The notes below the pieces were generated by a model, which had not been told where the DNA came from, made no database searches, and saw only the letters and a list, made by a program, of their open reading frames with translations. A stretch of DNA of 63,594 nucleotides, the filler included, from Klebsormidium nitens (Eukaryota; Plantae; Klebsormidiophyceae): assembly GCA_000708835.1 (NCBI GenBank). It is 10 parts of 10 records of this genome, joined end to end, with 100 filler letters (N's around TTAATTAATTAA, not from the genome) between each part and the next. Parts side by side here need not be neighbours in the genome. Positions count along the whole stretch, not along the records: positions 18,956 to 24,970 come from DF237856.1; 9 more parts are not named here. The stretch is one strand, 5' to 3'. Position 1 is the stretch's first letter; every line of letters begins with the position of its first letter. This document shows positions 1 to 63,594 of the stretch, one piece after another. The translations under genes were made by a program, and so were the position numbers.

Positions 1-1560
1 TGGTTAACTACCGTACTACAACACTCTTGCAGCAAGACAACACCAAGACCACGGTCAGAAGCACTTGTAATAACTTCATAGGGCTTCTTCTCATCAGGAG
101 TCCTAAGCAACGGAGCTTCAATCAGACTACGTTTAAGCTTCTCAAAAGCATCTTGACACCGCCCAGCCCAATCCCAGCCAACAGACTTTTTTGTCAAGTT
201 CGTCAGAGGCACTGCTATGGAAGAGTAGTGATCAATGAACTTGCGAAAGTAGTTACAGAGTCCCAGAAACGACCGAACATCGTGGACGTTCTTAGGCACA
301 GGCCAAGACCGAGCAGCACTAACTTTCTTGGGGTCAGGACGAATGCCCTGTGCATTTACAACATGCCCCAAATACTGAATCTCAGTCTGAGAAAACTTGG
401 ACTTCGCTTTTGTCACGGAAAACAGCTTGCGGCGCAAAACATCCAGAACAAGCCGCACATGCGCTTGATGTTCCTCCTCGGACTTCGGAAAGTTAAAAAT
501 GTCGTCCAAGTACACAACGACAAACCTCTTCAGATAAGGCGCGAAAGATTGAGTTCATTACCGTCTGAAACGTCGCCGGAGCATTCGTCAGAACTTCAAT
601 AAACACCTTCAACTGATAGTGTACGAAAGGCGTACGGAAAGCTGTCTTCGGACGATCTTCCTCAGAATTTAGGATCTGATGATAACCAGACGTCAGATCC
701 AAAGAGGTAAAATATTGTGAACCACTCACAGCATCCAACAGATCATCAATGCGAGGAATCGGCGATTCTTCACGGTTATGAGTTTAAATCCCGATAATCA
801 ACACACAGACGAAGACCACGACCGTTAGGCTTAGGGACAAACAACACAGGAGCACCATACGGAGACCAAGAAACTTCCAGAATTCCAGCCTTCAAAAACG
901 CGGTGAGCGGCTTTTCCAACTTACGATATTCCAACGGAGATAAACGGTACATCTGCCAAAACGTAGGAGGATGTCCTGGCTCTGTAGGAATACTGTGACC
1001 TTCTGCACGAACAGGAGGCAGACCAACCGGAAGAGCATCCTAAAATACGCCAGAAAACTAAGACAATAAATCAGAAACCCATTTCTTCTCACTTGAGACA
1101 AGGTCGCTCGGCTGGACTGGTTGTACGGTTGGCTCAGACAGTGTAGTGGCATGATCTTGGTTGCCCCCAGACACAGAGCCTGCTACAGTAGCGGTAGAAC
1201 ACGTGGCAGCTCCTGGGTCAATAGGCTTCAATGAGGCCAGGTACACGCAGGCGTCACGCTTTACCAACCGCTTTAACTGCGCATGAGACAACACGTCGGG
1301 ATTAGACTTCTCATCATCGTCAAAACGTGAACGAGGAAGAGCAGGACTACGAACAGTCAAGTGTCTTTTCCCTTTCTTTATCATGATAACACTTTTGCCA
1401 TAATGCAGAATGCAGTCATGAACTCGTCACCAAGGATAACATCAACCTCGAACAACAAGTTCATAACGTAGCACTTCACATGCTTGTGAAACGCTCCCAA
1501 CTGAACATATACAGTTGCCTCACCGTATGCAGTATCGTCTCCACTGTCGGCTGGCATTGG
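1..1560 (-). mobile_element. Decayed Ty3/Gypsy LTR retrotransposon pol (protease remnant, RT, RT-RNaseH connection)
   Basis: Minus-strand translation gives RT motifs LDLTSGYHQI..KTAFRTPF..LTNAPATFQTVMNSIFR (493-738), [30 protein letters not shown] (~760-860), and VRSFLGLCNYFRKFI..IAVPLTNLTKK..AFEKLKRSLIEAPLL (~100-290). Retropepsin-like VDVILGDEFM near 1420-1450. Multiple frameshifts and stops. Confidence 0.9.
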
Positions 1561-2341
1561 GAACGGCCACGTGGCCTAATCCTACCCGTCTATCCCTGCC
1601 AGCAAAGACTATGCATGGCTTACTCGACCCGTGACTCCTCGCGACATGATGAAAATGAACAAAACGACCCTTTTCGACCGGGCCTATCCATTGATGACGT
1701 GCCAGTTCCCTTGCAAGCAAAACACAATGGCGGCGTGGGGCGCTGCAAGTGCCGTAGATCTCCTTCTGCTCTCTCATGCAGCATGCACATCACCGATCAT
1801 GCAATGCTCGTGGCCATTGTGACTTCTCCCTTTCTCGAGGCTTCGGCTCCGATCACGCACAACACATGAGCTGACAGCGCTTCTTCCCACACTCACTTGA
1901 AAGGAGGAGAACCTCCGCCACAGTTCACAATCCCTGCTGCCAATAGCTCGCTGCACTATGCAATGAACACTAGCGCCCTATGCTCAACGCGCCTAGCTGT
2001 GGAGACTTGCCTAAGAGAAGGGAAGGGATCACCTCTCCTCGGCCCTATGGGTTCGGCCGGCACGAGTCTCAATCATGGGCTAAGGTCTCGTACCCTAGAC
2101 TCGGCCGGTAATCTCGGCGTCTACCACTAACCACACACTAGTGGACTAACCCTAGACTCTACCCGCGGCGCGCGCGCCAGGCTCGCAAGCCGGCCGCGGC
2201 TCGCCACATCGCCGCCACGTGGCACGTCTGCGCCACGTGTCGCTATCTGGACACTACCCGGCACGGACCGCCCTCGGCATGGGTCCAACCACTTGCCGAG
2301 CCGTCTCTTCCTCTGAGATTCCCCGCATGCACACCGGGACT

Positions 2342-5300
2342 TCATGATGTTCCGCATTTGGGTCTCCTGGGCCCTGCGCCGCCGCCGCGCTCTCCTTCTC
2401 CTTTGCCGGGCTTCTGGGTTGCTGCCCTCCCTCGCCGGTTTCTCAGGGGGTAGCGCTCCAACTCCAGCGCCTCTTCCAGCCAGCCGTCGTCCTCCAGCTC
2501 ATCCTCATCCCCGGCCCACGGGTCTTTTGCGGCCTGCTCTCGCCGAAGTTGGAGAAGAGCGCCTGCCGAGATCTCCTCCTCGGTTTGCTCTGCCCCCTCC
2601 GCTTCCGGCTCAGGTTCCCGCTCCGGTTCAGGCTCCGGCACAGCCTCTTCCACCTTCTATTTCCCCTTCCGCCGGCGCTTCCGCTCCTCTTCATCCTCTT
2701 GCGCGGCCGCAGCCTCTGCCGGCGGCCCCTCGGCCACCCGTGACGCCTCAGCCAGCACGTCAGGGGTGGAAGCAGGGCCACCGGGCGGCGCGGGAAGGAC
2801 CAGGGGCTCCACCCCTTCCTCCACGGCCGCCTGCCGCTTCCTAGGAGAGCTTCGCACCGGTGGGGTTGGTGGGTTCACCTCTGGTTTGGGCGCCGGCGGC
2901 GCTTTGGGTTTCGCCGCGGGCTTCCTCCTGGACTTGGGTGACGGCTTCTCCTCGAGCCGACGGCTAGTTCTACCGCTGCTGCAGTCGGCGCCCGCCGCAG
3001 CATCGACCCAAGGAGTTTGGATCGCGGGGGTGCGAGTTCCCCCATTCCTTCTGGGGGCGTGGGCTTGGGGCCGACCAGCTTGTACCGCGTCGCAATCGCC
3101 GTCGGTTCTGGCAGCTTCCTCTTCTTATTCTTGAGGAACCCCCTGATCAGCGCCGTGCCGTACGTCTCCGCCGCTTGCGCCCGCCACTGGTCAATTGGCA
3201 TTTCGACCACCTCCCCGCACTTCCCGCTGCGTCCCCGGTTCACTTCTTGGTCAGGGTTGGGGCCGACCGTGACCAGCTCTTCGCTGTCCATGGGTTTCTT
3301 CGACATCCGGCCTGGCAACTAGACCATCTCGGCGAAGTCTGGTCGATGGGGTTCCCGCTGCTCCCGTCGCTGGCGGAAGAGCTCAAGCAAGTCTGTCCCC
3401 ACTCGCGCCAGCGCCTGGTAGACAAACTCATACCAGGCCGTGGTCCGCGCGTCTGCCCCTTCCTTCTTGCTCGCAGGCTTGTACTCCAACACCGCGTGAG
3501 CCCAGTGGTTGAGGTACCCGTGGAGCTCGTTGTCCTTGAGCTCGTTCCACTGCGGGCCCTTCTTGCGGTCGGCGCGAGAGGTTCTCCAGCTCGGGGTGAT
3601 GAGCACATGGGCGAATGGGTCCTCCGGGTTGCGCAGAAAGCCTCTCTCCAGGACGGTCAAGTGGTTCAAACCCCGCGCCCGCGTTCCCTGGGGTTTGCGA
3701 GAAGATCTAAAAATCCGTTTTCCTGGTGAACTCCGTTGCCGTGGGTGAAGGGGCCACATGAGCCTCCTCCTTGGACGAAGTTACTTCTGTGCTTGAGGGA
3801 TCTACCCCCCCCGGCTCTTGGGCACCTTCACCGCCCCTGCTCTGCTCTGCCGGCACTGGCGCCGGCTCCCCTTGCTCCTCTGCTTCAGCCCGCTCAGGCT
3901 CCTGGGCTACCTCTTCTTCATGCTTTTCTTCTTCTTTCTCTTCTTCCTCCATGGGCGTCGCCTCGTCTTCTGGCGGCGGCCCCTTCTTCTCTGGATCAGG
4001 GGGATCTTCTCCTGGGTGTCCTCCCGACGTCCCCCCCCCTGCCGGCTGATCCGCGGCGCCCATTTCTTCATCTCGCCCCGCTTCTTCGTCTGCCGGCGGT
4101 GGTGGTCCTCCTGCCAGCATGTCTACAGCCTCCATCTCTTGGTCTGGGGTCGCATCTGCATCTGCCGGTGGTGGTGTCCCCTCTGCCGGCGCGTCCGCTG
4201 CCTCCTCCCCTTGGTCTGGGGGCTCGTCCGCATTTGCCGGCAGCGGTGGACCAAGCGCCAGGTAGTCCAGCCCCCTCTCCATCTCCTCCTCTGCCGGCGA
4301 GGGCTTCGCCGCTGCGGCTTTCCCCTTGGCCTGCTGCGCGGGCTCATCGGAGGAGCTCTCGGCTGAGGAGCTGTCCTCCCTCTCTGGGCCCTGCACAATG
4401 AAGTCGTCTATGGAATCCCCCGACTCGCTGTCAGAGTCATCCGGTTCAGACCCCTTGCTTACTTTGCGCTTGACTGGATGCGCCCGCTTCTTTGCGCCCC
4501 CGATCCCCGTCCTCTGAGCAGCGGCCGCACGCCCGCGGATTTGGCGCTGTGCGCGCACCTTCTCCACTGTTTCGGACTTCGGCGGTTCCTCCGTCTGGGG
4601 TTTCGGTTTGCGCGGCTTGGGGTCGTGGTACGGGATATGGCGGTCCATGAGGTCGGAGCCCATGTAGGCGGAGGCCTCGTAGATGAATTTCTCGGGCATG
4701 GACATCTCTTCAAGGGTTTGGCGGGCTTCGGCTCTGGGCGGAGGGGGTGTGAGGGGGTCGTCGTTGTCACTCGCCAGGGTGGCCTCCGGCACTTCCTCCA
4801 CCCCCGCTGTGGTGAACATCTGGGCGTACTCGTCTGGCAACACCGTGACGTTCACCCTGGGGACTAGCTTCATGTCGAACTCGAGGTCCCGTCCCTTGCG
4901 CCCCCGCCGCACCTTCTTGCCCTGGAGCGCCGCCTCCTCCGCAGCTTCTAGCTTGTTGAGAGTTTGGTCCAGTTTGTCCCACACGATCCGCGTCTCCTGC
5001 GCCTTTGCCGCCATGTCATAGGCCTCTTGCAGCTTCTTGACCTGCACCGCGTCTTCTGGCTCTCCGTCGCCGGCGGTGCCTGACGGCCCCGCCTCCTCGG
5101 CGAAGTAGACTCCGGCGCCGGCGCCCCCGTTGCCACTCCCCGGCGCCTCACAGTCTCACCTAGGATGGGTCCCACCCGCGGGTCTTCCAACAGCTCCTCG
5201 CGCACTCCCACCAGGTCCATGCCTTCGAGTCCCTGATAGCGCGCGTCCGTTGGGGGATATTCTTGGAAAGCGGGGGCCAGGCAAACCTCATGGGGTTCCT

Positions 5301-6740
5301 GTGGATCTTCCCCCAGCGCAGACCGCCTTCTCCTTGCCGGCACCTCCTCCTCATGTTCTTCCTCCCCCTCGGTTTCAGGTTCCGGCGGCGGCCGCTCTCC
5401 CTTGGGCTTGAACGGCGGTGGCGGACCTCCCTTGCGCAGGCGGTCCTCCTTGGCTCGAGCAGCCAGCCGTTCAGCCTCGCCACGCGCGCGCCCGGCTGGG
5501 GTGGTGTCGCGCTGCGCCTGCGTGCTGGGGCGCAGCTCTGGCCCCTCGTCCGCCATTACCGCCAGGGCCCGCAGATGCGCCGGCGCTCCCCTCACAGTCG
5601 CTTACCACGCCATGAACGGGCTCCACTGGTCGTCCTCCTCTTCAGAGTCCTCCTCAACGTCTTGCGCCGCGTACGCGTTCTTGGGCTTTTCCCTGGGGTT
5701 ACCGGCAGGCGTGGTCGCGTTCTCACCCCTCTTCTTCCACTTCTCTGGGCGCTTTTCCGGGAACTTCTCCCAGCACTCATGGCTCTTGTGGGAGTCCTTC
5801 CGCCCGCAGTGTGCGCAGACGGCTCCCGGGTCCCGCCCCTCCTTTGGCTTCTCCCGGCAGTCAGATTGCCGATGCCCTGATTTCCCGCAGTTCCAGCAGT
5901 CCCCCGGGAACTCCCCTCTCGAGCTTGAAGCCGCCGGCGGGCCCGCAGCGAAGGCCTACTTCTCCTTCTTCTCGCGCCGGCGCTCCCCCTTGCTCTGACT
6001 TTTGGGTTTGCCTTCACCGCCATCGTTGGACTCCCGTTTTCTTTCATTCCCGCGCGACGAGGACGCCCCAGAAAGTAACATGCCCCCCATCATCCCGGCT
6101 AGGTCTCCCTTGACCATCTTTACCGGCGCGCGTCCCAACTCCCTGGTGTAGAGGGCTTCCTCGATCTGCCGGCACGTTTTCTCTAGCTTCGCCAGAGTCA
6201 GCTCGTCCTCCCCCCAGGAAAGGGTTTGATGCTCGACCGCTCTTCTCAGCTCCGGCTTCAAGGCAAACACCGCCTTCTCGACGACTTCCCGACGTGACCT
6301 GTCTCGGTCTTCTTGTTCAGCCGGATGAGCTCTCTAAGACGGTGGAACATCCCCTGCGTGGTTTGCGACTTGTCGTAGGAGAAGAACAAGTAGTCCCGCA
6401 GCGCGGCGGCAGTCTGCTCCGGGTAGGTTGTCTGCAAGAACGTCCAAGCTTCTTCCATCAGAGTTTTGTCCTCTTCAGGCATGAGCTTTGGACCTGGGTG
6501 AGAAGCACCGGGATCTTGGCTTGTCGTGCCACGCCTTGATCAGCTTCTGCTCGTTGGCCTTGTTCTTGTCATCAATCTTGGTCCTCTCCTTGATGGCCTT
6601 CTCCAGAGGTTCACGGAAGTGGTCGTGCAGGGCGTGATAAGCATCACCCTCACAGGACTCCAGCAGGACCGCAAAGGACTCCATCGCAGTCAGACTGGAC
6701 GCCGACGCATTCCTTCTAGTCATCAAAAGACTGAGACGAT
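2342..6740 (-). mobile_element. Giant interrupted gag-like ORF (Gag, CCHC zinc knuckle, long acidic/Pro-rich region, unknown domain); no pol seen
   Basis: ORFs 6475-6726, 6258-6482, 5956-6270, 4948-5595, 3707-5047, 3319-3759 and 2875-3318 join through in-frame stops (TAG 5956, TAA 5602, TAG 3319) and frameshifts. CWNCGKSGHRQSDC knuckle at ~5860-5905. Confidence 0.6.
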
Positions 6741-6747
6741 TCTGGAA

Positions 6748-6847
6748 NNNNNNNNNNNNNNNNNNNNNNNNNNNNNNNNNNNNNNNNNNNNTTAATTAAT
6801 TAANNNNNNNNNNNNNNNNNNNNNNNNNNNNNNNNNNNNNNNNNNNN
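6748..6847. other. Artificial contig-joining spacer
   Basis: N44-TTAATTAATTAA-N44. Confidence 0.98.
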
Positions 6848-8089
6848 TCCCGTACGGCTCCGCGATCGGGCCCGAAATGACCTGCGGGGTGGCGCGCTCG
6901 ATATTCGGTTTTTGCTGCATTGGGTTTGTGGAAATATCCTGGGATTTTGTGACACGGTTTGACCGCGATCGCCACCTGATGCAGGTTTTGATACCGTACA
7001 ATCCAACCGTCCGAGCCTGGCACGCGTCCGATCTGTGACTCAGGCTTGCTCCAGTGCGAACCCTAACCCTAAGTTGCCCCCAACGTCTGCAGTTTGGAAA
7101 CATCTGAATCACGGTCCTGTATCCTAAGGCTAGAGCTCCTCTCGGTCAGGCTTGTGGAGCGTCTGACTCAGGCTTAAAACTTCTTTCTTAGCCACGTGGA
7201 GCTTCCTTAATTGTTCTAGTCAGGCTCGGAAACACTTTATTGTGCCACATGGAGCTTCCCTGATTGTCTTGGTCAGTTTTCTCTTCAGAGAGGCAACCAC
7301 CCTCAACCACCTCGTCTGAGTCGGGCCTTTCATTGAAGGCTTCAACTTTCGGTTCCAAGAAGTTCGTATCTATATAAAGAGGTTCTGCCCCCTCATTCGA
7401 TCATTTCCCAAATGTTTCTTAGCAGCAGCCCAACAACAGCTGAGTCTCCAGCCATCCTCTCTTCTCAAACCCGACCTGCCTACCACACTCCTCTGCAGCG
7501 CCATTTGCAGCACAGCATCACCCGCTTTCTTTGTCCACACCATTACATCAGCAGCTTCCTTTGCACCATCTTGCGGAGCCGGATCTCTGGAGCTCTTGCG
7601 TGCGCTTCTCAAGCTCCGTCCCTCTTGCGAGCAGCTTCACCAGTTTCTGCTGCACCTCCATTGTGTGGACTCTTGTTGAAGCATTCTGCCAACTTCAATT
7701 GTCATCGCGGAGCTAGTGCGTCTGTCCAGCTGTGCAGCCTCCAGTCAGCAGCTGGTGATTGAGCTCTAGCACTAGTTTGCCAGTGACAAGCGCAGAAGCG
7801 TGCGCCAGATGGAAAAAGAAATCTCCCAAAAGGTCTTTTGAGGTGAGTGTGATTGAAGTGAATGAAGTCAGACCTAGATTAAACATACCAAAGTCCCCAA
7901 TCTCTTCAAGCTACCGAGTAGCTCAAATGTTTAGAGTTGCATGTTGCAACAGGCTGCCAACATCTCTGCACTCAAGGAGCTAAACAATCAGTGAGAATTG
8001 AGTACAACTTGGCTCGTCCATGTTCTGCCAGTTCCGAGAGCACATGCCCAACTCGAGAACAAGAGTACTAGCAAGGCGCCATGCTTCCC

Positions 8090-11000
8090 GTCCATCTTTT
8101 GTCGTTTCTTTTTATGCATCTCAATTGCAAAACCTAGACAGCATTGATCTCAAGGCCCTGCCCGTCAAGATCATGCAGATCAGGCTTCTCTTCAACTCAG
8201 CATCCACGTGCGCAGCTGCCAAACGCTAGGGTTGCCGGAAGTGTGCTTCGAGCTGTCAGCTTCTGATTGTGAACTCTTGTATAGGTCGAATTGAGGCTCC
8301 ATCAGCGTGGAGGCAGCTTCGTCAAACAACTTGCAGAAGACCACCAACAAGGCTGCAACTGGGGGCTGTTGGGCATGGATTCCGACCTGCAATTCCATTG
8401 GGAAAGGTAAGCCTGTTTAGCTAGCGCTTCTTTGAAGTTGACCTGGACTGTCATGGGAGTTTGGGTCCCAGTGCACTAAGAACAACACAACCCTGCTATA
8501 TAGTACGAGGAGCACCGGCACTCTGACTGCATTTCTGGAATACCAGTCTACATTTCGTGGTTTCTGTACAAGGGTCAATCTAGACAAGGCTGTGGCGACA
8601 ATTCGAGCAAGAAGTTTATACGATGTGCTGAGATCAATGCTGAATTTGAGCTTCATTTGCACCCGAAGGCTGACCTGCACCCTTTGTTCTGTTCCTCTTC
8701 AGTGATCCATCATCCTCTGAAGAATCGGAAGGAGAGGACATCGAAGGTGTCGAGTATGAGCCCCGCTCTGTTGACGGCTCCAACTCCGGACGCTCATTGG
8801 AGGGGTTCCTTCGAGACGAGGACTTTGCCAGCATCCAAGGCCCGTCTTTCTATAGGGCGCGGGACAACGAGAAAAGCTTCAGTCCAGCTCAGCTACCACG
8901 CGGTCTCTCAAATCTGTTCAGCAAGAAGAGACCTGCTCCGATGAGCTTGCTTCGTGTATCTGCTCCTGATGGCAGCATATTCGCCCTTGTTTGACCTCAC
9001 TTATCTGATACAGGCTGAGAAAGAAGAACGCCTCTTCTTTGATGCGAAACAGGCCCACAACTCGTGCCTTGTCATGTTTGAACACAAGGTACGGGCAGTG
9101 ATTGCTTCGGACAGATCCAAGTGTTCTTGTCAGATTCATCATCCCCATCAAGCCCATTGCCAATCGACTTTTTGTTAATGAACGGCCGTTGAAAATGGGC
9201 TCTGGGCTGCTCTTGAAGAACCATGAGTCGCTCACCGTCATGTATGCTATGCAGGGGTATCAGCCTACATCTCCGTTTTTCTGGTCCTCCGGCAGCGCCT
9301 TCGGCAAGCAGACATGCGTAACACCAGTGCCAAGCAACCCAAAGGTTCCCGCAATCTCATCTCAGACTGTCACGTCAGATGCGAGCGGCGGTGCAATTCG
9401 TTTGCAGGCTTGCAGTCGCTCAGAAGCATGCAGAACAGGGTGCGGATAATGATTTGTCAATTACGCGGAGAATTTTTGGATGTTGACAATCGCCTCAAGT
9501 TAAGATAAAAGGCTGTTGCACTCCAACTTGGACGATCTCCTCATTTTGCACTTCAACGGAAGTTCCCTTTAAGTCACCTAGCTCTGTCGAAACTTCTTAC
9601 CCCCTTCGACCCACTGCCTTTCATTCTCAGGTGCCTTCATCGCGTCGCATCCTGCAAAATGTTGGCGGCAAGAGGCTCGCGAGCGAAGCTTCAGCTGGCA
9701 ACTGCAGTCAGAGGCCAACATGGAGGAGAGGCCTCGTAAAGAAGCGCCGGTGCGTCATCCTCTCGCAAGAGTCAAAAGAAGAGCAGCCGGTGAGTCGAGT
9801 TCCGTCCAGGTTTTGCAGATGAGATGCATATATAAAAACGACCAAACATGGACCATAAGCTTGCGTTTCTCCTTTACGTGTCTCCGATGCAAAACCTGGA
9901 CGACGGCAAAGATCTCGAGGCCCCCGATTTGTCACTCAGAACTTGCGAAATTCGAGGCACGTGCCTCGAGTCGAGTTTCGTCCAGGTTTTGCAGATGAGA
10001 TGCATATATAAAAACCTCAAAACGTGGACATCAGCTTGAGTCCGTTTTCTGCAGCCAGCTCTGCTCGTCCTCTGTGAGACCCGTATAAGCTCTCAGAACT
10101 TGCAAGAGTCGATGCACGTGCCTAAGCTCGGGGACAGAACAAGTCGCCGTCCATGTTCTGTCAATTCTTTATACGTGTCTCTGATGCAAAATCTGGACGG
10201 CAAAGGCCCTAAAGCAGTCAAAAGGTCCCTTCGTAGCAGAAAGCGAGCAGTGCTAACTCTGCTCAGCACTCAGATCAACGCCTTCCATCACGGTTGGCCT
10301 CGATCAAGTTTTTGGGAACGGAGGCAAAAGCCAGCAATTCCTGACGCACGCTCCTTCGTCCTTTCTGCAGGTGGATATCGGTCCACCGGTTGACAGGGTG
10401 CGCGCAACTGATCGCAGCCAAGAGAGTGGTTTCGCACAAGGGCAAGCTCAGGTACAGCGCCTGGCCATAAGCACCGTTTTAGATTAGATGTGGGCAAGTT
10501 GGTAGAAGCTCGTAGCAGACTCGATTGCAGACACGCGAGTGGGAGCAGTTTAGTCAGGAACGAGAAACTCCAATTCAGACCTTCAAACGATTACAATATC
10601 CCGCACCCATTTGTGCAAGTCGATTCATGCATTGAAAGAGCCGCTCAAAACTGAATGGCTTCTTCATGAGTGTCGTTTATTACTTGGATAAGCGAGCCGT
10701 TCATTCCGTCAGCTCGTATGTTACCTCAGCTAGTCCTTTGGTAGCGTCCGTGCAATGTCTCTTCTCGATTCAACATGCAAACACTAGAGGCTGTCGAAAT
10801 CAATCATGTGATGTGTGTCTAGCAAAGTAGCGTAATCCCTCAGCCCTTGGTGCAGACCCCTGGTCGGGTGGTAGTGCACACCGAGCAGGATGGTGCAGTT
10901 CAGACGGTGCAAGAAAACAAGCTTGGAACGGCCTTCTTCTCCAAGCTCAGTCGAGCAAAGCTCCACTACCAAGATCCGAAGAATGGGCCACAGGGTTTCA

Positions 11001-12037
11001 GCAAGCGGTACGCTGCTCTCTGTGATCACACGGTGGAGTTGCATCTTCTCGACCATAAGGGCTATCGTAGCTACGGGTCGTACCAAAACTGGCCGACCGC
11101 GCGGGACTACACTTCGCAGCAGCCTTTCCTTGAGGAGGTGCTTGTCGAAGGAAAACCGTGCAAGCCGTTCCTAGACATGGAAAGAGATCGGGGTTTGCCC
11201 CAGGGGGAAAATCTTGAGAGCGTCATCAGCCAGTTTGAAGACGCCATTACGAAGATCTTCGCGGAGGACTACGCAGTCGAGATCCAAGAGCGGGACTTCA
11301 ACTGGGTCCACTGCGACTACGGACCCGGCGGCAAGTTCAGCGTCCATCTCGTCATCTCAACACACGGGCCGCGGCAACTGGTCTTCCGCTCCAATCTCGC
11401 CCCTAACGTTGACCCGCAAGGAGCAGGGCACCTCGCTCGCAGGCTTGCTAAGGTTCTCCCCCCAACCCTGGCTGACCTCATCGACCAAAGCGTCTACACT
11501 CGGAATCGAGGCATCCGGATGCCTGGTTGCGCAAAGCCCTCCAGACCTAACTGCCCGCTGCGTCCTCTGGACCCCACCAAGCCGTATGCTGACAGCGTCA
11601 TCACCTGGTTCGACGAGGTAGGTGATGTGTAGGACGGGTTGTGATGGAACCGTTGATTTTCAGCACCTTTCAAAGTGTCATCAGGCAACTTGACTTCGAC
11701 TTTCACAAGGACCTGGGATCGCCTGTCCAGTTTTTGTCTTTTTATATTATGCTCCTTCTTTGCAAAACGTGGACAAGTTTGGGCGCACCATCTGCTATCT
11801 AGATCGTGCGCCAAGGACTGCAAGATGTGAAAAAGGTCCCACCTTTGGCTGACGTTAACCGGGTCCCACTGAAATATATCAAGGTCTCTTGTCCTCGTGC
11901 TTGATATTATGCGACAATCTGCAAATTGAGCATGTTTCGTTCGAACTGTCATCAGGCTTCGACTTCCACAAGGACCTGGGATCGCCTGTCCAGGTTCTGT
12001 ATATGTATATTATGCTCCTTCTTTGCAAAACGTGGAC
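8090..12037. repeat. Dispersed family of 50-bp imperfect palindromes GTCCA(G/T)GTT(T/C)TG-~26nt-CAAAAC(C/G)TGGAC
   Basis: Units at 8090-8140, 9804-9853, 9851-9901, 9980-10029, 10149-10198, 11725-11774 and 11988-12037. Confidence 0.8.
8230..9510 (+). pseudogene. Degraded multi-frame coding remnant, possibly with an FHA-like segment
   Basis: Fragments such as SDPSSSEESEGEDIEGVEYE (~8700-8760) and ANRLFVNERPLKMGSGLLLKNHESLTV (~9160-9240, loosely like an FHA C-terminal half). Donor-like AAG/GTAAGC at ~8406. Many stops. Confidence 0.2.
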
Positions 12038-13489
12038 AAGTTTGTGCGCAACATCTGCAAATGTAGATCGTGCGCCCAAGCAAGGCCCCACTACTAGCTG
12101 ACGTCATCAATTTGCTTCGCTGTGTGACCAGGAGATTGACTTCATCAAGGTCCCTGTCCTCGTGCCTGATGCTGTGCGACAACAACGGCGCCCCACAAAG
12201 CCCGCAGAGATGGCTGTTCTCAGCGCCACCAATCTGGACGCCTACACGGTCCAGCGCTGCCTAGAGCTCTTGCAAGCACGGTTGCATCCAACGGCCTACA
12301 AGCGAGGAGCGAGTAGGGCGCTCAACTTTAGCTGGACGGACCGAGAAGGAGAGCCGTGCTACACCGGGCACACTCACTCTGGGGTGCGCGATCTTTTGTG
12401 CGTCGTGAACGAGGCGCAGAACGCTGTCTTTGCCAAGTGCTCCAGCGAGCGAAAAGACTCCACGACCGGAGTGTGCTGCAAGGAGCAGCCTGCTCACTAT
12501 CTCGGCCGCTTGTACGAGGACGTGGAGACTTGGAAGGCCGGCGCCATCGAGATCGACATGCGCTATCTCGAACGGGACCCCCTTGCTGCTGGACCGATGG
12601 ATCTGCAGCTGATCCGGATGAGCTCGAAGGGGATGACGGACAAGATTCTTTTCAACAACGTGGTCAACAGGTGAATCAGCAGGTTTCGATGGCTGCAATT
12701 ACAAACTTGAAGGACCTGTCGCCACTTGCTTGTAGTCTCTTGTGATCCAGCAAGTTGCACAAGCACGTGAATTCACCTTATGAACCGGATTCCAATTGAT
12801 GACACCGTGTTTCTTCTGCGCTTTCTCAGATTTGACCGCACGTATGATATGCTGATAAACGGGTAACTTAGCTTCGAAGTCAAGTGGTTTGCCCACCCAC
12901 CGTTAAAGTAGATTCTCGGCTTTTCAGGTGGCAAGCTGGCGAGTTCCAGGCGCTCCTCGTTCGAAGCCCGATGGGCACGGGCAAATCCGAGCTGGTCAAG
13001 CGGATCAAGGCGGAGGAGCCCGTCCCCCAGAAGATTCTGCTGGTCACATATCGGCAGACGCAGGCGTCTGATGCGCATGGCAAAAACCCGGAGTTCGCCC
13101 ACTATGCGGACCTCAAAGCCCTGCCATCCCAGCTGAACGAGCAAGGGGATTTCGTTGCTCCTTTAGCCGACAGAGTGCGGTTCCCAAAAGTCATAGTCCA
13201 GGTCGACAGCCTTTACCACCTCCTCGATGAGAGCAAAGTGGTCGACTCATTCGATCTCGTAATCCTTGACGAGAGCGAGTCCAACCTGGCCCATCTTTCA
13301 GCTGATACCCTCTCTAACCGACATCGGATCGCCAACTTCCTGATTGAGCTTCTGTGCCAAGCAAAGCGGATTATAGCGCTGGATGGGCACCTGGCTCAGC
13401 GGACGTTCGACTTTCTCACAATGAGCGGCATCCCGTGCGGGCCTGTTGTGATCAACAATCATCTACCAGAGCGGACGATTTGTGACTAG
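10847..13489 (+). CDS. Spliced AEP primase + Zn-binding segment + UL9/origin-binding-protein-like SF2 helicase (3' truncated)
   Basis: Exons ~10847-11617/11621, ~12208-12670 and 12928-13489. AEP motifs KPFLDME, KFSVHLVIS, DQSVYTRNRGIRMPGCAK; Zn-like PCYTGHTH..AKC; helicase RSPMGTGKS, LLVTYRQ, IVQVDSL, LVILDESES, IIALDGHL. Intron 12671-12927 (AG/GTGAAT...TTTTCAG/G) joins in frame as NR-WQ. Confidence 0.85.
11690..12090 (+). repeat. 263-bp-period direct duplication within the first intron of the primase-helicase gene
   Basis: CAAGGACCTGGGATCGCCTGTCCAG...TGCAAAACGTGGACAAGTTTG occurs at ~11706-11780 and ~11969-12045. Confidence 0.85.
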
Positions 13490-13637
13490 ATTAGGGACCC
13501 CGGGAACAAAATTTCCTGGGAGCTTTTGCTGAAGTTGACCGCTTCTTGGGAAAATTTGTCACCTTGGAGTTTGAATTCTGATTTTCAATAGAAAATCGTG
13601 CATCTTGTCTCTAATTCTAGAATCTAACGGCGGTGCT

Positions 13638-13737
13638 NNNNNNNNNNNNNNNNNNNNNNNNNNNNNNNNNNNNNNNNNNNNTTAATTAATTAANNNNNNN
13701 NNNNNNNNNNNNNNNNNNNNNNNNNNNNNNNNNNNNN
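13638..13737. other. Artificial contig-joining spacer
   Basis: N44-TTAATTAATTAA-N44. Confidence 0.98.
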
Positions 13738-13898
13738 GATCGGTCTCGACGCTTCGCTCACCTTGTTTTCCCATGTCGACTCCACGTCATTGATGACATC
13801 TGTCAACAACGAGTGTGCCTCAACGTTGTCAGGAATCTTGGAGCGAAAACCTGCCGTGCCAAAATCAGGGCTCCTGCACCTTCTCGCCTCGGCCGACT

Positions 13899-16800
13899 TC
13901 ACGAGACCGTCCTACAGCTTGCAACGGGCTCTTCCCCAGACTCCCGCCCATCCCGTTCCGCCGGATCTTTGCCTAAAGCCCGTTCTGACCCTCTGAGGAC
14001 TCCCAACGCCGTGGCCATAACGCCCCCAGCCCGGGGAGCTACTGCCGTTCCGCCCACCTCAACTCCGGCTGGGACGCCCGGAATCCGCTCTGCCGGGCGC
14101 GGCTTATCTTTCTGCCCCGTGGGCCGCCCGCTCACCGCGTTCGCTGGATTTGTAGATTCCGTGCTCTGCTTGCCTGCTGCCGTTCCGCTCACCTTCTCTG
14201 CGACCGGGACGGCCGGAATCCGCTCTACCGGGCGCGGCCGGTCTTCGCGCCCCGCCGGCCGCGCGCTCACCGCGCTCGCTTTATCGGCAGATTCCGTGCT
14301 TCCCTTGCCGGCCGCCGTTCCGCCCGCCTTCACTCCGGCTGAGACAGCCGGAATCCGCTCTCCCGGACGCGACATATCTTTCCGCTCCGCCGGCCGCCCG
14401 CTCAGCCCGTTCGCGTGATTTGGAGGATGGATCCGCGGCTCCACTGGCGTTCCCAAGAACTCTCTGTCCGTCAATTTCTCGTGCCGCAGCTGCAGCGCCT
14501 GGAGTGCGGGAGCTATGCGTCTTACCTCATGATCGTCCCCCGCGATAGCCGCCGCTCTGTGCGCCTGTCTCATCAAGTCCATCTCCTTCGCCAGCTCTGC
14601 TGCCGTCGCTGTAACTCCTTGACCCCCCTGGACCGTTGCTGCCGCCCTATCTTCCCGCTTTGAAACCGCTCCTATCTCACGTGAGTTCGTCTCCGCGCCG
14701 CCGCCCTCCGTTTCCGGCCGATCCATATTTACATCACCGCTGTGGACAAAGCCCGCAGCCGCCGCCGTCCTCGACTGCAACGGGCTCGTGATTGGGTCCT
14801 CTGCTCCAAGAAACGCTTGCGCCGCTCGCTCGCCTCCGACCCCCATTGATGGCGTGGGCTCCATCAGATGAAAGTCCGTGAGGTACCGCTTCGACCTGCT
14901 TGACATTGAGTGCCATTCTGTCGTACTTTTGATGTCCGACTCACTCGGATCCCCCGGCAAAGATCCTCTGATCTCCCGCATCCCTTGCTCGCGCCTGTCT
15001 TTCAGGCGCTCCTGCCGAAAACCCTTGTGCGCTTCGCGGACTCTGACGGCCATCTGCTGGCGGCGCACGATCTCCGCTTCGTCGATCCTGTCCGCAGGCC
15101 ACGGCTTCGGATTCTCGTTGGGCTCTTCCCTCTCCATTTCGCAGCTCTCTTTCGTGAGCTTCGCCAGCGCGTTCAGCGTGATTGCGTTGATCTCGCGCAT
15201 CTCCTCCGTTAACCCCACCCAAGCTAACCCCTCCCGCTTAAGAAGTTTTAATAAAGGCCCGGGCCGTAGATGCTCCGGCCCCGGCATCGAGAGCGCGTCT
15301 ACCACTGTTCCTGGAATGAACAGTGGACTTCCGCGCAGCACGCCCAAAGCGCCAGCAGCTTTGGCGAACACACCAAGCTGGAACGGAGTGACCGCTCGCA
15401 TCTCGTCTAACTCTTCATACAGCAGCCCCTAGTCCCAAAGCGTCCCCCTGTTTCGAGCGCGATCCGCGGCACCGATGTCGGACTGGAGCATGAATCGATG
15501 AAGCTGCTGGACGTCCAACGCAGAGCTCGAGCGCTCATTCACAAACGCACCGAAACGTATATCCGATACTTAACGTACGCCGGACGCCAGTATGGAAACC
15601 ATCGCAAGAAACCTTCCAGCCGCAGATCCCGGTTAAAGTCAGCAGCGCGGACGTCGCCGAAGCCCGGCAGCCACATTCCGGCGGACGCCCATTCCGTGCG
15701 GTGCTTTCCGCTGAAGAGCCGTTCCAGTAGGACCACCAAGCCGTTGTTTTTGATCCGCTGCCCAAGCTCGACGTCACCCATCCACGACTGCCCCTCCACG
15801 AACCGTCTCTGTGCTTTCAGAAGCCCGAACGTCCACGCCCACTCCGACATGATTTTCGGCATCATTAAGTCCAGCACGTGACAAAACTCCACCCCGAAAC
15901 TGCTGTCCGTCCCTCGGCCGCCTTCCTCATCCGAGCTCACCACTCGCCGCTGCCGCTTCCGCCGCCGTGTCGCCTCGGTTTGTTCAGCCGCGCCTCGCGC
16001 CCGTCCGCCCGCGGCGACGCGGCCGCTGCCCGACCCAGCTCCCCCCCCGCGGTTGATCCTTCGCCTCGCGGCCGGCCGACCGCCGTCCGCCGGTTGCTCT
16101 GTCGCCGCCGGCCGTGCCCGCTTCCGTCCGGCGCTCCGCGCCAACACCTCGTCCTCGCTGCGCTCCTTGAAATCGAACGGCCCCGTCGTAACCGGCTCGG
16201 AACGCGGCACTAGCAGAGCGCCTTGCTGCTCTTTCCAAGTCCGCAGATGACGCAACCCGGATGCGGCTGAAGGGTTCGTCTTAAAAGTCTTCAATCTCTT
16301 GGGCACTTGCACACTTCCTGTGAGCTGTCGCCGATCGAACCGTTCGCTAACGAAACTAGGCACTCTCAGCCGCTGCTGCAGGAATATGGTTGAGCTCGCC
16401 ATGAGCTGTACAAGCTCCGCCTCGATCTGCTTGACGACATCCGCGCTTCCCGCCATCGCCGCTGACGTCGTTTGCAGCCATGCGCGGCTCGTCTGCTCCG
16501 GCCTCGACCGGTCGGCCCCCACCCGCGCGATCACGCGCGCGTACTGGTCCATTGCTTCAGCAATCGAAAGCTGTGAACCTTCCACACAGCCTTTGATCCA
16601 CTCGACATAACCGAGCAGAAAAAAACGGTTGATCGACTGCGCGCCCGATATGACGACTGAGAAAGCACGCGATTCCAGCAGACCCTCCACGCACCGTATC
16701 ACCTTTACGCACAACTCTGCAAACTGTTCGACGCGGTCTCGACGGGCGCACCGGACAGCGTGACCCAAGACAAACAGCCAGAAGCCGATAAGCTGCACAC

Positions 16801-17098
16801 AGACTCGTCCACTGCACTCTTCAGCGCATTCGTCCAAAAAGCCGGCCCGCGCCGCTTGGTTGGCGTCCCGAAACGGCCATAGGTACGGCCGCTCTGCCAT
16901 GACTTCGCCCAAGACCGGCGCGTCCGGATCCCAGCCTTCCGCTCCGCTCCCGTCCCCCAAAACTGCTGCTAACTCCGAATCATCGTAAATTCGGACGTCT
17001 CCGCCGCCGACCTCTTCGACGAGGCTCATGGTCCGTTCTGACGATCCTGTCGGATGCTTCTGCGTCCGAATCCGCCCTCTCGCTACGGGCCGCTTCAA
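13899..17098 (-). pseudogene. Large orphan ORF (~1060 codons) broken by one frameshift and one stop; contains 45-aa repeats
   Basis: ORF 15539-17098 (519 aa) links through a frameshift near 15560 (IRFGAFVNERSS...TLWD) and an in-frame TAG at 15429-15431 (then GLLYEELDEM) to ORF 13899-15401 (500 aa). Confidence 0.55.
14040..14414 (-). repeat. 135-bp (45-codon) coding tandem repeat, ~2.8 copies
   Basis: GCCGTTCCGC at 14044, 14179 and 14314; peptide unit AVSGRPA..DxPRP.ERIPAV...GTAAGK.STES. Confidence 0.9.
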
Positions 17099-18285
17099 CC
17101 GGGTTCCCGGACACCGCTTCCCCCGCCATGCTCGGCCACCCAGCTGCGAGCTTCTTACAGCTCACCTGCACAGAAGAACTTGCAACCATTCATCTCGTGC
17201 TTCATTGCACGGTCAGTTATGCTGAAAAGTGGCCAAGTATGCATTGACTGATCTGCTGAGTTCTTCAAGCCCCTCCTACCCGCTTATGTGCGACGGCTCA
17301 TCGAATAATACTTCGAAAAACAAACCCACCGATCGCACTTGCCCACGTCAACTTCGTGCTCTATTCAAACCATAGACACAACGTAAAACCCCTAGACCAG
17401 CTTCCAGTGAGGACTTCGACGAAACAAGCGGCCGCCGTCTGAAACAGCTCCACTGCGTAGAAATATCTCTCGGTACATATTCCTCATCACCCTGCTCGTA
17501 TTTGTAACCCTAATTCGCCACAGAACGCATCAGCCAGAAAGTCAGCCAGATTATAAAGAGGCATGCACCACAACACGACCCCCACACCCCGTCTCCGGCC
17601 GAACGAAACCTTCCCCCATCGTGACCCCTTTCCAGAGAAACGATCTGCAACACAGTGAACACCCACATCCGAACCATAAGCATGAGACGAAGCACTCCTG
17701 CGCTACCATGCATCCAGATTTACCCACATGTCTTTCAGCTTTCCAGCACAAACAAAGCTCGCCTTACCTTTCACAGAATCAGACCGGATCACATGACAAC
17801 CCTCTCTTCATACCATGACAGCACGCCACGGCAAGCCTCACCACTCTGCTGTTGATCTGACATTTGCACACCTTATTACATAAGCCAATAGGTGTAATTT
17901 GCATGAAGATGGCGCGCATGCCGCAGCTTGGCACAGTTACATATCGGCGCCCTCCACCCCTCCGTCAGCGCAGACGAACAGCAAACTTGGCTGCCTTCTA
18001 ACAAAGAACTATGCAGATTGGCGAGCGCTGCCGCCTCTTCCGGCGCCCATTCTGAAGATGATCATAATGACGACATTCGATCTTCAATCGTCAGAACGCC
18101 GCGCGTTTAAAGAACTTCAAGGAGTGCCACAGAGATAAGACTCGAGTTTGCAACAATCGCCAAACCACGCCCGCGCCCGATTTCCTGCCGTACACTTTAA
18201 CGTCACACCGGTTTCTAAGACTAACACTCTGTTTACAATTATAAGTTCTGATCGTCCACGCTGCATGCACTTCTAATTGAAAATA

Positions 18286-18855
18286 TCAGGCCGTCGTCTT
18301 CTGCCGTTTGCCACTGTCCGAAACGCCGTCATCGAAGCCGACACCTCTTGTCCACGTGGCTTCTACCAGCTGACTGATCCACCACAAGTGCTCCTCCTTC
18401 GCGCTCTCCATGCGCTGTTGCACCGCAGGCTCGCTCTTGCGCGCGCGCGCCTGTGCGCGCTGCCGCTCGCGCAGTACCCATGCCGGCTTCAGGTTCATGT
18501 CCTTCATGTGATCATGCAGCTTCTCAGCCTGCAGACATTGAAAAAAACAGCTTCATTCTGCAGAACAACACAACAGAGCCCCAGCTTCGACCGCATCGGG
18601 CGGCGGGATTATAGATTGAATCCCCGTCCGCGCGCGGGCGCGCGCGCTGTCGCCGCTCCGCCGTAGCCTTACCTGCTCCTGCGTCATCATCTGAAGCAGC
18701 GCTCCACTGATGCCCCAATAGTCGTACAGGTCCCGCATTGTCCACATGCTAGCTCCACATCCATAGCGTTCTTTGTAGAAGAACTGGTCGCACAGTGTCG
18801 ATCTCTTCTCTTCCGTGCCCTGCCGCCACTCACTCAGTGAAGCGGCGCTGAGCAG
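18286..18855 (-). CDS. 3' two exons of an unknown gene (5' part cut by the contig end)
   Basis: Exon ending ...MMTQEQ at 18673, intron GTAAGG...CTGCAG 18672-18529, then exon 18528-18286 (AEKLHDHMKDMNLKPAW...). Phase-0 join is in frame. Confidence 0.5.
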
Positions 18856-18955
18856 NNNNNNNNNNNNNNNNNNNNNNNNNNNNNNNNNNNNNNNNNNNNT
18901 TAATTAATTAANNNNNNNNNNNNNNNNNNNNNNNNNNNNNNNNNNNNNNNNNNNN
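18856..18955. other. Artificial contig-joining spacer
   Basis: N44-TTAATTAATTAA-N44. Confidence 0.98.
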
Positions 18956-19900
18956 CCTTTGGACCACACGTCGTCAAAGATTCTTAAGAAGTCCGGATGT
19001 TTCGCTAGGAAGAGCCATGTGCAAGGTGTGGTCCAGCCCGTTTCAAAGTTTGCAAGTCAGGCCGGCCATCCTGGCCATCTTGGGAAGCATATGGCAAGCA
19101 GTTCGGGTCCTGATGGACCACACGTCGTCAAAGATTCTTAAGATTTCTCCTCTCCTTGCCTGGCCGAGCTTTATACAAGGTGTGGTCCGGCCCGTTCCAA
19201 AGTTCGCAAGTCAGGCCAGCCATCCCGGACATTCAGAAGCATATGGCAAGCAGTCTTGGTCCGGTCCCTTTGGACCACACAACGTTAAAGATTCGTGTGA
19301 ATTAAGCTCTTTGCCAGGCGGCCCAGCTTTATACAAGGTGTGGTCCAGCGGCTCATGAAGTAGGCCGACCATCCCGGCCATCATAGAAGCATGTGGCGAG
19401 CAGTTTCGGTCCTGGTGGACCACACGTTGTCAATAGTTATTAGGAGAGTCCGCTCTTTGCTAGGAAGAGCCGTATGCAAGGTGTGGTCCAGCCGCTTATG
19501 AGGCAGGCCGGCCATCCGGGCCCTTTTGTAGCATATGTCAAGCACTTTCGGTCCTGGTGGACCACACGTTGTCAATAGTTATTAGGAATTTCGCTCTTTT
19601 CCATACGCAAGGTGTGGTCCAACCCGTTTATAAGTAAGACCGGCCATCCGGGCCATTCAGAAGCATGTGACGAAGCATTTTTGGGTTGGACCACACGTTG
19701 TCAAAAATTATTAGGAATTCCGCTCTTTGCTAGTAAGAGCCGTATGCAAGGTGTGGTCCAGCACGTTCGTAAGTCAGGCCGGCCATCCCGGCCATCCAGA
19801 AGCATATGGCAAGCAGTAGGCTGGCCTGGTGGACCACACGTTGCAAGTAGTTTTATTGAGAATCGGGTTAGGAGCCATCTGCAAGTTGTGGACCAGCGTC
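18956..19900. repeat. Tandem array (~130-157 bp period, ~7 units) of alternating inverted GGACCACAC/GTGTGGTCC motifs, upstream of the KDZ transposase
   Basis: GGACCACAC at 18961, 19115, 19272, 19417, 19559, 19688, 19831; GTGTGGTCC at 19026, 19180, 19338, 19481, 19612, 19751. Confidence 0.9.
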
Positions 19901-19947
19901 GGGACGGCCACCGGGCCACATGACGTGCAACTTTTGGTAACTCTGGC

Positions 19948-22900
19948 ATGATGAGCAGATTCCAGGGGGGCCGCAGAGGCTTAGGGCCATCGAAACCTAC
20001 TCAAACTCAAAGCTTTCTCCCCGGTCCCAGGATGACTCTCGTGACGGCGTGCTGTGACGAGAAAGGACACTCCGGGGTCGTGATCATCGCCTCGACCACC
20101 CCAGCGGCCTCGGCGGCCCTGCACGAGACCCTGAAAGCCGGTCAAGCCGTCAGGAGTTGTGCGGCAGTCCACTTCGAAGGACCGACTCCAGTCTTCAGCG
20201 ACATCAAGAGCGTCCCGGCGGCTGTGCCTCCCTTGCCGAATGCTGGGGGCGTGCGAGGAGGCCGCCTCTCCTATGCGGCCAAGCAGGGAGCCGCCGACTT
20301 CGCAATCGACTACGGACTCGCCTTCAGCTTGCGGCCCGCTGGGGCCTTTGCTCGAGGCGGATTTGGCTCGACGTGCATCGGGCGCACGTGCGGCGGAAAG
20401 GGGGCGGTCTATGCTCGGGGGAGCGAACCCTTCATCTGGGAGCGGAAACGAAACCGAGGCGGAGCAGTCATTTGCCGGGGTGGTGGGGGGCACCTTCTGT
20501 GCCTGCGGTGCGTGGAGGCCCAGTACAAAGAGGGGAGCCCCTTTGTTTCGAGCGCGACCGGAGGCCCTGTTCCTCAGCAAGAGCTCTTCACAAAGTACGA
20601 AGTGTTCCCCAGCACGAAGGAGGTTCGGGAGGTACGGTCGGGGGAGGAGGCGAGCGAGGGCGGCCACCAATTCTTCGTGCAAAGGAGGGATCTCGCCCCC
20701 TGCCCGTACTGCCGTGAGCCCAAGGCGGCCGCTCCATTGAGGCGCGGTGTCAAGAGGGCGCTTGAGGAGGGGCCCAGCCCACGAGAGCTCGGCACGGTGG
20801 CGCTCCTGTCGGAGTTGAGCCGAAGCAAAGTCCCTCCGATTGCAGTTGCCGCCGGCCTCTTTCTTGTGCCCCTGCTAGACGCCTCCGGTGGGCGCCTCCT
20901 GGACATTTTTGCCACGGATCGAGGGCTCAGTAACGTCCCTCGACTCGTGAAGGTCGACCACATGGGCAACTTCCGGTGCCTGTGCGGTCAAAAGGCGTGC
21001 CGGGACCACGAGGTGGGGTTCCTGGAGGCGACCCGTTCCGTGAGCGGCTGGTGGCAGGGCGGGGAGGCCATCTTCACGGCCTTTGACGAGAGCCGTCCCT
21101 TCGTGCGGGAGGTCACAAGCGGCGTGCCTTGGGTGTCGCCGCTAGAACAAGGGGGGTTCTTGGGGGCTGCTCTCTTTGGGCTTGATGCGGAGGCTTGGAA
21201 AGGGGGGCCGCAACTTCGAGTGATCGTCGTGAACAACGCTGGGGAGAAGCCCGTGGTATGCGTGCTTTGGGGAGAGAAGGCGCACTGCAGCGACATCGAG
21301 TGCACGGGTTCAGAGCGGTGCCGGCACCTCTTGGGGGTGCTCTCGAAGCAAACCTTGCCCCTGGTTGAGCGCGCAAATGATGGAGGCGGCAGCGAGGGGA
21401 GGCGGACTCTCACTGAGAGGCGGGCAGAAAGGGTTGAGCAGCGAGAAGCAGGGACGAGGAGGCTCTTGGTCTGTAACGACCCCGCGTGCCGGCGGCCGGA
21501 CTCAAAAGCTGCGTGCACCCACCGAGAGACCCTCGAGCCTTGGGAGTGCCTCTCGGCGGCGGCGCTCGACATGGGCCACAGCCACAAGCGAATTGACACC
21601 GTCATGAGCCGGGGCGGAGCGAGTGTTGCAAGCCTTTGTGAACGGTGGGGCGAAGAAGGTGTGCGACGACGGGACAAGGCAAAGCATTTTTGCGCTCCAA
21701 GACCCGTCGAGGTGCTCTCGCCCTGCGGCCGACCATGGCAGGTGGAGAGCAGGAGGGGGGCGCTGACGACGGCTGGAGCACGCTATGATACCACTACTTA
21801 CCGACGTGTCTGTCGCATCGCCCCGGGGCGGGAGGCGGCCTGCTGCTCAATCGCTTATGATGGCCAGGTGAATATATACTTCCCATGAAGCTCTCTATGA
21901 TGGAAATCTTCAAAGGGGGCTCGCCGTTTAAAGTCGGCATACGATGTGTTGGTTGACAGTGGAGGGGGTTGCTCACAACGCTCAAGTCGGGTATATGGGT
22001 TGTTTGTATATCGGAGGTCGAGATCTTTGATTTGGTCATCTGCCATCTCTCCCTCTTGCGGCACCCACCTGCATAGCAAAGACAGTTGCACATCAGCTTC
22101 TTCTTCGAACACCCTCTCGTCCCTGGCTTTGGAGCAGTCAAGAGTCGGCCGAAGGTCTATGCAATCCGCAAGACTGAGGCCCGCCAAAAAGGCTTGCATG
22201 TCAAAGTTCATCCCCAAAGCTTCGAGTTCCTTGTAATGTTTTATGAGATGGTTTCTTCTTTGAGCCACCACTCTCCTCCTCCAGGCATCGCGAGCCTGTT
22301 TGAAGCCATCAATTCCATTATTCTCTCGAATCGCTTGAGCGAGCACGTCCGACTTGCGATAGTATCCACGTGTGCGCGGACGAAGATGGCCCGGCCCGGG
22401 ATGGGGGACACATGGCAAACCGAAAAGGTCCTTCACTTGGTACTTTCGCCTAGCTTCAACGGCTGTCAGGCAGCCGAGCATGTCGTAATCGTAGTGAATA
22501 TAAATCCGACAAATCATTTTCCCCTTGTGTGGAGGAAAAGGCCATTGAACGCACTTACAGTCCTTTTCACAAAGCATGCACGTTTCGAGAGGCCTCTTGC
22601 TCTTTATGCACGGATGTGGTCCCGCCTCGAATCCTGTGAATGAAAGCGGCTATTCATGCATCCTGCTCTCAACAAAGGCTTGCGCATCTTTGCACGTGCA
22701 TGCCGAAGCAGCCAAGTCCTCAAGTTCAAGCTTTCCATTCTCTCCAATGATGTTCAGCACGGATGCAAACTTGGCGTTGACGTCCATGCAGCTGATATCA
22801 ACCTCTTAAAAAAAAGACTACTTTGAACGCGGCAATTGAACGGCCTTTCTAAATGTATCTTTGCAGGAGGATGGAATCTTTAACTTCTCCGGCAACAACC

Positions 22901-24951
22901 TCGTCTCGCACGGCCTCCTCCTGCGCAACCACTTTGCCGCGGCCCTGGGGGCGGCCCATAGCCTCAACTTTGAGGCGGGGGACATGGCGACGAGGTGCCT
23001 CGAGGGGCCGAACGTCCCTAGGCTGGACGACCGGGTGTTCGACTCGGCGATGCAGGCCTTCAACGACCTCGCCGCCCGGCCTCGGATCCAGCACGTGTGC
23101 TCGCGCCTCGATTGCGCGCATCTCTACACGTGCGAGGTGAAGGCGGTCGAAGTGGAGGCCCTTAGGGCTGGCAACCCTCTGAGGCCGGAGCGAACGGAGG
23201 GGCCGAGTTCTGACCTGGCCACGTACGCGTTTGGGCGGGACAAGGTCATCACCTTTGACGGCACCTTCTTTGCCAATTCGAGCGCGATGCGCGATTTTGA
23301 TACGGAAGCGTCCTTGCACAGCATCTGCGAGCCCGACCCCGGAGCGCCGAAGGTCGCTGGAGGGTTTACTCCTCTGAGCGTGGGTGGTGTGCGTCCCTCT
23401 GACGTGCCGCTAGAGGGGATCGACTGCCCTTGGAAGTATCGCAACGGGCTGTCGGAGTTGCGGCCGGCCGTGCGAGTTTTGGCGATGAGGTGGTGCAACT
23501 TTCGCAAGGCTCCAGCGCAAGGGAGCAACGCGCCTCTGAAGCCGGAGGAGTTTGTCGCCATGCGGGAGGGGCTTCCGATGAACGTTGCCGCTCTGATCGA
23601 CCTCGTGATCGAGTCGGGAGCGTGTCGCGACCCTGCCACGTGTGCGATTTGCAAGGCGGTGCCGCGGCGGCCGTGGATGCAAGGGTTCCTCAAGGACGGG
23701 CCCGTGGGACCGACCGGCTGGTGTCCGACGCACTTTCAAGCGTACGGAGCCCTTCTTCACGCCCTGCTCATCCCTCGCTACTCCTGGGTGTTTGGGCGCG
23801 TCGTCACTCTGAAGCTGCTGAGACACGCGCTGCTCGAGGGGCCGCTCGACGAGCGGGGGTTGGCGTACCTCTCCAACGACGGCCCCATGGTGGCGGCCAT
23901 CTTGCGCCTCCATCCCGTTGCTGGGGGGCTGTATACCTTTCCGGCGGCGCTCCGCCCCCTCGTGCGTGACATCTACGCCACGAATCTCCTCTGCTTTGAG
24001 CCGAGCGCGAACCGGCCGGGTCCGTCCTCGCGATCGCCACTGGCCGCCCTCCATGATGCTACCGAGCATCTGTGGGCAATCGAAGGCGAGAGGCTGAGGC
24101 TCATCGGTCAGCTGGAGGCGGCCGCGATGGAATACGCGGAGCAGCGAGGGGCGGCGCTCAAGAGGGTCGCCAACTCGCTCCTGTTCGAGCTGGAGGTCCG
24201 CGAGCCCCAGTGCTATGGAGAGGGCGGCTTCCTTCAAGTGCCATCGGCGGCCTACGTTGAGCGGGTCGGCGCCGTCTCCACCTACTCGTTTCATCCCTTG
24301 CTGTACGGTCGGCCTCGGTTCGTCGATTGGGAAGACGAAGCCGGTCGGGGGAAGAGGGGTTCGGAGGAGCGGCTCACTCAGCACTGCAGCGCCCCCAACC
24401 CTCGATCGTCAAAGGGGCGCGCGGGGGTGTTTATTGCTTGTTGCCAGGACCGAGCTCCCTTGGGGTATCACTGGCTCAAGGGGGGCGAATCCGTCTCGGA
24501 CCTTGGGACGGTGCTTCTAACGCGGTTCCCTTTCAAGACGCTGCGGGGGCTCACGATCGTGGAGGACGCCGCTTGCAACGCCCAGGAGTGGTTCTTGAAT
24601 CGGGTGCCGCAGTTGGCCAAGTTTATGTTGTTCGTCGTCGACCGCTTCCACTCGGGGCCCGTGAGTTGCGCACCGGCGGGGGCGAAGCGCTATGCAACGC
24701 ACACGTGTGCGCCAACGCTGTTCATCGACTCGTTTCCGCAACATGGCCACACGATTACAACGGCTTCAGAGGGGGTCAATTCTGGGCTGAAGCGATGTGC
24801 AGCTAGCCTTCAGCAGATCACGAGCATCAGAAGGTTGATAAGCCGTGTGACGACCATTCTCGACACGCTTTTCGAACGGTCAAAGTACGCCGTCTATTGG
24901 AGTGAGTCTAGCAATCCGTTGAGGGACTCGATCAGGCGGGCGCGCGGCTGA
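19948..24951 (+). CDS. KDZ-type (Kyakuja-Dileera-Zisupton/HMGXB3-related) DDE transposase, family 1, two exons, ~1334 aa, intact
   Basis: Exon 1 19948-21867, intron 21868-22866 (CAG/GTGAAT...TTGCAG/GAG, phase 0), exon 2 22867-24951; junction YDGQ-EDGIFNFSGNNL. SWIM-like CLCGQKACRDH and CSDIECTGSERCRH. Core motifs TFDGT, FIACCQD..GYH..GGES, EDAAC, VVDRFH, ASEGVNS. Confidence 0.85.
21855..22787 (-). pseudogene. Antisense intron-nested gene: F-box-like N-terminus + XPA-like zinc/DNA-binding domain (copy 1, premature stop)
   Basis: ATG 22787 MDVNAKFASVLNIIGENGKLELEDLAASACTCKDAQ, in-frame TAG at 22650-22652, then continues in frame into ORF 21855-22577 (CMLC..ICRIY..CLTAVEARRKYQVKDL..YYRKSDVLAQAIRENNG). 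Homologous to 60139-60897. Confidence 0.75.
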
Positions 24952-24970
24952 CGCGCGGCCTCATTACTCT

Positions 24971-25070
24971 NNNNNNNNNNNNNNNNNNNNNNNNNNNNNN
25001 NNNNNNNNNNNNNNTTAATTAATTAANNNNNNNNNNNNNNNNNNNNNNNNNNNNNNNNNNNNNNNNNNNN
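24971..25070. other. Artificial contig-joining spacer
   Basis: N44-TTAATTAATTAA-N44. Confidence 0.98.
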
Positions 25071-25103
25071 TTCATGGTATTGACTTAGATCCTACATTAT
25101 CAA

Positions 25104-25886
25104 ATGTGCAACCAATCTAGATCCCGTATCATCGGACAAGTGTTTTACGATGTTTTATGCGCAACTCTGGTCTTGAAGTTTGCATCAAATATACAAAAAG
25201 CAACAAGGGGGAAAGCATTACGGAGCGGAATGGCGAATCAGACAGATGCTTTACTGAAGGAGCATGGACGTGTTCTGCCTCTGATATCTTTCATTTGCTT
25301 TTGTGGCCGGAGACGAGCGAATGGGATTTTGAAGCTCTTACAAGCCTGCCATCCAGGACTCCAGAATGAGATAAAAGAAATCAGGGTCAACGGAAAAATA
25401 GTGAAATATGCATCACTATCCACCCTCAGCAAATTTATTGATTGGCTTCTCCCGGAACCCCTTGCTAGTCATGCTCAGAAACATCGGTCAAGAAGCAATG
25501 CCTACCTGTTGAGAATTACCGAGGCGGATTCTTGTAAGAAATACATTCGGAGTCCAGGTAAAAAGGAAGAAAGGCTTATTGAGCAGGAATCGCTTTCAGA
25601 AAGGCAGAAGTCAAGAAGAACTGTGACATCTATTGCACAAAAAGATGGTGTTCTGGGGTTGGATAGCATTGGAGTGACTGAAGCTCTTGCGATCGTGGAC
25701 AATACTATCGAAACTTTGATTGAGGAAGATCCGTTGCCACCCGTTCACATTCCAGAAGCAGCTTTCAAAGGCACGGCGCACAGAGTAGGTGGTCCAAAAC
25801 AAAGTGGTTGGCGAGGGGGCAGAGGGTACAGGCGTCTAAGATGGAGCTTTAGAGGCATACCGTTTTTCAGCAGCTTTTGTAAATAG
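25104..25886 (+). CDS. Hypothetical protein (260 aa)
   Basis: Open 260-codon frame with plausible composition; no motif recognised; start uncertain because it lies near the contig edge. Confidence 0.3.
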   Translation: MCNQSRSRIIGQVFYDVLCATLVLKFASNIQKATRGKALRSGMANQTDALLKEHGRVLPLISFICFCGRRRANGILKLLQACHPGLQNEIKEIRVNGKIVKYASLSTLSKFIDWLLPEPLASHAQKHRSRSNAYLLRITEADSCKKYIRSPGKKEERLIEQESLSERQKSRRTVTSIAQKDGVLGLDSIGVTEALAIVDNTIETLIEEDPLPPVHIPEAAFKGTAHRVGGPKQSGWRGGRGYRRLRWSFRGIPFFSSFCK

Positions 25887-26543
25887 TCTAGGCTTTGTAT
25901 AGCATCAACCACCAGCACCAGATAAAACCTGTACCCTGATTCGATTATCTCCTTTGATTGGGAAGATTAGAATTCACCATGCAATGATGGACACATACTC
26001 GACTATAACATGTCTTGGATTCTGCCATGCTCAAAGGACCTGAACGCCTGGCTCTCTATGTGCCCTTCTAGTATGGCTTTACTAAGTTGGATTCATGTGT
26101 GCCAAGGTTGCTGTGAAGTTATCATGCATGAGTTTCTCCGACCTTGCAATGGTTCCTGGAAGGCCCAAAACCTGTAGCTTTTTTGTGCATTGCCTGTTCG
26201 AGAAACTCTTCAAGAATGGACATGCTTATAACAAGAACATAATGCCACGTTTCTCGAAAAACCTTTGGGTATATGCGTGTCATACGGCCCTGAATTTACG
26301 GAATCTGAGTACGATGCTACAAGTAGCTCCCTTCGCGCCCCATTACTACTCTCTCCACCGGCCGCACTTCAGGCGTGGGTATCACGACAGCCGCGGACCT
26401 CCTGGCCTCAGCCTGGGGCAAACAAGCATGCCGCAAACTTCATTTGGTCGACCAGTGCATTTTATGATTGTCAGGTCTGCTCAATACAAAGAAAGCATGT
26501 GATCCGCGTAAATAAATCCAATTTTTGATGCTTACTTAGTAAA

Positions 26544-28124
26544 ATGCAATCCGTGAGCTTTTCTTCGCTTGTGCTTGTGCTTCTCTCCATTACGCCTCCT
26601 CTTGTCTTGTCTGATCGTTACTCGGATGCTCTCTCCAAAGGCCTCCTCTTCTTCGAGGCTCAACGGAGTGGTAAGCTACCGGCAGATAACAGGATCCCCT
26701 GGCGTGGTGACTCCTGCATGTCTGACGGCTCGGATGTGGGCCTCGATCTGTCAAGAGCCTACTTTGATTCGGGCGACCACGTGGTCTTTGGCCTACCACT
26801 GTCTTTCACGTTAAGCATGATGGCCTTTGGCTTGGTCGAGTATGGGGACCTTTATTGGACCGAGCAGGACCGGGCAGTTGCGGCCCTCAAGTGGGGCACA
26901 GATTGGCTTCTGAGAGCACACCCCTCCGAGAACGAGCTCTACGTTCAGGTTGGTGATGGGGAGAAAGATCATGCTTGCTGGATGAGACCCGAGGACCTCG
27001 ACATGCAGAGGCCGAGCTTCAAGGTAGATTCGAGCAAGCCAGGCTCTAAAGTGGCGGCAGAGGCAGCAGCTGCGCTTGCTGCAGCATCGATCGTGTTCAG
27101 GGAGCGGGATTCTGCTTACCATGATGTCCTCATCTTTCATGCGACCCAGCTCTTTCATTTTGCCGATCAATACCGGGGGAGTTATAGCGACTCTGTCCCG
27201 GCTGCAGCAGCATTTTACAAATCGTACTCGGGGTATGGTGATGAGCTGCTGTGGGCTGCTGCGTGGCTTCACAGGGCCACGTCGGACCCAACCTATATTG
27301 CCTACATGACCGGGCCCAATTCGAACGACGGCCCCTTGAATTGGAAGGGAACGGCGTCCGAGATCTCTTGGGACGACAAGAGGGCGGCCGCGCAGCTCTT
27401 AGCGGCTCGGCTCGTCCTCCTCGGTCAGCAGCCTTCAGGGACGGCTCTAGATCATTACAAGAAGGCCCTCGACGGCTTTGTGTGCTCGTACGTGACAGGG
27501 AATACACCAAAGACTGCTGCGAGGCTGCCATGGATCCGGGAGTGGCTGCCATTACAGTACGTGACGACCAGCGCCTTCGTCATAGCGGTTTACGGTGATG
27601 TTTTGCAGCAAGCAAATGCGTCACTGACGTGCTCGGGCAGCACGTACACGAGCGACATGCTGTTGGCGTACAGCAAGAAGCAGGCGGACTACATTCTTGG
27701 CGCGAATCCGCGGGGCATGTCATATATGGTCGGCTTGGGGGAGTCATTCCCTCAAAGGGTGCACCATCGTGCAGCATCAATACCCAGCGACGGGGTTCAC
27801 TACAAGTGCGGCGAAGGCTTCAAGTTCTTCCAGGCGTCGAATCCCAACCCACACGTGCTGGAGGGCGCGATCGTGGGCGGCCCCGACCAGGCCGACAACT
27901 TTCAAGACGCGAGGACAAACTTTAAGCAGTCTGAGGCTAGCACATACACTAATGCTCCATTCTTGGGGCTTGTGGCCCGTCTGAGCAGCTCGAGAGCTCT
28001 GCCTTTGGCAACTCCAGTGCCTACTTCAGCGGGGCAACCGGCCCCGGCAGCTACTCCAGCTGCCACAACCCCTGATGTGGCACCGGGACCTGTCGCTTGT
28101 GATTGTGACTGTGAGGGATTTTAG
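26544..28124 (+). CDS. Secreted glycoside hydrolase family 9 endo-1,4-beta-glucanase, intronless
   Basis: Signal-peptide-like N-terminus; YSDALSKGLLFFEAQRSGKLP; YFDSGDHVVFG (catalytic DxGD); ALKWGTDWLLRAH; DELLWAAAWL; RVHHRAAS; DARTNFKQSEASTYTNAP (catalytic E); Pro/Thr/Ala-rich tail. Confidence 0.95.
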   Translation: MQSVSFSSLVLVLLSITPPLVLSDRYSDALSKGLLFFEAQRSGKLPADNRIPWRGDSCMSDGSDVGLDLSRAYFDSGDHVVFGLPLSFTLSMMAFGLVEYGDLYWTEQDRAVAALKWGTDWLLRAHPSENELYVQVGDGEKDHACWMRPEDLDMQRPSFKVDSSKPGSKVAAEAAAALAAASIVFRERDSAYHDVLIFHATQLFHFADQYRGSYSDSVPAAAAFYKSYSGYGDELLWAAAWLHRATSDPTYIAYMTGPNSNDGPLNWKGTASEISWDDKRAAAQLLAARLVLLGQQPSGTALDHYKKALDGFVCSYVTGNTPKTAARLPWIREWLPLQYVTTSAFVIAVYGDVLQQANASLTCSGSTYTSDMLLAYSKKQADYILGANPRGMSYMVGLGESFPQRVHHRAASIPSDGVHYKCGEGFKFFQASNPNPHVLEGAIVGGPDQADNFQDARTNFKQSEASTYTNAPFLGLVARLSSSRALPLATPVPTSAGQPAPAATPAATTPDVAPGPVACDCDCEGF

Positions 28125-28146
28125 TTGGGTCATCACTTGGAAGGAG

Positions 28147-29545
28147 TCAACCGTTGTGTTGAGAATACCTCCAAATGAAGCCGGTCTTCTTCCCCCCGGT
28201 CTCTGCCGAACTTCGTATGAGGCTGCGTGCAAATCCACTTTCCTGTACAGCCTGTGCAACGGAGCCATATGTCTTGAGAAGGCGCCCTTCAAGATCGTAC
28301 TGATGGACTATTCTGTTGCAACTTCGGTTCGTTGCCTGCTCCTCTTTAGTGGCCCAGCGCAGGTTGGTGAGAAGGTTGTCCTGGCAGTTACCGTTGATGT
28401 GATCCACAGTGTGCTCCGGACTTGGGCGGGGGCCAAGAAATGTGAAGGCCATGATCACGTAAACAAAACACTCTCTCTCCCTTGCTCCGATTTGGATTTG
28501 GATGTGGACCTTGTGCCGGCCATTTTGAATATACCCGGTCGTACACCTTCCATTCCGTAGTTGAACGCGGCCCATGTTGCTGACCTTCACACCCTTGATA
28601 TGCTGCCCGTCATAGGTAGCATCCTTCCATACTTCACCAGGCTGGTCCGCCTGAGCGGCCAGGTGCTCCGGGCACTGGCGGAAAATGTAGCCCTTCAGTC
28701 CTTTGGTTGAGCCTCGCCGAATTTGCTCGCCAATTGCTTGATCGTGAAGTGCCAAGGCCTTTGCAGCCTCCTTGATTGATCCATAACGTGTCTCTTTACT
28801 GGTTGCCACATGATGTACAACAACCGGGAAGCCTTGTGAAATTCCCGCCTTCTTGGCTGCTCCAGGGTTGTCTATCCGGGTCTTGCGATTATGTTCTTTC
28901 CCGGGAAGCTCCTGCAAATTCTCCCAGCTATCGTCTTGAGGTGGACGTTGGGACCCGTCCGTAGGTCTCGGTGGAGCAACGATGTGATCAATGTCCATTC
29001 CGAGCCCGATCGCACGCCCCAAGGCGATCTCGGAATTCAAGCGGTGTTTCCGAATGTTCTTTCCCTCAATCTTCAGCACCGTATACCCGTCTTTGCTGCT
29101 CCCCTTCTGGAAGCAGCCAAGTTGGGTGTTCCATACTCGGCCGTCAGGGAGTCCAAAGATGTGCTTGTACTTGAAGCCTGTGCTGCTTCCAGCCCTCAAG
29201 ATCCGCTGGGGGTGCATTTCGTTCCGAGTGGATCAGCTGATGACGAGTAAAGCTTTGTTCGAAGGTGAATGATCGCAGACAGCCCGGGATATCACAGACA
29301 AACTCCTCCCGGCTGTCGACCAGCTGGTGCTTACGCTTGTCGCCAACTGTACTGGTCACGGCGGCCATCTCACAAAGATATGCTTTGATGACACTCTCGT
29401 TAGCCCTAAGTACACGTACTTCAAAGGTGCCGGTCAGGTTTGGTTGCAGCTTTGAAGCAAAGATTTCCTGTCGTGAGTGGTAGAGATGCATGGAACCGCT
29501 GCCCACAATCTGTGGCCTGCTCATGGTATTGGCTCTGTTGTACAT
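28147..29545 (-). CDS. C2H2 zinc finger + tandem (NUMOD4-HNH-NUMOD1)x2 endonuclease of phage/large-DNA-virus type; one frameshift
   Basis: CDIPGCLRSFTFEQSFTRHQLIH (29144-29545 frame), frameshift near 29180, then HRL..DIDHI..ENLQELPGKEHN, YGSIKEAAKAL, EVWKD..VSNMGRV, TVDHINGNCQDNLLTNLRWAT and VHQYDLEGRLLKTYGSVAQAV. Confidence 0.85.
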
Positions 29546-29601
29546 TCTGACTGCAGGCAGAGCTCGTGCAGAATACTTTGCGAGTAGACTGCTTCCCCCT
29601 C

Positions 29602-29701
29602 NNNNNNNNNNNNNNNNNNNNNNNNNNNNNNNNNNNNNNNNNNNNTTAATTAATTAANNNNNNNNNNNNNNNNNNNNNNNNNNNNNNNNNNNNNNNNNNN
29701 N
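29602..29701. other. Artificial contig-joining spacer
   Basis: N44-TTAATTAATTAA-N44. Confidence 0.98.
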
Positions 29702-29836
29702 AGGTGACGGTCCACTGAGCCTACTAGGCTAGAGTGTAGACCTAAAGATAGGCCGTGACTCGGAACACTCCATATACATTGTGTGAACTTGATTGATTGA
29801 ATATCACTTCCAACAACACTGTGTTTCAACAATTAG

Positions 29837-32700
29837 CCGTAGATGAGAATATCTGAGGCTAAGATTGAGGATGGCAGCGAGCTAGGCTAGTGAGCCTAGT
29901 AGTGTGTGACTTAGGCTAGTAAGCCTAGTAGGCTAGTGAGCCTAGTGGAACGGGAGAGACCCGTAAAACAATAGCGGAGTGAAACATCATTTCAAGAGAA
30001 GTTGGTGGAGAGAAGGAAGCCGCTTGTGAGGCGCTTCGTGCGTTTTTCTTAGGGTGCATTGCTGCCATCAGTGAGTGATTAATGGGTGGCGGGCAACACG
30101 ATAAGACCCGATGATGAGTACTCCAACCGCACCACGATCCCTTCCCTTGAGTTTCAACAGGTTATGGGCCCACAACGCTTGGTTGTGAGGAGGGCGCAGA
30201 GATTCAATTTTGGATGTCTGGAGGGCCAGAATTTGAATGCTTGCGCCGGCGAGCCTGTGAGGAAAAGGAGCGGAGGATTTGGCTTCTTAATTTGTTCAAG
30301 GGAGAGCGTGGTTAAGATGGCGGGCGACAGGGTGTCTCTTCCGCAATTGTATGGTGAGAACTGGTCAACGTGGAAGGCCAAGTTCCGTGGGCTTCTTGCA
30401 TACAAAGGATGGCTGTGTGCATTGGAGGAGCCGGAGTCCCTGGAAGGAAGAAAAGTGTCTAGCCAAGCAAGGGGGCTGATGTTGATCCACGCGGAAGATG
30501 CATATGTAAAGTTGATTGAGGGTGAACCCACTGCAGCCAAAGTGTTCAAGAAAGTTGGACAACTTTGAAAATAGGAGCAATGCGCGCACGATTCAGCTTA
30601 GGAGGAAGTTGATGAGTCTGAGGTTGACCAAGGGGAAAGCCAGCGTAGAGTATTCAGGGGATTTTCGGGAGCTCAAGATAGATTTAGAGGCGGCGAGACG
30701 AACCGTCTCAGAGGGTGAGCTGGCCGTGCACGCCTTGGAGGGTTTGGCAATAGAGTATGCCACTCTTGTGAAAGTTTTGAAGCTCGGGGAGAAGGAGAGA
30801 ACCGTAGAGGTGATCTAGCCAAAGCTAATGCAGAGAGAGCAGAAGCTAAAGTCGAGGGCTAAAGCGGGGTTCTTGGAGGAGACTTCGGGTGGATATGGAG
30901 CGGTGGCGTATGCCGCCAAGCAAAGGGGCTACTCGAAGGGCCAGGGAATCTCAAACGAGCTCGGAGGTGAGAGGCGGGTGCTCAAACCCGCCAAAGTGCT
31001 ATTGTTGTGGCAAAGGTGGCCAAGTGAAGGCAAAGTGCATGTTGCGCGATGCCGAGTGTCGCAAGTGCGTTAAGAGGGGCCACACAGAGTCAGTGTGTAG
31101 GCAGAGCGTGGGCGCAAGTGGCCGCGCAGAGAAGGGAGAGTTTGTGGGGGAAGCATACGGAGTAGCCTTCACGGAGTGGGGCGACGACGGGGATGTGCGC
31201 AAAGGGGTGTGGATTGTCGACTCGGCAGCACTCAGCATGTCACGGCCAATCGGAGCCAATTCACGAGCTACAGAGAGCTTGTGCCTGATGAGAACGTCAT
31301 AGGGAATTGTGGTGAGCCTCAGATTGCGGTGGGAGTCGGAGAACTGGAGCTCAAGTGTAAAACCCCGAGCAGTGTGAGTACACTAACCGTGAGAGAGGTC
31401 CGGCACGCTCCGAGGGCACATGCGAGTTTTTTCTCGCTAATTAGAGCAATTGACGCGAAAGCACGAGTGGTGCTCGGCGGGAGAACCGCGCAGATCAAGA
31501 CGGACAATGTGGTCCGTATGGAGGTAGTCAAGCGTGGAGGACTGTGGGACGTTGAAACCGTGGGGAAGCAGAGAGCATTTCTTGAGGGAACCGGTCAAGA
31601 ACAACCGGGCGTGCGCCGCGGCAAAAAGGCCGGTAAGAGCGGAAGCATGGTGAAAAAGACGGTGAAGGTCGTGGAGATCGACCGAGACGATTCGGACGAC
31701 GTAAATGGGGGCGTCGAACGAAAGTGGGGAACTTTAGCGGGGGCGGACGAGGATCAAAAATGGTCGAAAAAGGGGCGGAGTTCAATGAAATGATGCGCGA
31801 AGGAGTCGCGCCCGCGCCCGCGACGGACCGTGGCCGTGCCGCGCCGCGGCCGCGCCGCACCGCGCGCTCATATCAAGAAGGGGGCCAACGTGGGCGGATT
31901 GCGGAAGTGTGCGCAAAGTTGTGGGAGTGTTCGAGAAGATTGTTAAGGGCAAGGAGAGAGCCCAGAGACGGCGGTAGAAAGCAAGCTTTTTGGTGCGGAA
32001 AACGCCACGGAGGAGCTCGTAATGGAGTCCCAAGAGTTGGAAATCTATCCCGCGAGGGTGCAACGGGAGCCCGCAGAGTGGTACGCGCAAACGTGGGAGC
32101 AGCAACGGAAGCCGTGGGAGCCGAAGAGCTGGAGTACGGGGTGGAGAAGACGTTGACGGAGAAAGGCGACGATTGCGACATTAGAGGCGTGTGGATGACG
32201 CCAATGGCGAAGAAGACAGCCCGCAAGAGGAGCACGACGAGTTAGAGGCTTCGAGTAATTTGTCTGAGTAGGGAGTGTTAGAATTCGGTGATATAGTCAG
32301 CCAAATTCCTGTGTGTCAGGGTTCGGCCCGAGTTAGAGTTCGGACCAATGAGCGCCGGCGTGCGTGTACATCGGTTGGACGATTGAACTGTTAGGCGGTT
32401 GAGAGCGGCCGCCAGTGTAGACCGTAGATGAGTACATCGAAGGCTAACATTGAGTGTGACCGTGAGCTAGGCTAGTGAGCCTAGTAGTGTGTGACTTAGG
32501 CTAGTAACCCTAGTAGGCTAGTAACCCTAGTGGGACGGGAGAGACCCGTGCGACAAATAGTGGAGAGGAATACTATTGTAGTACATCATTGGATCATTCT
32601 AAAAAAAGGTTATGGAGAGGAGGAAGCCACTTGTGAGGTGCTTCGTGTTGAAAGCAAGCGCCTTTCAAGGAAGCAAAACAATTCGAAATGAGTGCACACA
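29837..32700 (+). mobile_element. Internally deleted Ty1/Copia LTR retrotransposon (gag, zinc knuckle, protease remnant; no integrase or RT)
   Basis: Diverged direct repeats 29837-30045 and 32422-32650. 5' LTR ends CAACA at 30159. Gag from ATG 30317 (ENWSTWKAKFRGLLAYKGW), knuckle CRKCVKRGHTESVC, protease WIVDS. Purine tract GAGTAGGGAG followed by TGTTAG at 32276. Confidence 0.85.
30160..30172 (+). promoter_or_regulatory. Primer-binding site GGTTATGGGCCCA (half-tRNA-iMet type)
   Basis: Immediately follows the LTR end CAACA; matches the PBS type known for Drosophila copia and related hemiviruses. Confidence 0.75.
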
Positions 32701-33407
32701 ACGTAATATTGTTCAAGGTCATAGCTAGGCCTTGGAATTAGCAAGCCTACCACGGGTTCCGACCCTACCTTCTAATCCACGGCCTATATGAGGCGAGGTT
32801 CCGATCCACCGTTCACCGAAATTGTTCCACTCCTACTAATGAGGAACATGTGACTTTGGCACACTTTGTACCAATTTCTCTAACCCGTCGATACTCGATC
32901 TAACGGCTGACTCAGATTGGTACACTCGAAAATTGGTACCGAACCATCGATACCTCAAATCAACGGTCACTTTAACTTTGGACCACCTCGGAACACGCAT
33001 CCTACCGTCGATATGGGCGATAAAACTCGACTTCTAACTCGCAAATCGTACCGTCGATAATCGGACCTCAAACCTGAATCGAACGGCTACGAATGAACAT
33101 AGGATATTAGGGCGTACTAAGCCTAAAAACTCAGGAATGCAACGGCAACCAATCACAAGTTTAGTAAGCAGATACTAAACACCAGCGAACCCTCCGATAT
33201 ATGTTTTTGGAGGGTCGCCAACGGCCGAAAATGCTTGCTGTGGGCAAGCATTCGCCGGGTTTGACTACGGGGCACTGGGTAACGTCGTATGAGGCCGTCA
33301 GCGCCGCGGTTTTCCCGGGGTTTGCGAGTCAACGCGGTCTGAGAGTCGCCGGCGGTCGGAGTTGGTGTGACGCGCGCATTTAATGCGAGCGGCGACTGCG
33401 GAGACCA

Positions 33408-33507
33408 NNNNNNNNNNNNNNNNNNNNNNNNNNNNNNNNNNNNNNNNNNNNTTAATTAATTAANNNNNNNNNNNNNNNNNNNNNNNNNNNNNNNNNNNNN
33501 NNNNNNN
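33408..33507. other. Artificial contig-joining spacer
   Basis: N44-TTAATTAATTAA-N44. Confidence 0.98.
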
Positions 33508-34049
33508 GGTGTGTACTCATACCGGCAGTCTAAGAACGGCAGCGCTCTTTCGTCCTTACCTTTCATTGTTCCCGTTTCATCGTGATCACGCCCTCTTGGA
33601 CTTATTTCTTGACGTCTTTTCTCTCGCAGGGTCGGGGCGACTTCGCGGCCGCCCTCCGGCACTGGGAGCTGCCCTCGCCACCAATCCGCTCTTCAGCGGG
33701 GTCTAGTTCGAGCTCGCCTTTGCCGCTCTGGAAGAGGGGAACGACAATCACCGGTAAGCAATCACCGGTAGGGCCCCATTGCTTAGTCGTCTGCGGCGGG
33801 AGTTGAACTAAAGAAAGCTAAGTGGGCCAGCCCAGCTCCGTAAGCTTGATAATCAACCTTGATAATGTCGTTGCGCTGTCCATCAGTTCAATCTGAAGCT
33901 TTATCATCTTGGGCTCACGAGGTGGGCGCTTTTAGGAAGGCTCTTGGCCGAGTTGGGATGGCACAAGTCTGAAATCGGAAACTTGCTAGACTTAGACGTA
34001 GTGTCATGGAGCAAAGTCTTACGACGCACGGACTATATCAACCTCCTCC

Positions 34050-35210
34050 TTCCTCCTCGCAATAACTGGCCTGTGTTCGAAGATTTGTCTGAGCGACAAT
34101 GAGCAGAAATTGTTTCTGGCATACAGTGGTGCCATAGTAGCTGCTGTCCAAGGAGTCGCGTGGCGTTGCTGTGCTTCTGTTGAGACTTCGGAATTCATTT
34201 ATGGCCTGTGTTCGAANNNNNNNNNNNNNNNNNNNNNNNNNNNNNNNNNNNNNNNNNNNNNNNNNNNNNNNNNNNNNNNNNNNNNNNNNNNNNNNNNNNN
34301 NNNNNNNNNNNNNNNNNNNNNNNNNNNNNNNNNNNNNNNNNNNNNNNNNNNNNNNNNNNNNNNNNNNNNNNNNNNNNNNNNNNNNNNNNNNNNNNNNNNN
34401 NNNNNNNNNNNNNNNNNNNNNNNNNNNNNNNNNNNNNNNNNNNNNNNNNNNNNNNNNNNNNNNNNNNNNNNNNNNNNNNNNNNNNNNNNNNNNNNNNNNN
34501 NNNNNNNNNNNNNNNNNNNNNNNNNNNNNNNNNNNNNNNNNNNNNNNNNNNNNNNNNNNNNNNNNNNNNNNNNNNNNNNNNNNNNNNNNNNNNNNNNNNN
34601 NNNNNNNNNNNNNNNNNNNNNNNNNNNNNNNNNNNNNNNNNNNNNNNNNNNNNNNNNNNNNNNNNTGTCTGAGCGACAAGGAGCAGACAGTGTTCAAGTT
34701 TCTGGCATACAGTGGTGCCATAGTAGCTGCTGTCCAAGGAATCGCATGGCGTTGCTGTGCTTCTTCTAAAACTTCGGACTTGATTTCTGGCTTGTAGTCT
34801 AAAATTTGTCTGAGCGACAATGAGCAGAAAGTGTTTCTGGCATACTGTGCTGCCATAGTAGCTGCGGCTCCAAGGAGTCGCATCGCGTTGCTGTGCTTCT
34901 GTTGAAACTTCGTGATTGCCTGTGGTCCAGATTTTGTCTGAGCGACAATAAGCAGGAAGTATTTTGGCGGACTGTGCTGCCATAGTAGCTGCGGTCCAAG
35001 GAGTCGCATCGCATTGCTGTGCTTCTGCTGAAACATCGGAATCGATATCTGGCCTGCATTCGAAGATTTGTCTGAGCGACAAGGAGCAGAAATTGTTTCT
35101 GGCATACAGTTGTGCCATAGTAGCTGCTATCCAAGGAGTCGCATGGCGTTGCTGTGCTTCTAATAAAACTACGGACTTGATAACGGCCTGTGTTCCAAGG
35201 TTTGTCTGAC
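34050..35210. repeat. ~130-bp tandem satellite spanning a 449-N gap
   Basis: TGTCTGAGCGACAA at ~34086, 34666, 34808, 34936, 35069; units share GCCATAGTAGCTGC and GTTGCTGTGCTTCT. Gap at 34217-34665. Confidence 0.9.
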
Positions 35211-35832
35211 TGCCATGGTTCTCATCCCGAGTGGTTTTTGGGGCCTCCTCCCGAGTGCTCCGTGAACGCTGTCGGCCTTATCTGCTGCCGCCCTTTTCCG
35301 CCCCTTGCCCCTAACAATAGGATGGTATCCTAGTAAGGATGTCTGGAGGGAGTTACTTGATGTCGCGTGCGACCCAGGCTCCCTTTTCCCCCACATCCGT
35401 TTCAACCTCTATCTCACGCCCTCCATCCGAGGACTGCTTTACATCGCATTGATTGTGTCCTGTGCCAATCGCTTATGCTGGACTGCGCGCCCTCTCTTTT
35501 GCATGTCAAGGCAATTATATCGCAGCATGGTGCACTGAGAAGAGGCAATCCCAACGCAAGTTTTTTTCATGTTTTGGTTTTTGTTTATGCGCCAAGGAAG
35601 CTTCAGCCTGGTGATCTTAGGATCGTCATGGGATGGGTTTTCCAATCGTTTGAGGCAAAGCACCCAAAACGCACGCTCTCTTTCATCACGCTTGAAAAAG
35701 AAGACCTCTTCCATTTGATTGGGTGAAAGGCTCTATAATGACCTATGCGGCCTTTGATTGGAGAAGCCATAAAGATTGTGGCTGCTCGATCGACTGGAGA
35801 ACTTGGAACTCAACCTACTTTTCACCCCGCAG

Positions 35833-35920
35833 GTCGTGTGCTAGCCCGCATGAGTTCGAGAACCACGTGGGCAAGGGGGAATAGGAAGAGCTGGAAGGAA
35901 AGTCTCTACACAGGGGCCGA
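35833..35920 (+). pseudogene. SAND-domain-like exon fragment
   Basis: After the acceptor CCCCGCAG at 35832 it reads SPHEFENHVGKG-NRKSWKESL, like the SAND consensus xPxEFE..G...KxWKxSI; needs a 1-nt shift in the G5 run at ~35875-35879. Confidence 0.45.
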
Positions 35921-38033
35921 GAAAGTCTCCGTCTGGAAGAAGAGCACGGGTCGAAGCGTGGAGTCGCGCCGGCGAAGCATCGGCTGCCGCTTGAAGAATC
36001 CTAGAAAAAAGGTCCAAATGCGCAGAGTGCAGGACATCCCGTAGGATGAGGGATAGGGTCCTCATGAGCGCGGTCGTGCTAGCAGAAAGGTCGAGAAGTC
36101 GGACGCGAGACAAGTCAGACCCAGAAAGTCCCCACCTTTGCTCCTAATTGCTCTAACGAATTGTGAACAAAAGGAATATGTGATATTTGCTCGAGAATCT
36201 TGAAAGAACGTCTGATTATCGTAGTTTTATATTCAGAATGTATATCAATTCGATAATCAATGCTTCTCAACGGCGCGTATCGACTGGCATGGGAAGACGA
36301 TGTACGGTAGATGGTGAAGCAGAACTGTCCGCCAAGCGAATAAAGATCGAGTGCATGTGTGTCATTGCGCTGCCATCACTAATACCGTCTTCTTCCTCCA
36401 AATAGAAAGTAGCATGACGAACGTATCAAACGGACGGCGACGACCGAAGTGAGAGCCTCTTGCCACGTTCTGAACAAAGTTGTGGTCTAGAAATTTTGTA
36501 TATGTTCCGGTTTGAGAACTTTCTGCATGTGACCATATCGAAAGATGGACATATCGGAGCACTAATGAGTGATGCCAGATGGAGCGAAGATAATCGATTG
36601 CTTTAATTGACCGTCCACAATCAGAGCAAACGCAGAGGCGGTTCAAATGGAGGGATATACGGTCTCGCATATGTGCACCTTTAATGTGCCCACATTTCAA
36701 GCGTGGTCATTATAGCTGGCGCAAATAGANNNNNNNNNNNNNNNNNNNNNNNNNNNNNNNNNNNNNNNNNNNNNNNNNNNNNNNNNNNNNNNNNNNNNNN
36801 NNNNNNNNNNNNNNNNNNNNNNNNNNNNNNNNNNNNNNNNNNNNNNNNNNNNNNNNNNNNNNNNNNNNNNNNNNNNNNNNNNNNNNNNNNNNNNNNNNNN
36901 NNNNNNNNNNNNNNNNNNNNNNNNNNNNNNNNNNNNNNNNNNNNNNNNNNNNNNNNNNNNNNNNNNNNNNNNNNNNNNNNNNNNNNNNNNNNNNNNNNNN
37001 NNNNNNNNNNNNNNNNNNNNNNNNNNNNNNNNNNNNNNNNNNNNNNNNNNNNNNNNNNNNNNNNNNNNNNNNNNNNNNNNNNNNNNNNNNNNNNNNNNNN
37101 NNNNNNNNNNNNNNNNNNNNNNNNNNNNNNNNNNNNNNNNNNNNNNNNNNNNNNNNNNNNNNNNNNNNNNNNNNNNNNNNNNNNNNNNTGCAATAAATTA
37201 CGTCTTGATGTGTGTCACACTTATCATTGTGCACAGATTTATCAACGGTTCGACACGCACCCTCCCATCAGTAACGTCGCGTCCTGCTACTGGACTCGAT
37301 ATGCGCGTGGCTAGTTTCAAGATTGAAGATTGAAGACCTTTCTGAGACACGTTCTGACTGGCCAAGTATCCCTTGAAGACTCTCTACAGGAAAGAAGACT
37401 GGCGACACCCCTCTCTTTCTCTCCTCCATTTATCAACCAGCATTGCATCATAGCTTCGTCAGTGGTCCCGAGTCTCTGGACCCGGGTGTGCGGGACTGTT
37501 TTGGCAGACGGTGTCAAGCCTGTTCATGAAGAAAGCTCGCAAAGCGGGGCACTGCATGCTTGAAGCAACCCATGCGGTGGCGAACCAGCCCGTCGCGCTT
37601 ACGATAATCGTACAATTCATGTCAGAACATCTTACAAGGGGGTCCTATCTCAATGGAATTTGTCTCGCATATGAACGCTGACAATTCGATCGGCGTCAAC
37701 AACACGACGATCGAGTTGCGTTCCATCACCTCCAACTTAGGGCCGCCCCTCTCAACTGCGACACGCGGTACAGTTCAAGATCGTATACTGTCAGCCGTGT
37801 AGCGTTCTGTGTGGTCCCAACAAGAGCCTTCAATCCGGCGTACCACGTGTTCAGCCCTTGCTACCGCTCACTTTTTGCTTAGTCTCCCACCCCCCGGGCT
37901 GCCCCCTCTCCATATACAAGCCTCACTGTACGGCTTCTGCAAAGGCTCCCCGCCAGACCAGTGACGCACTTTTTGTGAGTCCAACGAGCCGCGGTATGTC
38001 GATTGAGAAGAAAGCTCAAGTGGGGAAAGCGGG

Positions 38034-38133
38034 NNNNNNNNNNNNNNNNNNNNNNNNNNNNNNNNNNNNNNNNNNNNTTAATTAATTAANNNNNNNNNNN
38101 NNNNNNNNNNNNNNNNNNNNNNNNNNNNNNNNN
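38034..38133. other. Artificial contig-joining spacer
   Basis: N44-TTAATTAATTAA-N44. Confidence 0.98.
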
Positions 38134-38314
38134 AAAGACGGGATCGGCCAATGACTGTAACCGAATTCAAAGCAATGATGCAAGATGTGAAAGATGTTAC
38201 ATATGCAAAGCAAGTCAAGATACTGGGACGCAACACAACGGGGTACAGAGGGATCAGCTTACGGCGTCAATGAGCTCGCCAAACAATTGTTCCACAACAC
38301 AAGCAAGTGGGAAG

Positions 38315-38600
38315 AGGTAGGTGAGGTAGGTGAAAGGTAGGTCGAAGGTAGGTGTTTGAAAACAGCTCGATTTAGGGCTGTATCTTGGTTTATATTACAA
38401 TCATGGTAGGTAGGTAGGTGTAAAATAATCTACATCATAGCATTATCTTTTTGCCACCATTGAGCGCGCAAATTGTCTCAGTCGCCAATCAAATACGGCG
38501 TCTACCTACCTACTTACCTACCTGAGCAATGTTTCTAATGATGAAACACACCTCCTCCTCCAATTGCTGATTGTCTACCACATCTCTACCTCACCTACCA
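38315..38600. repeat. AGGTAGGT/ACCTACCT short-repeat clusters in both orientations, downstream of the family-2 KDZ gene
   Basis: GAGGTAGGTGAGGTAGGTGAAAGGTAGGTCGAAGGTAGGTG (~38315-38355), GGTAGGTAGGTAGGTG (~38405), CTACCTACCTACTTACCTACCT (~38502). Confidence 0.7.
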
Positions 38601-38668
38601 ACGCGTTGCTCCGGGATAAGGATGAAAAGTGTGCCGTGTTTGTGCTAGACACATGCAAGTCACCAACT

Positions 38669-41600
38669 CTATCTCTGCAACAGTCGAGCACGCACCCCTA
38701 CCGTCCACACGGCTGCTGCAAGTACGATGCTAAGCTTGGCGTCGTCAACGCGCTTCAAAGAGCTATTATAGCCGCCCAGAAGCAGCGGCAAGATCACCAT
38801 GAAGCTCTCGAGCCCCGAGTACCACCCCAGACTCCTGAACCCCTTCAAAAAGGAGTTCACCGACTCCACTGCACTAGTGTTTATCCAGTGGAGCGACGGA
38901 TAGCTGTCCGGGCAATTTGAGGGGCCGCACTTGTGTACCTCCTGCCCGGCCTTTGAGAAATGAAACCTGTCAACAGAAAGGTATACATCAATTCACATTC
39001 TAAGAATAATACCCAATGTACACGATTTGAATCAAGAATCACAGCTCTTGACACCGTTCCGACTGCAAAATGAGTCTTAATGTACACACAATACCAGATG
39101 ATGTACACTACAATCTCTACTCAATGCCTGGCAACAACGCCCACTACAAACAAGGCTTTATTACAGATTGTCCAACCATGCAATTGTGTAAAAGTGACGC
39201 GCACCTGTCGACGACAAACCGAACATTGGCAAAAAACGCCGGTTCTCTGCGGAAGCAGTAGTTGCGCAAGGCACAACCGTTGTCGTGCACCAAAACATGT
39301 GGCAGATCCTCCCGCCTCAGCCGAGTGTAGAGCACGGCAAAGGCGTCTCTTGGGCTCTCCCCGCGCAGCATCACGTGGAATCCGTAGATGACCCGATGCG
39401 GGCACGCAAAAACGTAACCCCCCCTAGTCCTCTTCGGCCTCTTACTCTTGCTACCCTTCTTCCCTGAGAGCTTTCCGGCCCCCTTCACCAGCCCGAGAAC
39501 GTTCTCAGCATCCCACTCGGTCATCGACTTTCCCGTTGCGCATTTGTTCTCCTCCAAGCTCTTACTGCGGCCGTCCGGATACTCGAAGCTGCTGTACCAC
39601 GGCAACCCCCGCTTCTGCTTCCAACCAGGGAACGGATAACACGCCAAGACGTCCTGTTCGGCTCGAGAAGCGTGCCCCGCCGGCAACGGGTGCAACTCGT
39701 CTCCCTCCTCGTCACGCCCCAGCCTCTCTCTCAGAAGCGAGCGCTCATGACCGCTCATCCCCTCCCACTGCCGGGAGCTTGGCTCCAACCTCTCGACGCC
39801 CGGGAGCAACTCGTTTGCCACCCCTCGCGCCTCGTTTAACTGTCGCCGTTCCTCGATGCTCAGGGGGCGTGCTCGAGCCTCCGTAAGGAGGTCAACAGCT
39901 CGGTCCAATGGGGCGCGCGCCTCGTGCACCCAACCAAGCTGCCCGTCGGCCTCGAACCCCGTCGCCCCCCTTGAAAAGAGAGCAATGAGATAGAGATGTT
40001 GAAGCGTGCGCATGAAGAAGGCCGGGAATGTGAGCCCTCCGCACGAATCCACGATGCGCCGCAGGATTGGTGCGTCCCTTGCCAAGTCCCGCCGATCCTC
40101 GCGAATTGCCTCGCCACCCAGGAGCAGCTTCCGGGCCACATGCAATGCGCCAGGTCCGATGAGAGCCTCATCGCTGTCGTGCGCGCCGAGAGAGTACAGA
40201 AGCTCCGTCCACTCGCCCACCCAGTGCTGCCACAGGTCTGGACTCAACCCTCGCCTCTCAAAGTCGATCTGAATTCCCGTCAGCAACTCGAAGACGGCCA
40301 GATTTCGATCTCGCACCATCGTGCGCTCCTCAGCGAGCATGCGCCGTCTGCCGTCCTCTGGAAGCGGGCCCCCCGCCTCATCCGGCCCGAAACGCTTCAC
40401 GATCTGGGGGTCCTCGTGAGCCAGCCCGTTCAAAAGCGCTTCATACTCCACTTTTGACAGCCTCCTCGGGCCAAGCCTCTCGTCCTTGGGCCGATGTTGA
40501 GAGAGGCGCGCGAGCGCTTCTTGCAACTCAGGTAGCAGCAAGAGCTTGCGCTTCAATCCGGCCCCCTGAAGACCGGACCCGCAATAGTCGCGGCCGGCGA
40601 TGGGCCGCTTCTCAAGGAGAGCTCCCGTGGAGGTACGGCTAGGGTGGCAGAACGTGCGCCGCGCGTCGAGCGAGGAGCTTCCAAGCCCGCCTGGCTTTTG
40701 CGCGCCGTCCGCGCTGGCGAGGCCGACAATGCCGTCGCAGATGAGGATCTGGAAAAAAGGTCACAAAGTTGTGTGGGTCAACGAGTATGTTGAGCTGAAA
40801 TTCAGGTCAATGTGCATAGCACAGGATCAACCAGTGAAATTCCATCAAATGTACATGAAATGTTACTGGATGTACACTGAATATCAGCGAATGTACACTG
40901 CCAGATTATGGACGAATGTACACTGATTATCGTCTATAGGCATGTATCCAACTGTCACAGAACAAATAGACAGCAAAGACACGATAGACAGAAAAATCTT
41001 GTGACCTCTCGTCTTCCGCATGGGCAAGCCATGTGGCTTACCTTTGGATGTGGCCCACACAACGAGCAGCAATCCCGAAGCCCCAGCCCAACCAGCTTGA
41101 AGAAGTCGAGGCTCGCCCGGCGCCATGTCTCCTCGCTCAAGACGATCGCATCCGGGGAGCGCTGGAAGGCCGACTGATGCGTTGCCAGCTCCGCCTTGAA
41201 GCTGTGCCCGTGCTGCATCCCCCGCAAGAGCAGCTGCAAGCTCTCTTGGACGAAGAGGGTCCGCCGATTCCACGTGTATACAGCCCCAGGTGCTCGCCGT
41301 CAAAGTGGATCGTGTGCGCCTCGTCAAGGCACTCGCAGTGGTAGATCCGCACCCGCACCCGCTGGCTCCACTGGGAGGCCGTCACGTCCGCCTCGATCCA
41401 TGTCTCGACCCATGAGCCGCCGCACGCCGGCAATTCAATGGGGCAGGGCGCGCTCAACAACCCCTTCTCTGACAGCTCCTGAAAGTTGCAATCCCTCAGC
41501 TTGCTCACAGGAACGGGGCGGTCGAGCGAAGTCACGAGCGGGTCGTGGACGGCATGCGCATCGCTCAACCGTGCCAGCTTGGGGTTTGTGACTTGGACGG

Positions 41601-43660
41601 CCTCAGTCGTAAGGAGCATGACGGGGGTGCGAACCCTCAAGTCCTCTTCATGCTCGCATCGGCCCCCAGCGACCGCTAGTGCAGCCAACGAGCAGCTCGC
41701 GCACGCGTCCACCAAGCCTCGAATTGCCTCCTTGCCCCTCGCTTCTGCCGGCGGCCGAGCGCCCCACCCCACTCTTGTGGCTGGACCTTGCGAATCTTGC
41801 TTGTGCGCCTCCCAGAAAGCCTTGTTCCGCCTCGCCCGTTTGTGAGGGGGCGCCTCCTCGTCAGCCGACCCCCCTTCCCTGCCACGATTGCCCCCATAGC
41901 TCTCCCGATCGTTGGAAGTTTGTGCGACGGCGGCCTCTCGAAAGAGGCGCTCGTGCTGACGACAGAAGCATGAGTCGCCGGCGCAGGTTGCTTGCTCATG
42001 GGGCCGCCGCTCCAGCAAGCCAACAAGATACCGCTCCTCCTCCAACAACCTCGCATCACCTCCCCCCTGCGAGGAGGTGCCCACGGCAGGGCATACTCCA
42101 ATCTTTGGCAAGTCGCCGTTCCACTGCTCGAGCCAGCTCAGCGCCGCCATTGGTAGAGGTTCCGAGAGCCTCAGAACCATCTGATCGGCGACTGGAAGGT
42201 CTCCCTCATTCTTCAGAGCTGCCTTTGCCGCTATGACGTGCGAGCAGTCGGTGAGGCTTGGGCACCCGTCGCGCTTCCCTTCGCAGTACCACACCCCCTT
42301 GCTGCTGCGGAATACCATGCGCCTTCGAGGGCCCGGTGGCCCCTGAACATTGTCCGCTACCGCAAAATAGCTCCCCGTCGCGTCTGCTCGAACCCGCTCT
42401 ACCCTTGCCCCTTTGCCAAGCGACTCGTAGGTGGGCAGCTCCGCTGTTAAGGTCCAGCTTTCGCTGATGGCCGCAAAAGCCAGCTTGTGCACGCACGGCG
42501 CGTCCTCCGTCAGCCGGCCCCGATCGCACGTACAGCAGAGCTCGCCGCGCGTGTCCCACCAGACTGTCTCCGGCAAAGCATGCGTCTTGTCCGGCTTTCC
42601 CAGTTTCTTTGCCCGGCCTTCCTCGTTGTGATCCCATCCACACATGTACAGCCTAAGCGGAGGGGATGCCGACTCTGCGGGCTGGAAGACGTGAACCGAC
42701 CCCTCGGGAGCAGCCATCATCTTGAGGTAGCGCACCGCCTGCTCCTTGATGCCCATCGTTGCCTCCTGCAGCACAAGGCGGGAGTAGGTCTTTCAAACCG
42801 ACCTCCCTGCCATTGTGAGGCAGTGTCACAAGTATGGAACCCATTGAATCAGTATCTCTTGATTCAAACAATTGAGATACATTGTGGCCGCACAATTGAG
42901 AATTGCTGTGAAGCAACTTCAACAGAACTTTAAACTCTCTCCCATGTCGCTGCCTACGGCTAGCCCTTGCTATATAACATCGATGGCATCTGGAACGAGC
43001 TGGGCAAAACGAAACTGCAGCAGGCATTTTGTCATGATGATCATCAAGAAAAAAAAGTGCCATTAAGCTCACCTCAGTGCTCGTCTCCTCTGAGGCGCCC
43101 TTCACCCTGGGCCGTACCCCCTTGGCCATGCCCCGCTCTCCAATTTGGGACGCCGCCGTGGCCACTTGCCTCTGCCCCAACCCCGTCGTTGCATTCTGCT
43201 GACAGAGGAAGCTTAGCACGTCGTCCGTGAGCTGCAAGCTTTGGCTCCAAGGGCCTCCTCCCCTTTGCCGGCACAAGATGGGCGTATCTTGTCCACCATC
43301 TTTCCTGCCGCTCAACGTGACCGACAAACCATCTGCGCTCTCCGTCACCACGCCAAGCAAGTTCTGGACGCAACTCAAGCACACGACCTGCTTGCACTGC
43401 TTGGCCTTTGGAACCCCAGCACTGACCAGGTAGCCCATTTGCGTGCCGCGGTCGCTCTTGCGCCATGCAAGCGTCATGAGACTGGAGGACTTTTGTTTGA
43501 CCCAAATGCGGTGAGCGCATGTGAAACACTTGACAGCGACGCGCTCCTGGCAACTCACAATGTCAACCCTAACCGCACCTGACGCAATGCTCTGTACATT
43601 GTCTGGATCTATATGGCTCAACTCATTGCTGAAATGCTGGAGACTAGCTTGAGACTCCAT
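38669..43660 (-). pseudogene. KDZ-type transposase, family 2, multi-exon, with a 2-bp frameshift
   Basis: Exons: putative 43660-~43220 (Cys-rich), 42765-41042 (SWIM CCTCDRGRLTEDAPCVH; frameshift at ~41277-41280), 40748-39205 (ILICDGI..FACPHRVIYGFH..GESPRD..HDNGC..FVVDR) and 38966-38669 (FH..INTSAVESVNS). All inferred introns except the first donor are GT-AG and in phase. Confidence 0.85.
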
Positions 43661-44500
43661 GGTTACCACGCCTCCTTGCCCCACTCTAAGGGGGACGGAC
43701 CTCCCTAAGCCCCGTGCGCCTCCACCTGCGTGCTGCTACCCGGTCCGTATTTCCCGGGCCCTCGAAGTTGCCTTCTGGACTCGGCGGCCTCTCCCTAAGT
43801 GCCTGAACCTCCGACCTGGGTTGTGATGCCCGGTTGCTTAGCCCTAAGCCCCGAGCGTTCGACGGTCTCTGATCGAAAAGGCTCGAATTCCACACCCGGG
43901 GGGTGCTGACGTGGCGTCCTCTCCGGGTCATGTAACATTATTTACCGGCACCGAGAGAATCCGGCACCTTCATTACCGCGCGTGCACCGTCCGATCTGTC
44001 AGGAACGAGTGTGACCGTTCATTTAACACCGAACTTCATTTGGTAGGCCCAAAAGCGCGCCCGGTTGGAAATCCCGGATGGACACCAGCAACGAGAATTG
44101 TGCCGGTTTTGAAACCCAGCTTTCAAAAAGCTTTCGAAGCTGAATACCGTCAGAAATGAAAGCTAGAACCGCGAGAACACCGCTATCATGCCGTTTCCTT
44201 TTGCTCCCCGGGCCCGGGCTCCGGCTACGGCTTGCCTTCTCAAGGGAGCCCTGGACTCTGGCCTCCACTGTGCCCTAATTCATGACCTGTGTACGAGGAA
44301 GGCGACGCGCTTCAGGCTCAGCCTCAGCACCAGCTTTTCATGGCTGCCTAAAGACATGACAGCGAGAATACCCTGTCCAAAGTACGCAGCATGCCCGCGG
44401 ATGCTTAATTGCAGACAAAATTGCAACTCTTAGAGAGACTGGGGTCCCCCAGACAAGCGCTGAAGCAGTGCGGTGCAACTGAGCTTCGGTGAACTTGGAG

Positions 44501-45165
44501 ATGGCCGCTCAAGCTGAGAGCTTCTACCAGCTCTTGCAAGTGGCTCCGGATGCCTCTTTGGAAATTATCAGGCAAAGCTTCCATGCTGCCGCGCTAGCGC
44601 TGCATCCCGATAGGCAGAAGCTGAGACAAGCAAAAGACTCCATTGCAATATTGCCCCAGCACGACGTACTAGAGTCAGATGCTCCAGACAGCATTGCAGA
44701 AATTGAGGTGAGATCTTTAGAGAATGGAGATGGTTCTTCGTCAGATGCTCTGGAGCACTTTCACAGGATCCAGCGAGCATGGGAAACCCTTCGGGATCCG
44801 GACTCTCGAAAAGCCTATGATGAACAGCTGCAGCGGGCGGCAGAGCATGAGAGAACTCAAGCATTGGTGCCATCAATGAGGAGGTGTTCTTAGAAGAGAT
44901 GGACATGGAGAAACCCCGGGGGGACAATGCGGAGTTTACGTACCCCTGTCGCTGTGGGGACTGTTACTTTATTGAGGGACAAGAGCTCCTTGCAGCCTTG
45001 CAGGACGCACAGAAGCGAGCCGGTATAGTTGCTATAGGGCAAAACGCGCTAGAAAAGAGTCACCATGTGATCGTGCAATGCAGGTCCTGTAGCCTGCATA
45101 TACGGGTCCACTATAGTGAAGCAGAGTTGACGAGTCTGATTGGGGACAAACTCAGCAGATGCTGA
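44501..45165 (+). CDS. DPH4: DPH4/DNAJC24-like J-domain + CSL zinc finger protein (1-nt frameshift as assembled)
   Basis: FYQLLQV..LALHPDRQK..RAWETLRDPDSRKAYD, then FTYPCRCGDCY..VQCRSCSLHIRV; frames switch at ~44867-44869. Confidence 0.85.
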
Positions 45166-47243
45166 AGAGCGGCCGGGTCGCGCTACTTGTCTATGTCCAC
45201 TGAATCACCGAGGTCTTTCCCACGCTGCTACTCCGTGCCTCTGCTGGTAAGTTACCGTCCTTGTCGTCAGAATCTTATCCAGTTTATACTGGATGTTTTC
45301 AATGAGAGGTTTACAGAAGGATGAGGCTTCAGATTCGTTGAATGACAACTTCATCTGGAAAAGCTTGCTTACATCTCTACTATTTGGGACTGATTGTCCG
45401 TCAGCAAGGGTCTGCTGGCCCCACCACGCCTCAGCTTCGAAAAAGGCCAGATTTGTCCAAGTGCAACGTCACAGTTGAAAATCTTAATTGGTCTCGAGCA
45501 CAGTCGTTACAAGTATTTGTGAACCCGAGTCGATGAGAAACCACACCATTCAAAGTCTGCCAGAAAGAATTTTTTGTGTCATCCTCAAAATTGAATTGAT
45601 GGAGTTCCTCATGGATGCCTGCCTTTTTCTGCAGGTTATATCAGCCACACTAGACGCAAGAATGTATTGAACTAGCCTGCAAAGAGCATCAACAACAGGT
45701 TCTTTTGATTTTGCATTTTCGCAAGCCTTTCTATTTGATGAGGAGCCAAAAAGGTTTCGAGACCGATCTGATGTAACTTGCGTGTGATTGGCAGCCACGA
45801 ACTGGGGATCGCTTCGGCTTTCTTAGGATTGCTTCTCTGTACTAGCTAAGTATAGCGGCTACTGAGCTGATCTTCGGAGTGGGCGGGGAGAGTCGAAAGA
45901 TAGCTGTCAGGACATGATCGAAGATTGAGCCAATTCCTGAGCTAGTCTGGGCTATATGACTCAGCCACAACTCGGGCCTCTGTGATATACCGGTCCAGGC
46001 TCGAAGCTTCTCAATGATCGAGTGTTGCAATTGCTTAGCTAAACGTTTGGCCGCTTATATCCACCACATTCCTGATTGCATTTCAGCAATGGAACGAGCA
46101 TATGATTGATCAGGCAATGTTTATAAGGGGCGCGCTGGCGCGTAGCTCACTGAGACGATCGAATTACCGTCTGTTAACTGATGATCACAGGAAAGAGAGC
46201 GTCAAATGCGAGCAGATGTGCGGGCCGGTAGGTTTGCCCTGATATATCTAAAGTTGACAAGGCCAAGGGACGAACTTGAATAACAGACAGCGTGCGTATC
46301 GCAGGCCTGCGCAGAAGGAAGATGGTAATTAGGCTTAAAGATTGGCGTTAGCAACAATGTCTGCCAACTTGTCATAAGTGGCGCTGGCCCGCATGGACAG
46401 TTGTATGATGCGGAAGATCGTGTAACAGGATCCGCGGCCAGAGTCTCTGCCAAACACGACTTGGCGCCTGGTTTCGAAGATCAGACGCATCCATGTATAT
46501 GAATATGCCCTAGGGAATATGCATAGTTGAAGAGTGCCAGGCAGTTAAATCATTGAAGCAGATCTTCACCATCTGTATAGCTGGCGAATCCCGTCGGTGG
46601 TGCAGCAAAATAGGCTCTAGTCTCGGTGCGGCGCACCAAGTTCGAACCAAAATGCAGTATTAATCGCGCTCAACTGAGATACAAATCAGGCGGCAGCAGC
46701 TGCTATCGGTGCAATCGAGGATGTGCTGAAGGCACAACCATGCACACGCTTCCCTTGGAGACAGTCAACGCCACTCAGTGACGCCGTCGCCATCGTCCGC
46801 CATCGTCATCTTCCAGCTCATGTCGGGAGTCTTTCCGAACCGAGCTTCACTGCATGCCACTTTTTTCGGGTTAAGGGGGGGTTGTGGGGCTCGCGGTTCC
46901 TCAAACCGTCGTTGGTTTGCTTGAACAGTCCAAGGTTATGGCAATTATTTAGGCTCTCGAAGTAGTCAGGTACTCGATCTGGGTTATATTGTACCTACTT
47001 TATTGACTCAAAGCGCGAGTCTTGACCTACCTAGGTACTATGAGATCTCAACTCGCTAGTGATCTGCATTGCTGCATGCAGACTGCAGTTTGCATATTTT
47101 TTTCCTTTGTTCCCTTTCTTTTGACTCTCTCTATGACGTTTTGAGGCCGAAGAAGGTTTGAAGTTGAAGAGTGAAAGCCTCTTAAAAAGTTCAAGTGTCC
47201 TGAACCTGTCGATTGCTAGGGCGCAAAAGACGCGCCAAAATCA

Positions 47244-50200
47244 ATGGGCGCCATGGAGGTAGAACGTCTGGTCCTGAAGTCGACTTTTGTCAAGGAGAGT
47301 CTGTCAAAGAGCGATGCAATGACCACGGAGATGATCAACATTCTCAGCTCGTTTGACGAGCAATTGTCCTCTCTTGAAGCAGCAATGCGGCCAACGCAGG
47401 TAAGTGTCAAAGATACTTGCTCAGCTGGACAAGGTCAGGGCCTAAAAAGGATTGTAATGCTTGACAGCTCCTGGAATGCTTCTTTGACGCATTAAGGAAC
47501 GAACTATGAGTGAAGTGGATTGCTACTGTTGGAAATGTATGATCACTGTCCTCAAATGCTTTAGGGTTCTGAATGTTAGGAAGCTGCCTCTCGCCTTCCT
47601 TCTTCAACGTATTGAAGGAGGGAGACCTTTCTAGGGATTGAAATTCCACAGAGTAGTGCATATTAACACTGTAAGTGAAAGAGGTGGGGCTGGGATAGAA
47701 TTCAAAGTTTTGTAGAGTTTGTAAAGCTTGCAAACTAGGCATGTGAGGTTGCACCAGAGTTTTCTCTGTCTAGAACTTTCACTTGGTACATGCATCTTTC
47801 TCTGCCCTGCTCGCAGTGATTACCTGGGGCTGCCTGCTCCTGAACACGCCCTCTGCACATGCCTGGGCTTGATTTAAGGATCAAAGTTGATTAACTGATC
47901 AGTCTAATATGACTCAATTTCTGATTGACTTTGTGCCACCTGCATTGAAGCAGACTTGGAACTGGAGGCCTCAAGACTACTGCTTCCCTGCCCCAGCACA
48001 GATTGACTGGAAACCGGTTTGAAACTAGCAAATAGTTTCTGACGGGGGAGGCTACTCTGACTTTACTATTCATTCTGTCATCATGACAGGTGTACGCCGT
48101 ACTACTTGACAATCACGTCAATGAATGATGACTTTTGATATCCACTTGGAATGTCCAAGTCAAAATCCTCAACATGTCAGTTATATCTCACGTCATTGAT
48201 CGCATACCTTGAGTATGCGTACCTTGTAACGCCCTGTTCCAAGATTCCTACCCACCACCTTTCTGCAGATTCGCACACACGCCCTTACCAAGGCGCACCA
48301 GAACATCGACAGCACCCTGCACGCAGCAGAGTCCGTTCTGGCGCAGTTTGACGTCTCCCGCCAGGTCGAACCCCGCCTTCTCGAGGGCCCTCGCGGCGAT
48401 TTTGACGGCTACTTTGCGGCGGTCGATCAGTTGCAGACGGCTGTGGACTTCTTCACGCAGAACCGGAGTTACAAGAGCAGCGACGCTGCGTTGCACCATG
48501 CGAAAGGGCTGTTGAACAAGGCGCTGGGCAAACTAGAGGAGGAGTTCCGGCGCATGCTCGCGGCCAACAGGTTGGGGTTCCTTATTGCTTTTCGCCTCAC
48601 CTGATCGCCACTGTCTACAGCTTGTGAGGTTAACCGGAGGCTTGGCTGGTGTAGAGTGCAGGTCTGACTTCCAGTGCAGTAGGTGGCGGGCTGTCGGTCC
48701 CATGTTGGCCTTCTCGGATGAAACATGTGCAACAATGAGCGACTGGTGGCTGTGCCTGATGCATCGTTACGAAAGGAGCACAGAAAGGATGCTGCTATAA
48801 GTCTGTTTTGGATGCCATATTTCGAACTGCCTGCCGTACTTTCTCTCCAAGCAATTCTTTGCATCTGAGGCCCATCACAGCAATCCCGATTGTTTGCAAA
48901 ACGTTTTCACATTTTAAGACGTTCCACCGCACTTGTTCCATGGTACGCATTTCGTCAGTACTTCTCGAGAGAAGTTGTTAGAAGGGACAACACTGGTAGT
49001 TTCGACTTCTGCCCATTCTTTCTGTTCCGCTCCGCTTGGTCTGTGGCAGTACATCCGCAGGCTCGACTCCCATAAGTGGCATGCTTTCTGGCATTACGCC
49101 ATTCTAACTCTGATCCTTTGTAAGCTAAATCTCCGTTTCAATTCCCCCTAAGTTTGCGGTCAGCAGGTGGCAGGGATTGGCAAATCACTCTGGCGGGCTT
49201 GACTCACCAGGTGGAACTTTTCCCTTACAGAAACGCGTCAGGACGTCCTCCTTCGCTGGTTTGCAATCTAGCAAAAGTGGCCCGGACCTTCTTGCGAAGC
49301 GCCAGAGACTTGAGCTCCTTGAAACCCAGAGGAGGTCAAGAGACAAGCAGAAAAAGCTTCGACCTCGCTGCTTGCTTATACCCCTTTGTTCCACTTTCCC
49401 CTTGCCCGTTGCAGCAAGTCGCAGGACCCCGCCGCCCTCTTCGCGATGCTTCCCGAGAAGTACAAGCCCACACCCGCCGCCTCCAGCTCCGACACCATCG
49501 GCTCCGCCACCTCACGGAAACCCCCCCCTGAACCGCAGCCCCCCACCCCCCCGAAACGATCGAAACTCTCCAACTCCTGCCCGCAAACGTCATTCCGCAA
49601 TTGCACGGAATGGCGAAGCAGCTCCTGGCGGGGGGCTTCTCGCAGCAGTGTACGAAGGGCTACAAAGACGTGCGGGGCGCGACGATTCTGCAGAGCCTGA
49701 AGCGGCTGGGATTAGAGAAGTTGACGCGGGAAGAGGTGCAGAAGATGCAGTGGGAGGTGCTCGAGACGAAGATTGGGAGCTGGATCCAGTACCTGCGGAT
49801 CGCCGTCAAGCTGCTGCTAGCGAGCGAGAGGAAACTGTGCGACCAGGTACGCCGACTTCTGTCGGCTCGTTTTCACGCCTCTTCCCCGCTCTAGTTCCTT
49901 ACAAGCTGCTGCTCGTTTCCAAGAAAGGAAGGTGGGCGACAGTCTGTAGGAATCTCGCTGTATCGGGCGATCGAGAGTGTGTACTTTCCAACCTCAATCC
50001 TGCTTGAAACTTCGGCTGTTCCGAGCGACTTTGTTGTTCGGCACATCTTCCTCCTTTGCTTTCGTTGTGTTACGGTGCTCTGTTGCGCTTGTGTCTGGGC
50101 CTGCTTCCGACTCTTTTGTCCTGCTCTGTTCACACTTCCCATTATAATCTTTACATTCTTCTCAGACTTATTCCAGACTTATCTGTCCATTTCTCAATTC

Positions 50201-53200
50201 TCCATGCGTGACGTTCTTCTGCGGCAATATTTTCCCCATGCAAGATATACTACCCTTCAGCTCATCCAGACGTGGTGACGGTACTCTCTGGTCTTCCCAG
50301 GTGTTCTACCGGCTCGACCCCGACCGTACCGCGGTGTTCTGCGAGGTCGCTGCCGAGTCGATGGCCACGCTGCTCAGCTTCGGGGACTCCGTCGCCAAGA
50401 GCAAAAAGTCGCCCGAGAAACTCTTCGTTCTGCTCGACATGTACGAAACGCTGCGGGACCTCATGCCGGACGTAAGCTTCCCTTGTACCTTCTTCTCTGA
50501 TGCTCCCTTCATGTCTGTAGATCAGTTTGATTTGCGGATTAGCAGAGGTTCCTCCGTTATGTCGTTCTTGCCTTATCATTTTGTCTTACAGGAGATCCAC
50601 ATCGTTTCAAAAAACTTGCGTCAGCAAAGTAACTTTTCAAGAAGCGGAATGGACACAAGTACCCTCTCCTATTCTCGCTCTTGCTGGGTTTAAGGAGTAA
50701 TTATCATTTTTACCGGGTGAGGCGATTGCAATAGAAAAGCGACGCGGCTGGTGGAGTGCCAAACGAGAATTAAGCGTTGTCAATCGTTACCTCGTTGTTG
50801 CTGAAGTTTTCCTGGCAATGCGTCAGGTGGACGTCAACTTTGCCGGGGAGGTGGCCCGACGATTCCTGAGGCGGCCAAGGGGCTGCTGAAGCGCACTTCT
50901 AGGGACTAGATCGTAATTGTTACAAGTGTTACCGACTTGTCCACTCCGTCTATCTACTTCCGTCCTTGCTGACGTGATTCTTTGTCAGGTTGACGTCACG
51001 TTTGCTGGTGAGGCGTGCGCGACGATCCGCGAGGCGGCCAAGGGCCTGCTGAAGCGCGTCGCGGAGACGGCGCTCGGGACTTTCGCTGAGTTCGAGGAGG
51101 CGGTCGACAAGGACGTCAGCAAGCACTCGGTGACGGACGGGACGGTGCACCCGCTGACCAGCTACGTCATCAATTACGTCAAGTACCTGCTCGAGTGAGA
51201 AGCGGGCCACTGCCAACAACTTGAGCACAGTCCCGCTTCGTGGTTGGGAGGATGGAAATGTCGGAAACATACTTTGGGTGAAAGGACGGGGTAAATGTCG
51301 ATAATTACGCAAGATGGGAAGGGGTTTGCTTGGTCCGGAACTTTTTGCGTGAAACATCTGTTTGTGGGAGAATGTATCTATGTGAATCACGGGCGTCTAT
51401 TATCAACCTAAGGTGGTGTGCTTCTACATAATACTTTCTGAAGAAATGTTTTTGGGCGGAGTCTTGAATGGTTTTTCTTCGGAACAGCATGTCATCCTTG
51501 ATACCTTGGAAATCGCAGCTCTCCAGGGTTAGCCCAGCGAGGGCTGGCAGAGCGTACGGAACCATGGCCTTGAGTCTTCTAATAACCTGGCTCGCGACGC
51601 TGCACTGCAGAGTTTCAGGCTTGGTTCTTTAGCGTGGTGCGAATTGGAGTCGCAGTTGGTCTTTACAAGGCGCCCCCTCGGAACTTTCCATAATCTTTGG
51701 CCGATCCTCCTTCGATTGTTGTTTACTGAAGCCGCTAACGCAAACAGACTCATGGCCTAACGAGAATCAACATTTCTTGCATAGCTTGCTCACGCATCGG
51801 TTTTTTTCGCCTTCTTCGCGCGACCAGGCGATGCAGATGGAGTTGTTCCGAGAGGGCGACTTCTGACTGCTTGCAACCTCTTCAAGTCACCACGGCAGAT
51901 GTGGCGTTTTGGTCCCTCCTTGCATACCCCGCTCATCACTTTCGCTCCCTTCTCCGCAGATATCAAGAGGCGCTGAAGGATATCTTCCGGGGAGGGCGAC
52001 TTCTTGATGCTTCCACCAACGCAATGATATCCGTAGCTTTTCATTCCGTTTCGGATACCTTGCTCACCACGTTCGCTCCGTTCTTTGCAGCTACCAGGCG
52101 ACGCTCAAGGAGCTGATCCGACTTCAAGAAGCAGGCGACCCAGCTTGCGGTCTACCAACGCAACGATTCTCTCAATCTTTCAAATGCAACTTTCCTTCTT
52201 GGATACCCCGCTCACCCATCGCGTTTGCTCTTTCCTTTCGCAGCTACCAGGCGACGCCGAAGGATTTTGGCTGACTCAATTTTGTCCTTTTTCCCAACAA
52301 CGCTACGAACGGACCCATACTCATATCCTGAGATGCAATGATCTGTCCAATCGCTTGCTCACCCGTCGCTTTCACCCGCTTTCTGCGCAGCTACCAGGCG
52401 ACGCTGAAGGAGCTGTTCCGGGAGGGCGACGTGGAGAAGCAGGCGACCCAGCTGGCGGTCGCCACAACGCGCATCATGGGGGTCCTGCAGCAAAACCTGG
52501 ACGGCAAGTCCAAGGTGTACAAGAACCCCGCGCTCACGCAGCTCTTCATGATGAACAACATGCACTACATGGTGCGGTCCGTCAAGAGGTGAGCCGCTCG
52601 ACTATCCGTCTAGTCTCCCTCTATCTGTAGTTGTATATTCATTACGTTTGGCGTTTGTCTTTTTGGTCAGATTTGCTCTGGCTCTGCAATGGCTGTACTC
52701 ACGCAGCTCCTTATGATGAACAACATGCACTACATGGTTCGGTCCGTTAAGAGGTGAGCCGTCGTGCGCAATGCGTTAAATTCCTCTTGAATTGGAATAT
52801 CTTCACTGCTTGGCGTTTGTCTGTTTGGTCAGGATTGCCCTTGCTGCATAATTTGCACGCCCAGCCGCTTTTCATGGTTAACATGATGGACAGCATGCAC
52901 TACTTAGTGTTCTTCGTTCACGGACAGGTCCAGGGCTATTGAACAGTGACTGTGTGCAGCGACCAGATTGTCAACTTTTTATTATGTACGGTCGGGATTT
53001 CAGCGCTTATTGGCACCGGACTGCTTTTGGACAGGTCTGACGCGTGGAAGCTGCTGTGCAACGACTGGAGGCAGCAGTCAGCTCGTCGTTTTGCTTTGAA
53101 AACCACGTAGTGCCCGAATCTGAACAGGCATTGACATCGGACGCTTTTCGGACAGGTCCAAGGCGCGCAACTTATTAGGCGACTCCTGAGTGCAGCAAAT

Positions 53201-54675
53201 GCATCATCGCTCTGCTCTCAATACCACGTTCTTTACGAATCTCAGCGAGGCATTGAGATTCGGATACGTTTGGTTTGCGAGCCGCTGGGGCGACTACTGG
53301 CAGTGGATAGATCGTCGAACTGCTCTGATCCCAGGGGGGCATCAGTCCCGGGCGCAACTGCATCTTTTCATGACGAACTACCTGAACTTCAAAGTTCCTA
53401 AACCCCGACGATTTCCGGACAGGTCCGAGGCGCGCGAGCTATTAGGCGACGACTGGGTGCAGCGGCACCGGCGTACCGTGCAGCAGCACGCGACGGCGTA
53501 CCAACGGTCGTCCTGGGGCAAGGTCACGACGCTGCTGACTGGACAAGGGCTGCAGGCGGGCGGGCAAGAGGGGGCGGTCAACCGGCAAGCGGTCAAAGAC
53601 CGGTACGTACCTTTTCTGATGGGGGCTGGTGGTTTGGTCTCTTTACTGATGCTTGTTTGTGAGGGTAAGAAGGGCAGATCGACCGGCAAGCGGTCAAAGA
53701 CTGGTAGTACCTCTTCTGATGGGTTTTGGTAATTTGATCCCTTCCTGATGCCTCTTTGTGAGCGGGGGAGGGGCGGGTCGTAGACAAGCGGTCAAAGACT
53801 GGTATGCACCGGTCCACATTCCCAGTTCTGATTCCCTTTGGGGTTTCGCTGCCGTTCTCGAATCTTTTCCAGCAAAACGCCGGAGGTTTAGTCAGCCTGC
53901 AAGCCGTCAAGATCGGGTATGTACTAGGAATCCATCGTTTGACGCATCCAGGGTCAGTTCTGGCCAGAGTCAATCTTTGTGACGCTCGCTAGGAGGGAGC
54001 TATTCCAGAAGTGTTGACCAGGCAGCGGTCAAGGAACATTTTCTACATCTCGCGCCTATATTTGGACGGTTCTCGCTTTCGGCGGGTCTTGTGCTGCGAT
54101 TGAACGCTATCCGTTCGAAGGGCCAGGGGCGGTCAGATTGTCAGTGGTAAAGCGTCGGCCCGCTCACGCAATTGTTGTGACGCTTCTAAGAACCGAATCT
54201 GCCGTGAGTTTGCATTTGCTGCACAAGTCGGCAAGGCTCCTTTGGACCCTTTCCGGGGCGCTTTTAGGAGGCGATGAGTGTGTTTTGTACGCCCTTTGTT
54301 GTGGCTGTAGACCCTACGAAAGTTGACATTCGGGCTTAGCACTCTCTGTAATTGACTTGGCAAAGCTTGAGGAGATGATTTCTGTGAGATTAGCAAGCGA
54401 CGTTGGTATTTACTGTTTGCAGGTTCAAGGCCTTCAACACAAGCTTCGAGGAGCTATACGCAAGCCAAACCCAGTGGGTCATCCCCGACCCGGAGCTACG
54501 AGAAGCGGTTCGGTTGCAAGTTGCGGAGGTTCTGCTTCCCGCATACCGGTCGTTCTTGAAGCGGTATGGATCAATTCTCGAAGGGGGAAAGAATCCTGGA
54601 AAGTACATCAAGTATGCTCCAGAGGACCTAGAGCGAATGCTAGGCGACTTTTTTGAGGGAGGAAACCGAAGGTAA
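47244..54675 (+). CDS. EXO70: Exocyst subunit EXO70, 8 exons
   Basis: Exons 47244-47399, 48269-48570, 49415-49846 (frameshift in poly-C at ~49520-49552), 50301-50471, 50989-51194, 52391-52588, 53423-53602, 54423-54675. Motifs [70 protein letters not shown]. Confidence 0.97.
50821..54035 (+). repeat. Tandem degenerate copies of EXO70 exon-intron junctions inside introns 4-7
   Basis: Copies of the exon 5 start (50827), exon 6 start (~51821, 51960, 52091, 52244), exon 6 end (~52700, 52860), exon 7 start (~53036, 53157) and exon 7 end (~53680, 53780, 53895, 54015). Confidence 0.85.
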
Positions 54676-55757
54676 CTCCTTCTTGTCCGTCAAGTATCAA
54701 GATCCAACGTATTCTTGAGCTGGGGATTGCTTGTGAAGCGCCGTAACTTCTCCTGTAGTACGTACAGATTCTTTCAACAGTCAGCAGAGAATCTCTTCCT
54801 TAATAAGTGTACCGTTGTGCATGCTGATCTCTCGGCACTCGTAAATACTTCTTGCCTCATGTAGGCCATACTTGGCCAAGTCAGCGGTGGATTTCTTGAC
54901 CGTGAAGAAGAGCCGAATTGCATAGTTGCTGGGTTCGATCAACAATAATCCGGATGAGGAGGATCCTAGCTTGACGACTGTCCAGGCGGCTGGTCGAGCC
55001 ATGGAGCATTTCAAACACATTTGTGCCTTGGGAAACAGCTAGGCGGCAGCTCTCGATCGCTGACCATATGGTTGACCAGTATCTTTGAGAAGTCTGGCCG
55101 CTTATACTGTCGTCATGTCAACAAGGATTTGGGACATGGATCGATTGGCCCTCCGTGACTTTACAAACTTGGGCCCGTACCGCTTTAAGGCTTCTTTCAG
55201 TTATGATAAGCATAAGTTATGCGGTCATGCCATGCATGTTAGTTGCAAGCACAAAGCATATGCGTCATAATGTATTCCTGTACTGTACTATCCGGGCTTG
55301 ATGATTACATACATGGCGCTGCTTGAATCAATTGAACTCATTCGAGATCCCGTTAAACACAATGTATATGCTCTGGCATGCATTCCACATGCACGTTTGC
55401 AGATCTCCGACATGGCATAACAGACAATACCATAACTCCGAATCCATGTTTCAGCCGCCGACGTCGTGTGGAAGCCATTTGGTACAACCTGCTTGTAAGC
55501 CAAAATTATTCTCGGACATTGTCCATGATCAAGTTTCAATTGAGTAAGTTGCGTGATCCATCTCATATTGACGAGAGTCGCAGACATGAACCCAGCATCG
55601 AGGCTTTGGTGAAGCGAGTACGAGTCTTGTTGTCATTCTAACACAAGATAACCTACAATGACACTCAAGTAAGCAATCTTGTCATTCACAAGAATTGGAT
55701 CAATCATGCAGTTTTGTATTTGCTTCTCCTACATTCAAATTGGATTTCGCCTGGCTC

Positions 55758-57479
55758 TCAATCTGCTTCATACACAAGTACAATTCTTCCGGAACCACAT
55801 TGACGACTCTTTATCTTGTAGAATGGCGTCTTTACTCTATCGCACCGAGCCTGAAGCTTTGCCACCGCATCCGCTCCACCCGGAGTCCTTGCTACGGCTC
55901 TCCCAATCCCGGCATCTATGGTTGTATTCTGCAGAGCATCAAGTGCTGCTTTCCGCACCCGCTCCCTTTTGTCATTTGAAAGGCTCACCAACCATGGCAA
56001 GGCCCTTGGCACCACGGCAATGACTTCCCTGGCCATGGGATTGCTTGCGAGGTTGCATAGCACAGCTGCGACCGTTGCGAGCACATCCTCGGATCCAGAG
56101 TTCAGAACCGAAAGCAGCGCCTGCAGGCACTCTGGTCCACTGGCTATTTCCTGCAAGAGTTTCTCATCTTCCGCCATGCATTGTAATCGGAATGCCCCTA
56201 ACTCTCGTGCCTTTTCCTCGGGTCTAGAAGCCATACAGAAAACAAGCGCTTTCATAAAGCTGGGCATTCGAGCAATCAGTCTGCGAGGCCCCAAGTCCTC
56301 CGTGATCGTATCGACTTGGAACATGGCGTCCTCTACCTCGTCCAAAGTGCCCTTTTCCAGAAGACTGTTCAACACTTCTACTCGCTGAAGAAACGCTGCC
56401 GTGGCCTCCTTGCTTTGACCATCACATGCAAGCAGCCCCAGTATCTTCAGCGCAATCCTTTGCCGAAGTTGCGCCCCCAGGTCTGATTGTCCACAATACT
56501 CCAGAAGCCCCTCCACGGCAGTTCCCACCCTTGTAAGGACCTTCCGTGTGTCATCATCGTTGACAATATGGAAGAGCGTATGCCCGGCAAACCTTCGGAT
56601 GCTCTGATTGTCATGCGTCATGAGAGCAACCAACACGTCGAGGTACCCCGGCAGGTTGCTTGCAACCCTTGCGGCCCTACAGCCTACCATAAGCCCTTTC
56701 AGTTTGTCCAAGGCATGTGTCCTTGGTTCTCTTTCAATGATCATCAGCACCAGCCTCGGAGTCCTTGGCACAGGAGCCACACATTGTGTCACCCCGCTCT
56801 TGCTGTCCCACCAGAACAGGTTCGACCAAGAAGGTTCTTCAATTCCAGGACCCGTAAAGTTGAACAGGTTCATCGGCTTTTCAAATTTCTGGTTTCTCAG
56901 CAAAGGAAAGGTCTCAAGGAGAGCATTTAGAGCAGATTCGTGAACGCGGAAGCCATCTAGAAGCAAAAGCCGAAGAGATTGATAAGGTTTGAGAGGTTTC
57001 ACGAAGTCCAAATCCACCTTTGATCGAAAGAGGACAAGCTCCAACACCGCCAGCTTAGGGCATGCCTGGAGCATTGCAAAAAGCTTCTCATAATCGGCGC
57101 AGCTTGTGTCCGAGCTGGCAACTATGAAAACGTGAAGCTCCTCAAGGGTCTCTTCAGACTGAGCAACGATCGCCTCAAGACCGGTCAGGAGACGCGAAAC
57201 ATTTTCCACAACCAGCGAAACTTTCTGCAGCGAAGTTGTGGTCCGAGCAAGCATGTAGCTCCAAAAGATGCTCTCGCTCTGAAGCCCGATCACATCCCAC
57301 TCCAGGCTTGGAGATGAGCGAACCAGCGCCTGAAACCTTTTGCAAACAAGCTCCAGCTGAATCCTCTCTTGCGATTTGCTGAAGTGCAAATCGCCTGCAT
57401 CCCACATCCGCCTTTCGAGAATACTCCGCAGGAGTTCATCAGGAAGTCGGTCGAAGGGGCTTCCTCCGATAGGCTCCAT
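55758..57479 (-). CDS. Intronless F-box protein with LRR-like middle and C-terminal ARM repeats
   Basis: F-box PFDRLPDELLRSIL..LELVCKRFQALV. ARM-like repeats LDVLVALMTHDNQSIRRFAGHTLFHI, LQALLSVLNSGSEDVLATVAAVLCNLA and LPWLVSLSNDKRERVRKAALDALQN. ATG at 57479 (ORF open from 57596). Confidence 0.8.
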   Translation of the reverse strand: MEPIGGSPFDRLPDELLRSILERRMWDAGDLHFSKSQERIQLELVCKRFQALVRSSPSLEWDVIGLQSESIFWSYMLARTTTSLQKVSLVVENVSRLLTGLEAIVAQSEETLEELHVFIVASSDTSCADYEKLFAMLQACPKLAVLELVLFRSKVDLDFVKPLKPYQSLRLLLLDGFRVHESALNALLETFPLLRNQKFEKPMNLFNFTGPGIEEPSWSNLFWWDSKSGVTQCVAPVPRTPRLVLMIIEREPRTHALDKLKGLMVGCRAARVASNLPGYLDVLVALMTHDNQSIRRFAGHTLFHIVNDDDTRKVLTRVGTAVEGLLEYCGQSDLGAQLRQRIALKILGLLACDGQSKEATAAFLQRVEVLNSLLEKGTLDEVEDAMFQVDTITEDLGPRRLIARMPSFMKALVFCMASRPEEKARELGAFRLQCMAEDEKLLQEIASGPECLQALLSVLNSGSEDVLATVAAVLCNLASNPMAREVIAVVPRALPWLVSLSNDKRERVRKAALDALQNTTIDAGIGRAVARTPGGADAVAKLQARCDRVKTPFYKIKSRQCGSGRIVLVYEAD

Positions 57480-57650
57480 TCTGTTCCTAGACCCTGGATT
57501 GGACCTTGGAATATTTGGGCGCCAATTGAAGCACCCCAAAAGTGGTGACTGCTCAATGCAGCAGAGTTGGACAAGTGAAAGGGAGGCCGTGCACACACTT
57601 CTAAGTCTTCATAGCACATGATAACTTTACGAAGGGGAACAACTTAGGGG

Positions 57651-57750
57651 NNNNNNNNNNNNNNNNNNNNNNNNNNNNNNNNNNNNNNNNNNNNTTAATT
57701 AATTAANNNNNNNNNNNNNNNNNNNNNNNNNNNNNNNNNNNNNNNNNNNN
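57651..57750. other. Artificial contig-joining spacer
   Basis: N44-TTAATTAATTAA-N44. Confidence 0.98.
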
Positions 57751-57970
57751 CTTTATTACCCTCTTATTACCTTATAACACACATATACACACACATGACT
57801 GTACCCATGAAGATGCCTCAAGCACACATCTCTATTACTCTATTACTCTATTACCATTGATTATCTTAACTTGAACACGGAACCTCTTCTAAACCCCCCA
57901 TCACCACATGACAAATGTACAAACAGAATGGAACTTGAGAGGGTGGGTAACGGGTAATAGAGTAATGAGG
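57751..57970. repeat. TATTAC/GTAATA short repeats 3' of family-1 KDZ copy 2
   Basis: TTATTACC x2 (57753-57772), CTCTATTACTCTATTACTCTATTACC (~57830-57856), inverted GGTAATAGAGTAATG (~57953-57967). Confidence 0.55.
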
Positions 57971-57977
57971 CCGCACT

Positions 57978-60065
57978 TCAGCCACGCGCCCGCCTGATCA
58001 AGTCTGTCAACGGATAGCTAGCCTCGCTCCAATAGACGGCGTACTTTGACCGTTCAAATAACGTGTCAAGTATGGTCGTCACACGGCTTAGCAACCTCCT
58101 AATACTCGTGATCTGCTGGAGGCTAGCTGCACATCGCTTCAGGCCAGAATTGACCCCCTCCGAAGCCGTTGTAATCGTATGGCCGTGCTGCGGAAAGGAG
58201 TCAATGAAGAGCGTAGGCGCGCACGTGTGCGTTGCGTAGCGCTTTGCCCCTGCCGGTGCGCAGCTCACCGGCCCCGAGTGGAAGCGGTCGACGACGAACA
58301 ACATAAACTTGGCCAACTGCGGCACCCGGTTCAAAAACCACTCCTGGGCGTTGCATGCGGCGTCCTCCACAATCGTGAGCCCCCGCAGCGTCTTGAATGG
58401 GAACCGCGTCAAGAGCACTGTTCCAAGGTCCGAGACGGATTCGCCACCTTTCAGCCAGTGGTATCCCAAGGGGGCCCGGTCTTGACAGCACGCGATGAAC
58501 ATCCCCGCGCGCCCCTTTGACGATCGAGGGTTGGGGGCGCTGCAGTGTTCAAGGGTGAGCCGCTCCTCGGAACCCTTTCTCCCCCGACCCAAAGCGTCCT
58601 CCCAATCGACAAATTGCGGCCGCCCGTATAGCAGAGGGTGGAAGTCGTACGTTGATACCGCCTCGACCCGTTCTCTATAGAGCGCCGATGGCGCTTGAAG
58701 GAACCCGCCATTGCGGTAGCACGGGGGTTCGCGAACCTCCAGCTCGAACAAGAGCAAGTTGGCGGTCCTTTTCAATGCCGCCCCTTGCCGCTCCGCGTAC
58801 TCCATTGCGGCCGCCTCAAGCTGGCCCATGAGCCTCAGCCTCTCGGCTTCGATTGTCCACAGATGCTTGGTAGCATCATGGAGAGCGGCCAGAGGTGAAC
58901 GCGAGGACGGGCCGGGCCGGTTTGCGCTCGGCTCGAAGCAGAGGAGGTTCGTGGCGTAGATGTCCCGAACGAGCGACCGGAGCGTTGGCGGAAAGGCGTA
59001 CAGCCCTCCGGCAACGGGATGGAGACGCAAGATGGCTGCCAACATGGGGCCGTCGTTGGAGAGGTACGCCAACCCCCGCTCGTCGAGCGGCCCCTCGAGC
59101 AACGCGTGTCTCTGCAGCTTCAGAGTGACGACGCGCCCAAACACCCAGGAGTAGCGAGGGATGAGCAGGGCGTGAAGAAGGGCTTCGTACGCTTGAAAGT
59201 GCGTCGGGCACCAGCCGGTCGGTCCCACGGGCCCGTCCTTGAGGAACCCTTGCATCCACGGCCGCCGCGGCACCGCCTTGCAAATCGCACACGTGGCAGG
59301 GTCGCGACACGCTCCCGACTCGATCACAAGGTCGAGCAGAGCAGCGACGTTTGCCGGAAGCCCCTCTCGCATGGCGACAAACCCCTTCGGCTTCAGAGGC
59401 GCGTTGCTCCCTTGGGCCGGAGCCTTGCGAAAGTTGCACCACCTTTGCGCAAGCGCACGCACAGCCGGCCGCAACTCAGACAACCCATTGCGATACTTCC
59501 AAGGGCAGTCGATTCCCTCTAGCGGCACGTCAGAGGGACGCACACCACCCACGCTCAGAGGAGTAAAGCCTCCAGCAATCCTGGGCGCTTCCGGGTCAGG
59601 CTCACAGATGCTGTGCAAGGACGCTTCCGTGCCGGAATCTTGCATTGCGCTCGAGTTGGCAAAGAAGGTCCCATCAAAGGTGATGACCTTGTCCTGCCCA
59701 AAGGCGTACGTGGCCAATTCAAAGCTCGACCCCTCCGTTCGCTCCGGCCTCAGGGGGTTGCCAGCCCTCCGGGCCTCCGCCTCGGCCACCTTCACCTCGC
59801 ACGTGTAGAGGTGCGCGCAATCGACGCGCGAGCACACGTGCTGGATCCGAGGCCGGGCGGCCAGGTCGTTGAAGGCTTGCATCGCCGAGTCGAACACACG
59901 GTCGTCCAGCCGAGGGACGTTCGGCCCCTCGAGGCACTTCGTCGCCATGTCCCCTGCCTCAAAGTTGAGGCTGTGGGCCGCCCCCAGGGCTGCCGCAAAG
60001 TGGTTGCGCAAGTTGAGGCCGTGCGAGACGAGGTTGTTGCCGGAAAAGTTAAAGATGCCGTCTTC
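57978..60065 (-). CDS. KDZ-type transposase family 1, copy 2, exon 2 (intact frame)
   Basis: Homologous throughout to 22867-24951; same acceptor position (TTGCAG/GAAGAC at 60066/60065). Confidence 0.88.
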   Translation of the reverse strand, partial: EDGIFNFSGNNLVSHGLNLRNHFAAALGAAHSLNFEAGDMATKCLEGPNVPRLDDRVFDSAMQAFNDLAARPRIQHVCSRVDCAHLYTCEVKVAEAEARRAGNPLRPERTEGSSFELATYAFGQDKVITFDGTFFANSSAMQDSGTEASLHSICEPDPEAPRIAGGFTPLSVGGVRPSDVPLEGIDCPWKYRNGLSELRPAVRALAQRWCNFRKAPAQGSNAPLKPKGFVAMREGLPANVAALLDLVIESGACRDPATCAICKAVPRRPWMQGFLKDGPVGPTGWCPTHFQAYEALLHALLIPRYSWVFGRVVTLKLQRHALLEGPLDERGLAYLSNDGPMLAAILRLHPVAGGLYAFPPTLRSLVRDIYATNLLCFEPSANRPGPSSRSPLAALHDATKHLWTIEAERLRLMGQLEAAAMEYAERQGAALKRTANLLLFELEVREPPCYRNGGFLQAPSALYRERVEAVSTYDFHPLLYGRPQFVDWEDALGRGRKGSEERLTLEHCSAPNPRSSKGRAGMFIACCQDRAPLGYHWLKGGESVSDLGTVLLTRFPFKTLRGLTIVEDAACNAQEWFLNRVPQLAKFMLFVVDRFHSGPVSCAPAGAKRYATHTCAPTLFIDSFPQHGHTITTASEGVNSGLKRCAASLQQITSIRRLLSRVTTILDTLFERSKYAVYWSEASYPLTDLIRRARG

Positions 60066-60138
60066 CTGCAAGAATGGAGGGGAAGAGTGATCTTGGTCGC
60101 GCGTTCAAAGTAGATCAAATGATTTGTACTACTCTGTC

Positions 60139-60897
60139 ATGGCTTTGAACGACAAGTTTGCGTCCGCTCTGAGCGTGGTCGGCGAGAATGGCTTGCTCAA
60201 ACTTTCGGACTTGGCAGCTTCAGCATGTACCTGCAAAGATGCCCAGGCAGCTATCGGGACTATGATGCATGAGTTCCCCGTTCCGAGCAGCGTCGCATCT
60301 GGTCCGCTACATTTTGAATCCGTCTGGCCTCGGGCCTGTTGCAAAATATGCAACAATGAGTGGACCGAATTGCGATGGCCTTTGCATCCTCATAAGGGGT
60401 TGCCGATATGCCTTAGTTGCTTAAACTTTGGCTTGCACCGCGCGCTCGACTGCTTGACCACAGGAGAGGCCCGACGAAAGTACCAAATCAAGGACCTTTC
60501 TTCACTTCAGTGGGCTCCTCATCCTTTGGGTTTTGTCAAGACGCGCTTCTATCGGGAGTCGGACCTGCGAGTGCTAGCTGTTCGAGAGCGAGGAGGTCCA
60601 ACGGGCTTCAACAGTGCTCTAAACGATCGACGAGCAAAGGTAGTCAAAGAACGAAGAATGAGGCTTGTCAAACATTATCATAACCTTGCAGAGCTCGGAA
60701 GATGTTTCCAGACGCAAGCCGTTCTGGCCGGTCTCAATCCAACAGAATGCTTGGACCTCAGAGCAAAACTTGAGAGTCGTGAACAAGAGTTGGAGCGCAT
60801 CTTTCGCGAGGAGGCAATCCAACAATTTGTGACGGTTGGACAGGGTCACACGCTGCCTGTCTACTTCACATGTGCGGAAACCATGCGAAGCTTCTCA
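60139..60897 (+). CDS. Antisense intron-nested F-box-like/XPA-like gene (copy 2, open frame, runs into the contig end)
   Basis: MALNDKFASALSVVGENGLLKLSDLAASACTCKDAQ; CKIC..LPICLSC; CLTTGEARRKYQIKDL; TRFYRESDLRVLAVRERGG. Confidence 0.8.
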
Positions 60898-60997
60898 NNN
60901 NNNNNNNNNNNNNNNNNNNNNNNNNNNNNNNNNNNNNNNNNTTAATTAATTAANNNNNNNNNNNNNNNNNNNNNNNNNNNNNNNNNNNNNNNNNNNN
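60898..60997. other. Artificial contig-joining spacer
   Basis: N44-TTAATTAATTAA-N44. Confidence 0.98.
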
Positions 60998-62577
60998 GAC
61001 TCTTGGCTTGGGTGGCAAAACGTGCGCCGCGCATCAAGAGAGGAGCTGCCGAGCCCCCCAGGCTTCTGTGCGCCGTCGGTGCTCGCCAGCCCCACGATCC
61101 CGTCGCAAAGCAGCACCTGCACATGTGTGCACAAGTGTACGTTCAGATTCATGTACAAATCACATATGACGAGCTGGGGTTATGGCCGGCCGTGGCAACG
61201 TCCAGCACAATTTACGATTCCATTCAAAGACCATGCTCTGTAGGAGAGCTGAGATAGCAGAGACGGCACGGACACGAGAGTCTCGTGTCCAACATTGATT
61301 GAAGTCTAGTGGGTCTCGACTCTCACCTTGGGATGGGGCCCACACAGCGAGCAGCAGTCTCGGAGCCCGAGGCCGACCAGCTTAAAAAAGTCGAGGCTGG
61401 CCCTCCGCCACGTTTCCTTGCTCAAGACGGCCGCATCCGGCGACCGTTGAAAGGCCGCTTGATGCGTTGCCAGCTCCGCCTTGAAGCTGTGGCCGTGCTG
61501 CATGCCTCGCAAGAGCAGTTGCAAGCTCTCTTGGACGAAAAGGGTCCGCGAATTCCACGCGTACAGCCCCAGGTGCTCGCCGTCAAAGTGCACCGTGTGT
61601 GCCTCATCGAGGCACGAGCAGTGGTAGATCCGCACCCGCACCCGCTGGCTCCACTGGGAGGCCGTGACGTCCGCCTCGACCCATGCCTCTACCCACGAGC
61701 CGCCGCACGCTGGAGCATCCAAGGGGCAGGGCGCGCTCAGCAGCCCCTTCTTCGAAAGCTCTTGAAAGTGGCAATCCCTTAGCCGGCTGACATGGACGGG
61801 GCGATCGAGCGAAGTCACGAGCGGGTCGTGGACGGCGTGCGCGTCGCTTAGTCGCGCCAACCTGGGCCTCGAGACTTGGACGGCCTCCGTTGTCAGAAGC
61901 ATGACGGGGGCGCGAACCCGCAAAGCCTCCCCGTGCTCGCATCGACCGCCGGCAGCCGCCAGCGAAGCCATCGAGCAGCTCGTGCACGCATCGACCCAGC
62001 CTCGAATCGCTTCTTTACTACCCCTCGCTTCCGTCGGCGGCCGAGCGTCCCACCCTGCTCTCGTTACTGGCTGCAAGCCTTGCTTGTGCGCCCTCCAGAA
62101 GGTCTTGTTCCGCCTTGCCCGTTTCCGAGGAGGCAACTCCTCAACCGACCCCCCCTCTCTTCCACGATCGCCCCCCTTGCTCCCCCGATCATCAGAGACG
62201 TGTGCGGCGGCCTCTCCAAAGAGTCGATTGTGCTGTCGACAGAAGCACGAGTCGCCACTGCACTTTGCCGGCTCGTGGGGCCGCTTCTCGAGCAGCTCAA
62301 CGAGGTACCGCTCCTCCTCCGATAGCCCCGCATCACCTCCGGGCCCCTGCAAGGAGGTGCCCACGGCGGGGCAAACCCCAAGCTTTGGCAAGTCCCCCTC
62401 CCACCGCTCAAGCCAGCTCAGCGCCGCTATCGACAAGGGTTTCCGAGAGCCTCAAGATCAGCTGGTCGGCCATAGAAACGCCCCCCTCATCCAACCTTAG
62501 AGCCGCCTTAGCTGCCGAGACGTGCGAGCAGCCCACGAGGCTTGGGCACCCTTCGCGCTTGCCCTCGCAATACCAAG
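60998..62577 (-). mobile_element. Partial KDZ family-2 transposase copy
   Basis: WYCEGKREGCPSLVGCSH...GLYAWNSRTLFVQES...GPHPK, intron 61326-61117, then VLLCDGIVGLAS; 1-nt shift near 62440. Confidence 0.85.
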
Positions 62578-62597
62578 NNNNNNNNNNNNNNNNNNNN

Positions 62598-63594
62598 AGC
62601 TTAAAAAAGTCGAGGCTGGCTCTCCGCCACGTTTCCTCGCTCAAGACGGCCGCATCCGGCGACCGTTGAAAGGCCGATTGGTGCGTTGCTAGCTCGGCCT
62701 TGAAGCTGTGCCCGTGCTGCATCCCCCGCAACAGCAGCTGCAGGCTATCCTGAACGAACAGAGTTCGCTTATTCCAGGCGTACAGCCCCAGGTGCTCGCC
62801 GTCAAAGTGGATTGTGTGCGCCTCGTCAAGGCACTGGCAGTGGTAGATCCGCACCCTCACGCGTTGGCTCCACTGGGAGGCCGTGACGTCCGCCTCGACC
62901 CATGCCTCTACCCACGAGCCGCCGCAGGCTGGAGCATCCAAGGGGCAGGGCGCGCTCAGCAGCCCCTTCTCCGAAAGCTCTTGAAAGTGGCAATCTCTAA
63001 GCCGGCTGACATGGACGGGGCGATCGAGCGAGGTCACGAGCGGGTCGTGGACGGCGTTCGAGTCACTCAGTCGCGCCAATTTAGGTTTGGTAACCTGGAC
63101 CGCCTCCGTGGTAAGGAGCATGACAGGAGACCGTACCCTCGAAGCCTCGCCGTGCTCACACCGACCGCTCATGGAGGCCAGCGAGGCCATCGAGCAGCTT
63201 GTGCACGCGCCAACCCAACCCCGGATCGCCTCCTTCCCCCTCGCTTCCGTCGGCGGCCGAGTGTCCCACCCTACTCTCACTGTCGGCTGCAAGCCCTCTT
63301 TGTGCGCCTCCCAAAAAGCCTTGTTCCGCCTCGCCCGTTTGCGGACGGGCTGCTCCTCAACCGACCCCCTCTCCCTTCCACAATCGCCCCCCTTGCTCCC
63401 CCGACCATCAAAGACGTGTGCGGCGGCCTCTCCAAAGAGTCGATCGTGCTGTCGACAGAAGCACGAGTCGCCACTGCACTTTGCCGGCTCGTGGGGCCGC
63501 TTCTCGAGCAGTTCAACGAGGTACCGCTCCTCCTCCGACAGCCCCGCATCACCCCTTCCCTGCGAGGAGGTGCCCACGGCGGGGCAAACCCCAA
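62598..63594 (-). mobile_element. Partial KDZ family-2 transposase copy
   Basis: ORF 62408-63577 homologous to 41042-42100 and 61330-62400; ends at ..RASLDFFK at a 20-N gap (62578-62597). Confidence 0.85.

Follow-up and report, generated by a model that had tools for sequence, protein, structure and literature searches.

One piece of the Klebsormidium nitens genome (GenBank DF237856.1, positions 18,956 to 24,970 of the window) looks, by sequence comparison, like one copy of a multi-copy DNA-transposon family of the KDZ type (Kyakuja-Dileera-Zisupton-like) in Klebsormidium, and nearly the whole intron of its transposase gene is taken up by an opposite-strand gene without introns. We put at roughly 0.7 the probability that this is a KDZ-type element whose transposase intron holds a selected antisense gene for an XPA-type accessory factor. 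The window, along which all positions are counted, is the whole stretch of DNA that was analysed (63,594 nt, filler included). The features of the element copy are listed in Table 1.

Table 1. Features of the element copy, in window coordinates; residue and codon numbers are those of the nested frame.
Feature	Position	Strand	Remarks
Tandem repeats, units of ~143-155 bp, 5' of the transposase gene	18956..19900	.	Array cut by the edge of the piece
Host exon 1, 640 codons	19948..21867	+	Open frame ending ...SIAYDGQ; Cys/His-rich N-terminal half of the KDZ-like transposase
Nested antisense frame, 310 codons + TAA	21855..22787	-	ATG at 22787, TAA at 21855-21857; pseudogene in the window copy
Host intron, 999 nt, GT..AG	21868..22866	+	GT at 21868-21869, AG at 22865-22866; lower GC
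Putative C4 zinc finger (C70, C73, C93; Tyr96 here), XPA-type alpha/beta domain and basic helix	22233..22580	-	From profile, AlphaFold, Foldseek and VIA-align
In-frame TAG, codon 46	22650..22652	-	Breaks the nested gene; L001 has Tyr (TAT) there
N-terminal 45 codons, three predicted helices, F-box-like	22653..22787	-	Most conserved segment
Short conserved motif TTTGAACGCGGCAATTGAAC (GACGCGCAACTGAG in other copies)	22822..22841	.	From the junction comparison of 10 copies
Host exon 2, 694 codons + stop	22867..24951	+	KDZ-like catalytic half

The element, its transposase gene and the host intron

In all, 22 paralogues of the host gene, with 73-96% identity, were found in K. nitens and in JGI samples, and exon 1 has homologues in all of the loci compared, with dN/dS values of 0.06-0.14. 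The copies of the element are many and dispersed, and mostly decayed. The assignment to KDZ is based on language-model features and on sub-threshold CxC4 matches: with Atlas features, the host gene reached 0.95 against KDZ clusters (193 shared), the same family accounting for nine of the ten best, while the KDZ-associated Pfam domain CxC4 (PF18717) was matched at E values of 0.002-0.04, all under the gathering score, in four of five spliced paralogue models. A DNA-transposon host gene, as claimed in an earlier note on this DNA, is thereby borne out: it is multi-copy and transposase-like, and of KDZ type by Atlas features. Pfam KDZ (PF18758) itself gave zero matches for the host gene, in the window as well as in the spliced paralogue models. 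The candidate acidic motifs in exon 2 (VEDAAC, VVDRFH and ASEGVNSGLKR) were picked by eye only, and the AlphaFold model of the catalytic half, made from a shallow alignment, is unusable (pLDDT 33).

The repeated unit extends beyond the host gene and includes upstream arrays of repeats and a Prim-Pol/DUF5906 gene in convergent orientation. The array in the present copy (period 143, 4.6 copies by TRF) consists of units that each contain the motif TGGACCACAC / GTGTGGTCCA as an inverted pair; it was counted 12 times, with strands alternating, where 0.01 occurrences are expected. The repeat families D1-D5 and the inverted pairs I10 and I11, with spacers of 57-63 nt, belong to this array. A related array lies upstream in L005, and other subfamilies have different arrays at the equivalent place. 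The array in the present copy probably represents subterminal repeats of the element, and its repeats are candidate protein-binding or hairpin-forming sites. Terminal inverted repeats, element ends and target-site duplications were not located within the piece or the loci, because all of these are cut. Rfam and tRNA scans of the piece gave zero matches.

The GC content is 0.64-0.68 in the exons versus 0.47-0.55 in the intron, with a sharp step at the boundaries. Donor (G|GT) and acceptor (YAG|GA) are kept at the identical codon boundary in 10 diverged copies, in which the intron measures 652-999 nt and the frame is continuous across the junction, at exon dS values of up to >1. In the copies compared, no conserved start codon is found on the exon 2 side of the boundary, and the AYDGQ/R|EDGIF junction is present in seven annotated NCBI K. 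nitens gene models. The intron is thus supported as real by sequence criteria; the earlier note had delimited it exactly, GT and AG standing at the ends it gave. One could also read the two sense ORFs as separate genes around a third, opposite-strand gene in a three-gene element, with GT..AG and the annotated junction as artefacts of gene prediction: the NCBI spliced models may be ab initio predictions, and prokaryote-style calling at JGI yields the two halves as separate ORFs. We give this reading hardly any credence, as the exactly equal codon boundary, the continuous frame at such exon divergence and the lack of a conserved start codon in exon 2 all speak against it, and the sub-threshold CxC4 matches straddle the exon junction in the same four of five spliced models.

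The distance from the short conserved motif, which is upstream of both, is 25-45 nt to the host acceptor and 35-55 nt to the nested ATG. Judged by its position, it could be the branch-point region of the host intron, the core promoter/5'UTR of the nested gene, or both.

The nested antisense gene

The nested ATG is 79 nt from the host acceptor, and at the opposite end the nested frame runs into the end of host exon 1 with its final four codons and the stop. In the window, a nested gene separates exon 1 from exon 2, and the same holds for each of the 12 other loci in which the DNA at this place can be read (L001 and L003-L013; some 10 distinct copies, L011 being equal to L004, and L012 and L013 near-duplicates), which extends the second copy of the same layout that had been reported earlier. 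In the sample examined it always occurs inside the host intron, and no free-standing gene was found. Intact orthologues have 304-307 aa and comprise, from N- to C-terminus, a conserved motif of ~45 aa (three predicted helices), a zinc finger, an XPA/Rad14-type domain that continues into a long basic helix, then a small, conserved helical domain and finally a variable tail, which overlaps host exon 1 with its last codons. The Logan contigs L011-L013 carry the nested gene with the flanking exons and the intron; they show sequence, not transcription.

By exhaustive phmmer search amongst 1.84 billion representatives, the nested family had 13 matches, of which one is spurious (P0031, 1979 aa, a bacterial SdrD-repeat protein, rejected as a family member); a set of 5.8 billion sequences yielded 14 matches. 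None of the family matches comes from the NCBI K. nitens annotation, in which the nested gene is uncalled. The word-index search with the 240-aa ORF of the window returned zero matches, and single-protein queries against viral and metagenome collections returned zero relatives.

The nested copy in the window is a pseudogene, with a nonsense codon at position 46 and a lost zinc ligand, and its transposase frames are open. The fourth cysteine of the zinc finger is replaced by Tyr96 (22500-22502), and the longest true ORF, of 240 aa from the ATG at 22577, also lacks the first zinc-finger cysteine. The earlier note had described an opposite-strand frame from 22787 to 21855 in this copy and had missed its disruption: its ATG, its TAA and the distance of 79 nt stand, but the frame is not open here, and the peptides quoted (CKIC..LPICLSC, TRFYRESDLRVLAVRERGG and LKLSDL...) are absent from the window and match copies of the L004/P0024 type. 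Amongst the four copies with at least exon 2 uninterrupted, the nested gene is broken in three (the window, L003 and L009, the latter two carrying host stops too), and it is, therefore, not required in cis by every copy.

For the whole nested gene, dN/dS is 0.13-0.29 (Fisher p down to 8e-27), and the N-terminus, the zinc-finger/XPA core and the helical domain each have values significantly below 1. At the level of sequence, this supports a conserved coding gene under purifying selection, and the gene was retained as the lineages of the element diverged until synonymous sites were saturated. On the strength of the dN/dS values and of the conservation across copies, we reject a chance ORF and neutral intron sequence as explanations. 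Both dN/dS and the frequency of disruption had been proposed as checks on the nested gene: the former is far from 1, whereas most copies are indeed disrupted or truncated. In individual dead copies, the nested gene decays as the transposase does.

The GC3 of the nested gene is 0.51-0.54, versus 0.70-0.78 for the host gene. Between the window and L004, dS in exon 2 is 0.33, whereas the synonymous sites of the nested gene are saturated. The history of the nested gene is incongruent with that of the host exons, which suggests that it may move between elements as a cassette. In another subfamily, a different cassette occupies the same intron slot, and neither the capture of a cargo gene that was then hidden in a new intron, as envisaged earlier, nor a role of its product in ubiquitination or repair or of its transcript in antisense regulation is established.

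An XPA-like core and an F-box-like N-terminus

Sequence profiles and predicted structures support a core consisting of a C4 zinc finger and an XPA-type DNA-binding domain. The finger, CxxC-x18-CxxC, is kept in the intact copies (L004, L006, L001, L003, P0025 and others); that of human XPA is CxxC-x17-CxxC, formed by C105, C108, C126 and C129. Searched with the family profile A1, the 177,635 PDB sequences gave XPA/Rad14 at each of the top six ranks (E values of 0.07-0.65), aligned from the finger through the basic helix. AlphaFold modelled the core with a pLDDT of 86-97; with Foldseek, the top 13 matches in the PDB were all XPA/Rad14 and the top eight in AFDB Swiss-Prot were XPA/RAD14, followed by SLC30A9. 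SLC30A9 and 2ENK rank directly under XPA in the fold comparisons. The best VIA-align Z was 5.0, to 6j44 (114 of 126 residues), the best BFVD match was the RAD14 of Clandestinovirus (E value of 5.6e-4), and the Atlas features of the nested protein led to XPA_C clusters. Pfam XPA_C and XPA_N matched none of the 17 family members. The fold matches have low TM-scores and a high rmsd, owing to a different placement of the long helices. The ranking of XPA is consistent across methods, each score being modest and none significant singly. The similarity to XPA that the earlier note had seen by eye, hence, holds for the top matches by profile, Foldseek and VIA-align, but not for Pfam.

XPA is the scaffold of nucleotide excision repair, encoded by a single-copy cellular gene, with an N-terminus that binds RPA32 and ERCC1 and a C-terminus that binds TFIIH. 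The N-terminal RPA32/ERCC1 motifs and the TFIIH-binding C-terminus are absent from the nested protein, whose N- and C-termini are unrelated to those of XPA. An XPA orthologue is rejected: the termini are unrelated and the gene is multi-copy and located inside a transposon intron.

In alignment A2, the N-terminus has a mean column identity of 55% with invariant G, L, L, D and TCK, and AlphaFold places three helices at residues 3-44 with a pLDDT of ~45. For residues 1-52, the best cluster by Atlas features was F-box (0.89) and the ten best family-assigned matches were all F-box; 10 of the top 30 fold matches in AFDB clusters are automatically named F-box proteins, several of which align from their N-termini, and amongst the BFVD matches are an F-box protein of Pandoravirus and an XPA-domain protein of Fadolivirus. 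Pfam F-box gave no match at E values of up to 10 for 10 N-terminal fragments and none for the full members, and the N-terminal profile retrieved zero F-box proteins amongst the PDB sequences. An F-box-like N-terminus, suggested earlier from its sequence, agrees with the Atlas features and the names of the fold matches; it is without a Pfam or PDB-profile match and has a low pLDDT, and we regard it as plausible but unproven.

Relation to known systems and possible function

Like the XPA/Rad14 structures with which it was compared (PDB 1XPA, 6J44, 6LAE, 5A39 and 5LCL), the nested protein has a zinc finger and then a predicted alpha/beta domain with the signature L-T-x-T/A-E-A-x-x-x-Y-x-[IL]-K-D, followed by a pair of strands and, C-terminally, a long basic helix. 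Unlike XPA/Rad14, it is transposon-encoded, multi-copy and without a Pfam XPA_N/XPA_C match, and it differs from XPA by an unrelated N-terminal motif and a C-terminal helical domain; the nested domain is a paralogue-like XPA domain, not an orthologue. Viridiplantae are reported to be without XPA proper, and the remote homologues of XPA include an "F-box clade" without the conserved cysteines (Kose et al., NAR 2023, PMC10810185). With this clade, compared by description only, the nested protein would share the combination of an N-terminal F-box(-like) motif and an XPA-like domain; it differs in that intact copies retain all four cysteines and F-box HMMs do not match, and no member of the clade is described as transposon-borne. 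The N-terminal XPA-like domain of SLC30A9 (PDB 2ENK) and giant-virus F-box/XPA-domain proteins are near neighbours, and the nested protein appears akin to an uncharacterised set of F-box/XPA-like proteins that fungi and giant viruses also have.

DNA transposons of two genes, one of them for an accessory protein that binds DNA, are known, e.g., PIF/Harbinger with its Myb-like ORF and CACTA with TNPA. The Klebsormidium element resembles them in having a second conserved gene, coding for a predicted DNA-binding protein, but this gene is found within the intron of the transposase, in antisense, and not next to the transposase gene, and its domain is XPA-type, in contrast to the Myb/SANT of PIF/Harbinger and to the dioxygenase cargo of KDZ elements, which carry genes such as TET/JBP (PMC12730594). 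A limited literature search found no description of an antisense gene placed in a transposase intron. We rate the finding as a variant on a known theme, the accessory or cargo gene of a transposon.

As far as its sequence can tell, the nested product is probably an accessory DNA-binding or adaptor protein, and we infer an element-encoded accessory factor, not the XPA of nucleotide excision repair. Most likely, the XPA-type domain would bind bent, junction or hairpin DNA, the candidate targets being transposition intermediates or the ends of the transposon, amongst them the subterminal repeats with their palindromes. A partner, possibly SKP1/SCF in the case of a genuine F-box, would be recruited by the conserved N-terminus; this recruitment would help to assemble, remodel or clear the transposition complex, or would target a host factor.

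Alternatively, a selfish or host-derived gene may occupy the intron slot as passenger cargo, spread with the element and perhaps swapped as a cassette, that has no part in transposition and is selected for another function, e.g., manipulating host chromatin, silencing or repair as viral F-box proteins do. Its composition, foreign to the host gene, its incongruent history and the different cassette in the same slot of another subfamily are coherent with this, as are the giant-virus proteins amongst its closest structural and feature neighbours, the known TET/JBP cargo of KDZ elements (PMC12730594) and the window copy itself, with open transposase frames but a broken nested gene. We nevertheless consider a passenger unlikely, since the gene was seen only inside the host intron in the sample examined and never free-standing, has persisted in element lineages whose divergence is saturated at synonymous sites, and would specify a structure-specific DNA-binding domain, just what a transposition accessory factor would need. 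Quite improbable, in our estimate, is a role in which the antisense transcript, overlapping exon 1 and possibly exon 2, dampens the transposase via dsRNA, siRNA or transcriptional interference and the protein is secondary. The overlap of sense and antisense is unavoidable with the nested stop inside exon 1 and the ATG so near the acceptor, but an RNA-only role leaves the codon-level purifying selection, the conserved cysteines and the confidently folded domain unexplained.

As the two genes of the accessory-factor element are convergently nested, the transcription of either yields RNA antisense to the other; such RNA being unavoidable, mutual interference is likely a side effect and not the main function. 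A more far-reaching scheme, which we regard as a long shot, is that of a composite replicative transposon. The F-box/XPA-like protein would there be a structure-specific SCF adaptor for the branched strand-transfer intermediate or for hairpin-forming subterminal repeats, triggering the ubiquitin-dependent removal of the KDZ transpososome; the junction would be handed to the Prim-Pol/DUF5906 primase-helicase of the element, and the antisense-in-intron placement would couple expression inversely to that of the transposase. Such a scheme, if true, would parallel in a eukaryote the ClpX-mediated hand-off of phage Mu.

The accessory-factor reading would add a selected second gene to the poorly characterised KDZ superfamily, in a streptophyte alga near the land-plant origin, and would place an XPA-type DNA-binding domain in Viridiplantae, a lineage reported without XPA. 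It concerns a real gene overlooked by the reference annotation and unusually packaged, with an intronless gene filling, in antisense, the single intron of the transposase; this placement forces sense-antisense transcription and could couple the expression of both genes. As a tractable multi-copy example, the nested gene could offer the first functional handle on the F-box/XPA-like group.

A KDZ-like gene and its intron

A protein search with the second of the two sense blocks (exon 2) returned 22 proteins of 73–96% identity, mostly "hypothetical" or "HMG domain-containing" proteins of K. nitens, with the remainder in two JGI samples and one ENA assembly, so that the window piece (18956–24970) is taken as one member of a repeat family dispersed in a Klebsormidium genome. 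Neither block had a significant Pfam match, the host gene matched no HMM of the KDZ (Kyakuja-Dileera-Zisupton) domain, and the AlphaFold model of its catalytic half was unusable (pLDDT 33). The language-model features of exon 2 lead to KDZ-transposase-domain clusters (score 0.95, 193 shared features, 9 of the 10 best family matches agreeing), and in four of five spliced paralogue models the exon junction falls within a match, below threshold, to the KDZ-associated cysteine cluster CxC4 (E 0.002–0.04). We refer to the gene as KDZ-like. Between copies, its dS ranges from 0.3 to >1.5 and its dN/dS from 0.06 to 0.14, and frameshifts or stops occur in most copies, as would be expected of a transposon family that is old and split into several lineages. 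Two direct repeats of ~300 bp, 82% identical, lie just 3' of the transposase stop in locus L004; such a pair is also kept in L003, L006, L007 and L009.

The intron boundaries of the earlier note are exact in the sequence (...GATGGCCAG/GTGAAT... and ...TTTGCAG/GAGGAT..., the slash marking the splice site). Donor G/GT and acceptor YAG/GA occur at the identical codon boundary in 10 copies, with intron lengths of 652–999 nt, and AYDG(Q/R) and EDGIF are joined in seven annotated K. nitens gene models; from sequence and annotation together, we infer that the host intron is spliced. In the otherwise unalignable non-coding sequence that separates the host acceptor from the nested ATG, the window piece and nine other copies share a short motif, GAACGCGGCAA/GACGCGCAACTGAG, which could serve the intron as a branch-point region, the nested gene as part of its promoter or 5'UTR, or both. 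In another subfamily, the same slot holds a different insert (in L002; in the related proteins P0022, residues ~602–725, and P0006), an acidic sense-strand ORF or cassette exon of ~125 aa (…FTDTTEMS…AEYKQSQ) without a Pfam match, which two K. nitens models treat as coding sequence. It seems that the slot can take alternative modules.

Features of the window piece and of related loci (L-numbers)
Feature	Position	Strand	Remark
Tandem-repeat array	18956 to ~19900		units of ~143–155 bp
Long GC-rich sense frame, block 1 (exon 1)	19948–21867	+	open-frame reading; GC 0.64–0.68
Long GC-rich sense frame, block 2 (exon 2)	22867–24951	+	open-frame reading; GC 0.64–0.68
Low-GC stretch between blocks (intron)	21868–22866		999 nt; GC 0.47–0.55
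Nested frame, window piece	ATG 22787 to TAA 21855–21857	-	last four codons overlap host exon 1; in-frame stop
Motif GAACGCGGCAA/GACGCGCAACTGAG	22822–22841		
Nested gene, L004 (= L011)			intact, 304 aa
Nested gene, L006			intact, 307 aa
Nested gene, L001			open, C-terminus lost by deletion, 230 aa
Nested gene, L010			open, C-terminus lost by deletion, 198 aa
Nested gene, L003, L007, L008, L009, L012/13			stops or frameshifts
Nested gene, L005			start lost, C-terminal deletion
Alternative slot insert	L002:7950–8684		
Direct repeats	L004:6980–7282, 7333–7635		
Different repeat array	L004:505–1764		
Prim-Pol/DUF5906 gene	L004:7560–10126, L005:7350–10127, L001:7588–9698, L006:4643–8330, L007:804–1097		outside window piece

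The nested gene: integrity, constraint and history

The opposite-strand frame exists with the ends claimed for it in the earlier note, but it is not open in the window piece, where an in-frame TAG (22650–22652) occupies codon 46, a Tyr codon in L001. The fourth zinc ligand is also replaced by Tyr, and the longest true ORF (240 aa, ATG at 22577) would lack the first cysteine as well. The peptides formerly quoted as the nested protein are absent from the window piece and belong to another copy, one of the L004/P0024 type. The claim of a shared layout holds more widely: among 13 related loci retrieved by exact-protein look-up, 12 carry an opposite-strand homologue between exon 1 and exon 2, representing ~10 distinct copies (L011 matches L004; L012 and L013 are near-duplicates), while the thirteenth, L002, has an assembly gap at the intron position and a different insert. 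Among these loci and the window piece, L004 alone combines an open nested gene with two open host exons, the host gene being likewise damaged in most. For L001 and L006, nothing is annotated on the nested strand in the NCBI gene tables. An exhaustive phmmer search of 1.84 billion representatives gave 13 matches to the nested protein, one of them spurious, and a family profile found 14 in a 5.8-billion set; the K. nitens annotation at NCBI contributes none of these, and no Pfam domain occurs in any.

A dN/dS near 1 combined with frequent disruption across copies had been named beforehand as speaking against the proposal. Stops, frameshifts or deletions do affect most copies, but dN/dS is below 1 (0.13–0.29; Fisher p down to 8e-27), and significantly so in the first 45 codons, in the zinc-finger/XPA core and in a helical domain, each taken separately. 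Across subfamilies, synonymous sites have reached saturation, and amino-acid identity has fallen to 44–60%. Together, these comparisons show a real coding gene, maintained by selection in active lineages, whose rate of evolution is several times that of the transposase.

The nested gene also differs in history from the flanking exons. In the window piece, exon 2 is nearest to L004 (dS 0.33), yet nested synonymous sites are saturated between the two; exon 1 is, over its last 119 codons, nearest to L003 (dS 0.75), and the nested gene is nearest to L001, a copy with some of the most distant exons. GC3 differs stably between the nested (0.51–0.54) and host genes (0.70–0.78). The mismatch is most simply read as the result of elements recombining or exchanging cassettes; the copy in the window piece has a mosaic look (21868–24951 against L004 and L001), suggesting recombination or gene conversion among element copies.

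The XPA-type domain and the N-terminus

When a profile of 17 nested members was compared with 177,635 PDB sequences, the six best matches were XPA and Rad14 chains (E 0.07–0.65), the alignment covering the zinc finger, the basic helix and all that lies between. Modelled by AlphaFold from the family alignment, the protein has a confident core (residues 50–150, pLDDT 86–97); with this model the 13 best Foldseek matches in the PDB are all XPA/Rad14, and VIA-align gave Z 5.0 to 6j44 over 114 of 126 residues. In AFDB Swiss-Prot, XPA/RAD14 proteins take the first eight places, ahead of SLC30A9, which has an XPA-like domain at its N-terminus; in BFVD, a giant-virus RAD14 (E 5.6e-4) precedes giant-virus "XPA domain" and "F-box" proteins. 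Atlas features agree with this assignment, while the Pfam XPA models match no family member. Since the rankings are unanimous and the signatures CxxC-x18-CxxC and L-T-x-x-E-A-x-x-K-Y-x-[IV]-K-D are shared, the resemblance proposed earlier probably reflects homology of the DNA-binding domain to that of XPA (probability about 0.85), though no single score is decisive. The nested protein is not an XPA orthologue, because the partner-binding regions of XPA are absent from it. XPA is reported to be missing entirely from green plants and green algae (PMC10810185).

Within the family alignment, conservation is highest in the first 45 residues, and whether they form a true F-box is evenly balanced. 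Three helices are predicted there with low confidence, Atlas features of residues 1–52 point to F-box clusters (0.89, a measure not validated for fragments), and 10 of the 30 best AFDB-cluster fold matches are auto-named F-box proteins, several aligning from their own N-termini; an "F-box clade" of remote XPA homologues has been described (PMC10810185). Against this part of the earlier proposal, the Pfam F-box models gave no match with E of 10 or below to any nested member or fragment, and the N-terminal profile found no F-box protein among PDB sequences.

A putative accessory factor of a possibly larger element

Accessory or cargo genes of DNA transposons, KDZ elements included, are known (PMC12730594), and F-box/XPA-like proteins have been noticed (PMC10810185); we found no description in the open-access literature of a selected gene antisense inside a transposase's own intron, or of an XPA-type protein as a transposon gene. 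The antisense geometry likely entails mutual transcriptional or dsRNA interference, but this cannot account for the coding constraint on the nested gene. That the gene is passenger cargo is less likely. The best explanation of the nested protein is that it serves the element as an accessory factor, because a structure-specific DNA-binding module with a conserved partner-binding motif would here be maintained by selection inside a transposon.

As an accessory factor, it may bind element ends or transposition intermediates and, once bound, recruit a partner, possibly SCF. The upstream tandem repeats are obvious candidates for such targets: each unit holds an inverted TGGACCACAC pair (spacer 57–63 nt) that could form a hairpin or cruciform, and 18956–19900 contains 12 exact copies of the motif on alternating strands, against 0.01 expected. 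Among the loci compared, the exact motif recurs in L005 only; other subfamilies (L004, L007) have different arrays at the equivalent position.

In every locus long enough, a gene encoding Prim-Pol and DUF5906/VapE-like domains (D5-type primase-helicase) lies 0.6–3 kb downstream of the transposase, convergent with it in most. Homologous across L002, L005, L006, L007 and L008, it belongs to the repeated unit, so the element may be a composite transposon of large size that brings along a replication module of its own.
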